This document shows, one piece after another, positions 1 to 64,000 of a stretch of 64,000 bases of DNA. This stretch comes from an uncultured Gammaproteobacteria bacterium (GTDB taxonomy: Bacteria; Pseudomonadota; Gammaproteobacteria; JAADHQ01). The notes beneath the pieces were generated by a model, which made no database searches, was not told where the DNA came from, and was given only the letters and a program-made list of their open reading frames with translations. Position numbers and translations under genes: made by a program. Each line of letters begins with the position of its first letter. The first letter of the stretch is position 1. The DNA is taken from assembly GCA_947258755.1 (NCBI GenBank), contig CAMYJO010000002.1, positions 4,768 through 68,767 on the forward strand, in the 5' to 3' direction.

Positions 1-199
1 TTTTCATACCTCCTTGTACATTTGATGCTAGCAAAAGAGCCTGGTAAGGATTTAATTGAAAATGACCTGGCACTTCAATATCATTGAGTGTTTTTTCTGT
101 TTCACTACAGTGTAAAGGAATAGATGATACAAATATCATATCAGCCATAACTGGATTCACAAATAGAGTTAGTAACATATAAGGTAATAGTTTGTTCAT
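1..199 (-). CDS. Partial CDS running off the window start, putative secreted protein (not in ORF track)
   Basis: Hand translation from ATG at 199: MNKLLPYMLLTLFVNPVMADMIFVSS..., 66 codons with no stop to the edge; signal-peptide-like N-terminus. Confidence 0.6.
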   Translation of the reverse strand, partial: MNKLLPYMLLTLFVNPVMADMIFVSSIPLHCSETEKTLNDIEVPGHFQLNPYQALLLASNVQGGMK

Positions 200-322
200 A
201 ATTTTTAATTATATCGTTAATGCTGTGCGACACAAACGAAGCACAGCGCGGCAATCTATTTGCGTTGCTATCCAGACGAAAAATGCATTGGATGGCAGGC
301 TTAATAAATTATTTCGCTTTGT

Positions 323-1450
323 TCAAGTAGCGTACATCCGCCAGCTGTACTTCGCCTGATAATGTCCTTTGTGTCCAATGAAGTTAGCGATACCAACGAC
401 GTCCTCCGGAATCATGTAGTGTCGAGACGGCACTTCCAGGATTTGTGAGAACACAGAGAAGATGTCATCGCCCCACCAGTCTTTGAGCCACTTGAGCCAC
501 TCGACGATCTTGCCGAGCACCCAGCAAAGCACTATCGCAAGAACTGCTACGACAATACCTGCGACCACTCCTGCCGCAATGGCGACTGCACCCGCCATCT
601 TGACCAGTTCTTGCTGCACGACTTTCTTGAGCTCATCGGCCAGCTTGTTTAAGAAGCCAGCGAATCCACCAGCATCCTTTTCGGCAAGTACAAGCATAAC
701 GGCAAAAGACTTGGGATAGCCCTGTCCAGACAACAGATCAAAAGTGTGGAACACTTTCGGCGGAAGATAGCCCTTCCGGTCCCCGTCTTCCTCGAACTCA
801 TCTACATAGAATTCGTTCTTCTTCGTGACCTTGCCCACGGCATTGATCACTGAGCCACCCAGGCTGATCTCGTCGGCACCGAGTTCACCAAACAGTCCAG
901 CGCCAGTCTCGTCTAAGCATTTAATTTCGTTGATCCGGAAGTCGAGCCGGTTATTTGGTTCCAAGACCGTTGCCTCTGGCACTCTAGCCATCATTGCCTG
1001 GCGCAGCTGCTCAGCTGTCGAGTAGTGGTGGACGGCATCCTGAATCTCGAGATTCGGATAGATCGCCTGGGGTATCTTATCTCCCCTGGGAAAAGCAAAC
1101 GAATCGGCCTGTTTGGCTACCGGCTCTTTTTTACCCATCTTGATAGACTGAACCAGCTTTCCATAGCGACGTTTCATAAGTGAGGGGTCGCGCACGGCCC
1201 GATCCGTCTTATCGATAATGCCATCGCGCTTGTCATCAGGCAGCTTCTTGAGCCAGGCCTGGAACGCACGTTCCAGACCAAATCCCTGTTTCTGGGTACC
1301 GATCGGAAACTTCCGTGGGTCCCTTACATTCATCACGGCTTTGGTCGCAGCGAGCGTCGCAATGTCGAACGCACGGACTGCCGCCAGGCGGATACTCGGA
1401 TCCTGAATCTCATCGATGGTTTTTGCTAACGGCCATGGTGTCTCATTCAT
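323..1450 (-). CDS. Hypothetical protein, 375 aa, with a long hydrophobic segment
   Basis: Long ORF; hydrophobic stretch AGAVAIAAGVVAGIVVAVLAIVLCWVLG; no family recognised with confidence. Confidence 0.8.
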   Translation of the reverse strand: MNETPWPLAKTIDEIQDPSIRLAAVRAFDIATLAATKAVMNVRDPRKFPIGTQKQGFGLERAFQAWLKKLPDDKRDGIIDKTDRAVRDPSLMKRRYGKLVQSIKMGKKEPVAKQADSFAFPRGDKIPQAIYPNLEIQDAVHHYSTAEQLRQAMMARVPEATVLEPNNRLDFRINEIKCLDETGAGLFGELGADEISLGGSVINAVGKVTKKNEFYVDEFEEDGDRKGYLPPKVFHTFDLLSGQGYPKSFAVMLVLAEKDAGGFAGFLNKLADELKKVVQQELVKMAGAVAIAAGVVAGIVVAVLAIVLCWVLGKIVEWLKWLKDWWGDDIFSVFSQILEVPSRHYMIPEDVVGIANFIGHKGHYQAKYSWRMYAT

Positions 1451-1611
1451 GATGCGCTACCTCTAATTAAAGTTTCCTCAAAAATTCGTATACCCCGGCA
1501 TGCAGGTGGCCCCGCAAAAGAGCTGAAAGGTGTATCTACGATACAATCTGCTCTTTCGCGGCCAACATACATGCTCTTTCTTCAGAAATACTTTAGGTGA
1601 TATTTATTACG

Positions 1612-1648
1612 CAGAACAGTGTCAGAGATCAATTGTTTCCAATATTAG
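1612..1648. repeat. Half copy of the 64-bp palindromic element
   Basis: gtcagagatcaattgtttccaatattag resembles gtcagaaaacaattgttgctaatattag of the full copies. Confidence 0.55.
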
Positions 1649-1689
1649 CTGGATTGAATATAACTATTAATTACTCCTTGACTACAATG

Positions 1690-1775
1690 ACTTAACGTTC
1701 GTTTAAATGGCTGGTGCAAACACCGCTCTTGTCGTCGCAATGTTTATACCAGCCATTTTGCAGCGCTTGTTAGGC
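1690..1775 (-). other. attC-like integron cassette recombination site (86 bp)
   Basis: Minus strand GCCTAAC...GTTAAGT (RYYYAAC/GTTRRRY) enclosing AAATGGCTGGT/ACCAGCCATTT stem; 23 bp after stop of 1799..2368; L-box spacing is imperfect. Confidence 0.55.
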
Positions 1776-1798
1776 CTTATAAACATGTAATTAGCCAT

Positions 1799-2368
1799 CT
1801 ACTTCCTCTGAAATATTATCGCGGGCATTACATTGCTTATATCTACTTTAAAATTTTCAAGATCAAGTTTAGGATACTTCTTCTTTAACAAAGCTATATC
1901 TCTTTCTGATTTATCTTTTATCATATGCTCATATTCCACTTTCATAAATGGATATATTATTTTTGTATTTATATTCAGGCTTCCAATATAAATAGCCTTA
2001 CCTTGTTCAATAGTAAACGGTATAGATAAGAGTGGAGACGTATAGTGGAAACCATCAACATCTGTTTGCCATTGATAAATATGGTATTTACCTACAGGTA
2101 ATTCTGAAACCATCAGCCTCCCTTTAGGTTGAGTAAAATCCATTTTATCATGTATTGTTGATGTCATGATTGCACCATCCATATGATTGTCCATATTTTT
2201 ATATTGTAAAGTAACTGCACGAGTATTATGAGTTACTGACATCACTAACAAGCCCACTGGCTTGTCTTGCTGTAATTGGTAGTCTGTTTGCACATTGACT
2301 TTTGAGCAACCTGTTAACGACAGGAATATTAAGAATAAAAAAAAGTTATATGTATTATGCTGTTTCAT
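1799..2368 (-). CDS. Putative lipoprotein, AT-rich, cassette-like
   Basis: Lipobox-like LSLTGC after hydrophobic core; bounded by attC-like sites. Confidence 0.8.
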   Translation of the reverse strand: MKQHNTYNFFLFLIFLSLTGCSKVNVQTDYQLQQDKPVGLLVMSVTHNTRAVTLQYKNMDNHMDGAIMTSTIHDKMDFTQPKGRLMVSELPVGKYHIYQWQTDVDGFHYTSPLLSIPFTIEQGKAIYIGSLNINTKIIYPFMKVEYEHMIKDKSERDIALLKKKYPKLDLENFKVDISNVMPAIIFQRK

Positions 2369-2437
2369 ACTTTACCTGTCCTTTATTATTAAATCCGATT
2401 CATAGTAATACTGATTATTATGCTGGGTAACTTGGAT

Positions 2438-2523
2438 GTATAACGCTACCATTTTCGGCAAAATTTTCACGGTTGCTTTTAGGCTGTGTATCCTCTTCGC
2501 CGACGCGGATGTACTTGTTATTC
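2438..2523 (-). other. Degenerate attC-like site (86 bp)
   Basis: Minus strand GAATAAC AAGTA CAT C..TCGGC ... GCCGA..ATG GTAGC GTTATAC; same length as 1690..1775. Confidence 0.4.
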
Positions 2524-2545
2524 ATTTTTAAAAACATCATAAACA

Positions 2546-2659
2546 CTATCTTTTCTTAGCGATTTTTTTTGCCAATGTATTATAATACTCTTGCTCGTCA
2601 TTACTGAGCTCAATAACATGCCTATAAAACTCAACATATACTCTTGGTGTAAATGCTCG
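2546..2659 (-). pseudogene. Possible 3' gene remnant truncated by the palindromic element
   Basis: Stop-free frame RAFTPRVYVEFYRHVIELSNDEQEYYNTLAKKIAKKR* starting at the element edge and ending 22 bp before an attC-like site; could be chance. Confidence 0.35.
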
Positions 2660-2660
2660 A

Positions 2661-2724
2661 AAAAACCGGGTCAGAGAACAATATTCTCTAATATTAGCAA
2701 CAATTGTTTTCTGACCCGGTTTTT
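2661..2724. repeat. 64-bp palindromic REP/MITE-like element
   Basis: Perfect 15-bp terminal inverted repeat aaaaaccgggtcaga/tctgacccggttttt; related copies at 3953 and 27773. Confidence 0.85.
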
Positions 2725-2754
2725 GCTGCGTCGCTCTCTAATGATTTGTTAGGC
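2725..2754 (-). other. Half attC-like site cut by the palindromic element
   Basis: Minus strand GCCTAAC AAATC ATT AGAGAGCGACGCAGC, 9 bp after the BLUF stop; partner arm not found. Confidence 0.45.
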
Positions 2755-2763
2755 AAAAGTGGC

Positions 2764-3177
2764 CTACCTATTTATCTCATTAAATAACAGCATAAATTTG
2801 TAAGCATTCTCTGAATCAGCATGGAATGATTTTAAAGTAAGATTTTCATCAATGTAATCATTGTAGTTAGGGAGCACACCGGTTTCATCCATATTGAAGA
2901 AGCCCATAGACCAATCTTTAAAATTTCTTTCTCCTATCTCGTCGGTAAGGACTTTGATAACACCTCTGTGTCTATCATCTTTTTTAATTGCTTCGTATAA
3001 ATCTAAAACAATTTCCTTCTCGCCTTCGAGCATTTGCATGAAGTTTCCTTCTTGATATAAAAGCATTCCAGTGGCCCCAAGTTCTTGATTCTTTTTTCTT
3101 GCCTGATCTAAGAGAAGCAGTAACTCGTCATGATTCATCAACTTTACTGCAGAGCTAACATAAATCAGATAAAACAT
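2764..3177 (-). CDS. Stand-alone BLUF (blue-light FAD sensor) protein
   Basis: LIYVSSA Tyr, ARKKNQELGATGMLLY, FMQMLEG Gln, DDRH and FKDWSM motifs of BLUF domains. Confidence 0.93.
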   Translation of the reverse strand: MFYLIYVSSAVKLMNHDELLLLLDQARKKNQELGATGMLLYQEGNFMQMLEGEKEIVLDLYEAIKKDDRHRGVIKVLTDEIGERNFKDWSMGFFNMDETGVLPNYNDYIDENLTLKSFHADSENAYKFMLLFNEINR

Positions 3178-3375
3178 TCCTTATACGCCTCCAGTTATTA
3201 TTTATATCAGGCATGCACTTATATTAACGCCATAAGATTCTGTTTTTTCAATATATTTATTCCAAAAACGGGCAAATGGATCAGTTGTCATGTCGCCATT
3301 CTTAGCATTTAATGGAATGAAAAAATCAGTTAGGCCTGTTACGATTGTGCGTGATTACGAAATTAATTTCAAAAA

Positions 3376-3399
3376 ATATAGGCGGCATGCCGCCTATAT
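3376..3399. promoter_or_regulatory. Perfect 24-bp palindrome between divergent BLUF and psiE-like genes
   Basis: ATATAGGCGGCATGCCGCCTATAT equals its own reverse complement; function unknown. Confidence 0.4.
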
Positions 3400-3455
3400 C
3401 GAATAACATGGCATGCTGTTTATATAACTGTTAGGTTCAATTATAGGTAATTAAC

Positions 3456-3950
3456 ATGGATAACGAAAAAAATAATCTTGTTGAGCCAGCTCATGATTTA
3501 ACTACAGAGCACGAAGATCCTTTTATTGAATTTTTACATCGCATTATACGGTTTGCTGTAAAAGTATTAGCGGTGCTAATGGTATTAGTTATCGTTTGGG
3601 GCATTGGCGACGTCATTTATGTGTTATATCAACGCATAGTTTCCCCTCCGTTTTTACTTCTAAGTATTAATGACATTCTTGCCACATTTGGTGCTTTTCT
3701 TGCTGTATTAATTGCCATTGAAATATTTATAAATATTTCAATGTACTTAAAGACTGATGTTATTCCAGTCAGATTAGTAGTTGCTACAGCCTTAATGGCT
3801 ATCTCACGTAAAGTAATTATTTTTGATTTCGAGAAAATAACACCGCCATTTATACTTGGAACAGCAGCAGTAGTATTCGCTCTTGGAGTTACGTATTGGC
3901 TTATTTCGAAAAAAAACCTAACAACGCAATTTAACTCTGACGGCGCATAA
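3456..3950 (+). CDS. PsiE-family (phosphate-starvation-inducible) membrane protein
   Basis: Four TM helices; LIAIEIF and ALMAISRKVII motifs typical of PsiE-like proteins. Confidence 0.85.
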   Translation: MDNEKNNLVEPAHDLTTEHEDPFIEFLHRIIRFAVKVLAVLMVLVIVWGIGDVIYVLYQRIVSPPFLLLSINDILATFGAFLAVLIAIEIFINISMYLKTDVIPVRLVVATALMAISRKVIIFDFEKITPPFILGTAAVVFALGVTYWLISKKNLTTQFNSDGA

Positions 3951-3952
3951 AC

Positions 3953-4016
3953 GAAAACCGGGGCAGAGAACGATTGTTCCTAATATTAGAGAATATTGTT
4001 CGCTGACCCTGTTTTT
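3953..4016. repeat. 64-bp palindromic element, opposite orientation to 2661 copy
   Basis: gaaaaccggggcagagaacgattgttcctaatattagagaatattgttcgctgaccctgttttt aligns to the reverse complement of 2661..2724. Confidence 0.8.
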
Positions 4017-4043
4017 CGCTGCATATCCGTGCTGGGCCATTAC

Positions 4044-4553
4044 TCAACCCACCGTATCCTCATGCCCGCCTCGGATGTCACAATGATGATCGGCCTTTCC
4101 TCTTAGGGCCTTGATCACATCGGCCTCCTGCAACAATTCCTGTAGTGTTCGTCCCGCAGCAGCCTGCGTTGTCAACACCAGGTGTTTCAGACGTTCATGT
4201 CTTTGCATCACTTCAAAGTATTCTGTAGCCGCGAACAGTTGACTGGCCTGCCTGAAACCCTGCTGCAGGTAGTCCATGGCACCTGACAATTTGCGGCTGA
4301 GCAGCAGTTGGCCGTAGACAAGCTTGATCAAGGCCTGACAATTATCGTCTTTACAGGTGGCCAGCAGGTTTTCTATATCACCGCTGATATCGCGGTCGAG
4401 CCAGAAACGCGCACTGACTTCCAGGATGCGCAGGGGCAAATAATCTTCATCACCTGCTTGTTTGAGTTGTTGGCTTATATCACTCAGCTGTCGCTCGGCT
4501 TCATCCACAGACAAGGGATCGGCGTACCAGGAAGACAGTGAGTGCTTAATCAT
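4044..4553 (-). CDS. Hypothetical alpha-helical protein, last gene of the STAS operon
   Basis: Start overlaps STAS stop at 4553; helical pattern. Confidence 0.75.
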   Translation of the reverse strand: MIKHSLSSWYADPLSVDEAERQLSDISQQLKQAGDEDYLPLRILEVSARFWLDRDISGDIENLLATCKDDNCQALIKLVYGQLLLSRKLSGAMDYLQQGFRQASQLFAATEYFEVMQRHERLKHLVLTTQAAAGRTLQELLQEADVIKALRGKADHHCDIRGGHEDTVG

Positions 4554-4873
4554 TATTTAATATCGGCGATGCTGGCATGTATTGGGAATACTTTGTCGAG
4601 GCGCGCCAATTGCAATACCTGCATCGCCGCATCACTGACACCGAGCAGTCCAAATTTGAGATTTTCATTTTTAGATAACTGATAACCCTCGACCAGGCTG
4701 GCAACACCGGAGGAGTCGATATACTCAACAGCTGACAGGTCTACCATCAGGTTATAGCCCTCACCGAGCATTTCCAACATCTGTTTGCGCGCATGCGGTG
4801 AGAAATGCAGGTCTACTTCACCCGCGAGCTCCAGAACACGGTAGCCGCCCTCTTCTCGTGTATTGTATTGCAT
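4553..4873 (-). CDS. STAS anti-sigma-factor antagonist (RsbV/SpoIIAA-like)
   Basis: GEVDL...VDLSAVEYIDSSGVASL with phosphorylatable Ser in DSSG. Confidence 0.92.
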   Translation of the reverse strand: MQYNTREEGGYRVLELAGEVDLHFSPHARKQMLEMLGEGYNLMVDLSAVEYIDSSGVASLVEGYQLSKNENLKFGLLGVSDAAMQVLQLARLDKVFPIHASIADIK

Positions 4874-7014
4874 TACTCCTTATCTCCTTCCTCTTTTAAA
4901 CAGACAGCATCCAGGTTTTTGCGCAGCAACAATATATTGCCTGCTTGCTTGCAATCGTCCTCGAATATGACTTCGTCCATAATTTCGTTAATAAAATGCA
5001 CGCCTAAACCACCCGGGCGAATATCCTTTAGATCACGGGATTTTACACAACTACGGTCTATCGGACAGGCGAAATCCGTTAGCTTGAATAACAACTCGTT
5101 TTCTTTGCGCTGAATCTGCAAATGAATCTTGCCACTGCAGTCGAAATTATAGGCATGCTGTATGATATTCATTGCCGCCTCATTGACAGCCAGTACCAGC
5201 AGGTCCACGCAGACCTTCTTGCAATCCTGATCAATCAGGATCTGTCTTAATTGCTGACGCATACACTGCAGCTCAGCCGGTTTGGATGAGAATTCATAAT
5301 TGAATAAACTCTGCACACCCTGACCTTCATGCTCAAGCACCATAATAGCGATATCGTCACGCTGTGCGGTACCTGATTGCTTGAACCTGTCCAGCACCGT
5401 ATTAAGCTGCTCCCTGGGTGACTTGTCGATATTGTCTCTGAGTATGTCGAGCAAACCATCCATACCCATTTTGCTATCGTCGCCAACAAAGCCTTCGGTG
5501 ACGCCATCAGAAAACATCAGTAGATGACCCTTGCCGAGCTTGAATTCCACCACCGTGAATTCAGCATCGGCAACAATACCAAGTGGCGCGGCGCCGGCAT
5601 CGATTTTTTTGATCTCGTGATTCTGCTGTATAAACAGTACCGGTGGATTACCGGCATTGACCAATTGCACGGTACCGCATTCCGGGTAATACTTGCCGGC
5701 CACCATGGCGACGAACATGCCGCGTACCGAAGTTTCACAAATCTCTGTGTTGATCATGTCCATCAGTTTGCCCAGGTCCTGCTCGCGTTTGCCCAGGCAA
5801 TGAAACAGGCTGCTGGCCTTGGCCATTAAGAGTGACGCGGTGATGCCTTTACCTGAGACGTCACCGAGGCAAAAGTAGACGCTGCCATCTTCTTGTTTAA
5901 AATAATCGAAAAAATCGCCGGACAATTCCTGTGCAGGTAGATTAACGCCATACAACGGAAAACGCGCCTCTTTCTCTTTCGGTAACAGGCTACGCTGTAT
6001 TTCACCTGCCAGCTCGAGTTCCTTGGTCAAGGCATCGGCCAACACATCCCTTTCTTTTAATGCCTGTTCGAGCTGGCGGGTCAGCTCCAGAAAGCCGGTG
6101 TTTTCTTCCACCAGACGTGCATTGGCTTGATGTAAGACCAGATCAAAATCTTCCTGTTTCTGCACTGGCAGGCCCAGTGTTTGTGCTGCTTCCTCTACAC
6201 GAGCAGGAATGTTATCAAGCAACTTGAAACCCTGTTGCTCGGTCAATGCGAACTGTGTCGCTAGTTTTGCATGCACCGTCTTCAAAATAGCAGACTTGCC
6301 ACTGGCACTGAACAGGCTCGCCAACCATTCAGCGCAATCCATAACCTGACATAGCTTCTCAAGTTCGGCACCTGTATCGGCCGGCAACTCCTGACAATGA
6401 TAACGATGCTCGATGGCTTCGATATCTGGTGACGGTAATGACCAGTCCTGCATCAATCGCAGTGACACGCGCTCATGGCTGGTGGCGAATAATTTTAATT
6501 CAAAACGGAAACGCTGTTCCGGGTTTAACGAAAGAAATTCCAGCCAGGCGGCCCGCGGCAAACGTTTCCTATGGAACAAAATAGGCAGGCCCAGATCCTG
6601 CAACAAACAAGCGCTAAAACTGGTATTGCCATCAAGCCCGATTTCTACGGCCAATAGCTGCGCGGCAGCAGCACGGCGCAAGCTATCTTCCCAAAAACCG
6701 CTGATATCGAATCCGGATACGTTGTTGGGGTCGAGTAGATCACGGACACAGATACAATAAAATACATTCCGGAGCTCAGCGCGGCCATGAATTTCAAGCG
6801 CATGACTAATATTGCTGGCTTTGTGTGCGCGATAAAAAAATGGCGCGTTGACGATGTTCAGCAACTCTGCTGACAAAAACGCATCACTTTCTATCAATTT
6901 GACCAGCGCCTGATTATTGATCTGTTCATCGGCAAAGGCCTGCATGATCTGGACTGCGTTAGCTGGGGCTGCCGGCAAACCAGAAGGGCTCAACGAATCG
7001 CGGACTTCAATCAC
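4873..7014 (-). CDS. HDOD + SpoIIE/PP2C phosphatase + RsbW-type kinase fusion
   Basis: HDOD (LIESD..LLNIVNAPF, LLQDLG), PP2C (SGDFFD, GDVSGKG, SDGVTE, DDI), kinase (NEAAMNIIQHAY, D, PGGLGVHFI). Confidence 0.88.
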   Translation of the reverse strand: MIEVRDSLSPSGLPAAPANAVQIMQAFADEQINNQALVKLIESDAFLSAELLNIVNAPFFYRAHKASNISHALEIHGRAELRNVFYCICVRDLLDPNNVSGFDISGFWEDSLRRAAAAQLLAVEIGLDGNTSFSACLLQDLGLPILFHRKRLPRAAWLEFLSLNPEQRFRFELKLFATSHERVSLRLMQDWSLPSPDIEAIEHRYHCQELPADTGAELEKLCQVMDCAEWLASLFSASGKSAILKTVHAKLATQFALTEQQGFKLLDNIPARVEEAAQTLGLPVQKQEDFDLVLHQANARLVEENTGFLELTRQLEQALKERDVLADALTKELELAGEIQRSLLPKEKEARFPLYGVNLPAQELSGDFFDYFKQEDGSVYFCLGDVSGKGITASLLMAKASSLFHCLGKREQDLGKLMDMINTEICETSVRGMFVAMVAGKYYPECGTVQLVNAGNPPVLFIQQNHEIKKIDAGAAPLGIVADAEFTVVEFKLGKGHLLMFSDGVTEGFVGDDSKMGMDGLLDILRDNIDKSPREQLNTVLDRFKQSGTAQRDDIAIMVLEHEGQGVQSLFNYEFSSKPAELQCMRQQLRQILIDQDCKKVCVDLLVLAVNEAAMNIIQHAYNFDCSGKIHLQIQRKENELLFKLTDFACPIDRSCVKSRDLKDIRPGGLGVHFINEIMDEVIFEDDCKQAGNILLLRKNLDAVCLKEEGDKE

Positions 7015-7049
7015 TGCGCCACCTGTTTAGGATTTGCTCACGCATAATG

Positions 7050-8015
7050 TTAATCGACTAATGCTCCACCACAGCTTGAACCCTGGCCGGCAATACAGGC
7101 ATAACAGTGGTCGGCAACGGCAATAGGCTTGCCCTGCAGGCTGGCGGCATTAATATCACTGATATGCGGCCGGTTGTGTCCTGCCTGTGTCATCGGCATA
7201 TCCAGCATCTGGTTAAAATCACAGTCATATACATAACCTTGCCAATCGATGCTAATCAGGCTGCGACACATCACCGAGGACAGATTATCCGGACTGCTAT
7301 TTTCCTTCAGCAGGTCCATGTAGTCGGTAAACTGGCCCTTCGACACCAGCGTGCTGCCAAAACGCTTGATCGGCATATTGGTAATGGTAAAGAGATGATT
7401 GAAATCAATATTGAATTTTTCTTTCAGGTATTTGTGGTAGTCCTGCTCCAGCCCAGATTGCGCTGGCGGCAGGCTCGGTCCCTGCGGGTTATAGACCAGG
7501 TTCAGCTCCAGGCCGGTGCCGGGCTGACCGTAGCCGAGTGCATTCAGTGTCTGCAGTGCCGTGATACTGGCATCGAACACGCCCTTGCCACGCTGCGCAT
7601 CCACATTCTCTTCCAGATAACAGGGCAGCGAGGCGGTGATCTCAACCGCCTGTTCGGCCAGAAAAGCGGCGGTATCCTGTTGCCCGTCTTCCAGCAATAC
7701 GGTCAGGTTACAGCGATCAATGACCCGGCATCCTAACGCGCGGGCCTGTTCGACCAGATAGCGAAAATGGGGATTCAACTCCGGCGCGCCACCAGTCAGG
7801 TCGACGGCCGAAATCTTTGATTTTTCGATAAATTCCAGCACTTGCCGGACCGTTTCCAGGGTCATGATTTCCTTGCGCTTGGGACCCGCATTGACATGGC
7901 AATGCAGGCATTGCTGATTGCACAGATAGCCAAGATTTACCTGCACGGTTTCCAGCTGATCGCGCCGTAAGGAGGGGAAATCCGTATCCTGCAGTAAGGG
8001 TAAAGTGGCGTGCAT
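7050..8015 (-). CDS. arsS: Radical SAM/Cys-rich protein, ArsS (arsenosugar biosynthesis) family
   Basis: CNQQCLHC, DLTGGAPE, CDFN and C-terminal HCYACIAGQGSSCGG. Confidence 0.85.
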   Translation of the reverse strand: MHATLPLLQDTDFPSLRRDQLETVQVNLGYLCNQQCLHCHVNAGPKRKEIMTLETVRQVLEFIEKSKISAVDLTGGAPELNPHFRYLVEQARALGCRVIDRCNLTVLLEDGQQDTAAFLAEQAVEITASLPCYLEENVDAQRGKGVFDASITALQTLNALGYGQPGTGLELNLVYNPQGPSLPPAQSGLEQDYHKYLKEKFNIDFNHLFTITNMPIKRFGSTLVSKGQFTDYMDLLKENSSPDNLSSVMCRSLISIDWQGYVYDCDFNQMLDMPMTQAGHNRPHISDINAASLQGKPIAVADHCYACIAGQGSSCGGALVD

Positions 8016-8143
8016 GCATTTTGCTCCTGCGGGTGGTGGCGGCTGCCGGTCTTTTCTGTCAGGCCTATTTATACCTTATATATGACTGTTGTGCAGCAAT
8101 AAAGGTTCAAAGCCTTGTAAAGAATGATAAACTTCAGCGATAG

Positions 8144-9443
<1,300 letters not shown>

Positions 9444-9547
9444 TATCCGCTAGCCACAAGGGTCATCAACATTTGATCCTGCTGTCATCATACTGTCATC
9501 TCGAATTGCTGCAATAGCCCTGCAAGCATCTATATGGAGACAGGATT

Positions 9548-9727
9548 ATGGATACATCAAATAATGAATGGTGGCGCTGGAAACTGAACCGCAAAATTGC
9601 CGAATTTCTTAGCAGCCCGACACCGGAACAGGAAGCCACGCTGGGCTTTTTACTGACCAGTTATCGTGCCCTGCATAGGCCTCATGACAGCGATGCGGAG
9701 CCACAACAGGATCATAATCAGGCCTGA
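9548..9727 (+). CDS. 59-aa hypothetical protein below ORF-track cut-off
   Basis: MDTSNNEWWRWKLNRKIAEFLSSPTPEQEATLGFLLTSYRAL...; GGAG/AGGA upstream. Confidence 0.55.
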   Translation: MDTSNNEWWRWKLNRKIAEFLSSPTPEQEATLGFLLTSYRALHRPHDSDAEPQQDHNQA

Positions 9728-9958
9728 CCTGGTCACTCACTCACGCTCTCGTCGTTTTCACTCACATTCCTGCACACACAAGCCCTTCCCCGGATAAGCC
9801 GTTGAGCCCGCAGGCATTAACATAAGAAAGCCTGACCTACCCCTATTTGACGATTTTAATGTAACAAAGTGTAAATTCATCCTCGCAACTGACAGTAGCG
9901 GATGACCATTCGATATAAAGGGATTATAATAACCATAACAATGTAACAGGAGTTGACA

Positions 9959-10156
9959 ATGGCTATTCTGTCCTGGTTAAAATCCAAAAAACGCTTTACC
10001 CGTAAAAGTGCAGTTGATGAATTTCAAGAATTCGCAGAGGCTGAGGAAAAACGTCTACGCAGCGCTGATGCGGAATTCGACAAGGACATTTTCAAGCAGG
10101 CCGTCAAACTGGTGATGCACAAGCTTGAACCTGCCAACAAGGATTACAAGCCATGA
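9959..10156 (+). CDS. 65-aa hypothetical protein coupled to the SMC-like ATPase
   Basis: AGGAG before ATG 9959; ATGA overlap with next gene; amphipathic N-terminus MAILSWLKSKK. Confidence 0.75.
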   Translation: MAILSWLKSKKRFTRKSAVDEFQEFAEAEEKRLRSADAEFDKDIFKQAVKLVMHKLEPANKDYKP

Positions 10157-12381
10157 TCATCCACTCCATACATGCTACCAACGTCCTGAAATATGCCAAG
10201 CTCGACCTGGATAATATTCCGGAAAAAGGCATTATCGCCATCAGTGGTGCCAATGAGTCTGGTAAAACCGCCATTGTCGAAACGATTTGTTTCGCCCTGT
10301 TTGGCCGCACCTTCTCCAATGACCTAAATAACATTACCCGTACGATACGCTGGGGTGAATCCAATTGCTCAATAGAAATGGAGTTTACCGGCACCGGCAA
10401 TAACAGTTACACCGTTAACCGATCGGTCGATAAACAGGGTAAACATTCTGCCGAACTTTTCCGCAGCGGTGAAGATACACCGTTTGCTACCGGCCCGCAG
10501 GCCGTGCATGAAGAAATCACCAGTGTTTGTGGATTTGATTTCGAGCAATACCTCGACTCCCTGTACCTGGCGCAAATGGAAATTACATCTTCTGCTTCTC
10601 AGGAAGAAACCATTAAAGGTGTCTCAGGATCTGCCCCGATCGATGCGATCATGGATGACCTCAAACATGAAATCAGTATTGAGCAGGAAAGCATCAATGC
10701 CATCGAGCAGGAACAAAACCGTATCCGCACGCGTATAGAGGATATTGACATACAGGAAGACAGGTTGCCGCTCATCGAAACCGAAAAACAGCAATTTGCC
10801 GAACAGATCGATGCGCACAAGGAAGAAATCAAGATTGTCCAGGAAACCTCAAGCCAGATACATGATGCCGGCACCCAGATCCAGGAAAGCGGGCATGCGC
10901 TCAATGCAGCCGGCCGCAACCTCTCGGTCAACCAATGGAAAGAAAAACTGGGCTCGGTGACGGATGCCATTGACAATATGCGCGAATCCGTCAACACATT
11001 GGAAATGGAAACAGAGCTGCGCACGGGCGACGTATTAAAGAAATACACCGACACATTGCAATCACGCCTCGCAGGGTTTGAATCAGTCAATGAACAATGT
11101 AAAACATGTCGAAGCGAATTAGCAGCACAGTTGGGTGAGCGCGGCAGCAAGCCTGAAGATGGCAGCGTGCCACTGGCAAAACAGCGATCGGCCTTGAAAC
11201 GCCGTGTGTTGTCACAACGCCTGTATCGCGGCATCGCCAAAATAGTATTGGTGTTAGCGGTACTGGCAGCAATTTTGCTGTGGTCAGGCTGGGGTGTACT
11301 GACACAATTCCCGGACAGCAGCCTGTCCAGCTGGATCAGTAGTCAGGCATGGGCCGGAAACATCGAGGCATCATCACTGTTTAATAGCGCGATAGCCGCA
11401 TCCGTTATTACCTTACTGGTATTTGTGATGTCACTCCGCGTCGGCTCACGTATCAAACAGAACAAAAAAGAATTAGATACTGTTAATGAGCAGCTACAAA
11501 CCGTACGCATGCAGGCCGATGTGATCGACCATATTGATGACAAGCCATTCCCCGAAGTAAGCAAGGGGCTGGAGACGATCGATAACAAGGCGCTGAAATT
11601 CTCCCTTGAGAATTATATCGACAGTCATGGCAGCGCGTTTCTGTCCGAGCAGGGCTATGCCGATCACCAACAGAAACTGAACGGTCAGCTGGATGAGCAA
11701 GCCCATCATATTGCCAGCTTGCGCGAAGCCATCGCTACCCGCGTTGGCGCACTTAACCAACAAAGTGATGAGCTGCACGATAAGATCACCCGACTAGATC
11801 GTGAAATAGAAGACATACAGGCGCGTCAAAAAGAAGCGGTTGATCTGGAAATCATTATCGATAACATGGAAGGCCCGCTGGACGAACATCGCCAACGTGT
11901 GAAAGTACGTGAAATGGCATTAAGCCTGGCCAAGGGAACCTGCAGCAACATTTATAATAACTTCAATCAGATATTGAGCAAGTACTCTGCGATGATAATG
12001 CCCAAACTGACGGAGGGCCGCTACAAACAGATCCAGATCGACGATCAGCTGCATATACGTGTTTTTGCCACTGAGAAAAATGATTTTGCCGATCTCGATG
12101 AACTCTCCAGCGGCACGCAACGACAGATCATGCTGGCCGTACGCCTGGCCATATCCAAGGCCCTGGTTGAAGCTGGCCAGCATGGCAGGCAGTTCCTCAT
12201 TCTCGATGAACCCTTCGCCTTCTTTGATCGCGAGCGCATCCGCAATACCATCAAGGCCTTACCGGAGCTGGACAAAAATATCACCCAGTTCCTGATCCTG
12301 ACCCAGGAATTTGAATCAACCGATGATTTTGAATTAGCTATCCAATGCAACCGCGACAAGGACGAGTTGTCGATAAGCTAA
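10153..12381 (+). CDS. Rad50/SbcC/SMC-type coiled-coil ATPase with two central TM helices
   Basis: Walker A GANESGKT, Q-loop YLAQ, signature LSSG, Walker B LILDEP, coiled coils, hydrophobic helices near residues 364-385 and 412-430. Confidence 0.88.
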   Translation: MIIHSIHATNVLKYAKLDLDNIPEKGIIAISGANESGKTAIVETICFALFGRTFSNDLNNITRTIRWGESNCSIEMEFTGTGNNSYTVNRSVDKQGKHSAELFRSGEDTPFATGPQAVHEEITSVCGFDFEQYLDSLYLAQMEITSSASQEETIKGVSGSAPIDAIMDDLKHEISIEQESINAIEQEQNRIRTRIEDIDIQEDRLPLIETEKQQFAEQIDAHKEEIKIVQETSSQIHDAGTQIQESGHALNAAGRNLSVNQWKEKLGSVTDAIDNMRESVNTLEMETELRTGDVLKKYTDTLQSRLAGFESVNEQCKTCRSELAAQLGERGSKPEDGSVPLAKQRSALKRRVLSQRLYRGIAKIVLVLAVLAAILLWSGWGVLTQFPDSSLSSWISSQAWAGNIEASSLFNSAIAASVITLLVFVMSLRVGSRIKQNKKELDTVNEQLQTVRMQADVIDHIDDKPFPEVSKGLETIDNKALKFSLENYIDSHGSAFLSEQGYADHQQKLNGQLDEQAHHIASLREAIATRVGALNQQSDELHDKITRLDREIEDIQARQKEAVDLEIIIDNMEGPLDEHRQRVKVREMALSLAKGTCSNIYNNFNQILSKYSAMIMPKLTEGRYKQIQIDDQLHIRVFATEKNDFADLDELSSGTQRQIMLAVRLAISKALVEAGQHGRQFLILDEPFAFFDRERIRNTIKALPELDKNITQFLILTQEFESTDDFELAIQCNRDKDELSIS

Positions 12382-12387
12382 GCTTTA

Positions 12388-12418
12388 CTGACCGGTAAGC
12401 GAGTCGCTTGCCGGTCAG
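12388..12418. terminator. GC-rich hairpin between ATPase and patatin genes
   Basis: ctgaccggtaagcg/cgcttgccggtcag stem; no clear T-tract, so termination is uncertain. Confidence 0.35.
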
Positions 12419-12561
12419 CCACCCTACAATCAGCACCCCCATCCTGCTCGATAAGCGACCAACCCGACAGCGGTTTATATCAATGCGGTTTATTGATACA
12501 GTTCTGCTAAGATCTGCTTCATGCATCATCAGGACATGCCAGGATAGCGAGGTGGTGAAAA

Positions 12562-15138
12562 ATGACTGACAACGGCAACCAACACAGGGACAAACTCGGG
12601 CTAGCATTGGCCGGCGGTGGTTTCCGTGCCTCTCTTTTCCATATCGGTGTTTTACGGCGTATGGCCGAACTCGATATGCTGCGTTTCGTCGAGGTGTTAT
12701 CAACAGTCTCAGGCGGTTCGATTGTCGGCGCCTTGTATATACTGTTACTCAAACAGGAACTCGACAAAAAGGCCCGCCTCGACAAGGACGATTATCTACG
12801 CATTGTCGACAAACTCGAGCAACGCATGTGCAAGGCGATCAAAAAAAACCTGCGCGTGCGTCTGTTCCTGAATCCTTTCGGCACCCTCAGATTCCTGATG
12901 ACAGAGTATAGCCTGGGACGGCGCATGTCGCGCCTGTATGAGCGCTGCGTTTATAGTGAAACAGTTCGTGAACTGGAAAGCGGCATCGCCAAATGCGGTT
13001 GGACCAAAAAACCCTGGGTACCGGACTGGTTTCGACGTTGGAGCGCACCGGGACGCATTAACCTCAGTGATATCAAGATGCGGCCCGGCGGTCAGCCGAT
13101 CAGGGATGGTATTGAAACCTACAACCGCACCCAGGTCGAAACCAACGGTTCCGTCATCACCCAATTGATATTAAATGCCACGTCACTCAATTCCGGAGCG
13201 CGCTTTTGGTTTTCAGCCACTGAGATTGGTGACTGGGACCATGGCAATATTCGCCGCGACGAGATCAACACCATCCTGAAAAGAAAAAAGGCGCTGGCGA
13301 TGCTGGCCGCGAACAAAGCAGAGAGCGAGATTCAGCAAAAAATTCAGGATGCGGGCAAGCCCTTGTATCTCGATCTTGCACGTTGGTGGCTACAGGCCGA
13401 CTTTAACTCTCCTGTTGCAGGCATGGAGCCCTTGTTTGATGATTTTATGAGGCCGATCATCGTGGCCCTGTGCACAGCCGAACCCGGTAAGTTACGCATG
13501 GCCAAATTACCATCCTGGTACCTGCGCAAGGGCGCACAAATGCAACCGCCGATCACCGGTGGTCTCAGTAGCGAGCAACATCTACATAAGGTTGCCACGG
13601 TCATCGCCGAGATAGCGCATATCGTTCTGGACAAAGTCGAACATTGGATGCTGGCAAACTCAAAACGCTGCCAATTATTACTGGATTTTATTTATGAGCT
13701 GTATATCTTGCGCATGGCCGAGCGTGTATCGCCCAATATCAGCAAAGACTGGGACAAACTAACACTCGGTGATGCTGTGGGTGCATCGGCCAATTTCCCG
13801 CCGCTATTCCCACCCCTGCAAATTACTGGCATCTATGATGACATGCTGGTCAGCCGGCTCGGCCTGACCGATGGTGCGGTATTTGATAACATCGGCATTA
13901 CCGGCCTGACGGACGAGCAATGTAATCACATCATTGTCAGCGATACCGGCGGCCTATTAAATACGATGCAACGTTCGTCATCGGGGCGGCTCGGCATGAG
14001 CGCACGCATCATCAACATCCTGACCAACCGCGAAGCACGTCAGACCAGGGACCAGCTACTTGAACGCCACCGCGTCACTACCGGACTCAATCGTGAGGCT
14101 GCCTTTATTTCGACTTTAAACAATCAACAGGGCGGCAGCGACGAGTCTATTGAATCACAAGCGCATCATGCTGATGAACAACAGCTATCATTACAGTATC
14201 CCAAAAATACCGACGACACTTCGGATACGTGCCAAACATTACTGGATACAGTGCAACAAAGGCTGAAGACTTTTCGAAGCACCTATGCGCTGCATAGTCT
14301 GGCGATGTTTAACATCGACTCCGATGAGGTACCGACCGATGAGAATGCACCGGTCTCTCCGAGCGAGCTGATCCAGGTGCGTACCGACCTCGATGCCTTT
14401 GGTGATATAGAAATGTACGCCTTGATGAACCAGGGTTATATCAATGCCGATCATCACATCAGGCATTACATGAATCCACAAGATAGTCATGATCATGCAG
14501 CCAGCTCAGCTACAACCAACGACCACCCTTATCCATACAATCAGAATGGCGACTGGGAACAGGATGTGACATCGCCGTGGCTACCAGGCTTGTGTCAAAA
14601 CCGTGAACTGACCAAACGCACTATCAAACAGGCTAGTAAACGTTTTTTCAGAGCCCTACGTATGAAGCTGGTTTTTGCGTGGTTGATTACCTTGGCTGTA
14701 CTGGGTGCTATTGCCTGGTACTTTCGTGATACCCGCATATCCGGCGAAGCCGTGTCACAGGCCTTCAATAGTTTCAGCCTGCGCGAGACCTATTCTGTTT
14801 TTGCTTACCTACCGAGTGACTGGAGCCAACAATCATTTAATCTGGTCACCCTCACCGTAGCAATTTTGCTCATCGTATTGTTGTTCACCAACCTGCGTGC
14901 GCATTGGTTTGGCCTGGTAGATAAGCTGAAGGGCAAGTCATGGTTCGGGCTATCAAGATGGGGAGCCAAATTGGCACGCTTGCCAGGCGGTTACAAGGGC
15001 AACCTGCTGTGGATGGTATGGCTACCCTTGCCCGTCGCCATCGCCATGGGCATCAGCGCGGTCATGTATTTCTCGCACATATGCTACCGCTACCCTTTGC
15101 TGCATAAAACCCGTCTGGACAATAAAAAATCCAGGTAA
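12562..15138 (+). CDS. Patatin-like phospholipase, 858 aa, with C-terminal TM helices
   Basis: LALAGGGFRA oxyanion loop, STVSGGS nucleophile, TDGAVFDN catalytic Asp; hydrophobic helices in the last ~160 aa. Confidence 0.88.
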   Translation: MTDNGNQHRDKLGLALAGGGFRASLFHIGVLRRMAELDMLRFVEVLSTVSGGSIVGALYILLLKQELDKKARLDKDDYLRIVDKLEQRMCKAIKKNLRVRLFLNPFGTLRFLMTEYSLGRRMSRLYERCVYSETVRELESGIAKCGWTKKPWVPDWFRRWSAPGRINLSDIKMRPGGQPIRDGIETYNRTQVETNGSVITQLILNATSLNSGARFWFSATEIGDWDHGNIRRDEINTILKRKKALAMLAANKAESEIQQKIQDAGKPLYLDLARWWLQADFNSPVAGMEPLFDDFMRPIIVALCTAEPGKLRMAKLPSWYLRKGAQMQPPITGGLSSEQHLHKVATVIAEIAHIVLDKVEHWMLANSKRCQLLLDFIYELYILRMAERVSPNISKDWDKLTLGDAVGASANFPPLFPPLQITGIYDDMLVSRLGLTDGAVFDNIGITGLTDEQCNHIIVSDTGGLLNTMQRSSSGRLGMSARIINILTNREARQTRDQLLERHRVTTGLNREAAFISTLNNQQGGSDESIESQAHHADEQQLSLQYPKNTDDTSDTCQTLLDTVQQRLKTFRSTYALHSLAMFNIDSDEVPTDENAPVSPSELIQVRTDLDAFGDIEMYALMNQGYINADHHIRHYMNPQDSHDHAASSATTNDHPYPYNQNGDWEQDVTSPWLPGLCQNRELTKRTIKQASKRFFRALRMKLVFAWLITLAVLGAIAWYFRDTRISGEAVSQAFNSFSLRETYSVFAYLPSDWSQQSFNLVTLTVAILLIVLLFTNLRAHWFGLVDKLKGKSWFGLSRWGAKLARLPGGYKGNLLWMVWLPLPVAIAMGISAVMYFSHICYRYPLLHKTRLDNKKSR

Positions 15139-15151
15139 GCGCTGTCAGGAT

Positions 15152-16693
15152 TTACCTGGCAATACGCGCAGACGAAATAACCACCTGCACATTTCTGGCA
15201 TAGGCGCGATTAACACTGAGATTCAGGTTAACCCTGTTTTTCTCACCCGCATTCAGGCGACCCTGCAATGGTCGCGCGACCTGACGCATGCGTCCACTAC
15301 TATCCGGGTAACGGATTTGCAAGACGATGCCCGTCACTGCCTCCGGCGTGGTGTTGTGCAGGTCTGCCAACAATCGTCCACTCTTATCCAATCCGGCGCG
15401 CACGCTGATGTACTTACCGGGGTTATCTTTCAGATCCATTTTCACCAGCGATGAAAATGCGGCCTTACCGGCATCACTGCTGCTGCTGGATGCCTTGGCG
15501 TAGTATTGCTTTGCTTCATTATAACGTCGCTCAGTACTGGCGATATCACCCAGGGCCTTATAGGCATTGGCTGTCGGTAGCAGCTTCACGCTCTTTTCAA
15601 GATCAGACTTTGCCGGGCCTCTTTTATTAAGACGATTATTGACCAGGCCACGCTGCAGGTAGTAATAAAAGAAATCGTTATTGAGTTGTATCGCCTTGTT
15701 ATAGTCTTTATAGGCCGTGTTATAGCGTTTACGCTTCTGTTCGATATCACCCAGCAATGAATGAAAATGGCCTTCACGTGGCTCCTGTGCAATTGCCTGC
15801 CTGATCAGGCTTTTCGCCTGCGACACCTGCCCCTTGGACAAGGCCTTCTGTGCTTCATCATATTTTTTATAGGCAGGCTTGGTCTTAATCAGACGCGCCA
15901 TTTTTTGCTGATAGCGTTGACGACCGATGATGCCGCCCTTAGGCAGAGCGGCTGCCATTTTAATATTGTTTTGTACGCGCTCCTGCGATGCCGGGTGACT
16001 GGAAAACAAGCCACTGAGCCAGTCCTGGCGTTTATCTTCGGACAGCTTAACGAAGGTTTTTTGCAAGTCAACCGCGCCTTGCGGATCATAGCCGGCGCGC
16101 GCCATATATTTCATGCCATAAAGATCAGATTCACGCTCGGCATCACGACCATATTTTTGGTTGATTAACTGTGCACCTACTGACGCGCCGATCTCGGCGG
16201 CATTGGCATAATCCTTACCCTGGGTGGCGATCGATGCCGCCACGATCAAGCCTTGTAATAACATACCGCGCTGCATACCTTGCGCGCTGTGCTTGGCGGC
16301 GGCATGCACAATTTCATGCCCGAGTACGGCTGCCAGCTCGGCCTCGCTTTTCAACTCGGTCAACAGACCACGGTTGATTGCAATTTTTCCACCCGGTAAT
16401 GCCCAGGCGTTCGGTACAGAATTATTAAGTACGGTAAATTCATAGGGGAGCTTACGATCACTAACGGCAGCCAGACGTTGTCCGACTTCATTGACATACG
16501 CGGTTAATCCCTTATCGACTTCATAATCGCCACCCTGGGATTGTCGCATTGGCAGATACTGCTTTTGTCCAATGCTCAGCTCCTGCGCCTCGGATATCAG
16601 GCTAAGCTCTTTCTTTCCCGTTACCGGGTTGGTGCTGCATGCACTGGTCAGTAAAATGATGATCGCGGGGAATACGAATCTCGACAGTTTCAT
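15152..16693 (-). CDS. M48-family zinc metalloprotease lipoprotein with TPR repeats
   Basis: Lipobox LTSAC, PNAWALPGG, HEIVH, YGRDAERESD, SSHP. Confidence 0.9.
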   Translation of the reverse strand: MKLSRFVFPAIIILLTSACSTNPVTGKKELSLISEAQELSIGQKQYLPMRQSQGGDYEVDKGLTAYVNEVGQRLAAVSDRKLPYEFTVLNNSVPNAWALPGGKIAINRGLLTELKSEAELAAVLGHEIVHAAAKHSAQGMQRGMLLQGLIVAASIATQGKDYANAAEIGASVGAQLINQKYGRDAERESDLYGMKYMARAGYDPQGAVDLQKTFVKLSEDKRQDWLSGLFSSHPASQERVQNNIKMAAALPKGGIIGRQRYQQKMARLIKTKPAYKKYDEAQKALSKGQVSQAKSLIRQAIAQEPREGHFHSLLGDIEQKRKRYNTAYKDYNKAIQLNNDFFYYYLQRGLVNNRLNKRGPAKSDLEKSVKLLPTANAYKALGDIASTERRYNEAKQYYAKASSSSSDAGKAAFSSLVKMDLKDNPGKYISVRAGLDKSGRLLADLHNTTPEAVTGIVLQIRYPDSSGRMRQVARPLQGRLNAGEKNRVNLNLSVNRAYARNVQVVISSARIAR

Positions 16694-16887
16694 GCTGCTT
16701 CCTCCTTTTGCCTGATCATTAACATTGGATCAAGCATCTGGTTTTATAAAAATTTATTGCGCTCTTGCGGCAATTCTTTTCGCCATAAAATATTGCTTAC
16801 CTGGCGATGCACACACAGTCGTGGGCACTCGAGTGGCAGGCGGCGATAAAGTCCGACGCTATCGGACCTTAAACACGCCTGTTACCA

Positions 16888-17091
16888 CTAGTCTTTCAGG
16901 ATGAAGGTGATTTTCAGATTGACGCGGTATTCAGATACCTTGCCGTCTTTCACCTTGACAGACTGGTCAGAGACCCAGGCACTGGTAATGTTATCCAGTG
17001 TTTTACTGGCGCGTTTGACCCCGGCCTTGACCGCGTCTTCGAAACTTTTGTTTGATGATGCAATGACTTCGGTCACTTTTGCAATTGACAT
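16888..17091 (-). CDS. Dodecin (flavin-binding)
   Basis: KVTEVIASS..SFEDAV...A.KTL..I..AWV...YRVNLKITF; ATG 17091 after GGAGG. Confidence 0.9.
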   Translation of the reverse strand: MSIAKVTEVIASSNKSFEDAVKAGVKRASKTLDNITSAWVSDQSVKVKDGKVSEYRVNLKITFILKD

Positions 17092-17321
17092 GGGATTTCC
17101 TCCGTTAACTCTCAATTTTATTATTTGAAATCAGTTTAGCTACCCTCTGATCATAGCCTTTCTGGGGTCAATAATGTTGAAATGGGCAAAAAATTTAACA
17201 AAGGATAACAGATAGACTGAATTGCCGGGGATTGCTGACCTGGATTGTCAGGAATAACGGATACTTATTGAGATAGGAAGTGTGAGCGCGCCGTGCTGGC
17301 GCTGATAAAAATCAAGTGGAT

Positions 17322-17352
17322 AAAAAACAGGCCGTCTTAGACGGCCTGTTTT
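17322..17352 (-). terminator. Intrinsic terminator after slyD
   Basis: aaacaggccgtc/gacggcctgttt stem with T6 on minus strand. Confidence 0.75.
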
Positions 17353-17358
17353 CAATGC

Positions 17359-17844
17359 CTAGTGTTCGTGACCACCGGGGCCATGCACATGTCCATGTTC
17401 CAGCTCTTCGGCACTGGCTTCACGCACACCCAGCACCTTGACATCAAAGTTTAATGTCACACCGGCCAATGGGTGGTTGGCATCGACCGTGACCACGCCG
17501 TCTTCAATTTTCATGACCGTCACTACTCTGGCACTGCCATCTTCGGCGGCGGTCTGGAACTGCATACCTTCCTGGATTTCACCGGCACCTTCGAAGCGAT
17601 CAACAGGCACTTCGGCTACCAATGAATCATCACGCTGACCATAGGCCTCATCCGGCTCAATGGTTACACTGAGTGCATCATCAACTTTCTTGCCTTCAAG
17701 CGCATTTTCAAGGCCTGGAATAATACCGCCAATACCCTGAATAAAGGCAAAGGCCTCATCGCCGCTGGATTTATCTATCATCACGCCTTCGGCATCCGTC
17801 AGGGTGTACTCGAGTGTCACTACTGCATTCTTGGTAATTTGCAT
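17359..17844 (-). CDS. slyD: FKBP-type PPIase SlyD
   Basis: IIPGLENAL, DEAYG, VDANHPLAG, His-rich tail HGHVHGPGGHEH; ATG at 17844. Confidence 0.93.
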   Translation of the reverse strand: MQITKNAVVTLEYTLTDAEGVMIDKSSGDEAFAFIQGIGGIIPGLENALEGKKVDDALSVTIEPDEAYGQRDDSLVAEVPVDRFEGAGEIQEGMQFQTAAEDGSARVVTVMKIEDGVVTVDANHPLAGVTLNFDVKVLGVREASAEELEHGHVHGPGGHEH

Positions 17845-17979
17845 ACTGGGCCTATATTGTCGGGAATACTGCGAAAGCGTAAGGATACTGAAATCAGGGG
17901 GAAAATCCAAGGAATTTGGCTATTTCTGACGATAAAATTCGTATTTTACGACATTTAAGCGGGTATCAAGGTACGGCTT

Positions 17980-18597
17980 TTACACGGATATATCGATTTC
18001 CGGCTGCTGGATGGCTTCACTAGTCGCATAACTGCGTTCAATAGACTGGGTTTTTGACTGCCCGGCGGTTTCATCTTCTGCTTGTTGCTGCCGTATCTCA
18101 GCACGTGCATCTGATGCCATTTTTATGGCCTCGGCGGCCACGGCCCGATCCTGCGCCGACGGTTGTGCCGGCGCCAATGCCGCCCGTTGTATCAGTAATG
18201 CCTTTTGTAACGCAGCCTTCGGGTCATTTGGCTTACTGACATCAATACTGACCTCACCAGCGACCGCATACTGGCGACCATCCGGTCCACGCTCGTATTC
18301 ATACTCGGCACCGCCGCGCGCATACCGACCTGCCGCACCTTTATGCGCCGCTTCATGTGCACGTACCTCACGATCGCGTTGCGCCAGACGTTGTACTTCT
18401 GCGCGTTCCTCATTACTGAGCTGCTGAGGGGTTTTCGTATTACCGGTCGCTTTGCCGTCGTCGGCGTTATGGCCTGAGTGCTGGTCATGCTGATCATGCT
18501 GTCTGGATTTTTTACCGCTATCGGCTGCAGCCGCGGGCGTTGCCGTGATCGGCACGGGTGCGACGATTGGAATCGGTATGCTTGGAGGAATGACCAT
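17980..18597 (-). CDS. SprA-related family protein
   Basis: RDREVRAHEAAH..GG..YEYERGPDGRQYAVAGEV.IDVS and ALAPAQPSAQDRAVA. Confidence 0.85.
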   Translation of the reverse strand: MVIPPSIPIPIVAPVPITATPAAAADSGKKSRQHDQHDQHSGHNADDGKATGNTKTPQQLSNEERAEVQRLAQRDREVRAHEAAHKGAAGRYARGGAEYEYERGPDGRQYAVAGEVSIDVSKPNDPKAALQKALLIQRAALAPAQPSAQDRAVAAEAIKMASDARAEIRQQQAEDETAGQSKTQSIERSYATSEAIQQPEIDISV

Positions 18598-18623
18598 CAG
18601 ATAAACCTGCTGAGCGAGTCTGG

Positions 18624-18863
18624 TCAGGCCTTGTCGTCAATCAGGCTGCCAAGGGTTTCATTCACGGTCTTCAAGACCTTGGCGGATGCCTTGACCTGCA
18701 ATTCATCTTCTTTCAGGCCAACGATTGAACGGGTCAACTGTTCTGCCGACAGCCCAGACTCCTGGGTACCGGCCTTGGCAATATCACTGGCATTTTTACG
18801 CATTCCCGAGAGTCCTTTCTGGATACCTAATAGGGATGCATTTACTGCGGAAATCTCACTCAT
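18624..18863 (-). CDS. 79-aa protein resembling terminal motifs of flagellar rod/hook proteins
   Basis: GIQKG..GM...ASDIA...QVKASAKVLKT..ETLGSLID. Confidence 0.7.
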   Translation of the reverse strand: MSEISAVNASLLGIQKGLSGMRKNASDIAKAGTQESGLSAEQLTRSIVGLKEDELQVKASAKVLKTVNETLGSLIDDKA

Positions 18864-18916
18864 GCAATTGCTCCTATACCACTGCTCTCTGGTTTACATT
18901 GTTCACTACCTTATAT

Positions 18917-18944
18917 ATAACGTCCGTATCACGGTAAAACTTTA
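18917..18944 (-). promoter_or_regulatory. Possible sigma-28 promoter
   Basis: TAAAGTTT then GACGTTAT; TAAA-to-minus-10 spacing 16, one longer than canonical. Confidence 0.3.
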
Positions 18945-19070
18945 GCGATTTACTGATTTAATTACAATATTGCTTAATAAACAATGGCTTAATATGTGAC
19001 CAATACCATGTTAACGGGTATACTGGCAGCTATCTTTTTATCCTTAAAACTAACTTATCTGGCTTAATTA

Positions 19071-19910
19071 ATGGCACCTAGCGCTTCAACAGATCGATAT
19101 GCAGTCATGGGCAATCCCATCGCCCATAGCAAATCACCCTTGATCCATTCGATGTTTGCGCAACAAACCGGCCAACACATGCAGTATGATGCGCTGCTGG
19201 TCGACAAGGATGGATTTGAACAAGCGGTTGCCGAGTTCCGCCAGAGCGGCGGTTTGGGGCTTAATGTCACGGTGCCGTTTAAACAACAGGCCTGGTCACT
19301 GGCCCAGGAACGCAGCGCCCGCGCCGAACTGGCCGGCGCCGTCAACACCCTCGATTTCAGCGCCGGTCAATGCTTCGGCGACAATACCGATGGCGTCGGC
19401 CTGGTCCGTGACCTGATGCAGAATCACCAACTGGATCTGGCTGGTCGCAACATCCTCGTGCTCGGTGCCGGTGGCGCGGTCCGCGGGGTACTGGCACCGC
19501 TGCTGCAACAACAGCCCAACAACATCATCATTGCCAATCGCACCGCCAACAAGGCCACCGAACTGGCCGAGCTGTTTGCAAGCTATGGCAATATAGAGGG
19601 TATGGGCCTGGATGCCATCCCGACAAAACCGTTTGACCTGATCATCAATGGCACGGCGGCCAGCCTACAGGGAGATGTCCCTGCCGTACCGACAAACTGT
19701 ATCAACGATAGCACCTGCGCCTACGACATGATGTACGCCGCGCAAGCGACTGCATTCATGGCTTGGGCACAAAAGCAGGGTGCGCAGAAATACCTCGATG
19801 GCCTCGGCATGCTGGTTGAACAGGCCGCGGAATCTTTCTATCTTTGGCGCAAATTGCGCCCCGAGACAGCAGCGGTGATCGCCAGCCTGCGTGAGCAGAT
19901 GCACGCTTAA
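19071..19910 (+). CDS. aroE: Shikimate dehydrogenase
   Basis: GNPIAHSKSP, NVTVPFK, GAVNT, GDNTDG, GAGGA, MLVEQAA. Confidence 0.96.
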   Translation: MAPSASTDRYAVMGNPIAHSKSPLIHSMFAQQTGQHMQYDALLVDKDGFEQAVAEFRQSGGLGLNVTVPFKQQAWSLAQERSARAELAGAVNTLDFSAGQCFGDNTDGVGLVRDLMQNHQLDLAGRNILVLGAGGAVRGVLAPLLQQQPNNIIIANRTANKATELAELFASYGNIEGMGLDAIPTKPFDLIINGTAASLQGDVPAVPTNCINDSTCAYDMMYAAQATAFMAWAQKQGAQKYLDGLGMLVEQAAESFYLWRKLRPETAAVIASLREQMHA

Positions 19911-19997
19911 GCTTGCATTAGATGCAAAGGAAACAAGATCTGGTCCCTTACTTCTGTTAAATGGACATACAATTTAAATTAACACCAGTTTGTTAAT

Positions 19998-21746
19998 TTA
20001 GTTGTTAGTAATCCAGACAAATTCATATGGCTCAAGATGAATGCTCTCGCGGAAGTCATGATACTCGTAGCCGCTAATCAAATCCCTCCAATCGTCAAGC
20101 TCAATCAGATTTATATCTTGCAAGGCAATAGATTGTTTTACATTACTGACATTATATATACAAAAAATGCTCTGCGATCTATCCTGGCTTTGACGCCAAA
20201 AAGAAAAAAGCGCCTCATCAAAATGCAGTGTGAATTGAGTTGCATTTGGATGAAATGCCTTTTGTCGTTTACGGATGTTAATAATCTCTTTCAACTGAGA
20301 AAAAGCCTGGCAATGAAGACTATCTTCATCATCCAGAGTCTCGCACAAATCTTTATAGTTCCATACATGTCGATTGATTGCGCGTTTGTTTGATGAGAAT
20401 TTCACTTTGTTATAATCGTTCTCAGTTGCCAATAAACTGTGAATATAAAATGCTGGTATACCTTCCAGTGCAAGCATGATGGCATGCGCGCACACAAATC
20501 GTTTAATCTGATATTGATCCTCGCCTTCAAAAGTACCCTTCATGGCATCGATTAGACTGATATTAAGCTCATAGGCTCTATGCTCCCCATTCTCCAGAGT
20601 ACGCCATGAAACATCACCTCCAAATTCCTGCACAATATCGGCTAGATTACTGACCTCCTGGTCAGATAGTATGCCTTCTGCTGGGCGTAAGCCTATGCCA
20701 TCATGTGACGCAATAAAATTAAAGTAGGAGGTACCGCTTCGCGCGGGCGGCATACTCATCATCCATTGCTTGAGCAGACGAGATGAGCCAGAAAGCATGG
20801 TATAGAGTATTAGTGGTGGCAGTGTAAAGTTATATATTAAATGAGCTTCATTGGCATTGCCGAAATACGATAAATTTTCACGATTTGGGATATTGGTTTC
20901 AGTGATAATGATGGCATCCGCTCTGTAATGCTCAATAATCAGGCGTAACAAGCGAATAATTTCATGTGTTTCAGGGAGATTAATACATGAACTACCAGCT
21001 TGTTTCCATAGAAATGCAACGGCATCCAGGCGAAAAACCTTCACACCTTTATCAAGGTACAACTTAATTATCCTGATAAATTCAATGAGCACATCAGGAT
21101 TGCTGAAATTGAGATCAACCTGGTCATGACTGAATGTACACCAAACATACTTGGTCCCTTCCAGGGTTTCCGTTTTACGCAGCAATGGTGACGTTCGGGG
21201 TCGCACAACCGCCTGCAAATCGGTTTCAGGATCACACTCAATAAAGTAGTCGGCGCCAGGCTGTCTGTTTTGTTTAAAATTTTCAAACCATATACTTCGA
21301 CTCGAACAATGATTCAGCACAAGGTCGGCCATCAAGGAATAATCCTGCGCGATACTACTAATATTATTCCAGTCTCCCAGTGCCTGATTGACTTCTGAAT
21401 AATTAATAACGGAAAAGCCGTCATCTGAACTAAAGGGATAAAATGGTAATATATGTATTATGTTACTAACGCCATTGAGGTAGCGATCAAAAAAATCATG
21501 CAGCGTATCTAATGGGAGTTCATCATCGTTTGTAATGCTATCGCCATACGTAATCGTTACAATGTCATTTTCATCCCACAGATTACAATGATATTTTACA
21601 TCTGCAATGCGTTCGGCATATTGCATTAAGTTGATAATTTTATCGGCAATGGCATCAGTATCATCATCGGCATAGATAACGTTCAAATGATCCAGTATGC
21701 GAAATTTCAATTCACCCAATTTATCTGATGAGTTATTCATTGTCAT
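19998..21746 (-). CDS. GH13_18 sucrose-phosphorylase-family enzyme, likely glucosylglycerate phosphorylase
   Basis: HILPFYP.SSDDGF, DLVLNH, RLDAVAF, ITETN, ASHDGIG, YELN; specificity inferred from neighbours. Confidence 0.85.
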   Translation of the reverse strand: MTMNNSSDKLGELKFRILDHLNVIYADDDTDAIADKIINLMQYAERIADVKYHCNLWDENDIVTITYGDSITNDDELPLDTLHDFFDRYLNGVSNIIHILPFYPFSSDDGFSVINYSEVNQALGDWNNISSIAQDYSLMADLVLNHCSSRSIWFENFKQNRQPGADYFIECDPETDLQAVVRPRTSPLLRKTETLEGTKYVWCTFSHDQVDLNFSNPDVLIEFIRIIKLYLDKGVKVFRLDAVAFLWKQAGSSCINLPETHEIIRLLRLIIEHYRADAIIITETNIPNRENLSYFGNANEAHLIYNFTLPPLILYTMLSGSSRLLKQWMMSMPPARSGTSYFNFIASHDGIGLRPAEGILSDQEVSNLADIVQEFGGDVSWRTLENGEHRAYELNISLIDAMKGTFEGEDQYQIKRFVCAHAIMLALEGIPAFYIHSLLATENDYNKVKFSSNKRAINRHVWNYKDLCETLDDEDSLHCQAFSQLKEIINIRKRQKAFHPNATQFTLHFDEALFSFWRQSQDRSQSIFCIYNVSNVKQSIALQDINLIELDDWRDLISGYEYHDFRESIHLEPYEFVWITNN

Positions 21747-22963
21747 AAAAACAATTCCCGGTCTTTTTCAACAGCTTCAATAAGCTGTGCGAAAATATCA
21801 GGCATGGCACTGACGATCCTTCTCCAACTAGGAATGAACGGTGCTTTATCTGTATCCTCGAGAAACAACTGACCCGCATGTTTTATATTTTTGGCGAACA
21901 TTTCTACCATCTGCTCTTCCTTGTGGGTCTCATAATTCAGGCCATTAAACATAGCGTCATTTCGGTAGCTCTCTACCATATCCAATGCGATTCTATAGTA
22001 AGTAGCCTTGGTCGTTCTAAGACTCTCCTGGCTAAATTCCAGGCCATCGGTTGCCAGCTTTTTAAAGATCGCCTTGGATATCTCAATTGACATTTTTGAC
22101 AGCCCCTGCTCCTTATCCTCACTGGATAAAGCCTGGTGCTTATGATCGTAACAGTCTGCCAGATCTGCCTGGCAGAGATGACTGGTAGCATAGTTTTTCA
22201 TCATTTCCATCAGGATACCCGCCTCAAGACCCCAGTCTGTCGGCATACGCAAATCTTCCAGCACGTTATTGCGCATGGAAAATTCGCCCGCTAACGGGTA
22301 TCTGAAACTGTCGAGAAAATCCAGGTATCTGTGCGGTCCATGCTGCTGATTAAGTGCTCTTACCAGTGGTGTCACCAGTAAACGTGATACACGCCCATTA
22401 AAAGAATTATCTGCAATGCGCGGATAATAGCCTTTACAGAATTGATAATTAAACTGAGGATTGGCGACCGGATATAACAACCTTGCAAGCATTTCCCTTT
22501 TATACGTTATGATGTCACAGTCATGCAGGGCTATGGCCTGTGTATTATTTCTTGCCAGCATGTAGCCCATACAATACCAGACATTACGACCCTTACCCTT
22601 TTCCGTAGGCGCCAGGCCTTTCTTCCTTAATTTCTCATCAATGGCCAAAAGATTAGGGCCATCATTCCATAACAAGTCAGTCTGCTGGGGTAATTGTGAA
22701 AAAAACTGCATCGCATTTTTAAACTCATCCTTGTTAGCCTGATCAATACCAACAACAATCTGGGTAAGATAAGATGCTCCTTTGAGTTCATTAACGATTG
22801 TGGTCAAGGCTGGCCGTTCAATTTCAGAATACAGTGACGGAAGAATAAGACCCATCGGTCGTTTGTTTGAAAACCGTACCAGATCGTCCTCTATCTCCTC
22901 AAGCGTTCGAGTTGACAGGTTATGTAATGTGGTAATAAGTCCATTTTGAAAAAAATCACTCAT
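21743..22963 (-). CDS. Glucosyl-3-phosphoglycerate synthase (GpgS-like)
   Basis: GKGRNVW, HDCDI, KGYY.R, GRVSRL, YPLAGEF, DWGLE, YDHKHQ. Confidence 0.85.
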   Translation of the reverse strand: MSDFFQNGLITTLHNLSTRTLEEIEDDLVRFSNKRPMGLILPSLYSEIERPALTTIVNELKGASYLTQIVVGIDQANKDEFKNAMQFFSQLPQQTDLLWNDGPNLLAIDEKLRKKGLAPTEKGKGRNVWYCMGYMLARNNTQAIALHDCDIITYKREMLARLLYPVANPQFNYQFCKGYYPRIADNSFNGRVSRLLVTPLVRALNQQHGPHRYLDFLDSFRYPLAGEFSMRNNVLEDLRMPTDWGLEAGILMEMMKNYATSHLCQADLADCYDHKHQALSSEDKEQGLSKMSIEISKAIFKKLATDGLEFSQESLRTTKATYYRIALDMVESYRNDAMFNGLNYETHKEEQMVEMFAKNIKHAGQLFLEDTDKAPFIPSWRRIVSAMPDIFAQLIEAVEKDRELFL

Positions 22964-22977
22964 ACTCGCTCCTAAGT

Positions 22978-23790
22978 TTATTCAAGACCTGGCAATGCCA
23001 GTTTTATTGCTTCAGCCCAGCCTTCTGGGGCACAAGCTTGAGTTTGTATGTCAGGTGTTATCAACTTGCTCAGTAAATGATTTGACGGCGAATTAACAAC
23101 AACTGACTTATCCGCAACAGACAGCATATCTACATCATTTTCACTGTCGCCCAGAATAATTGTTTTAAATTGCTTTTTATAAAAACGCAGAAGAATTTCG
23201 ACAGCACGACCCTTGCCGCAATCGCCCATAACATGCAGAAAGCGACCACCCTGTAGTATTGATAGTCCATGCATTTTCAGTTGCCTTTTAAATTCATCTA
23301 ATGCGGACTCACTGTCATGCCATTTTACTGGCTCACTAAACTCCCGATTAATCGCATGATTAACGCTAGCGTGCGCCAAGCCAGTTAATTCAACAGCCTC
23401 ATCAACCGTGCATTGACTGAAACGCGTATAAAATGACCGAGGGGTATCAATCGCATTAAATGCACTGCTGATAACCTGATAAGGCTTTCCCAGTATTACT
23501 GCCCAGTAATCATCCTGCCTGATTACATTCGCCGGTTTATCCGAAAACTGTTCAATAGGCAAATAAATACAAGAACCATTTTCAATGATAAAAGGATCAT
23601 GTATATCCAGCTCTTGTCTGATAGCCAACGTTTCTCTATACGTCTTGCTAGTATTGATAATAATAGGGATACTATTTTTATTCAGCATTCTGATTATTGG
23701 TATTGCAGCACCAGCATCATATGTATCATGGTTAAGCAATGTACCATCCAGATCAGTGATAACCATCCATTGTGTTTTATTGGCCGTCAT
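22978..23790 (-). CDS. HAD-IIB glucosyl/mannosyl-3-phosphoglycerate phosphatase
   Basis: TDLDGTLL, NTSKT, ENG, REFSEP, GGRF.H, GDSENDVDML. Confidence 0.9.
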   Translation of the reverse strand: MTANKTQWMVITDLDGTLLNHDTYDAGAAIPIIRMLNKNSIPIIINTSKTYRETLAIRQELDIHDPFIIENGSCIYLPIEQFSDKPANVIRQDDYWAVILGKPYQVISSAFNAIDTPRSFYTRFSQCTVDEAVELTGLAHASVNHAINREFSEPVKWHDSESALDEFKRQLKMHGLSILQGGRFLHVMGDCGKGRAVEILLRFYKKQFKTIILGDSENDVDMLSVADKSVVVNSPSNHLLSKLITPDIQTQACAPEGWAEAIKLALPGLE

Positions 23791-24742
23791 TTATTCCTAT
23801 AATCCCGTCAATCGAATGATCAGCTTTAATAGGAAGCACCAGGTCTGCGGTCTCAGGCAAGTGTGTGAGCGTATGGCGACTGATTCGTTCATAATGCTGT
23901 ATAAATCGTTTTAATTCTGCCTGACTCATAATTCGTGTTTGCTGATCAGCTAGCATGCCTGACTTTAATTTTTGCTCCTGCAGGCTTCTCCAACTATAGA
24001 TATGCTCGAAATCAGGGGCTTTCAACATGGCACACATGTCAGCGTGCTTGAATAGTCGCTGATGATACTCATCAAGCTTTTCATTTGCGTAATGCCTCCA
24101 CACTCCCTGAGAATCCTCTTTTTCTTCGAGCTCATTAACAGGATTGATTAGCTCAGTTCGATTTTGAACCGGACTGTTGTTGCACCAACCTTCGAATATA
24201 ATGACATCTATGCTGTTGTTATAAACCATCCACTCAGATGGATGGAGACGATCATCGACAGACTTGTTAAAAACAGGCACGGAACATTTCCTGCCTTGCA
24301 ACAATGTATCGAGTACATTCTCGATTAAATCGATATCATGCGTACCAGGCACACCTCGTGTAACTAATAATGGGTGTACATCTTTCCCTAACTGCTCTCT
24401 CTCAGCGCGAGTGTAATAAAAATCATCCAATGAAAAAGCGGCAACACGAAGCTTGAATTCAGATTCAATAATCAGCTTGATAAAGGCTGTCAATGTCGAT
24501 TTTCCTGTTCCCTGTGCACCATTGATACTAACCAGCAATGGCCCACTCTGTTTTTTCTCTATAATTAGACGCGACAAAGGAAAATATATATTTTGGATGA
24601 TGGCATTAAATGTCACCGGCAGAGACATTCTTTCACACAAGGCAGAACAGCGATCCAGAGTAGCCGCCGAATAGTCCATATCTGTTATCGTAAATTTATT
24701 ATCTTTGTAAGGCATACATATTGCTTTGCAATATTTGTGCAC
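23777..24742 (-). CDS. D-glycerate 3-kinase (plant GLYK-like P-loop type); start uncertain
   Basis: GAQGTGKST, SLDDFY, TRGVPGTHD, FNKSVDDR, FEGWC, WRSLQE, FIQHYER. Confidence 0.82.
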   Translation of the reverse strand: MHKYCKAICMPYKDNKFTITDMDYSAATLDRCSALCERMSLPVTFNAIIQNIYFPLSRLIIEKKQSGPLLVSINGAQGTGKSTLTAFIKLIIESEFKLRVAAFSLDDFYYTRAEREQLGKDVHPLLVTRGVPGTHDIDLIENVLDTLLQGRKCSVPVFNKSVDDRLHPSEWMVYNNSIDVIIFEGWCNNSPVQNRTELINPVNELEEKEDSQGVWRHYANEKLDEYHQRLFKHADMCAMLKAPDFEHIYSWRSLQEQKLKSGMLADQQTRIMSQAELKRFIQHYERISRHTLTHLPETADLVLPIKADHSIDGIIGINDGQ

Positions 24743-24943
24743 ATTTAATGTTTTCTATGTATTTGCTTGAGATAATCATAGTAATAACCATATGTGCACG
24801 AAAAATGATGAAAAATGACTCTTTATAGTGCAAATGATTGTATAAAACAACATTCATTTCCCTATTATAGTGCATACGTACACGTAGGTATAACGTATAA
24901 GTAACTGGTAAGCAGCAATACTGAACCCCCTAAGGAGAAAACT

Positions 24944-26596
24944 ATGCCCCCACTAAAACAGCTACCGGCATGGACAGAGCTCGAATCTCATTATCAATCT
25001 ATTAAAGATACTCATATGCGAGATCTGTTTGAACAAGATCCAGGTCGCTTTAAGCATTTTTCATTAAAACTGGGAAAACTATTATTCGATTACTCCAAAA
25101 ATCGTATAAATAATGACACTATCAGCTTACTACTGAAACTGGCCAAACAATCTCACGTTGAAGAATGGCGTGACAAAATGTTTGCGGGTGAGGCAATCAA
25201 TCATACAGAAGGACGCGCCGTACAACATGTGGCACTACGCAATAACACCAACGAACCCGTCTATGTCTCAGGCAGGGATGTGAGCAGCGAGATTGAAACA
25301 GAAATTTTACGCGTTAAAGAAATGGCTGAAAAAATACGCACACGTGCCTGGAGAGGTGCAACCAATCAACCTATTACGGATGTTGTAAATATTGGTATCG
25401 GTGGATCGCATCTGGGTCCGCAAATGGTGACAGAAGCACTGACACCATACGCTATCCATGATCTCGATATACATTTTGTCTCAAATATTGACGAGAACCA
25501 TATCAACAATACACTCGAGCATCTAAACCCTGACACTACATTGTTTATCATTTCTTCGAAAAGCTTCACAACACAGGACACAATGGTAAATGCAGAAACA
25601 GCTCGTTCATGGCTGGAACATAAATTTGGCTCCGATAAATACCTGCATCGACATCTGGTGGCAGTCACCTCAAACCCCAAAGCAGCCACAGAATTCGGTG
25701 TAAATGCTAATAATATACTTAAAATGTGGGACTGGGTTGGCGGGCGCTACTCCTTATGGTCGGCAATAGGCTTATCAATTGTCATCGCTATCGGTTCTGA
25801 ATACTTTGATGATTTACTCGAAGGCGCACATGCGGCTGATGAACATTTCACAATGACACCTCTGGATGAAAATATACCGGTCATCATGGCTTTGCTTGGC
25901 ATCTGGTACAACAATTTTTTTAACTCTGAAACCATTGCCATCTTACCTTATGACCAGAATATGCATCGATTCCCAGCCTATTTGCAGCAAGCGGATATGG
26001 AAAGTAATGGAAAATCAGTTGACCGCTCAGGTGAATTTGTTGACTACAGTACCGGGCCGATTTTGTTTGGAGAAATTGGCATTGCCAGTCAGCATGCTTT
26101 TTATCAATTACTACATCAGGGAACAAAACTGGTCCCAGCGGATATGCTGGCCCCTGTTTCCAATTACCAGTGTATTGCACAACATCACCGAGCACTTATG
26201 TCCAATGTGTTCGCACAGTCAGAAGCGATGATGCTGGGAAAAACCGCTGATGAGGCCATGGCCGAGATGCTTGATGCCGGCATGAGTGAAAAACAGGCAA
26301 AGGCGCTTTTGCCATACAAGGTCTTCCCAGGTAACCGGCCAACAAATACTTTCCTGTTCGACACCTTAAGCCCGAGGATGCTGGGTACCATTATTGCGCT
26401 GTATGAGCATAAAATATTCGTACAAGGCATTATCTGGAATATTAACTCATTCGATCAATGGGGTGTTGAACTCGGTAAAGTTCTGGCAACGAATATACTT
26501 GAAGAAATTAATGAAGGTTGCGTAAGCAAAGCGCATGACTGTTCCACTGAGGGCCTGATGAATTACTACTTCAAGCTCAGGTCACAGGTAGGCTAA
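24944..26596 (+). CDS. pgi: Glucose-6-phosphate isomerase
   Basis: NIGIGGS.LGP, SKSFTT.DT, DWVGGRYS, MESNGK, FDQWGVELGK. Confidence 0.96.
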   Translation: MPPLKQLPAWTELESHYQSIKDTHMRDLFEQDPGRFKHFSLKLGKLLFDYSKNRINNDTISLLLKLAKQSHVEEWRDKMFAGEAINHTEGRAVQHVALRNNTNEPVYVSGRDVSSEIETEILRVKEMAEKIRTRAWRGATNQPITDVVNIGIGGSHLGPQMVTEALTPYAIHDLDIHFVSNIDENHINNTLEHLNPDTTLFIISSKSFTTQDTMVNAETARSWLEHKFGSDKYLHRHLVAVTSNPKAATEFGVNANNILKMWDWVGGRYSLWSAIGLSIVIAIGSEYFDDLLEGAHAADEHFTMTPLDENIPVIMALLGIWYNNFFNSETIAILPYDQNMHRFPAYLQQADMESNGKSVDRSGEFVDYSTGPILFGEIGIASQHAFYQLLHQGTKLVPADMLAPVSNYQCIAQHHRALMSNVFAQSEAMMLGKTADEAMAEMLDAGMSEKQAKALLPYKVFPGNRPTNTFLFDTLSPRMLGTIIALYEHKIFVQGIIWNINSFDQWGVELGKVLATNILEEINEGCVSKAHDCSTEGLMNYYFKLRSQVG

Positions 26597-26782
26597 TAAT
26601 CTATACAATTATTGCTTGGTTAATCCTTTCCGCGCCAGCTCAACTGACGAGAACCATTGGTCAATTAATTGCAGAGAAAATGACAGGCGATAAATCTATA
26701 CGGCTCTTATTCGTTCCCATCTGTTTTGACAATAATACTCAGCGCACCACTAAAGCACTAAACTGATCTCTATTGCCTGATT

Positions 26783-27019
26783 TTACAAACCAATCATTTC
26801 GGCATGACCGGCGATTTCTTTGACCATCGTCAGTATATGACTTGAGGAAGTCGCACTAGTATCGTATTCCACAAGGATTAGATGCGTCTTATCTTCTGGC
26901 ATATGTACGCTGACTACACCATCAATGATGCGCACGCCGCTTTCAAGTTTTTTACGCGTATCGGCATCGGTACTCTTATCGATATGTATCGTTACATCGG
27001 CTAATGAAATATCAGTCAT
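26783..27019 (-). CDS. 78-aa HMA-like protein lacking CxxC
   Basis: Beta-alpha-beta pattern GVVSV...HLILVEYD; no Cys. Confidence 0.65.
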   Translation of the reverse strand: MTDISLADVTIHIDKSTDADTRKKLESGVRIIDGVVSVHMPEDKTHLILVEYDTSATSSSHILTMVKEIAGHAEMIGL

Positions 27020-27072
27020 AATAAAGCTCCTCTCTTCTGATGTATTAATAGCATGTGTTTTATATAAAGGAA

Positions 27073-27086
27073 TTGAGTTAGATCAA
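27073..27086. promoter_or_regulatory. FNR-like box in divergent intergenic region
   Basis: TTGAG-TTAG-ATCAA, one mismatch to TTGAT-N4-ATCAA. Confidence 0.4.
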
Positions 27087-27154
27087 TCTTTGTAATCTTT
27101 GATTGTTCTACTATATTAATCTATTGGCAATGCAATTAATCGGAGGTTGTTGAC

Positions 27155-27769
27155 ATGGCAATCGATCTCGAGTGTGCAAAATCATCCCTGCCACAGGGTG
27201 CCACACTAGAGGATTGGTTTGACGAGCAATTCGACAGAAAAATTGCAGCATATAAGACCAATAAAACCCCAAAATTATCTATACTAGTATCCAAGGGCAC
27301 ACTGGACAGGGCTTATCCAGCGTTTATTCTTTCATCGACGGCAGCTGCCGTGGACTGGGAAGTGTCAGTGTTCTTTACCTTTTTATGGATTAGCTCTGCT
27401 GAAGAAAGAGATCAAACCGGGTATCAGTGCGCTGAGTAACCCGGCCATGCCGATGAAAATGCCGTTTGGCCCCCATTGGTTTCGTGGTATTAAATGGAAT
27501 ATGCCAAATCTGTTCATGGCTGGTGTTCCAGGTTTTGAGAAGGTCACCACCGGCCTTATAAACAAACGCATAAACAAAATGGTGTCGCAGGCATTGGAGA
27601 CTTACGCGATGCCTGTGTCGAATCCGGTGTTGAGTTGATCGCCTGCCAAATGACTGTGGATGTGGTTGGTTGGAAAAAATAAGACTTTATGTCGGGTATT
27701 TCAGGCTGGGCGGGCGCGGCCACCTACCTGACCAAAGCGCAAGATGCTGATGTGACTTTATTTATCTAA
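27155..27769 (+). pseudogene. Disrupted DsrE2-like sulfurtransferase
   Basis: SKGTLD.AYP.FIL..TAAA, FFTF, LIACQMT, GAATYL spread over two frames; extra T near 27375, missing A near 27573, in-frame TAA at 27680. Confidence 0.85.
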
Positions 27770-27772
27770 CCT

Positions 27773-27837
27773 ATAAACTGGGTCAGAAAACAATTGTTTC
27801 TAAATAATAGCGAATATTGTTCTATGACCCGGTTTTT
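27773..27837. repeat. Third full (65-bp) copy of the palindromic element
   Basis: ataaactgggtcagaaaacaattgttt...gaatattgttctatgacccggttttt, 3 bp after the pseudogene stop. Confidence 0.8.
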
Positions 27838-27871
27838 AGGCAGGGATGACTTTATGCTTCGTAGCTTGACA

Positions 27872-28402
27872 TCACATCTGTTGGTAACTGTTTTTCAATC
27901 TTACATAGTGCCCGGCCGAGTACAGCAGGTATTCGCGCTCCTCGTCGCTGAGCGCACGTATGCGACGGGCTGGCCTGCCTTGCCAGAGATAGCCGGATTC
28001 CAGGATCTTGCCCGGGCTGACCAGACTGCCGGCGGCCAACATCAGTTCGGTTTCTAACTCGGCACCGTCCATGACGACACTACCCATTCCGATCAGGCAG
28101 CGGTCAGCTATGTTGCAACCATGCAGGATGACTGCATGTCCGACGGTGACGTCGTTGCCGACTTTCAGGCTAAAGCCGCCGGGTGCGTAGGGGCCGTCAT
28201 GAGTGACATGCAGGACTGAACCGTCCTGGATATTGCTGCGCTCGCCAATGTGTATGCTATGGATATCACCTCGGATGACGGCTTGCGGCCAAACCGAGCT
28301 GTCGCGGCCGATGGCCACATCACCAATAAGCTGTGCACTTTCGTCGATATAAGCCGTGGCATCCACGGCTGGTGTTGTTCCGGCAAATGGACGTATTGTC
28401 AT
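27872..28402 (-). CDS. Gamma carbonic anhydrase-like (YrdA family) hexapeptide protein
   Basis: IGDV.IG..SSVWP.AVIRGD, NIQD..VLH, TVGH..ILHGC. Confidence 0.92.
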   Translation of the reverse strand: MTIRPFAGTTPAVDATAYIDESAQLIGDVAIGRDSSVWPQAVIRGDIHSIHIGERSNIQDGSVLHVTHDGPYAPGGFSLKVGNDVTVGHAVILHGCNIADRCLIGMGSVVMDGAELETELMLAAGSLVSPGKILESGYLWQGRPARRIRALSDEEREYLLYSAGHYVRLKNSYQQM

Positions 28403-28508
28403 ATTCACTCCGACTCATTTAAAACATTTGCATTCAGTAAAAAGATTCAACAAACTGGAACATCATTATGACACAATGTATAAATTAATCAGAGGCTCCT
28501 TGGTTGTC

Positions 28509-29300
28509 ATGGACTCCAGCTCATCCATCGCCCTGTGTTATGCCAACGATAACTTATTACCGGTGGCACAACAATTATCTGATTCACTACAGCTGCCGCT
28601 GGCGCAAAGTGTGGATGACCGCTATGACTTTTTATTGATGCTGAAGCCCTGGCATACGGAACCCGGTTATCTGTGTCAGTTGCAGCAAACCGGCAGCGAT
28701 GCCCCCGGCCCAGTGTTTATCGATTTTACCGCTGGCAAGAGTGCGCATCGTCGCCAGTATGGCGGTGGCCGTAAACAGGCCTTGGCGCGTGCTGTCGGTA
28801 TGCGCTCGGGGCATGATCCGGCCGTGCTCGATATCACCGCCGGTCTTGGCAAGGATGCCTATGTACTGGCCAGCCTCGGTTGTCAGGTCACACTGGTGGA
28901 ACGCGTAGCCGCCATTTATGCATTATTGGATAATGGTATTATCAGGGCGCGGCAGGATGCAGACACCGCCGACATTGCCAACAGAATGGAATTGATCAAT
29001 GCTGACGCCATCGACTACTTACAAACCATACCGACTGACAAGCACTTTGACGTTATCTACCTCGACCCAATGTACCCGGAGCGCGGCAAATCGTCACTAG
29101 TCAAAAAAGAGATGCGCTATTTCCATGCCATCGCCGGTCAAGACAGTGATGCCGACAGCTTGTTATTGCAGGCCCTGCAATGCAAGGTGCGGCGCGTGGT
29201 CGTTAAGCGGCCTATCTCGGCAACGGCGCTTGCCGATAAAAAACCTGATGCCATCGTCAGCAGCAAGAATACCCGCTATGATATATACCTCCAATATTGA
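28509..29300 (+). CDS. rsmJ: 16S rRNA m2G1516 methyltransferase
   Basis: LARAVG, VLDITAGLGKDA, LVER, YLDPMYP, RVVVKRP; start moved downstream of ORF-track start. Confidence 0.9.
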   Translation: MDSSSSIALCYANDNLLPVAQQLSDSLQLPLAQSVDDRYDFLLMLKPWHTEPGYLCQLQQTGSDAPGPVFIDFTAGKSAHRRQYGGGRKQALARAVGMRSGHDPAVLDITAGLGKDAYVLASLGCQVTLVERVAAIYALLDNGIIRARQDADTADIANRMELINADAIDYLQTIPTDKHFDVIYLDPMYPERGKSSLVKKEMRYFHAIAGQDSDADSLLLQALQCKVRRVVVKRPISATALADKKPDAIVSSKNTRYDIYLQY

Positions 29301-29336
29301 GCGGCTTCTGATTAATTTAAAATGTTAAGTCATTCT

Positions 29337-29366
29337 GAGGACGCCTACATCCCTGTAGGCGTCCTC
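29337..29366. repeat. Perfect 13-bp-stem hairpin (REP-like or terminator)
   Basis: gaggacgcctaca-tccc-tgtaggcgtcctc; no T-tract; single copy seen. Confidence 0.45.
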
Positions 29367-29429
29367 GCAATGACCAATTAATCAGAGATTCCTTAACTTT
29401 AAACCTGACCGACAAGAGTTACATACATA

Positions 29430-29627
29430 ATGGAAGACAGAATCACCGACCTTGAAATACGCCTCAGCCATCAGCAGGCCGCTATTGATGAACTTACGCG
29501 CACAGCGCTGGAGCAGGAAAAAATAATCGAACGCCTGCAACAGGACATCAAACAACTGCGTGAACAGCTGACCGAGGTTTCCAATATTGCGCATGTCTCG
29601 GAAGAGACGCCACCACCGCATTATTGA
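29430..29627 (+). CDS. slyX: SlyX protein
   Basis: RITDLEIRLSHQQ..IDEL...EETPPPHY. Confidence 0.93.
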   Translation: MEDRITDLEIRLSHQQAAIDELTRTALEQEKIIERLQQDIKQLREQLTEVSNIAHVSEETPPPHY

Positions 29628-29636
29628 TTACAGGCA

Positions 29637-30548
29637 ATGACTGACGCATTATTGCAAATCCTCGCCCTTCTTGGCCTGGGCGTTATCTGGTCACTGCTGC
29701 GTCCTGCCGGTCTGGAAATCTCGGCAGTACGCGCCGCCCTAACCAGTGCAGTATATTACGTGTTTCTGCCGGCGCTGGTGTTAAAGATTCTATGGCAGGC
29801 ACCACTCGACATCACCAGCATCAAAATCTCGATCAGTGCTGTGATGGGTATTCTCGCCAGTCTGCTGTTGGCTGCATTCGCTTGCAGACTGTGTCGTGCC
29901 AGACGTGATGTCACTGGAGCGATCCTGCTGGCCGCCGCCTTTCCAAATGCAACCTACCTCGGCCTGCCATTACTCGAGAGCACCTTTGGCCCCTGGGCCA
30001 GAAGTATTGCCGTGCAATTTGATATGTTCGCCTGTTTTCCGCTGGTATTGACCGTCGGGGTTGTCATCGCCAATCGTTACGGTAGTAAACCTCACCGTGG
30101 GAATCCCTTGTATTCATTATTCAGTGTCGTACCTTTGTGGGCCGTGGCCTTGGCGGTGACACTTAACCTGCTGCAAATAAAGCCAGCGCCATGGGTGGAT
30201 GGCGCGCTCGATATGATGGGCAGTGTGGTTATCCCGCTGATGCTGTTCGCCGCCGGACTGGCCCTGCCCAGGGGCATACGCGAGTGGCACAATTTACCAA
30301 CGGTGTTACCGGTCGCATTGATACAGCTATTTTTCATGCCGCTGATTGTGTGGCTGGTCGCCGCTAACATCGGCGTTAGTGGTGAGACCCTGCGCGCACT
30401 GGTGATTGAGGCGGCCCTACCGAGTATGGCATTAGGTATTGTGTTATCTGATCGCTTCGGCCTGAATACCGGTATCTATGCTGCGGCGCTAACACTAACG
30501 ACAGCACTGAGCTTTTTCACATTGCCACTGTGGTATTACTGGGTCTAG
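29637..30548 (+). CDS. AEC (auxin efflux carrier) family transporter
   Basis: About 10 TM helices; YVFLPAL, FPNATYLGLP, IPLMLF..G, EAALP. Confidence 0.88.
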   Translation: MTDALLQILALLGLGVIWSLLRPAGLEISAVRAALTSAVYYVFLPALVLKILWQAPLDITSIKISISAVMGILASLLLAAFACRLCRARRDVTGAILLAAAFPNATYLGLPLLESTFGPWARSIAVQFDMFACFPLVLTVGVVIANRYGSKPHRGNPLYSLFSVVPLWAVALAVTLNLLQIKPAPWVDGALDMMGSVVIPLMLFAAGLALPRGIREWHNLPTVLPVALIQLFFMPLIVWLVAANIGVSGETLRALVIEAALPSMALGIVLSDRFGLNTGIYAAALTLTTALSFFTLPLWYYWV

Positions 30549-30550
30549 CC

Positions 30551-31219
30551 TTACTGGTGGGTTGATGTCAGAGTTAGAAATTTTTTCTCCAGGGCCTGGT
30601 CCATCACGCCCTGTTGTTGCAAGGATTGTTTTAATGCCTCTGCCTGTTGCTCGAGTATTTGCCGTTGCTCATTGTTGAACAGGGTCATGATTGTGCTGAT
30701 CGTTTCCTCGTCCCCTGACAGGATGGTCGGTAACAATTCATCTTCTTCCAGCTGAGTATCCGCTCTTAATATATCGGCCACCAGGCTGTACTCCAGCAGG
30801 GCCATATGGATGTCTCGGGCCTGGCTCTCGCGGTCCAGCTCTTCCAATGCCAGTGGGTCCTGCCCGGCTGCTGAGCGGATCGCCGTCATGATGGCCGCAT
30901 TCAGTTTTAGCAGGCCTTCGCGTTCACGCTCATGATCACCGGACAGACCGATGCATTGCTCATACAGTTTATCGGCGCGCTCTTTGGTCTGCAGTATTTT
31001 GTCTGTTTCTTCGGTGCCTGAGAACTGACTGACATCGGTCAATAAGTCCTGCAGGGACTGCGCAAACTGTTGCACTTCTTGCTGGTCTTGCTGACGCGCC
31101 TGCTCAAGCTGCTGTTCGCTGACGTCTTGTTGCTCGGCGGAGAATAATGGATTGCGGTAACGTCGTTGCAATTGACGTTCACGTAGACCCGGTGAATCTA
31201 GAAATTGAAGTGTATCCAT
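30551..31219 (-). CDS. Hypothetical helical protein, 222 aa
   Basis: Long ORF fitting between neighbours; PGLRERQLQRRY.NPLF start. Confidence 0.75.
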   Translation of the reverse strand: MDTLQFLDSPGLRERQLQRRYRNPLFSAEQQDVSEQQLEQARQQDQQEVQQFAQSLQDLLTDVSQFSGTEETDKILQTKERADKLYEQCIGLSGDHEREREGLLKLNAAIMTAIRSAAGQDPLALEELDRESQARDIHMALLEYSLVADILRADTQLEEDELLPTILSGDEETISTIMTLFNNEQRQILEQQAEALKQSLQQQGVMDQALEKKFLTLTSTHQ

Positions 31220-31251
31220 GGCAGCGGAAAGGAAACGCCTGACAGCGTTTA

Positions 31252-31563
31252 TTAGTCCTCCTCTACCTCCAGACCATCAGCGGGAGGAAGCAGCAGGTTA
31301 ACGGTCTCGGTGTGATCATAACCATAAAATTCTTTCATGAAAGTGTACAGGTCCCTGCCGTCGTCGAGACCCTGGTTGATGTTATCCAATACGGTCTTGG
31401 CCATATCACGAGCCTCGCTGCCAGGCACGGCTATGGTAAATAAACGGCCCTCGATTCGAAACCCGGCATCAACCATATCATTGCGTATTTGGTTCCACAG
31501 ATCACGACACTCGTCATAGGTATAACTGTCATAATCCAGATTGATCATAATGCCATAACGCAT
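31252..31563 (-). CDS. 103-aa hypothetical protein, possible VapD/Cas2-like fold
   Basis: GAGG before ATG; pattern YGIMINLD..W.QI...M...GF..EG.LF. Confidence 0.7.
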   Translation of the reverse strand: MRYGIMINLDYDSYTYDECRDLWNQIRNDMVDAGFRIEGRLFTIAVPGSEARDMAKTVLDNINQGLDDGRDLYTFMKEFYGYDHTETVNLLLPPADGLEVEED

Positions 31564-31740
31564 GGCTTACCTCTTGTTCTGCCGTTATTGTTATTATTTT
31601 ACATGGTGTAATTATAAATTAACATCCACTCATGCAACAAGCTAAAAACGATGCAATAGGCTAATTAATATCACGAATTGAGAGCAATAGCGAATGACAA
31701 AAGGTGCTTATTCTCGAGCCCATGCCTGTATTTTGCCCGG

Positions 31741-32727
31741 TTACACCATCAAGATCGGCTCATCCAGTTTAGCGGCCTGTTCGCGCAGCGACAGGATCTG
31801 GTCTTCCCAGTATCGCGATGAATTAAACCAGGGAAAATTATGCGGAAAAGCCGGATCTTGCCAGCGCCGCGCAAGCCAGGCCGAATAATGCAGCATGCGC
31901 AGCGTACGCAGGGCCTCGATCAAATGCAGCTCACGGGTATCGAACTCACGAAACATCTCGTAACCGGCAAGAATGTCCGATAGCTGCAGGCTCATCTCCT
32001 GGCGCTCACCCGATAACAGCATCCATAGATCCTGGATCGCGGGGCCACTACGGGTATCATCGAAATCGACAAAATGCGGGCCACTATCGGTCCACAAAAT
32101 ATTACCCGGATGGCAATCGCCATGCAGGCGAATGCTGTCGACCGCACCGGCACGTTCATAGGCGCGCCTGATTTGCTGCAACAGGTCCTCGGCCAGGGTG
32201 CGATAGGCCAGTTGCAGCTCTTGCGGGATAAAATCATGTTCCAGCAGATAGGCGACGGATTCATCGCCGAAGTTTTCGACGGTAATGGCCGGGCGGTGTT
32301 GAAAGGGTTGACTGGCCCCGACGACATGGATCTGCGCCAGAAAGCGGCCCATCCACTCCCGATGCTCGGCCTTGTCCAGCTCAGGCCAGTGGCCACCGCG
32401 ACGCGGGAACAAGGCCAACCGAAAACCGGCATACTGATGCAGTGACTGCCCTTCGGCATCCACCAGTGGTGCGACCACCGGTAATTCGCGCTCGGCCAGC
32501 GCCAGTGTAAAGGCATGTTCTTCAAGGATGGCGTCATCGCTCCAGCGCCCCGGACGATAAAATTTAACGATCAACGGCTCACCCTGCTCCATACCGACCT
32601 GATAGACGCGGTTTTCATAGCTATTGAGCGCCAATTGTCTACCATTAGATAGGTAGCCAAAAGATTCTACCGCCTGCAAAACCATGTCAGGAGTAAGCGA
32701 TTCGTAGGGATGAGGGTCCGACTGCAT
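31741..32727 (-). CDS. srkA: Stress response kinase SrkA/RdoA (YihE)
   Basis: LNSYENRVY, KFYRPGRW, RLHGDCHPGNILW, VDFDD, AIQDLWM. Confidence 0.94.
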   Translation of the reverse strand: MQSDPHPYESLTPDMVLQAVESFGYLSNGRQLALNSYENRVYQVGMEQGEPLIVKFYRPGRWSDDAILEEHAFTLALAERELPVVAPLVDAEGQSLHQYAGFRLALFPRRGGHWPELDKAEHREWMGRFLAQIHVVGASQPFQHRPAITVENFGDESVAYLLEHDFIPQELQLAYRTLAEDLLQQIRRAYERAGAVDSIRLHGDCHPGNILWTDSGPHFVDFDDTRSGPAIQDLWMLLSGERQEMSLQLSDILAGYEMFREFDTRELHLIEALRTLRMLHYSAWLARRWQDPAFPHNFPWFNSSRYWEDQILSLREQAAKLDEPILMV

Positions 32728-32802
32728 GAGGCTCCATTTTTTGTTTTATATAAAGCATGCTAGATTAGCATTTTTTCAAACACACCGGACGTCTAAAACG
32801 AT

Positions 32803-34848
32803 ATGACCAGCGAAAACCCATTATTGACCTTTCAGGGCCTGCCTCCGTTCAGCCAGATCAAACCCGAACATATAGAACCCGCTATCGACCAGTTACTGGC
32901 CGAGAACAGGAACACGCTGGCCGAGCTTTTGGACTCCACGGAACATTTCAGCTGGAAAAACCTGGTTGAGCCGCTCGAAGACATGATGGACCGACTCAGC
33001 GCGGTGTGGTCACCGGTCAGCCATATGAACTCAGTCGTCAATAGCGATGCACTGCGTGATGCCTATAATGCCTGCCTGGAAAAACTCAGTGCCTACTATA
33101 CCGAGCTCGGACAGAACGAGGCCCTGTTCAAGGCCTATGAGTACATCGCCGAACATGAATCCTACCAACAGTTGGACCAGGCCCAGCGCAAGGTCATCGA
33201 AAACGAGTTACGTGATTTTCGTTTGTCCGGTATCGATCTGTCCGATGCTAACAAGGCACGCTACCGTGACATTATGCAGCGACTGTCTAAACTGACATCA
33301 ACGTTTGGCGAAAATGTACTCGACGCAACCCAGGCCTGGAGTAAATCAATTGATGATGAAAGCGACCTGGCCGGTTTGCCCGAGTCCGCCATCGCTCTGT
33401 GCCGACAGCAAGCCGAAAACGCCGGCCAGTCGGGTTACCTGCTTAACCTCGAGTTTCCGTCGTACTATCCGGTCATTACCTATGCCGATGACCGCGAACT
33501 CCGGCATGAAATGTACGCGGCCTATGTCACCCGCGCCTCCGATGAAGGACCGAACGCCGGTGAGTGGGACAACAGCCCGGTGATGGAAGAGATCCTGGCG
33601 CTAAGGCATGAACTCGCACAACTGCTTGGTTTTGCGAATTACGCCGAACGTTCCATCGCCACCAAGATGGCTGCGTCCACCGATCAGGTCGTGCAATTTC
33701 TGCAAGAGCTGGCTGAACGCTCATTACCGGTCGCAAAAGCGGAGCTGGAACAGGTGCGTGAATTTGCCAAAACCCAATTTGGACAAACGGAACTGGAGGC
33801 CTGGGATATTCCTTACTATTCCGAAAAGCTGCGCCAGTCCGAATACAATATCTCCCAGGAAGAATTAAAACCCTACTTCCCGGCGCCACAAGTCATTGAA
33901 GGCATGTTTGCCGTGGTTGGCAAGTTGTATGCACTGCAGATCCGCCCGCACACAGGTGTTGACAGCTGGCATGATGACGTACAGTTTTTTGAAATACGCG
34001 ACAGTGACAATGAACTACGTGGGCAGTTTTATCTCGACCTGTATGCGCGCGCCAACAAACGCGGTGGCGCCTGGATGGATGAGTGCATCAGTCGCAAGGT
34101 CCGCAACGGCAAAGTGCAAACCCCGGTTGCCTACCTGACCTGTAATTTCACTCCGCCGATCGGTGATGACCCGGCGCTGCTGACCCACGGCGAGGTCGAG
34201 ACCCTGTTCCATGAATTCGGACATGGCCTGCACCACATGCTGACCAAGATCGACTACACCAGTGTCTCCGGTATCAGCGGCGTAGCCTGGGACGCAGTCG
34301 AATTACCGAGCCAGTTTATGGAAAACTGGTGCTGGGAGCGCGAGGCCCTGGACCTGTTTGCAAGCCATTACCAAAGCGGTGACAAAATCCCGGACGATCT
34401 GTATCAACGCATGAAGGCGGCCAAAAACTTCCAGTCGGCGATGCAAATGGCCAGACAACTCGAGTTCTCACTGTTTGACTTTCGCTTGCACATGGAATTC
34501 GATCCTGACAAGGGTGCGAATGTATATACGCTACTGGATGACGTACGCAAGCAGGTTGCGGTCATGCAACCGCCTTCCTTCAATCGCTTCCCGCACAGCT
34601 TTTCGCATATTTTCGCCGGTGGTTATGCTGCAGGTTATTACAGCTACAAGTGGGCCGAGGTATTATCGGCAGACGCGTTCTCGGCCTTTGAAGAGACCCA
34701 TATCTTCGATAGCCATACCGGCCAGCGTTTTTTACAGAGTATCCTCGAACAGGGTGGTTCACGAGAACCGATGGAGCTATTTGTCGATTTCCGTGGACGC
34801 GAACCGACCATCGATGCACTGTTGCGCCATAGCGGCCTGGCAGCCTGA
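32803..34848 (+). CDS. prlC: Oligopeptidase A (M3)
   Basis: NPLL, KRGGAWMD, FHEFGHGLHH, DAVELPSQ, GGYAAGYYSYKWAE. Confidence 0.96.
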   Translation: MTSENPLLTFQGLPPFSQIKPEHIEPAIDQLLAENRNTLAELLDSTEHFSWKNLVEPLEDMMDRLSAVWSPVSHMNSVVNSDALRDAYNACLEKLSAYYTELGQNEALFKAYEYIAEHESYQQLDQAQRKVIENELRDFRLSGIDLSDANKARYRDIMQRLSKLTSTFGENVLDATQAWSKSIDDESDLAGLPESAIALCRQQAENAGQSGYLLNLEFPSYYPVITYADDRELRHEMYAAYVTRASDEGPNAGEWDNSPVMEEILALRHELAQLLGFANYAERSIATKMAASTDQVVQFLQELAERSLPVAKAELEQVREFAKTQFGQTELEAWDIPYYSEKLRQSEYNISQEELKPYFPAPQVIEGMFAVVGKLYALQIRPHTGVDSWHDDVQFFEIRDSDNELRGQFYLDLYARANKRGGAWMDECISRKVRNGKVQTPVAYLTCNFTPPIGDDPALLTHGEVETLFHEFGHGLHHMLTKIDYTSVSGISGVAWDAVELPSQFMENWCWEREALDLFASHYQSGDKIPDDLYQRMKAAKNFQSAMQMARQLEFSLFDFRLHMEFDPDKGANVYTLLDDVRKQVAVMQPPSFNRFPHSFSHIFAGGYAAGYYSYKWAEVLSADAFSAFEETHIFDSHTGQRFLQSILEQGGSREPMELFVDFRGREPTIDALLRHSGLAA

Positions 34849-34901
34849 ATCATGTTCAATTCTGGCTAAATAGGCCGTTTTTATATCGTTGTACACATGT
34901 C

Positions 34902-34946
34902 TGCACAGGCACTTACCGCTTTTGCGGACCTGTGCACTTGTTTTTT
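34902..34946 (+). terminator. Probable terminator after prlC
   Basis: tgcacagg/cctgtgca stem enclosing ccgc-tttt-gcgg, followed by cttgtttttt. Confidence 0.5.
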
Positions 34947-35039
34947 CAGGCAGTAAGTGCATGATATCGACATTGACCTGACATTGGTTAACGATTTATG
35001 ATTTCATGCATGGGCTAATAGAATAAAGGAACTATTCAG

Positions 35040-36023
35040 ATGAATAAATTATTATTGAGCCTACTATTACTCGCCGAGCTTATTTTCCCCACACAGATAT
35101 TCGCCAGAGCCGATGTCAAAGGTTCATCAGAGCATCCATTACTGAGCCGCTATCCCGATTTCCATATCAAACAGTATACGAAACTCGAATATGACGAAGC
35201 CGAGATCATGACGGGCGCATATCATTACAAGAATAAAATAGCCGCGACCAAGACCCTCGAAGGCAAGGTTACCAACATTAAATACATCAATCAGGGCACC
35301 GGCATGAGTGTCACCGCCTTACAGCTCTATAAAAATTATGAGAAGGCGCTGAAGAAACTCAATGCCACCATGATACTGTCTTGCCGGGGCGCCAAATGCT
35401 ACGTCAATCAGGCCAGGGAAAATGGCGTCTTTATCAATAACTGGCTTAATAAGCGTAAATTGATGTATAAGGGCGTGCATGCCAATATCGGCAGTGAGTT
35501 TGGCATTCTGACCGCAAAAATAGCCGACAAAAAGGGTGGCGATATTTATGTCATGGTGACCGTCGGCGTCGATTTACCCAATAAACGTCGAACCATCCTG
35601 ATGAGTTTTATCGAACCCGAGACCCTGGATACCGACAAAGTGGGCATTGGCAGTCCGGATGACATACAAAAGGGTATAGAGCAAATAGGTAAAGTGGAAC
35701 TGGCCGGTGTCTTTTTTGACCACAATAAAGCCACTATCAAACCCGACTCAAAAAACACCCTCGATATCATTGCCCAGTATTTATCCGCAAACCCCTCCAA
35801 TAAATTTTTCGTTGTCGGCCACACTGATAACACCGGTAGTTTCGATCATAATAAGACGCTGTCACAACAACGCGCCAAGGCCGTGGTCAATGCGCTAATC
35901 AAGCTCGGCGCCATTAAAACCCAGCTGACGGCCAAGGGCGTGGGGCCCTTATCGCCGAATGCCCCGAACAAGACCGATGACGGCAAGGCATTGAATCGTC
36001 GCGTGGAGTTGGTCGAAAATTAA
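35040..36023 (+). CDS. OmpA-family protein with DUF4892-like N-domain
   Basis: Signal peptide, HPLLSRYP; OmpA-C motifs FDHNKA, VGHTD, LSQQRA, NRRVEL. Confidence 0.9.
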   Translation: MNKLLLSLLLLAELIFPTQIFARADVKGSSEHPLLSRYPDFHIKQYTKLEYDEAEIMTGAYHYKNKIAATKTLEGKVTNIKYINQGTGMSVTALQLYKNYEKALKKLNATMILSCRGAKCYVNQARENGVFINNWLNKRKLMYKGVHANIGSEFGILTAKIADKKGGDIYVMVTVGVDLPNKRRTILMSFIEPETLDTDKVGIGSPDDIQKGIEQIGKVELAGVFFDHNKATIKPDSKNTLDIIAQYLSANPSNKFFVVGHTDNTGSFDHNKTLSQQRAKAVVNALIKLGAIKTQLTAKGVGPLSPNAPNKTDDGKALNRRVELVEN

Positions 36024-36090
36024 ATTCAATCATCTTATCGGGCTCGCTTGCTTTACATCAGTTGGCGAGCGCGCAACACTGGTCAATAAG

Positions 36091-36107
36091 TGTCGAGTTT
36101 CTTTACA
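36091..36107 (+). promoter_or_regulatory. PEP-CTERM (PrsR-type) enhancer box
   Basis: TGTCGAGTTTCTTTACA = TGT-N11-ACA, 63 bp upstream of a sigma-54 site. Confidence 0.7.
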
Positions 36108-36170
36108 GGTTTGCTTGCTCTTGATTTGCAATAGACTCAAATTTATTAATAACAAAGCATTTATTATTTC

Positions 36171-36185
36171 TGGCATATATATTGC
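36171..36185 (+). promoter_or_regulatory. Sigma-54 promoter
   Basis: TGGCATATATATTGC with GG-N10-GC spacing. Confidence 0.75.
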
Positions 36186-36227
36186 CTAAATTAGAATCTA
36201 ATACTTATAAGTTATAAGGACGTTAAT

Positions 36228-36779
36228 ATGAAAAAAAATATTATCACACTAGTCGCTCTGTTTGCTTCATTGTTGACTAGCAATGCCAATGCCATTCCAC
36301 TTCAATACACTTTTGCGCAAGATGGTTACGCAGAAGGTGCAAGCATTACCGGCAGTTTCGCCGGCACAGACTTAAATAATGATGGTCAGCTCAGTTCCTT
36401 CCAAGGCGAGATCAGTGACTACTCAATGTCATTTTCCGGAAACTCTATCGTCGATGCGTTTTCACATACGTTTTCTGACTTTGGCCAATTAGTTTATATT
36501 ATAGGCACTCCTTTTATAGGTGATGATTTTATCGGTGAAAGAGAAGGTATCGCTTCCGGACCTCTGTTTGGGCCAGACCACCCATTCTCTTATATGACAG
36601 GTCTTGGGCCAATGCGCTACGGTCATGGTAGAGTCACAAATAACACTACCCTCGCGTTTGACTCCGACTACACCTCAAACCCGGCTACAGTTACACTGGT
36701 TCCCGAACCTGCCACGGTAGCGCTGATGAGTATCGGGCTCGCGGGGCTTGGCTTCAGCAGTAAACGCAAAAAAGTCTAA
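36228..36779 (+). CDS. PEP-CTERM sorting-domain protein
   Basis: Signal peptide ending ANA; C-terminal VPEPATVALMSIGLAGLGFSSKRKKV. Confidence 0.95.
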   Translation: MKKNIITLVALFASLLTSNANAIPLQYTFAQDGYAEGASITGSFAGTDLNNDGQLSSFQGEISDYSMSFSGNSIVDAFSHTFSDFGQLVYIIGTPFIGDDFIGEREGIASGPLFGPDHPFSYMTGLGPMRYGHGRVTNNTTLAFDSDYTSNPATVTLVPEPATVALMSIGLAGLGFSSKRKKV

Positions 36780-36801
36780 ATATTATCCCTTTGTCTTATC
36801 G

Positions 36802-36826
36802 ACCCGCCTTATCGGCGGGTTCTTTA
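36802..36826 (+). terminator. Intrinsic terminator after PEP-CTERM gene
   Basis: acccgcc/ggcgggt stem followed by tcttta. Confidence 0.6.
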
Positions 36827-36837
36827 TTGACTCCGTA

Positions 36838-37353
36838 TTACGCATCAACTAGATCTGCGATTATTCGCCATTCCTCAAGTTTTTGTTCTCGACTCATGGC
36901 CGCATGCGCAGGGCTGGTCGATGGCAGGCGCAAATATTCTAATGCACGCGCCTGGATTGGAGCTTGTTGCATCACCTGCCGGGTAAATTCTTGCTCAGCG
37001 CGGGCACCGTTAAAAAATACATGGCTTATTTTTTTATGTTCACTGAAAAAAGCCTCAAAATCATTGGCGACAATAGAATCACTCTGGATAGAAGAATCCA
37101 GGCTACCCTCACGCACACAGGCCTTTAATACATCCCACACGGCAATGTTGTTGTCGAGCAGGAGTTGCTTTCTGTGCGCATATGTTAGCGGTGATGACAC
37201 ATCAAACAGTTGTTCAATGATATACCAGAAGCTGTTGCGCGGATGGGCATAGTATTGCTGTTGCGCCAGAGAGGCCTCGCCGGGCATCGAGCCCAGTATC
37301 AACACGCGGGCGCTGGCCGACGCGATCGGCGCGAAACTGTACTTAATACTCAC
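36838..37353 (-). CDS. DNA-deoxyinosine (hypoxanthine) glycosylase, UDG superfamily
   Basis: LILGSMPG.ASL..QQYYAHPRN.FW, WDV, LPSTSPAH. Confidence 0.9.
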   Translation of the reverse strand: MSIKYSFAPIASASARVLILGSMPGEASLAQQQYYAHPRNSFWYIIEQLFDVSSPLTYAHRKQLLLDNNIAVWDVLKACVREGSLDSSIQSDSIVANDFEAFFSEHKKISHVFFNGARAEQEFTRQVMQQAPIQARALEYLRLPSTSPAHAAMSREQKLEEWRIIADLVDA

Positions 37354-37361
37354 CGGACAGG

Positions 37362-38309
37362 CTATAACTCCGTCGCCTGAATTTCCAGGTACATCTTGAA
37401 CACATGTTTGCCGATGCGTTCCTCGAAACCTGCCCAGTCTTTGAATGCATGCAACTGTTTCTCGGCAACGGCCTTGATTTCATAGTCTTCCAGGTCGCGT
37501 TCGTAACCTTGCTTGACGATCTGTTGCAGTGTCGACAGGTATTCAAGAAACTGCCTAGCTGCGGCATCGAAATCGCCGCTTTGTCCATGGCCCGGCACAA
37601 AGGTCTTGATATCCAATGTCTTTGCATAGTTCAACACCTTAATGCCACCGTGCATGCTGGAACTGGAATCAAACCGGCCCATGCGTTTATTAAAGCTGTT
37701 ATCGCCCATAAAGAGGGTCTTGCTGTTGACATGTTCGACCATCACATCCGTGTCTGTGTGCGCAGGGCCGGATGAATGAACCTTAAAACGTTGGCCATCG
37801 ACAACAATCTCATCACCTTGTTGCACAGGCTTGTCCGGAGCGACGACGCGCGTGCCTTTGCTGGCACCTTCGGTCAGGCGTTGCATGATATTGATCCAGT
37901 CACTACCCACTTTTGTTTTTGCTTGTGCGATCATGTTCGGGTGTGCATAGATCAGTGCCTTCGGGTACTGCTCCTTGACCGCCTGATTACCCAGCCAGTG
38001 ATCGCCATGGATATGTGAATTGAACACGGCCAGGACAGGCTTCGCTGTTATTTTTTTAATCTCACTCAGCACTTGCTTACCGACCTGGTAGGTACCGCCG
38101 GGATCAATCAGTATCACACCGTTTTTACTGACGATGATGCCAGGGTTATTCATAAAACCTTGATTCTGTTTACTCGGTTCCTGCAATGGCCCATGCATCA
38201 CATAAACCTGATCGGCAATGGACTCAAACTTATAATCACCAACGCCGGGTAGCACCCAGGCATGACTTGAGAGCGGCAGTAATAACATTAAAATAAATAA
38301 TTTTTTCAA
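37362..38309 (-). CDS. Secreted MBL-fold metallohydrolase (SoxH-like)
   Basis: Signal peptide; SHIHGDH, AHT, MGD, VPGHG. Confidence 0.85.
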   Translation of the reverse strand: MKKLFILMLLLPLSSHAWVLPGVGDYKFESIADQVYVMHGPLQEPSKQNQGFMNNPGIIVSKNGVILIDPGGTYQVGKQVLSEIKKITAKPVLAVFNSHIHGDHWLGNQAVKEQYPKALIYAHPNMIAQAKTKVGSDWINIMQRLTEGASKGTRVVAPDKPVQQGDEIVVDGQRFKVHSSGPAHTDTDVMVEHVNSKTLFMGDNSFNKRMGRFDSSSSMHGGIKVLNYAKTLDIKTFVPGHGQSGDFDAAARQFLEYLSTLQQIVKQGYERDLEDYEIKAVAEKQLHAFKDWAGFEERIGKHVFKMYLEIQATEL

Positions 38310-38352
38310 GGCATCACCCTTTGTGAATTCTAATCATAACAGTATAAAACAT

Positions 38353-39462
38353 TTAGCCCTCGCCCGTGGAAGGCATTTCCTTGATGAAAATATCGTGTTT
38401 GGAATAAGGTATTTCAATGCCTTCACTATCGAAGCGTTTGTAGATCGTGGTATTGAGAATATCGAGCACACGCCCGCGTAGCTCCGGGTTGTCGATCCAG
38501 CACAGTAATTCAACGTCGAGACTGGAACCGCCAAAGTTGCGGAAACGCACACGGGGTTCAGGGTCTCCACAGACTGTCGGTTCTTCAATGGCGATGTCCA
38601 TTAACAACTGTTTAACCTGGTCGATGTCCGAGCCATAGGCGACACCGACCTTGACCCGCAGTCGGAATTTTTCATGCGGCCCGCCGGACTCGTTGGTGAT
38701 ACGGGTATTACCCATAATCGCATTCGGGATGGTGATCTCAACATCATCACGCGTTAACAGACGCGTACTACGAATACCAATATGTGTAACCATGCCGCGC
38801 TCACCGCTATCGAGGACGACATAGTCACCGATTTTGTACGGTGTATCGGCGAGTATAAAGACACCGGAGAAGAGATTGGCCAGGGTATCCTTGGCAGCGA
38901 AACCAATCGCAATACCGGCGATACCGGCCGAGGCCAACCAGGCCGTCATATCGATATGCCAGGAACGGAACACCAGATAGATCGATACCACAATGACGAT
39001 GATAAATCCCAAATTCTCAAACAACGGCAGGGTCTGTCTGCGAATGATTGATCGCTCGCTGGCGCTGGCGCTTAAGGCACGTAACACAATCCTGATCATG
39101 CGCATCAAAAACATCGACCACAGGATAATCAGAACGCTGGCGATAACCGAGGCAATGATTTTGCCAGTACCCGGCGACAGGTCCAGTGGTAACAGCGCCA
39201 TCCTGAAACCAATCAACGATATCGTCCAGAATACCGGTCGACGCAACGCCGCGATCAGCTGGTCATCCCATTTGAAGTGCGTATGCGCGGCAAGACGGCC
39301 AGCGACACGAGTAACAATGGTCACGGCTATACTGGCGGTAATGACTGTCAGTATTAACACGATCCCGGCAATGGCCATCGGGTGATCACCGAAAAAACCG
39401 GTGATCGGTTTTATCTGGGTCATGAGGTCAGTCAGCGTGGTGCCTTGTTCGGTGTCTTTCAT
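38353..39462 (-). CDS. MscS-family mechanosensitive channel
   Basis: AGIAGIAIGFAAKDTLANLFSG, PYKIGD, IGIRST, IPNA, GIEIPY. Confidence 0.93.
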   Translation of the reverse strand: MKDTEQGTTLTDLMTQIKPITGFFGDHPMAIAGIVLILTVITASIAVTIVTRVAGRLAAHTHFKWDDQLIAALRRPVFWTISLIGFRMALLPLDLSPGTGKIIASVIASVLIILWSMFLMRMIRIVLRALSASASERSIIRRQTLPLFENLGFIIVIVVSIYLVFRSWHIDMTAWLASAGIAGIAIGFAAKDTLANLFSGVFILADTPYKIGDYVVLDSGERGMVTHIGIRSTRLLTRDDVEITIPNAIMGNTRITNESGGPHEKFRLRVKVGVAYGSDIDQVKQLLMDIAIEEPTVCGDPEPRVRFRNFGGSSLDVELLCWIDNPELRGRVLDILNTTIYKRFDSEGIEIPYSKHDIFIKEMPSTGEG

Positions 39463-39490
39463 AGCTTGCTCCAGTGGTCAGCAATCATCC

Positions 39491-39892
39491 TTACTCGGGC
39501 GCATACTCGTCGTACTGTGGTAATTCATCAGATATCTGTTCCCAGTTGGCCTTTGATGATGCAAAAATATGGCAACCCGGACGTTCACTGATCGCAGACT
39601 CAATCGTGCCGAGGCGTATCCTGACGATGTCAGGCTTGGCAGTACTCAAACTCATTATAGGTGAACCACAGGTGCTGCAAAAATATTTAGTCTGCCCCGG
39701 GGTCGATTCATAGGCACTCAGACCCTGTTCACCTTGTAACAATTTAAAGTCCTTGGCGGCGACATTGGCGTTACTGGCAAAGGCGCTGCCTTGCACCTTG
39801 CGGCAACGCGAACAATGGCAGTAAACAATATCATTGATCGGCCCGTCTATCTCGAAGCGGGTCTGTCCACATAAACATGATCCTTTATACAT
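39491..39892 (-). CDS. GFA/CENP-V family Zn protein
   Basis: GSCLCG, CHCSRCRK, FCSTCGS, HIF; GGAGG before ATG 39892. Confidence 0.9.
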   Translation of the reverse strand: MYKGSCLCGQTRFEIDGPINDIVYCHCSRCRKVQGSAFASNANVAAKDFKLLQGEQGLSAYESTPGQTKYFCSTCGSPIMSLSTAKPDIVRIRLGTIESAISERPGCHIFASSKANWEQISDELPQYDEYAPE

Positions 39893-39970
39893 TAGTCCCT
39901 CCGATTCACAAGCTTCTGCTAAATAGTGCATAATAGTATGACATTCACAGCAAGCGATTTTTATTGTGCC

Positions 39971-41440
39971 ATGAAATACCGCGATTTAAGAGACTTTATC
40001 CAACAGCTCGAACACAAAGGCCTGCTAAAGCGTATTAGCGCGGAAGTCGATCCGGCCCTGGAGGTCACCGAAATCTGTGACCGTACGCTCAAGGCCGGCG
40101 GTCCGGCACTGCTGTTTGAAAATCCGCGCGGCTCATCGATACCGCTATTGGCCAACCTGTTCGGCACCCCCGAGCGCGTTGCCATGGGCATGGGCGAAGA
40201 TTCGGTACAGGCATTACGCGAGGTCGGAAAATTACTCGCGTTTTTGAAGGAGCCTGAGCCACCGAAAGGCATGAAGGACGCGTGGGAAAAACTACCGGTA
40301 TTCAAACAGGTCTTGAACATGGCGCCCAAGGTTGTCAAAAAGGCCGCCTGTCAGCAGGTGGTCATTGAGGCCGATGATGTCGATCTTGGCCAATTACCGA
40401 TACAGACCTGCTGGCCGGGTGATGCGGCGCCGTTGATCACCTGGGCACTGGTCGTGACCCGTGGTCCGCACAAGGACAGACAGAACCTCGGTATTTATCG
40501 TCAACAGGTGATCGGCAGGAATCGTGTCGTCATGCGCTGGCTTGCCCATCGCGGTGGTGCGCTGGACTTCAAAGACTGGTGCCTGCAACACCCGGGGGAA
40601 CCGTTTCCGGTGGCCGTCGCCCTTGGTGCCGATCCGGCGACGATCCTCGGTGCGGTCACGCCGGTGCCGGATTCCTTATCAGAATATGCGTTCGCCGGAC
40701 TGTTACGCGGCGACAAGACCGAGGTGGTCAAATGCATCGGTAGTGAGCTGCAGGTGCCGGCCTCGGCTGAATTTGTCCTTGAGGGTCATATCTATCCGGA
40801 TGACATGGCCGATGAAGGTCCCTTTGGCGATCATACCGGCTACTATAACGAGGTCGAACGTTTTCCGGTATTCACGATAGAGCGCATCACCCATCGCCGC
40901 GACCCTATCTATCACAGCACCTATACCGGTCGACCGCCGGATGAGCCGGCGATCCTCGGTGTGGCACTGAACGAGGTGTTCGTACCGATCCTGCAAAAAC
41001 AGTTTCCGGAGATTTGTGATTTCTATCTACCACCGGAAGGCTGTTCGTACCGCGTTGCCGTGGTCAGTATGAAAAAACAGTACCCGGGTCACGCCAAGCG
41101 CATTATGCTCGGGGTCTGGTCGTTCCTGCGCCAGTTCATGTATACAAAATTTGTGATTGTGGTTGATGACGATGTCAACGTGCGTGACTGGAAGGATGTG
41201 ATCTGGGCCATGACCACACGCATGGACCCGGCACGCGACACCACCCTGATCGAGAATACACCGATAGACTATCTCGATTTTGCTTCACCGGTCTCCGGGC
41301 TCGGTAGCAAGGCAGGCTTCGATGCCACCAACAAATGGCCGGGCGAGACTCAACGTGAGTGGGGTACGCCAATCGAGATGTCGAATGAGGTTATAGAACG
41401 CGTCGATGCTATCTGGGAGTCGCTCGGCATCCTCAAATAA
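39971..41440 (+). CDS. ubiD: UbiD polyprenyl-4-hydroxybenzoate decarboxylase
   Basis: [40 protein letters not shown]. Confidence 0.96.
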
Positions 41441-41495
41441 GTCCCCCTCGACTGCAGCCGTGCCATTGAGCAAACGCTTTATATAGTGCTATGGT

Positions 41496-42179
41496 ATGTC
41501 CTTCTGCATCTACAGAAGGGATGGGGGCGTGCGCACAATAATGGTACTCAACACCAAGGGCGGCTGTGGCAAATCCACTGTAGCCACCAATCTGGCCAGT
41601 TATTTTGCCTATGAACAGGAACTCAATGTCGCTCTGGAAGACTTCGACCCACAGGGTTCGAGCATGGACTGGCTCCAGGCTCGTCCCGATTATTATCCGG
41701 AAATCAAAGGTATACGAGCCTACCAGGACCCGGCGCGGGCACCCAAAAATACCGATGTTGTTATTATCGATGCACCGGCGGCCACCTATGGCAAGGATAT
41801 GAGTTCACTGGTACGTCGTGCCGACACGATCCTGATCCCGGTACTGCCATCGCCGATAGATATCCGTGCCGCCGCGCAGTTTATCCATGACCTGTTGCTG
41901 CAAGGCAAGGTGTCGCGCAAGCAGACACGCATCGCGGTCGTTGCCAATCGCGTACGTGAGAATACTCGCGTTTATCACACCCTGGAAAAATTTCTGAAAA
42001 GCCTGAAAATCCCGTTTATCGCCACGCTACGCGATACCCAGAACTACATCCGTTCGGCCGAACAGGGTATCGGTATTTTTGAAATGGCGCCCTCCAGTGT
42101 CTATAAGGACCTGGAACAATGGGAGCGCCTGACACGTTGGTTACGCAGCAAACGCAGCCTGCCGGAAGCGGCCAAGTAA
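41496..42179 (+). CDS. Orphan ParA-family ATPase; start uncertain
   Basis: KGGCGKST deviant Walker A, DFDPQGS, IDAP, PSPIDI. Confidence 0.88.
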   Translation: MSFCIYRRDGGVRTIMVLNTKGGCGKSTVATNLASYFAYEQELNVALEDFDPQGSSMDWLQARPDYYPEIKGIRAYQDPARAPKNTDVVIIDAPAATYGKDMSSLVRRADTILIPVLPSPIDIRAAAQFIHDLLLQGKVSRKQTRIAVVANRVRENTRVYHTLEKFLKSLKIPFIATLRDTQNYIRSAEQGIGIFEMAPSSVYKDLEQWERLTRWLRSKRSLPEAAK

Positions 42180-42292
42180 CACAATAGACACAAATCCACA
42201 GAAAAAACAGGTAAAGACCCTAGAAGCCAAGGGTTTTAATAGGTCATTAATTAAGCGAGAATGCTTGTCCCTTTCGCCTATTACAAGTATCC

Positions 42293-43309
42293 ATGAAGTA
42301 TCAAGTCAAACTACCCACCACCGGGCATAGCTTCACGGCCAATGCCGACGAAACCATCCTTGCAGCCGCCTTACACTCCAGTGTCAGTCTGCCCTATGGT
42401 TGTCGCGGTGGCCGTTGTGGTGCCTGCAAGGGCAAGATACTGAAGGGTGAGATACGCTACAAGGAAACGCCAAAGGGCCTGACAGAGCAAATGCAGCAAC
42501 ATAACTATGCGCTGTTATGCCAGGCGCATGCCTGTTCAGACCTCGAGATCGCTGTCGACGAGGTCGACAAGTTCAGTAAAATAAAAATAATGAACATGCC
42601 AGCCAAGGTCGCCAGGCTCGAGCAGCTGTCGCATGACGTCATGCGCGTTTATCTCAAGTTACCCGAGAATATTCGCATGCAGTTTTTTGCCGGCCAGTAT
42701 CTGGACATCATTCAGGACACCGGTGAACACCGCAGTTTCTCGATCGCTAATGCGCCGCATGATGATGAGCTGGTTGAGCTACATATTCGCCACATCGACG
42801 GTGGCGAATACACCCAATACATCTTCGATCGCATGAAAATCGGTGAAATCCTGCGTATTGAGGCGCCGCTGGGTAATTTTACGCTGAATGAGTCTTCACC
42901 ACGTCCGATGGTACTGATGGCAGGCGGCACAGGCTTTGCGCCTTTGAAGGGTATGCTTGAACACGCCTTCCATATCGGTCTGGAAAAACCCATGCACCTG
43001 TTCTGGGGCGTGCGTTCGCGCCGAGATCTGTACATGCCGGACCTGCCGCTGGAATGGGCGCGCCGCTACCCGCTGTTCCGTTATACACCGGTGTTGTCAG
43101 AACCCCAGGCGGATGACAACTGGACTGGTGAGACCGGCCTGGTGCACGAAACCGTTATGCAGCACTACCCTGATATGAAAGACCTGGATATCTATATGAG
43201 TGGCTCCCCGGAAATGGTCTACACCGCACGTGACTGCTTTATGAAGCTGGGCGTGGCCGAAAAACAACTGTTTTCGGACGCCTTCGAATTTAATTCCCAG
43301 ATGGACTGA
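42293..43309 (+). CDS. 2Fe-2S/FAD NAD(P)H reductase (AscD/RfbI-like)
   Basis: CRGGRCGAC, RSFSIA, AGGTGFAP, YMSGSP. Confidence 0.9.
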   Translation: MKYQVKLPTTGHSFTANADETILAAALHSSVSLPYGCRGGRCGACKGKILKGEIRYKETPKGLTEQMQQHNYALLCQAHACSDLEIAVDEVDKFSKIKIMNMPAKVARLEQLSHDVMRVYLKLPENIRMQFFAGQYLDIIQDTGEHRSFSIANAPHDDELVELHIRHIDGGEYTQYIFDRMKIGEILRIEAPLGNFTLNESSPRPMVLMAGGTGFAPLKGMLEHAFHIGLEKPMHLFWGVRSRRDLYMPDLPLEWARRYPLFRYTPVLSEPQADDNWTGETGLVHETVMQHYPDMKDLDIYMSGSPEMVYTARDCFMKLGVAEKQLFSDAFEFNSQMD

Positions 43310-43588
43310 TAGCCCCACCACCCCCTCCCGATCGCGAAAATCACAGCCCAGCTCAATAACTGCCGCCGATGGTCGCTATATCGTCTGCATGGATAGCAAA
43401 GGACGAACGAAAGCTGGCCTTATATTTAGGATTATCAGGAGATTACACTGATTTTCACAATATAATAGTGTATATTGGCCCGCATTATTACAATGTCCAA
43501 ATTTGTCAAGAAAAACATAACAAGCGTCAATTTTGCATTACAGTGGCGTTTACTCATGATAATAATTTGAAGGGACTAAAACCCGCAT

Positions 43589-45004
43589 ATGTATGACGAA
43601 AAATCGAAATATATAGGAAGGCTACTGTTCCTGCTGGACAGCCTGTTAACGCTGGTCGCATTGATTCTTGCCTATTGGTTCTCTCATTATTTTCTGCACC
43701 CGGAAAAACGCGAGCTGATCCATTACCTGGCTATATACATGATTCTGTCGGCGCCACTCGGTTATCTATTATTACGCTTTGGTGCCTATACCGGCTTGCG
43801 TATCGTCTCAATCGCAGCGTTCGCGTGGAAGGTGGCCAAGGCGCTGGGTATCAGCATCGGCATCCTGATGATCATACTGTTCCTGCTGGATGCCAGTTTC
43901 GTTACACGCGGCTTTTTGGTGACCTTTGCCATTCTCACCTTCAGCCTTCTGGTCGGTGTCAGGGGGGCGCTACATTGGTGGTACTTCCTCCGCTTTGCAC
44001 AGAAAGGCGAAAATTATCACCGCGTCATTATTATCGGTACCGGCGATCGTGCGGTAAAACTATCCAGGGCACTGAAAGAAAAACTGGAATGGGGCATTTA
44101 TATCGTAGGTTATCTCGATGTCGACTCAGACCGCACCGGGCAGGAACTGGAAGGTTCACCGGTGTTGGGCACGATAGACAAGGTCAGTGAGATCCTGACC
44201 TCGCAGGTCATCGATGAAATTATTTTGGCGGTACCGCGCTCGATGATCAGCGATGTTGAAGGCATCGTCGATGCCTGTGAAGAAGAAGGCGTCAAGTTCA
44301 GCTGGATGGCCGACATGTTCGACCTGCGCGTTGCCCGCATGCGCCTGTTCGAATGTGGTGACATTCCAATCCTGACCTTTGAACCGGTTGCGCAGAGTGA
44401 AGTGAAATTGATGATCAAGCGTATTGTCGATTTGTTCCTGGTCATGCTGGCCTTGCCGTTGCTGCTGCCAATCATGCTGATCATCGTCATTGCCATCAGG
44501 CTCGACTCACCTGGCCCGGCCTTTTTCGTGCAACACCGCGTCGGTCTGCGAAAGCGCCTGTTCCCATTACTTAAATTCCGGTCGATGTATATGGACGCTG
44601 AAGAACGGATAAAAGAAATCGAACACCTGAACGAGGCCGATGGTCCTATATTCAAAATAAAGGATGATCCGCGAGTAACCCGGGTGGGTAAGTTCATCCG
44701 CAAAACCAGTCTCGATGAGCTGCCGCAGTTATTAAACGTGTTCCGCGGTCACATGAGTCTGGTCGGACCAAGACCGATGTCGCAGCGTGACGTCAACCTG
44801 TTCGATAAAGGCATACAAAGAAAGCGTTTCAGTGTACGTCCTGGCATCACCTGTTTGTGGCAAGTGTCGGGTAGAAGCGATCTACCATTCGACCAGTGGC
44901 TGGCACTGGATCTAAAATACATCGACAACTGGTCTTTATCACTGGATTTTAAAATCCTGCTTAAAACCATTCCCGCTGTTCTGCGTGGTAGTGGCGCCAC
45001 TTGA
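43589..45004 (+). CDS. Priming polyprenyl-phosphate glycosylphosphotransferase (WcaJ/WbaP-like)
   Basis: N-terminal TMs, IIGTG, KRIVD, KFRSM, DPRVT..G.FIRKTSLDELPQ, SLVGPRP, PGIT. Confidence 0.92.
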   Translation: MYDEKSKYIGRLLFLLDSLLTLVALILAYWFSHYFLHPEKRELIHYLAIYMILSAPLGYLLLRFGAYTGLRIVSIAAFAWKVAKALGISIGILMIILFLLDASFVTRGFLVTFAILTFSLLVGVRGALHWWYFLRFAQKGENYHRVIIIGTGDRAVKLSRALKEKLEWGIYIVGYLDVDSDRTGQELEGSPVLGTIDKVSEILTSQVIDEIILAVPRSMISDVEGIVDACEEEGVKFSWMADMFDLRVARMRLFECGDIPILTFEPVAQSEVKLMIKRIVDLFLVMLALPLLLPIMLIIVIAIRLDSPGPAFFVQHRVGLRKRLFPLLKFRSMYMDAEERIKEIEHLNEADGPIFKIKDDPRVTRVGKFIRKTSLDELPQLLNVFRGHMSLVGPRPMSQRDVNLFDKGIQRKRFSVRPGITCLWQVSGRSDLPFDQWLALDLKYIDNWSLSLDFKILLKTIPAVLRGSGAT

Positions 45005-45055
45005 TGTTTGCTCAATAAAACGGACGGGATGCAATATTTTTCTTCACTGATAAAG

Positions 45056-45853
45056 CTAACTGTCCTGTTGTCTTGAAAGCCTTATCAATGCCTGCACAAT
45101 AGCATCATCACTGGCCGTTTCAGCAACCACCGCTGCGGCCTGCAACCCTTTGGCATGGGCCTTTTTCAGAACGCGCTCACTGATAACAACAAACGGCGTA
45201 TGCCGCAGATAGGCTTGCGCCTGGTCGTCGAGCAGAATGATCAGATTATCCAGGCCTTGCTCGCTGGTAATGATGACGGCACGTTTACTTGCCTGCAACC
45301 AAGGCGCCAGATGCGTTTGCACATCCAGTTCGGGCAGCGCTCTTCGGTATACATTGGCATAGCTTAATTGCGCGCCTCTTTCTATCAAGGTGTCGCCGAG
45401 TAACGGCCTTCCGCCTTCGCCACGCACAATAATAATACGGCGGCCCGCCACCTGCTGTAAGGCCGGCATCGCCAGTAATGCTTCGCTATTGAAATTAGAT
45501 TCGGGGACAAGATCTGCGTGCCAGCCGAATTGTTCAAGCGTGCTTGCAGTTGATCGACCGACTGCGGCTATATCCAGCCCTGCAGGACGGGTGTATTGAT
45601 CAGGTAGCAACTCGAACATAAAGCGCACGGCATTGGCACTGACGAAAATAGCGAGATCGAATTGATCAAGCCTATCCAACAACTCATGTAAACCCGACTG
45701 ATCACTGCCTGGCAGGATATCAATGACAGGAAAGCGGAGCGGCTTGCCACCGGCGTGTTCGATCATTTGACACAGGCCTTCGGCCTGCTCGCGTGGCCGC
45801 GTGACCAACACGGACCAGCCATTCAGTACTGTCTGTGGATCCTTGGCCGACAT
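45056..45853 (-). CDS. hemD: Uroporphyrinogen-III synthase
   Basis: LVTRP, FVSANAV, AVGRST, FNSEAL, RGEGGR..LG..L..RGA, VYRR. Confidence 0.93.
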   Translation of the reverse strand: MSAKDPQTVLNGWSVLVTRPREQAEGLCQMIEHAGGKPLRFPVIDILPGSDQSGLHELLDRLDQFDLAIFVSANAVRFMFELLPDQYTRPAGLDIAAVGRSTASTLEQFGWHADLVPESNFNSEALLAMPALQQVAGRRIIIVRGEGGRPLLGDTLIERGAQLSYANVYRRALPELDVQTHLAPWLQASKRAVIITSEQGLDNLIILLDDQAQAYLRHTPFVVISERVLKKAHAKGLQAAAVVAETASDDAIVQALIRLSRQQDS

Positions 45854-45871
45854 GTCGATCAGCGGCAGCCG

Positions 45872-46810
45872 CTATTCCTGATGACTTGCATAGACTTCCT
45901 GTAAGATCGCATCCGCGCCGCGCGCAAGCAGGTCCTGACCGAGCACATCGCCAAGCTCTTCGGCATCGCCCGGTCGCCCACTGATGACGCCATGCACGAT
46001 TTCGGTACCATCGGGGCGCCCGACCAGTCCGCGAATAACAATAACGCCCTGTTCGATTTCAGCAAAACCGCCGATCGGTACCTGGCAGCCACCCTGTAAG
46101 CGCGCATTCATGGCCCGCTCTGCCATTACCCGCGTATGTGTTTTGTCATCATCCAGCGCCGCCAGTAATGTCTCAACCTCACTGTCACCCTGACGACATT
46201 CTATACCGATGGCGCCCTGTGCAATCGCCGGTAACATCACCTGCGGCGCAAGGGTTTCGCGGATACGCTCATGCATGCCCAGTCGTATCAGGCCGGCGCT
46301 GGCCAGGATAATGGCCTGATAGTCACCCTGATCGAGTTTTGCCAGACGCGTATTCACGTTACCGCGCAGTTCCAGTATTTTCAGGTCAGGTCGCAATTCC
46401 GCCAACTGACAACGCCGGCGCAGACTGGAGGTACCAACCACGGCACCCTGGGGGAGCGCCTCCAGACTCTCGACATCATTGGATACAAACGCATCGCGCG
46501 GGTCTTCGCGTTCGAGAATGACCGGTATATGCAGGCCTTCTGGCAGCTCCACCGGCACATCCTTCATGGAATGGACGGCGATATCGCTCTCCTGACGCAA
46601 CATACTCTGCTCCAGCTCCTTGACGAACAGGCCCTTGCCGCCAATTTTCGCCAGCGGCGAGTCCAGTACCCGGTCCCCCTGGGTGGTCATGGTCACCAGC
46701 TCGATTTGCAGGCCAGGATGGCATTCCTGCAGGCGCTTACCAACAAATTCTGCCTGCCATAAGGCCAATTGGCTCTTACGTGTTGCGATACGGATACGTT
46801 CAAGACTCAT
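45872..46810 (-). CDS. hemC: Hydroxymethylbilane synthase
   Basis: [50 protein letters not shown]. Confidence 0.97.
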
Positions 46811-47013
46811 GTTGCTTCCTGTAAATATATTAAATAACTCAATAAGTTATGTAAATTATAACACAATTTTAGCCCTCATTGAGCCGCCCTGTGTATACAA
46901 TATGTGGCTAATTATGACAGAATAGCTAACCATATTGCTGTGCTTTCTGTGCAACTTGAGGTCCGCATAGGGGTCTAAATAACTGTAGAAAAAATATAGG
47001 TATAGAGTCGGAA

Positions 47014-47535
47014 ATGAGAGAGTCAAAACTACAATTCATGGTTATCATGCTGGCCATTATGTCACTCGGCGTGATATCGGCCGGCGCCGCCAAACCGACG
47101 GTCGAGGTTAAGCAAACCACTGACCTGGCCAAACTCGGTGCTATCGCCAGCGAAAAAAATGTACCGATACTGCTGGTGTTCTCGGCCGAGCATTGTACTT
47201 ATTGCGAGTTGCTCGAGGATGAGATCCTCAAGCCCATGCTGCTCAGCGGCGAATATCGTCAACGCGCGCTGATCTATAAGGTGATGGTCGATGATAGCAC
47301 TGAGCTACGTGACTTCAATGGCAACTTCATCAGCGCCGATACCCTGATGCATCGTTATAATGTGTTTGTCACGCCGACAACACTGTTCCTGGATAACAAT
47401 GGTAAGGAACTGAGCGAACGCTTGCTCGGCATCAATACCGTGGAAATGTTCGGCGGACTCGTTGACCAGGCCATCGATACGTCACTTGAGCAATTACGTA
47501 ACGGCAGTAAACAACTGGCTAGCAGCAGGCCCTAA
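47014..47535 (+). CDS. Exported thioredoxin-fold protein (SoxW-like)
   Basis: Signal/anchor helix; CTYC; VFVTPT cis-Pro loop. Confidence 0.8.
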   Translation: MRESKLQFMVIMLAIMSLGVISAGAAKPTVEVKQTTDLAKLGAIASEKNVPILLVFSAEHCTYCELLEDEILKPMLLSGEYRQRALIYKVMVDDSTELRDFNGNFISADTLMHRYNVFVTPTTLFLDNNGKELSERLLGINTVEMFGGLVDQAIDTSLEQLRNGSKQLASSRP

Positions 47536-47559
47536 GTCGCTGATCGACAGACAACAAGC

Positions 47560-48288
47560 CTAACCCATATTTTTGATAATTTTCCTGACAGCCGACACAT
47601 GCCGTCGGCTGACATCTATCGCCGTATGGCTTTCCTTCAGCACAATATGGTGACTGCCGTCTGCGGACTTTTGCAATGACTCTATCGCCTCCCTGGCCAC
47701 CAGGGCGTTGCGGTGCACACGGATAAAATCATTGGTAAATTCTTGCTCCAGGGACTTCAGTGACTCCTCAATCAAGGTCTCGCCATCAGCGGTGACGACA
47801 CTGATATATTTCTGGTCGGCCATAAAGAACAGAATACTGTGAAGCGGTATCAAGCTAACACGGTTATGGCTACGCGCGCAGATATGGGTCCTGGCCTCCT
47901 CGCCGGGCGCATTGATATGCGCCAGTTGCACGCGATTGAGTTTGCCGGCTTTGCCCAATGATACGGCCAGTCTCTCCTTTCTAACCGGCTTCAGTAAATA
48001 GTCTACGGCCTGAGTCTCAAAGGCCTGCAAGGCATGCTCATCAAATGCCGTGGTAAAAATAACCGCCGGTGGCTGTTCCTGCTCCATTAGATGGCGTGCC
48101 GTTTCGATACCACCCATGCCTGGCATGCGTATATCCAGCAGCACTACCTCGGGTTGTAGCGCCTCACTCATCTCCAAGGCCTGTTCGCCACTGCTGGCCT
48201 CACCCATGACCTCATGGCCAAGCTCTTCCAAGATCGCGCGCAGCCGTAGACGTGCCGGCATCTCATCATCGGTGATCAACACCTTCAT
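47560..48288 (-). CDS. algR: LytTR response regulator, AlgR-like
   Basis: DDE, LDIRMP, TAF, KP receiver; FIRVHRNALV LytTR; synteny with algZ and hemC. Confidence 0.88.
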   Translation of the reverse strand: MKVLITDDEMPARLRLRAILEELGHEVMGEASSGEQALEMSEALQPEVVLLDIRMPGMGGIETARHLMEQEQPPAVIFTTAFDEHALQAFETQAVDYLLKPVRKERLAVSLGKAGKLNRVQLAHINAPGEEARTHICARSHNRVSLIPLHSILFFMADQKYISVVTADGETLIEESLKSLEQEFTNDFIRVHRNALVAREAIESLQKSADGSHHIVLKESHTAIDVSRRHVSAVRKIIKNMG

Positions 48289-49343
48289 AGCTGCTCCCGG
48301 TAAGGAAATCTAATCTCGATCTCGCAGCTGTGTTGCTGGCGTTTAATACTGAGACCGGCATCTCCACCAAAGCTCATCTGCAGGCGTTCATTGATATTAT
48401 CCATGGCCATCTGGTTGCCGCCGGAACGCCGCGACTGCTGCGGTGGCAGACAAGGATTACTGATCTGGATACTGAGCATCTGCCCCTGCTGCGTTCCATG
48501 CAGCACTATTTCGCCACCTTCCGCTAGCATTTCAATGCCATGAAAAATAGCGTTTTCAAGTAAAGGCTGTAAGGTCAACACCGGTAACAGCGCATTCTCC
48601 GGTAAGTCATCGAGATGCCAGGTTACCTTGAGACGGTCACCGAGACGGAATTGCTCGATATGCAAATAACGCCGGGCGATTTGTATTTCTTCAGTCAGAC
48701 TGATCAGTTGCGAGGTTTTTCCAAGACTGGCGCGAAACAAATCCGACAAGTCTTCAACAGCGGCTTCTGCTTGTTCTGGCTGTGTGCGTATCAGTGCGGC
48801 AATGGTATTCATACTATTAAACAGGAAGTGCGGTCTGATTCTCGCCTGCAAGGCCTGTATACGTGCATCGGCATGGGCCTCGATATGAATCTTCTGCTGA
48901 TATTGCAGGTAGATCACGCGCAGGCTGATGCCGCTCAGGATCGCACTGATACCCAGAGTACGAAGTACGAAATCCAGATGTTGGTTCGTGCCGTGATCCA
49001 GACCCGCGTCCAGCATGAGCCAGTAGGTGGCCTCAGCCACCGCCAGGGTCACCAATAAAACGATCAGGTAGCTGACGATCCCGGCGACCCTGTCACCGAG
49101 TCCTGCCAGCCATTTGCGTAACAGGCATAACATGCCAATACTGCCTAATGCGATCCATTGTATTAATAATGAGAGCGTACCCAGCTTGTCCCATTCAAGT
49201 GACTCCTGGTAGGGCGTGGATAGCAGAATGGCAATTGCCAATAGCTCGGCCAGCACAACCACGGCAAAGACCATGCGGATATCGCAAAAGTTGGGCAGAA
49301 ATATCGATTCATCCTTATTCTCGGGATGCTGATCATTGTTCAT
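48285..49343 (-). CDS. algZ: Sensor kinase AlgZ/FimS
   Basis: [35 protein letters not shown]. Confidence 0.88.
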
Positions 49344-49466
49344 GGCTGGCTTCCTGATGGTTCAATCCAGAACTTCGTTTATATTCTAGCCTATAATATA
49401 CGGTATCTGATAATATTAATGTTTCTGCTATACTCGCAGTCAGTTTCTTCAGCAGGATACCAGTCA

Positions 49467-50858
49467 ATGAGCCATAACAATAGCAAAGACAAACTCTGGA
49501 GTGGTCGCTTCAACGAACCAACCGATGCCTTTGTGCAAAAATTTACCGCCTCCGTCAATTTCGACAAACGCCTTTACAATTATGACATCAATGGCTCGAT
49601 CGCCCATGCGCGTATGCTCAGTAAAACCGGCATCCTGACTGCACAAGAATGTGAACACATCATCAAGGGCCTCGAAGACATCAGGGCCGAGATTGAATCC
49701 GGGAATTTCGCCTGGTCTGTCGAGCTCGAAGACGTGCATATGAATATTGAGGCACGCCTAACCGATCGTATTGGTGATGCCGGCAAAAAATTACATACCG
49801 GCCGTTCACGCAATGATCAGGTGGCCACCGATATCCGCCTGTACATGCGTGATGCTATCGACGCCATCCTCATTGAATTAACGCGTCTGCAACAAGGGCT
49901 GATCGATATTGCCGAACGCGAGGCCGATACCATCATGCCCGGGTTTACCCATTTGCAAGTAGCGCAGCCCATTACATTTGGACACCATATGCTTGCCTGG
50001 CAGGAAATGCTGGCGCGTGACCATAGTCGTTTGATCGATTGCCGCAAACGCATGAACATCATGCCTCTGGGCTCGGCAGCATTGGCAGGCACCAGCTATC
50101 CCATCGATCGCCAGCTGACCTGCGAGCAACTCGGCTTCGACGCACCGAGCGAAAACTCACTGGATGCTGTCAGTGATCGTGACTTTGCCATCGAGTTTAA
50201 TGCTGCCGCATCCATCTTGCTGACGCACATGTCACGCTTTTCTGAGGAATTGATCCTTTGGGCTTCGGCGCAATTTGATTTCATCGATTTACCGGACCGA
50301 TTCTGCACCGGCTCATCGATCATGCCACAAAAGAAAAACCCCGATGTGCCGGAACTGGTGCGTGGCAAGAGCGGGCGCGTTCACGGTAACCTGATGGCGC
50401 TGCTGACACTAATGAAGTCGCAACCGCTGGCCTATAACAAGGACAATCAGGAAGACAAGGAACCCTTGTTTGATACCGTCGACACCGTCATAGACTGTGT
50501 GCGTAGTTTTGCTGACATGATGCCTGCGGTACAAACCAAAAAAGATAATATGTACCAGGCCGCGCGCAGTGGCTTCTCTACCGCCACCGATCTGGCCGAT
50601 TACCTGGTACGCAAGGGTCTAGCGTTTCGTGATGCCCATGAGGTGGTCGGGCAGGCAGTACGCTTCGGCGTCGAAAACAACAAGGACCTATCCGATATGA
50701 GCCTGCAGGAACTACAGGGCTTTGATGGGCGCATTGAAAACGATGTCTTCGACGTGCTGACATTGGAAGGTTCGGTGAGTGCACGTGATCATATTGGCGG
50801 TACTGCACCTGCTCAGGTCAGAGCGTCTGTTGCGCGAGCGCGTGCATTACTGGCGTAA
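49467..50858 (+). CDS. argH: Argininosuccinate lyase
   Basis: [37 protein letters not shown] 49467. Confidence 0.97.
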
Positions 50859-50864
50859 CTGTGT

Positions 50865-53591
50865 CTAACTGAATTTGCCGATACTGGGCTTGCCAATATA
50901 GTAACCCTGCGCATAGTCCACGCCGATTCCTCTGATCACTTCGTAGACCTCTTTAGACTCAACAAACTCGGCCACGGTCATCATACCCATGCCCCTGGCG
51001 ACATCGACCAATGCCTTGACAAAAAGTTGGTCATGTTTGCTTTGATGGATTTCGCGAATAAAACTGCCATCGATCTTGAGTATATCGGCCTGCAATTGTT
51101 TCAGATAGGAAAACGAGGAAAAACCAACACCAAAGTCGTCCAGGGCTATTCGACAACCCAAGGCCTTGATACGATCTATAAACTCTATGGCCCGCCCGAT
51201 ATCCTGAAATGCTGCACTCTCAGTGACTTCAAATATCACTCGATTCCTGTCCAGACCTGTCCTTTCCAGTTCCGACTCTATCAGGCTGAGCATTTTTGGT
51301 TCACCGACTGACAGGCCGGACAAGTTAATCGTAAACGATATATGCGAGTGTGATGCCGGTAGATTGGCGAGCACGCCCATGGCCTTTTTCACAACCCAGG
51401 TGTCGATTTCTCGAATCAGGCCAAACTGTTCTGCTGTCGGAATAAAATCGCCCGGGTAGAAAAATTTACCTTCCGTACCGGCACGCATCCTGACCAGCAC
51501 TTCGTAACGGGAGGCCGATTCGCCGGTGGTAGGCTCGATCGGCTGGAATGCAAGCACCAGCATCTCATTGGAAATCGCGTCATGGATACGGTCTTTCCAA
51601 ATCAGCTGTGAACCCATTTTCTCTTGTTGTTGATCACCCGGTTCATAGATGCGCGCACGATTTCGACCTTCTTCCTTGGCCTTGTACATTGCAGTATCGG
51701 CCTTGGCCATCAAGTCCACCGGATCATTGGAGTGATCAGGGAAGATGGCCACGCCCAGGCTCGCAGTTGTATTCATGACCTTGCCGCTGTACATGGGCTT
51801 GAGTTGATTTATTTTATTCAATATCTCGTTAATACGTTTATCGATCTGGTCGACATCCGTGTTAACAAAGGCAATAACAAATTCATCACCACTGAGTCTG
51901 GCCACCAGGTCCACATTCCTGGACATCTTTTTCAACAGTCCCGCAAACTGCACAATGACTTCATCGCCTGCCGCGTGTCCGGCGGTATCATTAATCAACT
52001 TGAAGTGATCAAGATCAATTAATAACAACGCGCCCTGGGTCTGCTGCCTTTCTGCCAGAGATATCTCTCTTCCCAGTTCTTCCATAAAACGGTTACGGTT
52101 CGACAGACCGGTAAGGTGGTCTTTGTTGGCCAGATGCACCAGGCGTTCTTCATCGTTCTTTTCCTTGGTAATATCACTGGCGGTACCACGATAACCCTGG
52201 AATACACCATTTTCGAAATAAGGGCTGGCATTGAAGCGCACGCAAATGCGGTAGCCCTGTTGTGTTGTCAACCAGATCTCCAGATTCTTGAAGCCAACAT
52301 GCGATGGCATATTGCTGTCAAATAACATCGCTATCTCAATAAGATTATCGTTGCGGAAAATCTCAATCATTGATTTACCCTGCATCTCTTCCACAGTGTA
52401 GCCCAAGGACTCCTTGACAGAGGATGACAGGTAAGTAAACAGGCCTTCGGCATTGGTTTCCCATAACCAGTCTGAAGATATCTCGGCAAAATCTGCGATC
52501 CTTTCTTTAACCAGTGCCTTTTGTTCCTGTGCGTTGAGAATTTTTTGACGCATCTGGTCCAGTGACGTGCGTAGATCACCGAGTTCGTCTTTACGCAGAC
52601 GTTGGCTGATATTGACATTCAGATTGCCGTCACCAATGGCATGACTGACGCCTGCCAGTTCCTTCAGCGGGCTGGACAGATAGGAGCGGCTGATCTGGAT
52701 ACCGATAAGTGCCGCCAGCAGGATAACCACCAGGCCACCGTAAAAGGCATGTTTGAACATTTCATTATATGGACCCATCTGCTCATTCATGGAGGTGCTG
52801 AGCATCACGAACAGACGCGCCGGGCTATGTACCATATCCGGCATGACATAGGCCTTACTGTAATAGGCTTCATCACCTATCTGTACCTGTCGCAGACTAT
52901 TGTTTTTTGTGTCGATCGCCACTTCGGCCTGGTAAGCAAATGCATTATTGGTTGTGCTGAAGACTGAATTCGGTCTGTACAGCATGATCTCAAGTCCATA
53001 TGGGTAGCTGTCCTTGATCGCAGCCAGATCTCCGTCTGCAATCAGGTTAGCCTGCATTAACACGGCTACCAGCTTACCCTCTTTCCAAACCGGCACAGCA
53101 ACGGCATTCAATACAGTATCATCGATAAACAAATAGGCGCGGACCGCCTTCTTGGTTTGCCGTACCTTTGTAAACACACGCTTATACTCATCCTCTGCAA
53201 GGATGCGCGGCGACAGCAATACTGCAAATGATGATGCACCGGTCGTGAAGGAACGTCCCGGTACGGTGGATTGCATTAACAACAAATCGTTTTCGAGTAT
53301 TTTTCTGGATTGCTGCAATTGTGCATGGATGCGAGGTTCAGGGTCATTAACCTGCGCGGCCTGATCGAGGATATCGACCAATTGTCGCGCCAAAATCCTG
53401 CTGTCCTTGATTAATTCTCGCGCTTCGGCCTGCAGTACCGATCGCTGCACCGAATAGGCTGAATCCAGCTCATTGCCAATTTCATTGCGGATGTGCCCAT
53501 TAATCAGGTACAGGCCTATACCTGAAAAACTCAGCAACACGACCAGGATCAGGGTGACAATGAAAAGTGTACTTTTTTGCTCTATATTCAT
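50865..53591 (-). CDS. Membrane sensor with HAMP-PAS-GGDEF-EAL domains
   Basis: Two TMs, HAMP, PAS; RNVD I-site and SGDEF; EVL, DDFG, KID, AEFVE, QGY. Confidence 0.92.
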   Translation of the reverse strand: MNIEQKSTLFIVTLILVVLLSFSGIGLYLINGHIRNEIGNELDSAYSVQRSVLQAEARELIKDSRILARQLVDILDQAAQVNDPEPRIHAQLQQSRKILENDLLLMQSTVPGRSFTTGASSFAVLLSPRILAEDEYKRVFTKVRQTKKAVRAYLFIDDTVLNAVAVPVWKEGKLVAVLMQANLIADGDLAAIKDSYPYGLEIMLYRPNSVFSTTNNAFAYQAEVAIDTKNNSLRQVQIGDEAYYSKAYVMPDMVHSPARLFVMLSTSMNEQMGPYNEMFKHAFYGGLVVILLAALIGIQISRSYLSSPLKELAGVSHAIGDGNLNVNISQRLRKDELGDLRTSLDQMRQKILNAQEQKALVKERIADFAEISSDWLWETNAEGLFTYLSSSVKESLGYTVEEMQGKSMIEIFRNDNLIEIAMLFDSNMPSHVGFKNLEIWLTTQQGYRICVRFNASPYFENGVFQGYRGTASDITKEKNDEERLVHLANKDHLTGLSNRNRFMEELGREISLAERQQTQGALLLIDLDHFKLINDTAGHAAGDEVIVQFAGLLKKMSRNVDLVARLSGDEFVIAFVNTDVDQIDKRINEILNKINQLKPMYSGKVMNTTASLGVAIFPDHSNDPVDLMAKADTAMYKAKEEGRNRARIYEPGDQQQEKMGSQLIWKDRIHDAISNEMLVLAFQPIEPTTGESASRYEVLVRMRAGTEGKFFYPGDFIPTAEQFGLIREIDTWVVKKAMGVLANLPASHSHISFTINLSGLSVGEPKMLSLIESELERTGLDRNRVIFEVTESAAFQDIGRAIEFIDRIKALGCRIALDDFGVGFSSFSYLKQLQADILKIDGSFIREIHQSKHDQLFVKALVDVARGMGMMTVAEFVESKEVYEVIRGIGVDYAQGYYIGKPSIGKFS

Positions 53592-53751
53592 TCAGTAATC
53601 AGTATATTCCTTTACTAGTAAATCCTGTTTCGGCCGTCACATGAAAAACTGATGCACAGATTTAATTTTCAGCGAGCGACTGACAACACCCTGAATATCG
53701 CCTAAGATAACATTATTTTATGTATATGATCACATCCCTTGAGAGACGTCT

Positions 53752-54117
53752 ATGCCCTCTGACAGCCTGGATCAACTGCGCCAACAACTGGCTGAATTCG
53801 CCAGGGCCAGGGATTGGCAACAATTCCATTCACCAAAGAATCTGAGTATGGCCCTGATCGCCGAGGCAGCCGAGCTTGTGGAGCATTTTCAATGGCTTAC
53901 CGAGGAGGCGAGCCGGACACTGAGCGATGATAAGCGGCATGAAGTCAGCCTGGAGCTGGCCGACATCCTGATCTACCTGATCCGCACGGCCGATCAGCTC
54001 AATATCGACCTGCTGCAGGCCGCCGCTGAGAAGGTTGCCATCAATGAATCGCGCTACCCGATTGAGCGCGTGCGCGGTCAGGCCAAACGCGCCAGCGAAT
54101 ACACTGACCAGGACTGA
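53752..54117 (+). CDS. MazG-like nucleotide pyrophosphohydrolase
   Basis: RDWQQFHSPKNL..AL..E..EL.E.FQW, ELAD. Confidence 0.92.
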   Translation: MPSDSLDQLRQQLAEFARARDWQQFHSPKNLSMALIAEAAELVEHFQWLTEEASRTLSDDKRHEVSLELADILIYLIRTADQLNIDLLQAAAEKVAINESRYPIERVRGQAKRASEYTDQD

Positions 54118-54160
54118 TTTCCCCCTCTGCAGACGCTGTCACGCGTCGCATTTTTTCAGC

Positions 54161-54187
54161 TAAAGCATTGCCCTGCCTGACCGCTAA
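54161..54187 (+). promoter_or_regulatory. Possible sigma-28 promoter
   Basis: TAAA-N15-ACCGCTAA (6/8 to GCCGATAA). Confidence 0.4.
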
Positions 54188-54287
54188 CCCATTTATAAAC
54201 GTAAAAACATGGATATAAGTCACTGCTATGGGACTCTGTCAAGAAAATGACAAGCTGTTGCTGCCGCTCACAACGAGGAATGTCTTT

Positions 54288-55100
54288 ATGGTCATGGAGA
54301 ACTTAACTGTAGCCAATCAAACGATCCTGGAAAGCTGCACAAACAGCATTATCAGACTGGATGATAGCGGCAAGATTATCAGTATCAGCAACGAACTCTG
54401 CCAGCTCGCCGGGCTGGATGTAGCACAGCTGACGGGCAGGCATGCTAGCGAAGCCGGGCCAGTGATTCAGCATTTGCTGGATAACAGTGGCACGGTGGAA
54501 ATTCAGGCGCAAAGCGATAGCCGTTATCAGTTCAATCACAGCGAACTGGAAAACCAATCCGATGCGGGTACAGTGCATATATTCACCAACATTACTACGA
54601 TGATGGATTTGCATAATGAAAACCAGCGCCTCAAGGAAGAGGCCAGACAATTACAACTGATTGACCAGGACACCAGCCTGTTAACCAAGCGTGCTTTGCT
54701 ACTGGTTCTAGAGTCCCAGGTTTCGCGCTGTCGTCGATATGAGACACCGCTGTCCGTCTTTATGATGAGCTTCAATAAGGGCGGTGACAGGGCTGATTTA
54801 AAACTACAGCTGCTAAAGCTGGGGCGTTTGCTAAAAGACCAGCTGCGTTGGTCAGACATGATCGCGCGCTCGGCAGACCGGCAGTTCACCATCATCCTGC
54901 CGGAAACTGATCGTTCTTCTTCGGATTTACTGATCAATAAACTCAAAGAAACCATTAAGCTCTGGGGTGAAGACTACCGCGTCTGTTTTGGTCAGTCGGA
55001 ATGGAAAAAGGGCATCAATGCATCGGACCTGTTAAGTCAATGCGAACATGAACTAGCAGACGCATCAAGGACCACTAGCAGCGGACAGGATGTTGCTTAA
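54288..55100 (+). CDS. PAS-like + degenerate GGDEF protein
   Basis: DQDTSLLTKR; RWSD followed after five residues by ADRQF in place of GGDEF; GAGG before ATG 54288. Confidence 0.82.
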   Translation: MVMENLTVANQTILESCTNSIIRLDDSGKIISISNELCQLAGLDVAQLTGRHASEAGPVIQHLLDNSGTVEIQAQSDSRYQFNHSELENQSDAGTVHIFTNITTMMDLHNENQRLKEEARQLQLIDQDTSLLTKRALLLVLESQVSRCRRYETPLSVFMMSFNKGGDRADLKLQLLKLGRLLKDQLRWSDMIARSADRQFTIILPETDRSSSDLLINKLKETIKLWGEDYRVCFGQSEWKKGINASDLLSQCEHELADASRTTSSGQDVA

Positions 55101-55170
55101 GGATTGGGCGGATTCGAAACTGCGCTCTGTTTGTTTGTATTAAATTTAACTCCTGGGATAGTACCGTCTT

Positions 55171-58011
55171 ATGGCGCAGGTAAAAAAACGCGTATTCTCT
55201 GATGATGAAAAAACGGTTGCAGAGATTCGCGACCGCTTTCTGAAAGTGAATAACGATCGCATTAAGACAGTCCGTAATGCCCTCAAGCAACGCCAGCAAA
55301 TATTTCTCGATATCCTGCCATTACTGTTTCACCACAATGAAGTACAACTACCTGGCTTTGTTAGCGATCGCTGCCCCCATGGCATCTATGACTATACCCC
55401 CGGTACCACTGCTTCGGATGCCGCCAAAAAACTGATCAAGAAATACAGTGACAAACGCATGCCCATGCGTGAATACCATATCTACGCCCTGTACCTGATC
55501 GGCAGTGCCGGTACGATCGCCTATACCGATCGCAGTGACCTCGATATATGGGTATGTCACCGCTCAGATATGGCCGCTGCGGATATCCAAGTCTTGCAAA
55601 ATAAATGCAAGCTGATCAGTACCTGGGCCGCTTCTTTAGGCCTGGAAGCCAACTTTTTTGTCATTACACCTGAATCAATTCGTGACGGACAGATCGAGAC
55701 ATTGTCCGATGAGAGTAGTGGTAGCGCACAGCACCTATTGCTGATCGAAGAATTCTACCGTTCGGGATTATTATTAGCCGGACGCATACCGGCCTGGTGG
55801 CTGGTACCAGCCGATCACGAAAACAAGTACTATGAATACCTGGAACAACTGTTATCGAAAAAAATTATTACCGAACACGATTTCATTGATTTTGGTGACA
55901 TAAACACCATTCCTGCTGCTGAATTCTATGGTGCTGCTCTATGGCAATTAAACAAGGCCATCGACTCCCCTTACAAATCCATGCTCAAATTATTATTAAT
56001 GGAGTCCTACGCCAGCGAATACCCACAAACTGAACTGCTATGCACTCACCTGAAAAAGGCAATTTACGAAGGTGAAACAAACATCGATAAGCTCGATTCG
56101 TATGTATTGATGATTAACAAGCTTGATAATTACCTCAGCAAACAAGAATCAGAGGGACGTCTACAGCTCGCGCGCAAATGCTTTTATTTAAAAGTTCATG
56201 AATGGTTGACAGGCGACCACAGCCAGGAAAAATCCCGTACCCATGAAGTCATGACAGAACTGACCACACAATGGAACTGGACACATGATGAACTTATATT
56301 ACTGGACTCACGTGAAACCTGGAAAATAGATCGTGTTGTTGAGGAAAGAGGTGTGCTCGTCGATGAGCTGACCAACAGCTACCGTATGATGACTGACCTG
56401 GTCCGTCAACATACGGTAGAGACTAACATTAGCCAGGATGACCTCAATATTCTCGGACGTCGTCTGTATAGTGCCTTTGAAAGAAAAACCGGCAAGATCG
56501 ACCTGATCAATCCCGGCATTTCCACTAACCTGTCAGAAAAACGCCTGGTCTTTGTACATACTTCTGTCAACGACACGCCGACCTGGCTGCTGTATAGAAA
56601 CAGCTATGATCCAAACAATAATCTAAAGCAACAATCACCTATCAAGCGCAGCCATCATTTGCTCGAACTGGTAGCCTGGTGCTATTTCAATGGCATTCTC
56701 GGTCGCGATACCCTGGTGACCCTGCACAGCCAACTACAGGGCCATTCCTCGCAAGAGCTACTGCATCTGATCGATGCCTTCCGCACGCATTTCCCGAGCG
56801 GAAAGATCGCCAAATCCACCATGCAACAACTCAGCGAGCCGGCCTCAATCGTCACTACCGCACTGTTTATCAACCTTGGCCGTGATCCGCTTTCATCACA
56901 TACACGCAAAGGGCTGCATCTGACCAGCAACCGATCGGACCCACTAAGCTTTGGCGGCAAGTGGCAGAACCTGGTCGAGACCTGCAGTTGTATTTTGGTG
57001 ACCAGCTGGGGTGAGATCCTGACCCAACAATACGAAGGCGAGAATGCGTTACTGGAATGCATTACAGATCAACTTGCCTGGTCGCCTGTGTCACGCGGGA
57101 TCATGCCGAAACTGCTCAAAACCTATAGTTTTGTGCCCTCATACGGTGAATCCATCAGCCGCCGAATCGACCGCTTATTTGAAGACCTGGTGACATTTTT
57201 CTACGGAAATACCGAATCAGCTAATGCACGCTATTTATTAAGAGTGCAGCGTCATCACGCCCTCATCCAGGTAGAGAATGATGTGCCACGCTATGAACTG
57301 TTGCGTTCATCCAGGGAGCTAATGCAAACGCTTGGTAGTACCCAGGAGCAATTTTGCACCTATTATTTTGATCGTTATGCGAATGACGACATGATCCTGA
57401 AATTACTTCAACGCCATAACAAACCCGGCATCATCCAGCTCTTTTATCTTAACAAAGAACCACTGGTCGACATTTATGTGCTCGATGAATACGGCTCCCT
57501 ATATACCCAACAAATCGAGTACCATGATATACCAACGATGCTGGGCCATTATCAATACTTTTTTGATGCCGCCCTGAAACGTCATAGCATGCAGGTATCT
57601 GCGGGGCTGGACACCGATATACAGATTAGCTATGAGTTCTACCCGATCCGCAAAACGGCCAATAATAGTTTTTACATCGAACAGAAAGAACAACCCAGGA
57701 TATCCGAGCGCCACAATTATTTTGATGTCCAGGTGATTGGGGATATCAATAATATAAAAAGCGACAGCTTTTATTTATATTGTGACGGTAAGGAATTCAG
57801 CAATCTGGAATTTGGCAATAATGTTTTGCATGAAGCCGTCAGCTATATCCTGGAAAAACGCCAACAAAACGAACGTTACCCGATTTATATCACCGATATA
57901 GACAACAATAATTCACAGGCCTACAACAATAATCGTATTCAGACGGTACAGCTATTAAACCAGAAAAAGATCATTGAGGGCAGACTGAATCAGACCTTGA
58001 AAAACTTGTAA
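55171..58011 (+). CDS. cyaA: Class I adenylate cyclase
   Basis: LPLLFH, YLIGSAGTI..TDRSDLDIWVCH, LLIEEFYR, YKSMLKLLLMESY. Confidence 0.93.
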   Translation: MAQVKKRVFSDDEKTVAEIRDRFLKVNNDRIKTVRNALKQRQQIFLDILPLLFHHNEVQLPGFVSDRCPHGIYDYTPGTTASDAAKKLIKKYSDKRMPMREYHIYALYLIGSAGTIAYTDRSDLDIWVCHRSDMAAADIQVLQNKCKLISTWAASLGLEANFFVITPESIRDGQIETLSDESSGSAQHLLLIEEFYRSGLLLAGRIPAWWLVPADHENKYYEYLEQLLSKKIITEHDFIDFGDINTIPAAEFYGAALWQLNKAIDSPYKSMLKLLLMESYASEYPQTELLCTHLKKAIYEGETNIDKLDSYVLMINKLDNYLSKQESEGRLQLARKCFYLKVHEWLTGDHSQEKSRTHEVMTELTTQWNWTHDELILLDSRETWKIDRVVEERGVLVDELTNSYRMMTDLVRQHTVETNISQDDLNILGRRLYSAFERKTGKIDLINPGISTNLSEKRLVFVHTSVNDTPTWLLYRNSYDPNNNLKQQSPIKRSHHLLELVAWCYFNGILGRDTLVTLHSQLQGHSSQELLHLIDAFRTHFPSGKIAKSTMQQLSEPASIVTTALFINLGRDPLSSHTRKGLHLTSNRSDPLSFGGKWQNLVETCSCILVTSWGEILTQQYEGENALLECITDQLAWSPVSRGIMPKLLKTYSFVPSYGESISRRIDRLFEDLVTFFYGNTESANARYLLRVQRHHALIQVENDVPRYELLRSSRELMQTLGSTQEQFCTYYFDRYANDDMILKLLQRHNKPGIIQLFYLNKEPLVDIYVLDEYGSLYTQQIEYHDIPTMLGHYQYFFDAALKRHSMQVSAGLDTDIQISYEFYPIRKTANNSFYIEQKEQPRISERHNYFDVQVIGDINNIKSDSFYLYCDGKEFSNLEFGNNVLHEAVSYILEKRQQNERYPIYITDIDNNNSQAYNNNRIQTVQLLNQKKIIEGRLNQTLKNL

Positions 58012-58046
58012 GCTTGACTGTTAACTGGCTTGCCAGTAGCACAAGG

Positions 58047-58499
58047 CTATTCTTCCTTGCGCACATCTTCCATTATCGATTTAATATCATTGTGCCAGCG
58101 TTTAAGCAGCAGGGTATGCTCCGGCTTGTTAGTAGCACTATCGTAATGCAATGGATTCAAGGCGACTATCATGGTTTCGTCACCCTCAGAAAATATAACC
58201 AGCTTTAATGGCAAAAAAGCTGCAATCTGAGGTGCACTATCCGTTAGCAATTTCATCTCATCATGCTTACCAAAAAATACAATTCGGTAACGTGATGTTT
58301 TAAAGCCTGCTTTTTCCAGCCCTACGTCAATACGTTGTACGCGAGACAGTGTATATTTATGCTCAATAATCGAATTTTGCAGACTTGACATGGCTTCTGG
58401 AAACGGCATTGTTGAACGCACCATTAACACATCCTGCTCACTGGCAAAGCTGGAGCCCGCTATACATAACAATACGATACTAACAAAGAAGTTCTTCAT
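58047..58499 (-). CDS. Exported DUF302-domain protein
   Basis: Signal peptide; YRIVFFGK...AAFLPLKLVIF..G; ATG 58499 overlaps upstream stop. Confidence 0.8.
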   Translation of the reverse strand: MKNFFVSIVLLCIAGSSFASEQDVLMVRSTMPFPEAMSSLQNSIIEHKYTLSRVQRIDVGLEKAGFKTSRYRIVFFGKHDEMKLLTDSAPQIAAFLPLKLVIFSEGDETMIVALNPLHYDSATNKPEHTLLLKRWHNDIKSIMEDVRKEE

Positions 58500-59530
58500 A
58501 GTGCCGCCTCTTCCAGGATATCCCGGTACATGCCCGTCATTTCTGCACATATTTTATCAAGCTCTGCATTATTAAATTTCTTGCTCATGGCTGACGGGTT
58601 GACGGTAATCATACTGACCTTGCCGTCTTTCTCTATTAAGGTAACCCGGCAGGGTAAAAACAGTCCTACACGGGGATCGATAGCCAGGGCCTTGTTCAAC
58701 ATACTGAAGTTACAAAAATACAAAATAATTTTCTTGCTATCTTCCTTACCTTTTTCTACATAACCCTGCTCAAATAGCTGTTCACGAATGATACGGAAGT
58801 TGGCGCCAATGGCAGCATTCTTAAGTGCCGCCAGCGTTGACTTCATCGACTCGGAAGATTCATATTTAATATAGGCAGGCTCGGACTTGTCAGTTTTTTG
58901 ATCAGTTGTTGTATGCTGGAGTGAACGAATATAAGCCACGATATCATTTACCTGGCTATCCGACATGCCCTGACGTGAAAAAGAATTCATCGGTGTGCCT
59001 TCACGCCCGTTAATCAATGTATGTTTGATCATCGCATCACTGGCGGCAGCAAGAAATCCGGAATTGGCGAGTGATGGCGCTATGATAGGTAGATCGCGTG
59101 GGCGCGAAAATGTCACGCCTGTTCCGCTGCCACCTTTGGCATCTGCACCATGACAACTGGCGCAATGTTGCGCATATAATTTTTTTCCATTGGCGCTATT
59201 GCCTTTGATAGGCTGTAACGGGTACACCGGCGCCTTGTTTTTAGACCAACTACGAATATAGCGAACAATCGCCTCAACCTGTACATCGCTCATGTCCTGA
59301 AAAGAAGGCATGACACGGCCCGGCCGCCCCTCTCTTATCGTCGTAAACAGGTAGCGATCAGAAACACTGTCGAGAAAACTGGCCAATGCCAGCGGCACGC
59401 CGACGCCGCCCTTGCCCATGTCACCATGACAGGCGGCACAGTTTTGCTGATACAGCTGCTTACCCTGTGGAGCACTATAGGCAGTCAGTGGTACTAATAA
59501 AATCAATAATAGAGTGGAGAAATTTTTCAT
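58496..59530 (-). CDS. Diheme c-type cytochrome fused to DUF302
   Basis: CAACH and CASCH in two repeated class I domains with distal Met; C-terminal FCNF...DPRVGLFLPCRV. Confidence 0.88.
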   Translation of the reverse strand: MKNFSTLLLILLVPLTAYSAPQGKQLYQQNCAACHGDMGKGGVGVPLALASFLDSVSDRYLFTTIREGRPGRVMPSFQDMSDVQVEAIVRYIRSWSKNKAPVYPLQPIKGNSANGKKLYAQHCASCHGADAKGGSGTGVTFSRPRDLPIIAPSLANSGFLAAASDAMIKHTLINGREGTPMNSFSRQGMSDSQVNDIVAYIRSLQHTTTDQKTDKSEPAYIKYESSESMKSTLAALKNAAIGANFRIIREQLFEQGYVEKGKEDSKKIILYFCNFSMLNKALAIDPRVGLFLPCRVTLIEKDGKVSMITVNPSAMSKKFNNAELDKICAEMTGMYRDILEEAAL

Positions 59531-59664
59531 GGCACCATTATAACAGTCAATATATTAGAATATTCTTATATACTATCTTGAATGTCTATGATTTTCAAGT
59601 CATATAAACACTAATATATGATATATATTAAGAAATTCAGCGTTGCTATGAGCGGTTCTTAGCC

Positions 59665-60337
59665 TTAGATGCCTAGTCGCTCCAGGATAAAACGGCGTAT
59701 ATCCACTAATTGTTGCTGGCAAACAGTGTGTTCCATCGTGTATTGCTGCCACGACACCGCCGATAGACCCAGCTCACGCAGCCGTCTATAGGCCATTAAG
59801 CCAAGCTCGAGATCGATTACTGTGTCATGGCTGCCGTGCATCATCTGTATGGCCGTAGTGCGTTGGCACGGCTGCAGCTCATCTGCCAGTGACGCCGCCA
59901 AGGGCAAATAACAGGACAGGGCCAATATTCCGCCCAAGGCCTGCCCAAATCGTAGCCCGGAGCAGTGCCATACAACCGCCCTGGGAGAAGCCTGCCAGCA
60001 AAATACGCTGTGCGGGAATACCACTAGCGATCTGATCTTCGATAAGTCCGTCGATCATTACCTGCGATTCTCTGATGCCGACTTCATCCTCCGGTGCCTG
60101 CTTGCCAATGCCAGCAATGTCGAACCAGGCGCGCATCTGCACACCGTTGTTGAGGGTCACCGCCCTGACCGGGGCATGCGGAAATAGAAATCGTATACTA
60201 TGACCGGCCGGCAGATCCAAGGCCTCGACGATAGGGACAAAGTCATTACCGTCGGCACCCAGCCCATGTAACCAAATGACACAGGCATTCGCTGGACCCT
60301 GTGGCAACAACTCAATCATCGATATAATATCCTTCAT
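59665..60337 (-). pseudogene. Carboxylesterase/phospholipase (alpha/beta hydrolase) with frameshift
   Basis: WLHGLGADG, GFSQGG in one frame; ALSCYLP, MHGSHD.VI, MEH.V in another; shift near 59963. Confidence 0.85.
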
Positions 60338-60374
60338 TCACCCAACTATTATTAAAATCATAGTGACCGGCATT

Positions 60375-60422
60375 AAAAAACCGCTGTGTCTCATAGCTAG
60401 AATACTATGAAAGCACAGCGGT
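60375..60422 (-). terminator. Intrinsic terminator after soxZ
   Basis: ccgctgtg/cacagcgg and tcatag/ctatga stems followed by a T-run on the minus strand. Confidence 0.7.
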
Positions 60423-60446
60423 CTGCATCAGCCTTTGTTACGCTTT

Positions 60447-60764
60447 TTAGCTGATCGTAGCGTCCTTGCTATCACTATCACCCTTGTTGTCAGTCCAGCT
60501 GATCTTCAGGGCGTCTCCGGCCTTAGCGCCACTAAACTTGCATTGGATAAAGGGGTTTTTTGACACGGCTGGACCTAATAGCCCGTCCAGTACCATCTTG
60601 CCATTATGCTCAACCTTTATAGTTTCAATATAATGGGCAGGAATTTTCTTACCCGTTTTTTTATCTTTACGTAAACCCGTTTCCATTGGATGCGTCAGCA
60701 ACATTTTCACCGTTGCTACGTCACCATCAACCCAGGCACGTGGTCGAATTGTATTTGAAGCCAT
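60447..60764 (-). CDS. soxZ: Sulfur carrier subunit SoxZ
   Basis: HPMETGLRKD, IPAHYI, VSKNPF, WTDNKG. Confidence 0.96.
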   Translation of the reverse strand: MASNTIRPRAWVDGDVATVKMLLTHPMETGLRKDKKTGKKIPAHYIETIKVEHNGKMVLDGLLGPAVSKNPFIQCKFSGAKAGDALKISWTDNKGDSDSKDATIS

Positions 60765-60804
60765 CTTACACCTCGTATCTTTTTAGTTTCAGGATAGGCC
60801 CGCG

Positions 60805-61284
60805 TTAACCGCCACAGCCACCAATTGTCACTTTCACTTCACGACCCGCGCTGTACAGCTTGCCACCCGATTTCACCACCGCGATCACACTGGAGGTCTT
60901 GGCGACCTTGACGCGTGTCTTGATGACGCGTGTCTTGATGAACGGTTCGGTGACGGCCGCCAGGTTGAAGCTGGACGTCAATGGTTGTGCATTTTTCTCG
61001 ACCAGGATGCTGATAGAGTCAACATTCTTCAGCGAGGTGCTGACCGCGATGTTGACCACGGCACCGTTTTCCGCAATCGGTGGTGCCTTGATGCTGATGT
61101 CGCCACTGGCAGTCAGGCCTTCACTACCGAACAGGCTCTTGACAGCATTGTTCATGCCTTTGGCTTCAAAGGCCGCTTTCGGCCATGCGGCCATAACCAT
61201 TTGCGGGGTCAGCAGACCGGCTGTGGCGGCTACGCCGGCCATGCCTGCCGTCAGGCTGCCCTTAAGTAGGGATCTTCTTTTCAT
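60805..61284 (-). CDS. soxY: Sulfur carrier subunit SoxY
   Basis: Tat motif KRRSLLK, APPIAENGAVV, C-terminal VTIGGCGG. Confidence 0.96.
   Translation of the reverse strand: MKRRSLLKGSLTAGMAGVAATAGLLTPQMVMAAWPKAAFEAKGMNNAVKSLFGSEGLTASGDISIKAPPIAENGAVVNIAVSTSLKNVDSISILVEKNAQPLTSSFNLAAVTEPFIKTRVIKTRVKVAKTSSVIAVVKSGGKLYSAGREVKVTIGGCGG
60911..60940. repeat. Exact 15-bp tandem duplication in soxY
   Basis: acgcgtgtcttgatg twice, giving IKTRV-IKTRV. Confidence 0.92.
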
Positions 61285-61322
61285 CTGGAATTACTCCTCA
61301 AAAATACTGTAACTAGTTTGCC

Positions 61323-61697
61323 TTAGAGTGTATGAATGTACTCTGTGATCAGGTCGATATCCTTTTCCGACAGGACTTTGTGTCGTCCGAACGGAGGCAT
61401 GACAGAATTAGGGTTGGCCTTGGTGGCATCCCAAATCTGTGCGCGTAATTTTGCCTTATCAGGAAAGCGTGCCTTCATGGCAACCAGTGGTGGACCCATG
61501 TTACCGGCCATGCTGCCGCCCGCAATCGAGTGACAAGCAAGGCAATTGCCTTTTTTACGGTTGAAGGCAACTTTCTTGCCTTGCTCAACAGGGGTTAACT
61601 CTGCAGCTGATGCTGTTTGGATGGGCGCCAGGGAGAGGCTTCCCATCAGTGCAGCAATGGCTGATGCCGTGGAAATGATCTTAGCGGTTTTCCGCAT
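61323..61697 (-). CDS. soxX: SoxX monoheme cytochrome c
   Basis: RKKGNCLACH, GNMGPPL, MPPFG..KVL. Confidence 0.94.
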   Translation of the reverse strand: MRKTAKIISTASAIAALMGSLSLAPIQTASAAELTPVEQGKKVAFNRKKGNCLACHSIAGGSMAGNMGPPLVAMKARFPDKAKLRAQIWDATKANPNSVMPPFGRHKVLSEKDIDLITEYIHTL

Positions 61698-61932
61698 GAA
61701 ATCCTCCTCAATTCTTATAAAATTATAAGTGGTGATAGGTTAAATTTGTACCAATAAACACCGGTTAGGGTGGTTGGTAATGAGTTTACCTTTTCATTAT
61801 TTCACTGCCAAAAAGGTACAGCTTGTGGGTTAGGATACTGATCTCTTTGCAGATAGCAAGAAAAAAAAACCTAAAAGCAAAATGTTAGAAATCACTAATA
61901 TTAGGGCGTGCTCAAATGATATTGTGTTCGCG

Positions 61933-63441
61933 CTATTTTTCCAGCAATGCAATTTGTTTGTATTCTTTTAATTTCGCATCGATTTGCGAGGACAGGTAGT
62001 AGTCATTGTTCTTGATAGAAGCCGCTGTTTTAAGGTGACTGATGGCGGTGCGGGTATCACCGTCGAGAAACTCGTGTTCAGCCAGGTAAAGGTAGGCCTC
62101 GGCCTTCCTGCCCGTGTTGCTGGCGGCCTTCGATAACAAGTCCAGTACCAAGGTGCTGTTGTCGCGATTGCGACGATAATCCTGCAGCAATGCATAGGCC
62201 TGTTGGTGTTGGCCATTTTGCAATAGGTTGCGCGCATAATGTATCGTGATCGGATAACTGTATGGATAAAGATTCAGCAGCGATTTAAAGTTGTTGTTGG
62301 CGTTCTTGCCTTGTCCCAGTGACTGCTGGATTTCAGCCTCGGTGATTCGGTAAATGATGTTCTCCGGGTTGGCTTTAATCAGCGGTGTTAAGGCGTTCAT
62401 CGCTTTTTTTGCCTGAGCTGCTTTTAGATAGGCGCTTGCCAGCGTGTATTGATAGACGGCTTTATTGTCCCCTGGTTTGTGCGCTCGCATAGTGTCAGCG
62501 ATAAATTGCCGAATGTCAGTCGCCTTCTGTACCTGGATGCGAGCCTTGATGAACGCATACTGTGTGCCGCCTTTTTGTAATTTGGTATTCATCGTGCGTG
62601 CACGACTGCGTGATTCGGCGATACGGTTGACGGTGACCGGGTGGGTGCTAAGGAACTCGGGCAGAGCGGTTCCATAAAGCTTGCTGGCTTTCTGCATGCG
62701 TTCAAAAAAGCTTGGCATGCCTTGTGGGTCAAATCCGGCGTCTGCCAATGTGCTGATGCCGATGTAATCGGCCTCCTGTTCATTGGCGCGTGTGAAATTG
62801 ATTTGCAGTTGTGCATTGGCGGCAACGCTGGTGGCGATGGCAGCTTCCGTCAGTTGTTCCACATTTTGGCCGATCAGGATGGCGGCCAGTAATGCCACAG
62901 CGGTGGTCAGTTGCTGTTTCTTTGCAGACTCATAGGTGCGCGCCATATGCTTTTGGGTGATATGCGCCACCTCATGGGCAAGGACGGCAGCCAGCTCATG
63001 TTCATTCTCAGTAGTCAGTATCAGGCCGGTGTGCATACCGACGAAACCACCGGGTGCAGCAAAGGCGTTGATGCTGGGGTCTTTGACAACAAAGAATGTA
63101 AATGACTGGCTGGAATTGTCACTGTTGGCGACCAGTTGATAACCGAGCGAATGTATGTAGGATTGAATCAGTGGGTCGGTTTCTATCAGATCATTGCGGC
63201 GTAGCCAGCGCATTAGATTCTCACCCAGACGGACCTCGTCTTCAGGGCCTAGTTCAGTCGACGAAGAATCACCCATATCGGGCAGGGCGATTGCGCCTGC
63301 CGCATGGGCAGGTACGATAGATAACAAGCCGAGCAGAACGACTACTAATATAGTGCGGGTCAAATAACTCTCCAACTGGTTGCTGATCGCTGTACCTATT
63401 AACAAACTATGCCTGGCGGCATCTGGCTCGCTTATGCTCAC
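61933..63441 (-). CDS. M48 metalloprotease with TPRs (BepA/YfgC-like); start uncertain
   Basis: INAFAAPGG, LAHEVAH, FTRANEQEAD, FLSTHP. Confidence 0.9.
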   Translation of the reverse strand: MSISEPDAARHSLLIGTAISNQLESYLTRTILVVVLLGLLSIVPAHAAGAIALPDMGDSSSTELGPEDEVRLGENLMRWLRRNDLIETDPLIQSYIHSLGYQLVANSDNSSQSFTFFVVKDPSINAFAAPGGFVGMHTGLILTTENEHELAAVLAHEVAHITQKHMARTYESAKKQQLTTAVALLAAILIGQNVEQLTEAAIATSVAANAQLQINFTRANEQEADYIGISTLADAGFDPQGMPSFFERMQKASKLYGTALPEFLSTHPVTVNRIAESRSRARTMNTKLQKGGTQYAFIKARIQVQKATDIRQFIADTMRAHKPGDNKAVYQYTLASAYLKAAQAKKAMNALTPLIKANPENIIYRITEAEIQQSLGQGKNANNNFKSLLNLYPYSYPITIHYARNLLQNGQHQQAYALLQDYRRNRDNSTLVLDLLSKAASNTGRKAEAYLYLAEHEFLDGDTRTAISHLKTAASIKNNDYYLSSQIDAKLKEYKQIALLEK

Positions 63442-63675
63442 GATAAATGCTTGTAAAGCTATGATTTATTGACAATCATCCGTAGTCAAAAGTTCCTCCA
63501 GGACTGTTTCGCTCACATTTCATTGGCTATTAAATGGAATTTATCGGACTTTGTAAATACTGCCGTTCAATTGTTGCGATTCGCCAAGTTGTTGGTGCCA
63601 GCCGATAGGAGCTTGAAATCGCAGTCCAATATATTATAATATGCTAAATTAAATATAGCATATTGGGCTTTTTTG

Positions 63676-64000
63676 ATGCATGGAATCAACGAAATAGATA
63701 GTCAAACCTTAAAGGCCTGGATCGATGATGGTAAGGCCATACGCCTGATCGATGTACGTTCGCAGATGGAATTTAGTCAGGGGATTATCATGGACGGCGA
63801 ACCGTTACCTCTGAATTTGCTACCATTGAAGACTAATGATTTGGATAGTCAAGACGAGATTATCTTCTATTGTCGTAGTGGCGCCCGCTCAGCCCAGGCA
63901 TGTTATTATCTAATGCAGCAAGGCTTTGAGCGCGTCTATAATCTGCGTGGCGGTATCATTGATTGGGTGCGATCCGGCAATGCCGTCATAGCACCTGCGT
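63676..64000 (+). CDS. Single-domain rhodanese, stop beyond window edge (not in ORF track)
   Basis: Hand translation: LIDVRS..EF, IFYCRSGARSAQAC, YNLRGGIIDW. Confidence 0.9.
   Translation, partial: MHGINEIDSQTLKAWIDDGKAIRLIDVRSQMEFSQGIIMDGEPLPLNLLPLKTNDLDSQDEIIFYCRSGARSAQACYYLMQQGFERVYNLRGGIIDWVRSGNAVIAPA

Follow-up and report, generated by a model that had tools for sequence, protein, structure and literature searches.

The question raised by this locus is whether three adjacent genes of an uncultured Gammaproteobacteria bacterium, at 9959-15138 of the window (the whole 64,000-nucleotide stretch of DNA that was analyzed), constitute a single system. The sequence-only reading had described a small ORF, an SMC-type ATPase, and a patatin as co-directional genes of host-like base composition among housekeeping neighbors, and had suggested that together they form either a Lamassu-like or novel DNA-sensing system that triggers membrane lysis or a module for membrane remodeling. 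The layout was confirmed by the ORF listing, which contains the small ORF (9953/9959-10156; 65 aa from the ATG at 9959, which agrees with the MAILSW start of its homologs), the ATPase ORF (10153-12381; 742 aa), and the patatin ORF (12562-15138; 858 aa), all of these and the features described below being on the + strand. The small-ORF stop and the ATPase start share ATGA, a 4-bp overlap, and the gap from the ATPase stop to the patatin start is 180 bp. The GC content of the interval (48-53%) is the same as that of its flanks and the annotated surroundings are housekeeping genes, both as had been described. The proposed three-gene unit stood up for the small ORF and the ATPase but not for the patatin, and the interval probably consists of two distinct units whose adjacency is inherited, with the patatin independent of the ATPase module.

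A search of genome contigs with the ATPase, whose family occurs in at least four phyla, gave 507 species-level loci; the best 78 of these 507 were examined for context by clustering all ORFs within 7 kb on either side. Over these 78 loci and distances, the only conserved neighbor of the ATPase was the 65-aa protein, and no nuclease, effector, or other third gene was conserved beside it. Using a small-protein profile, the small gene was found directly upstream of the ATPase gene at 73 of the 76 testable loci, spanning Gammaproteobacteria, Binatia, Planctomycetota, and Magnetococcales, and in most loci its stop overlaps the ATPase start, usually by 4 bp. The patatin, by contrast, directly follows the ATPase in 2 of the 78 genome loci (L001 and L003) and in one metagenome contig (L085), all close relatives with full hemB-to-M48 synteny, whereas the other 76 ATPase homologs have no patatin beside them. 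In the window, the patatin is flanked by the ATPase and an M48-TPR peptidase. On contig k141_837572 (L086/L087), from a close relative, an inversion breakpoint lies between the ATPase and the patatin; the latter is still beside the M48 peptidase gene, but on the opposite strand at a distance of ~10 kb from the ATPase. Elsewhere, relatives of the patatin are stand-alone genes in unrelated contexts. Judged from these neighborhoods, the patatin is an independent neighbor outside the conserved module, and the comparative sequence data strongly support the small gene and the ATPase as a genuine two-gene unit, widely conserved and so far unstudied. Two observations speak against a division into two units, namely, that the adjacency lasts in four confirmed close relatives and that both large proteins are membrane proteins.

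These distributions bear directly on the idea that all three genes act in Lamassu-like abortive infection, with the ATPase and its small partner sensing foreign DNA and the patatin lysing the membrane. The co-directional genes, the lack of a promoter-like site in the gap, the adjacency in L001, L003, and L085, and the variable nature of Lamassu effectors (PMC10586767) are compatible with such a system, as is the PADLOC model of LmuB (PDLC03859), which covers the full-length ATPase (1.6e-22, 78.5 bits; other LmuB models were weak). Against it, neither the patatin (at E ≤ 0.1) nor the small protein gave a PADLOC match, and the gene order differs from LmuA-LmuC-LmuB, the Walker B Glu of the ATPase is kept, a zinc hook is lacking, and the context is one of housekeeping genes. 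On the basis of the 2/78 adjacency, the inversion, and the solitary nature of the patatin family elsewhere, we rejected the three-gene Lamassu-like system as highly improbable. The membrane-lysis proposal depends on the patatin link, and it fails because ATPase homologs rarely adjoin a patatin; a three-gene defense system is unsupported since the patatin is no more than a neighbor in a few close relatives. As the patatin is not the effector of the ATPase, the locus should not be cataloged as a Lamassu-like defense system, and for the original three-gene proposal the useful outcome is a negative one.

The patatin is an integral-membrane patatin-like lipase that matches PF01734 with 63.1 bits (cut-off 27.7). 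Its oxyanion GGGFR (12613-12627), nucleophile T-V-S50-G-G (12703-12717), and D437-G-A (13870-13878) motifs are invariant in 12 patatin-family members (alignment A3). The catalytic motifs had been called intact, which is correct for GGGFR, Ser50, and D437-G-A but not for the nucleophile motif: where G-x-S-x-G canonically starts with Gly, this family has Thr throughout. The catalytic domain is split into two halves ~300 residues apart, and three hydrophobic segments are found toward the C terminus (14668-14724, 14833-14889, and 15007-15063). The family has >1146 matches of ~800 aa, and its sole solved relative by sequence is PlpD (3e-6, over the N-terminal 50 residues). We suggest that the patatin would be a stand-alone inner-membrane acyl hydrolase with its Ser50-Asp437 dyad facing the cytoplasm, that it likely has a role in phospholipid turnover, and that it is probably under its own expression signals.

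The second large protein, a Rad50-like coiled-coil ABC ATPase that is membrane-anchored via its apex (10153..12381), was examined for its head domain and motifs. Its description as an SMC-type ATPase was upheld: the Pfam models SMC_N (47 bits, cut-off 40) and AAA_23 (44.7 bits, cut-off 27) both score above their cut-offs and all of the motifs were located. When the ATPase family profile was compared to the PDB, the Rad50 head of M. jannaschii (5f3w and 3aux) was matched at E = 1e-40, and for the AlphaFold model (mean pLDDT 81.5) the best Foldseek match was 7zr1, Rad50 of the MRN complex. The Walker A motif GANESGKT (residues 32-39; 10246..10269) contains G32, N34, E35, G37, and K38, each invariant in alignment A1, and the Q-loop is YLAQ. 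The ABC signature LSSGTQRQ (residues 651-658; 12103..12126) lines up with the M. jannaschii Rad50 sequence LSGGEQ and has S652, G654, T655, R657, and Q658 invariant in the same alignment, as are D685 and the catalytic Glu, E686, of the Walker B motif FLILDE (ILDEPF; residues 681-686; 12193..12210). At the H-loop position (12304..12306) Gln718 takes the place of His; this residue, also invariant in A1, is matched in M. jannaschii Rad50 by the His of the sequence IITH.

The apex of the ATPase coiled coil carries a transmembrane hairpin (11242..11445) composed of TM1 (residues 364-382), a loop of ~30 aa, and TM2 (residues 413-431), the two segments having hydropathy scores of 2.46 and 2.11. These two hydrophobic segments and the three of the patatin agree with the prediction that both large proteins are membrane-anchored. 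In the AlphaFold model both segments are continuous with the two coiled-coil helices, and among relatives both score ≥1.6 in 65 of 74, with a median apex loop of 28.5 aa. The flanks of the hairpin contain 4 and 3 Lys/Arg residues versus 1 in the loop, a family-wide positive-inside pattern that fits an N-in/C-in topology. Juxtamembrane positions are conserved as well. Of 77 relatives, only 5 have a CxxC in their central region. The window ATPase contains a CKTC sequence within its N-terminal coiled-coil arm; this was considered as a zinc hook and rejected, as it is not conserved in relatives. We conclude that the transmembrane hairpin substitutes for a hinge or zinc hook.

The 65-aa partner protein (9959..10156) is a helical hairpin (helices 18-36 and 42-56) with an AlphaFold core pLDDT of ~90 and with F22, F40-D41, A48, and L56 as its conserved residues. 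No significant relative was detected in Pfam, PDB (by sequence), Foldseek, or PADLOC searches, and the comparison to PHROG provided a marginal match only. Its family comprises 282 representative clusters, of which the best 150 are all small proteins (50-137 aa); because no fusion proteins are present among these 150 of 282 matches, they supply no Rosetta-stone clue to the small protein.

For the two-gene operon, a sigma-70-like promoter, ATGACC-17-TATAAT, is predicted at 9902..9930; this is the best promoter-like site in 9300-15400, with 10/12 matches, and the promoter-region blocks ATGAcCAT and ATTATAAT are kept in five relatives. A Shine-Dalgarno sequence, AGGAG, is situated 7 nt ahead of the ATG at 9959. 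Upstream of the promoter, the direct repeat TGTAAC-AAAG-TGTAAA (GTAA[CT]-N5-GTAAA; 9860..9875) is an invariant block within an otherwise diverged spacer in the alignment of five close relatives. The repeat is a possible candidate for the binding site of an OmpR-family response regulator and presumably resembles a CpxR-type box. Within the window, GTAA[CT]-N5-GTAAA by itself shows no enrichment, and other clades gave no such repeat ahead of the module; for these reasons the CpxR-like box is kept only as a clade-specific lead. At the other end of the operon, the hairpin that had been noted in the 180-bp gap was verified (12388..12418); it begins 7 nt past the ATPase stop codon, has a 14-bp stem (-26.4 kcal/mol, z = -5.66) without a U tract, and is unique in the window. 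Relatives bear different, terminator-like hairpins at the same position, including a canonical terminator in L002, and the hairpin is probably the 3' end or a stabilizer of the two-gene transcript. The promoter search gave no sigma-70-like site within the 180-bp gap, and in five relatives the sequence ahead of the patatin is weakly conserved, too weakly for a promoter call. With no promoter detected in the gap and no U tract in the hairpin, read-through into the patatin gene is possible in this genome. Searches of the region for Rfam families and tRNA genes found nothing.

The wider surroundings of the module vary. The genes downstream of the ATPase are clade-dependent (lysA-dapF, acyl-CoA dehydrogenase, rsmE, GT4, M14, PBP, PRK, methyltransferase, CcsA, and DUF520), and a PEMT-like membrane methyltransferase lies near the ATPase in two clades. 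The ATPase family is known solely from MAGs, a literature search found no description of the ATPase/small-protein family, and sequence-word matches to the region were to sediment-metagenome contigs only, with a low share of the words. It may be asked whether the module alone serves as an inner-membrane defense or surveillance system for DNA entry, its hairpin perturbing the membrane or an unlinked effector acting in its stead. The ATPase matches the PADLOC models of LmuB, mad3, PbeC, and DndD, the small partner recalls a middle component, foreign DNA enters at the membrane, and module contexts differ among relatives of 59-65% identity, all of which would suit such a function. In opposition to this, the synteny of the module is stable over ~17 Binatia genomes, and the ATPase tree is largely congruent with taxonomy, grouping by phylum with 6 label changes versus 24.7 in shuffles. 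No defense genes were seen among the annotated neighbors of the module, no effector is conserved with it, and tblastn searches of 72,556 plasmids and 50,697 phages, collections that are biased to cultured hosts, returned generic head-domain matches only and no full-length ATPase relative. We consider a defense role of the module alone to be quite unlikely.

Our analyses demonstrate the architecture of the module, its intact ATP-binding and hydrolysis motifs, and the near-obligate pairing of its two genes across phyla; the module is an uncharacterized, nuclease-free, membrane-integrated Rad50-like machine. In the mechanism that we propose, the first unit is probably a bicistronic, translationally coupled operon that encodes the 65-aa helical hairpin and the Rad50-like ATPase; the antiparallel coiled coil of the latter ends in the transmembrane hairpin, with both termini probably cytoplasmic. 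Two protomers may pair by their membrane hairpins, replacing the zinc hook. With an arm of ~190 residues, the heads would reach roughly 25-30 nm into the cytoplasm, and ATP-driven engagement of the heads would close a ring between the heads and the membrane. The small protein could dock on the head or the coiled-coil base as a regulator, comparable to the Rad50-binding helices of Mre11 or to a kleisin. The likeliest substrate would be DNA that is held or monitored at the inner membrane, this being the weakest step. We tentatively view the module as an undescribed class of nuclease-free SMC-like machine, built permanently into the inner membrane of Gram-negative bacteria, that may serve as an ATP-gated clamp for holding or surveying DNA there or may instead act on the envelope, the patatin being no part of it.

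A function away from DNA, with the module working by ATP as a membrane tether, scaffold, or envelope-stress factor and the engagement of its heads bridging or organizing the anchored protomers, would agree with the permanent membrane hairpin and its conserved juxtamembrane residues, with the absence of a nuclease partner, and with the nearby PEMT-like methyltransferase, as well as with the OmpR-family-type repeat upstream in the window's clade. The head is nevertheless closest to that of DNA-binding Rad50, the regulator box is restricted to the clade and statistically unenriched, and membrane or lipid partners are not conserved, such that this alternative is unlikely. SMC/Rad50 proteins are defined by their arm tip (hinge or zinc hook) and by their partner (kleisin or Mre11). 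The family described here swaps the arm tip for a membrane hairpin and the partner for a 65-residue hairpin, and it has no nuclease. A module that clamps DNA at the membrane would have implications for the handling of chromosomes or incoming DNA at the envelope; one that leaves DNA alone would extend coiled-coil ABC ATPases to membrane biology and be the first of them to act at the envelope.

Comparison to known systems places each of the two units. The patatin shares with PlpD, RssA-type proteins, and CapV the GGGxR oxyanion hole, the Ser nucleophile, and the DG[AG] Asp, and differs from them in its length of 858 aa, its ~300-residue insertion, its three C-terminal hydrophobic segments, and its T-x-S-x-G motif; compared with CBASS CapV, it also lacks a CapV (PADLOC) match and a CD-NTase neighbor. 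The module resembles Lamassu (LmuA-LmuC-LmuB, or DdmABC) in combining a short Rad50-like ATPase with a small accessory protein, and LmuB structures are among the Foldseek matches of the ATPase at rank 21; the ATPase scores better against Rad50 heads than against LmuB. LmuB typically has Glu changed to Gln at Walker B, and many LmuB proteins have a zinc hook (PMC10586767), whereas the ATPase studied here keeps the Walker B Glu and has a membrane hairpin as its apex. No LmuA-type effector, which would have an enzymatic N-domain and a docking C-domain, is conserved with the ATPase and no defense island is present (PMC10586767), and the small protein, unlike LmuC, is without a PADLOC match and is encoded upstream of the ATPase rather than between an effector and LmuB. 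The likeness to Rad50/SbcC extends over the bipartite ABC head (Walker A, Q-loop, signature, and Walker B) and the long antiparallel coiled coil, although the NCBIfam Rad50 and SbcC models all score far under their cut-offs on the ATPase. The CxxC zinc hook of those proteins is replaced by the transmembrane hairpin, a 65-aa helical hairpin serves as the partner, the H-loop His gives way to an invariant Gln, and, in a departure from Mre11-Rad50/SbcCD, no Mre11/SbcD nuclease adjoins the ATPase in any clade. The B. subtilis protein SbcE (YhaN) is an SMC-like, SbcC-related ATPase without the CxxC motif; the central domain between its coiled coils is conserved, has a first half with many hydrophobic residues, and is insoluble if overproduced, and its partner is the SbcD-like nuclease SbcF (YhaO) (PMC2811018). 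The module differs in having no conserved nuclease (YhaO/SbcF) neighbor and a different partner, and the match of the ATPase to PF13514 AAA_27 (SbcE/YhaN) is under the cut-off of 22 (14.1 bits, E = 0.036). SbcE belongs to Gram-positive bacteria and has heptad-repeat regions of ~300 aa each, and the module described here is found in Gram-negative hosts; among studied proteins, SbcE/YhaN offers the closest parallel to a hydrophobic apex.

The ORF listing bore out three same-direction genes on the forward strand: a small ORF (9953/9959-10156), an ATPase ORF (10153-12381, 742 aa), and a patatin ORF (12562-15138, 858 aa). The ATG at 9959, which is preceded by AGGAG, yields a 65-aa protein with the MAILSW N-terminus also found in its homologues, and the small-ORF stop and ATPase start codons are shared within ATGA. 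The GC content of the interval was the same as that of the flanking DNA, the host-like composition noted earlier, and folding confirmed the hairpin at 12388-12418 in the 180-bp gap between the ATPase and patatin genes (-26.4 kcal/mol, z = -5.7), which occurs once within the window and has no U tract. Because the ORFs, Pfam matches, motifs, hydrophobic segments, hairpin, and GC content were all verified, the observations of the sequence-only reading are confirmed.

To define the conserved unit, a profile built from 16 ATPase homologues was used to retrieve 507 loci, one genome per species, and the neighborhoods of the best 78 were analyzed with 7-kb flanks and ORFs called by a simple longest-ORF rule. 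These loci came from Gammaproteobacteria, Binatia, Phycisphaerae/Planctomycetota, Magnetococcales, and a few other groups; MAG taxonomy labels were partly wrong, with three "Enterobacteriaceae" MAGs falling with Binatia and having the synteny of Binatia loci. In 73 of the 76 testable loci, the small-protein HMM matched immediately 5' of the ATPase gene, mostly with overlapping or abutting codons, and tblastn with the window protein found it there in most of the 78. When all ORFs of the 78 loci were clustered, no other conserved neighbor emerged. The results show that the small protein is a dedicated 65-aa partner translationally coupled to the ATPase and that the module has no conserved nuclease or effector. 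We conclude that small ORF and ATPase gene together constitute a genuine, broadly conserved, and so far uncharacterized module. The small protein was modeled by AlphaFold as a helical hairpin (core pLDDT ∼90). Its homologues formed 282 representative clusters, of which the best 150 were all 50 to 137 aa and included no fusion partner; searches of Pfam, the PDB, Foldseek, and PADLOC, a collection of defense models, gave no significant match. In a divergent clade (loci L065, L068, and L073) the 65-aa protein was not detected, and a 131-170-aa protein that by eye looks Hsp15/S4-domain-like lies upstream of the ATPase instead.

The genes around the module varied. Clade-specific downstream genes were lysA-methyltransferase-dapF-DUF484, acyl-CoA dehydrogenase-SDR-LLM-murI, and rsmE, as well as those for a GT4 glycosyltransferase, M14 peptidase, PBP, phosphoribulokinase, CcsA, and DUF520. 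The housekeeping neighbors remarked on earlier are ordinary flanking genes, and even ATPase relatives at 59-65% identity had unrelated, equally ordinary flanks (ClC channel, nitroreductase, PEMT, MscS, HDOD, and glycoside hydrolase). Two separate ATPase clades have a PEMT/ICMT-like membrane methyltransferase gene just 5' of the module (L004 5526-6272; also L016, L042, L019, L059, and L066), which could be chance. A 59-aa ORF (9548-9727, forward strand) that lies between the module and the cupin gene had no match in Pfam, PADLOC, or NCBIfam. Only the closest relatives (L001, L003, L085, and L086) share it, at 68-81% identity, and it is outside the widely conserved module.

Promoter-like elements (ATGACC-17-TATAAT, 9902-9930) were conserved in five relatives. 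The -35 hexamer is preceded, ∼27 nt away, by a direct repeat, GTAAC-AAAGT-GTAAA (9860-9875; GTAA[CT]-N5-GTAAA), that was invariant in five relatives; the repeat is presumably akin to an OmpR-family box (CpxR-type GTAAA-N5-GTAAA), is clade-specific, and showed no statistical enrichment. Hairpins 3' of the ATPase stop codon differed among relatives, with a canonical terminator in locus L002. The 180-bp gap showed no sigma-70-like site, so transcription in this genome may run on into the patatin gene.

The patatin (PF01734, 63.1 bits) had been described as having intact catalytic motifs; GGGFR, Ser50, and Asp437 are indeed present and invariant in 12 relatives, but the nucleophile motif is T-V-S-G-G, departing from the canonical G-x-S-x-G. 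A conserved stretch of ∼300 residues (residues ∼110-400; window 12871-13800) splits the catalytic domain between the Ser and Asp motifs and holds numerous invariant positions, N205-T207-L209-N210 and W319 among them. The family comprises more than 1146 matches of ∼800 aa with full-length coverage, and four relatives (35-41% identity) are solitary genes whose surroundings are unrelated and lack any SMC-like gene. By tblastn with the window protein, the patatin lay downstream of the ATPase in only 2 of the 78 loci, L001 and L003, the closest relatives, which also share the radical-SAM, hemB, cupin, and M48 synteny. The M48 peptidase gene (15152-16693, reverse strand; 513 aa) is convergent with the patatin gene; its orthologue on metagenome contig L085, where the full window synteny is repeated, including the patatin, matches Pfam Peptidase_M48 and, faintly, TPR, and we take the protein to resemble the BepA/YfgC type. 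On contig k141_837572 (regions L086 and L087), from a second close relative, the order radical-SAM, hemB, cupin, 57-aa ORF, small ORF, and ATPase is unbroken, and everything from the patatin on has been flipped as a block. The patatin is thereby on the strand opposite the ATPase, ∼10 kb away, and still convergent with the M48 peptidase. With that block inverted and the ATPase side intact, one breakpoint of the ∼10-kb inversion must fall precisely between ATPase and patatin (L086 4245-6491, L087 5001-7502); this layout indicates that the patatin travels with the M48 peptidase and not with the ATPase. Homologues that seldom adjoin a patatin had been named in advance as counting against a three-gene Lamassu-like system, and that proposal is unsupported. 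The patatin itself is an ordinary membrane lipase, of a stand-alone kind, that happens to adjoin the ATPase in one lineage.

The ATPase exceeded the Pfam cut-offs for SMC_N and AAA_23, and every score against the NCBIfam Rad50 and SbcC models was far under its cut-off. A profile of the family matched the M. jannaschii Rad50 head at 1e-40, and Foldseek ranked Rad50, Smc5/6, MukB, and LmuB as matches of the model. The Walker B motif is DE and invariant in the family alignment, as is Q718 (window 12304-12306), which aligns with the H-loop His of M. jannaschii Rad50; Gln in place of this His could slow ATP hydrolysis. The membrane anchoring predicted earlier for both large proteins held at the sequence level: three hydrophobic segments lie at the patatin C-terminus and two in the ATPase (residues 364-382 and 413-431). 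In the AlphaFold model of the ATPase (mean pLDDT 81.5), these segments run on from the pair of long helices that form an antiparallel coiled coil; both score at least 1.6 in 65 of 74 relatives, in which the joining loop has a median of 28.5 aa (n = 74). Lys/Arg residues number 4 and 3 on the outer flanks versus 1 in the loop, consistent with a hairpin of N-in/C-in topology and heads in the cytoplasm. Judged by its sequence, the ATPase is thus a predicted membrane-integrated, Rad50-like protein with the full set of catalytic motifs. A short-arm subfamily of ∼630 aa (P0104-P0120) retains the transmembrane hairpin, and its C-terminal arm carries an inserted acidic segment of low complexity.

In the mechanism that we propose, dimerization within the membrane via the transmembrane hairpins would take the place of a zinc hook, the heads would engage on ATP ∼25-30 nm beneath the membrane (an arm of ∼190 residues) to close a ring, and the small protein would act as a regulator docked on the head or neck. 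By homology, DNA would be the likeliest substrate; a function in the membrane or envelope competes with this reading.

The ATPase tree groups by phylum (6 label changes; shuffles gave 24.7), and the Planctomycetota form one clade. A search of 72,556 plasmids and 50,697 phages gave no full-length relative. PADLOC matched neither the patatin nor the small protein; the ATPase matched one LmuB model (1.6e-22) plus mad3, PbeC, and DndD, matches that any Rad50-like head might give. Lamassu consists of LmuA (an effector with a docking domain), LmuC, and LmuB, the last of ∼650 aa, often with a zinc hook and generally with a Walker B Glu-to-Gln change (PMC10586767). In contrast, this ATPase keeps the DE, CxxC occurs in just 5 of 77 relatives, and the module is without an effector. 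The closest studied hydrophobic apex is that of Bacillus subtilis SbcE/YhaN: hydrophobic residues abound in the first half of its central domain, and this domain was insoluble on overproduction (PMC2811018). The ATPase does not reach the AAA_27 Pfam model (14.1 bits; cut-off 22), and whereas SbcE works with the SbcD-like nuclease SbcF and has a role in DSB repair and competence (PMC2811018), the module described here pairs its ATPase with the small protein and has no nuclease.
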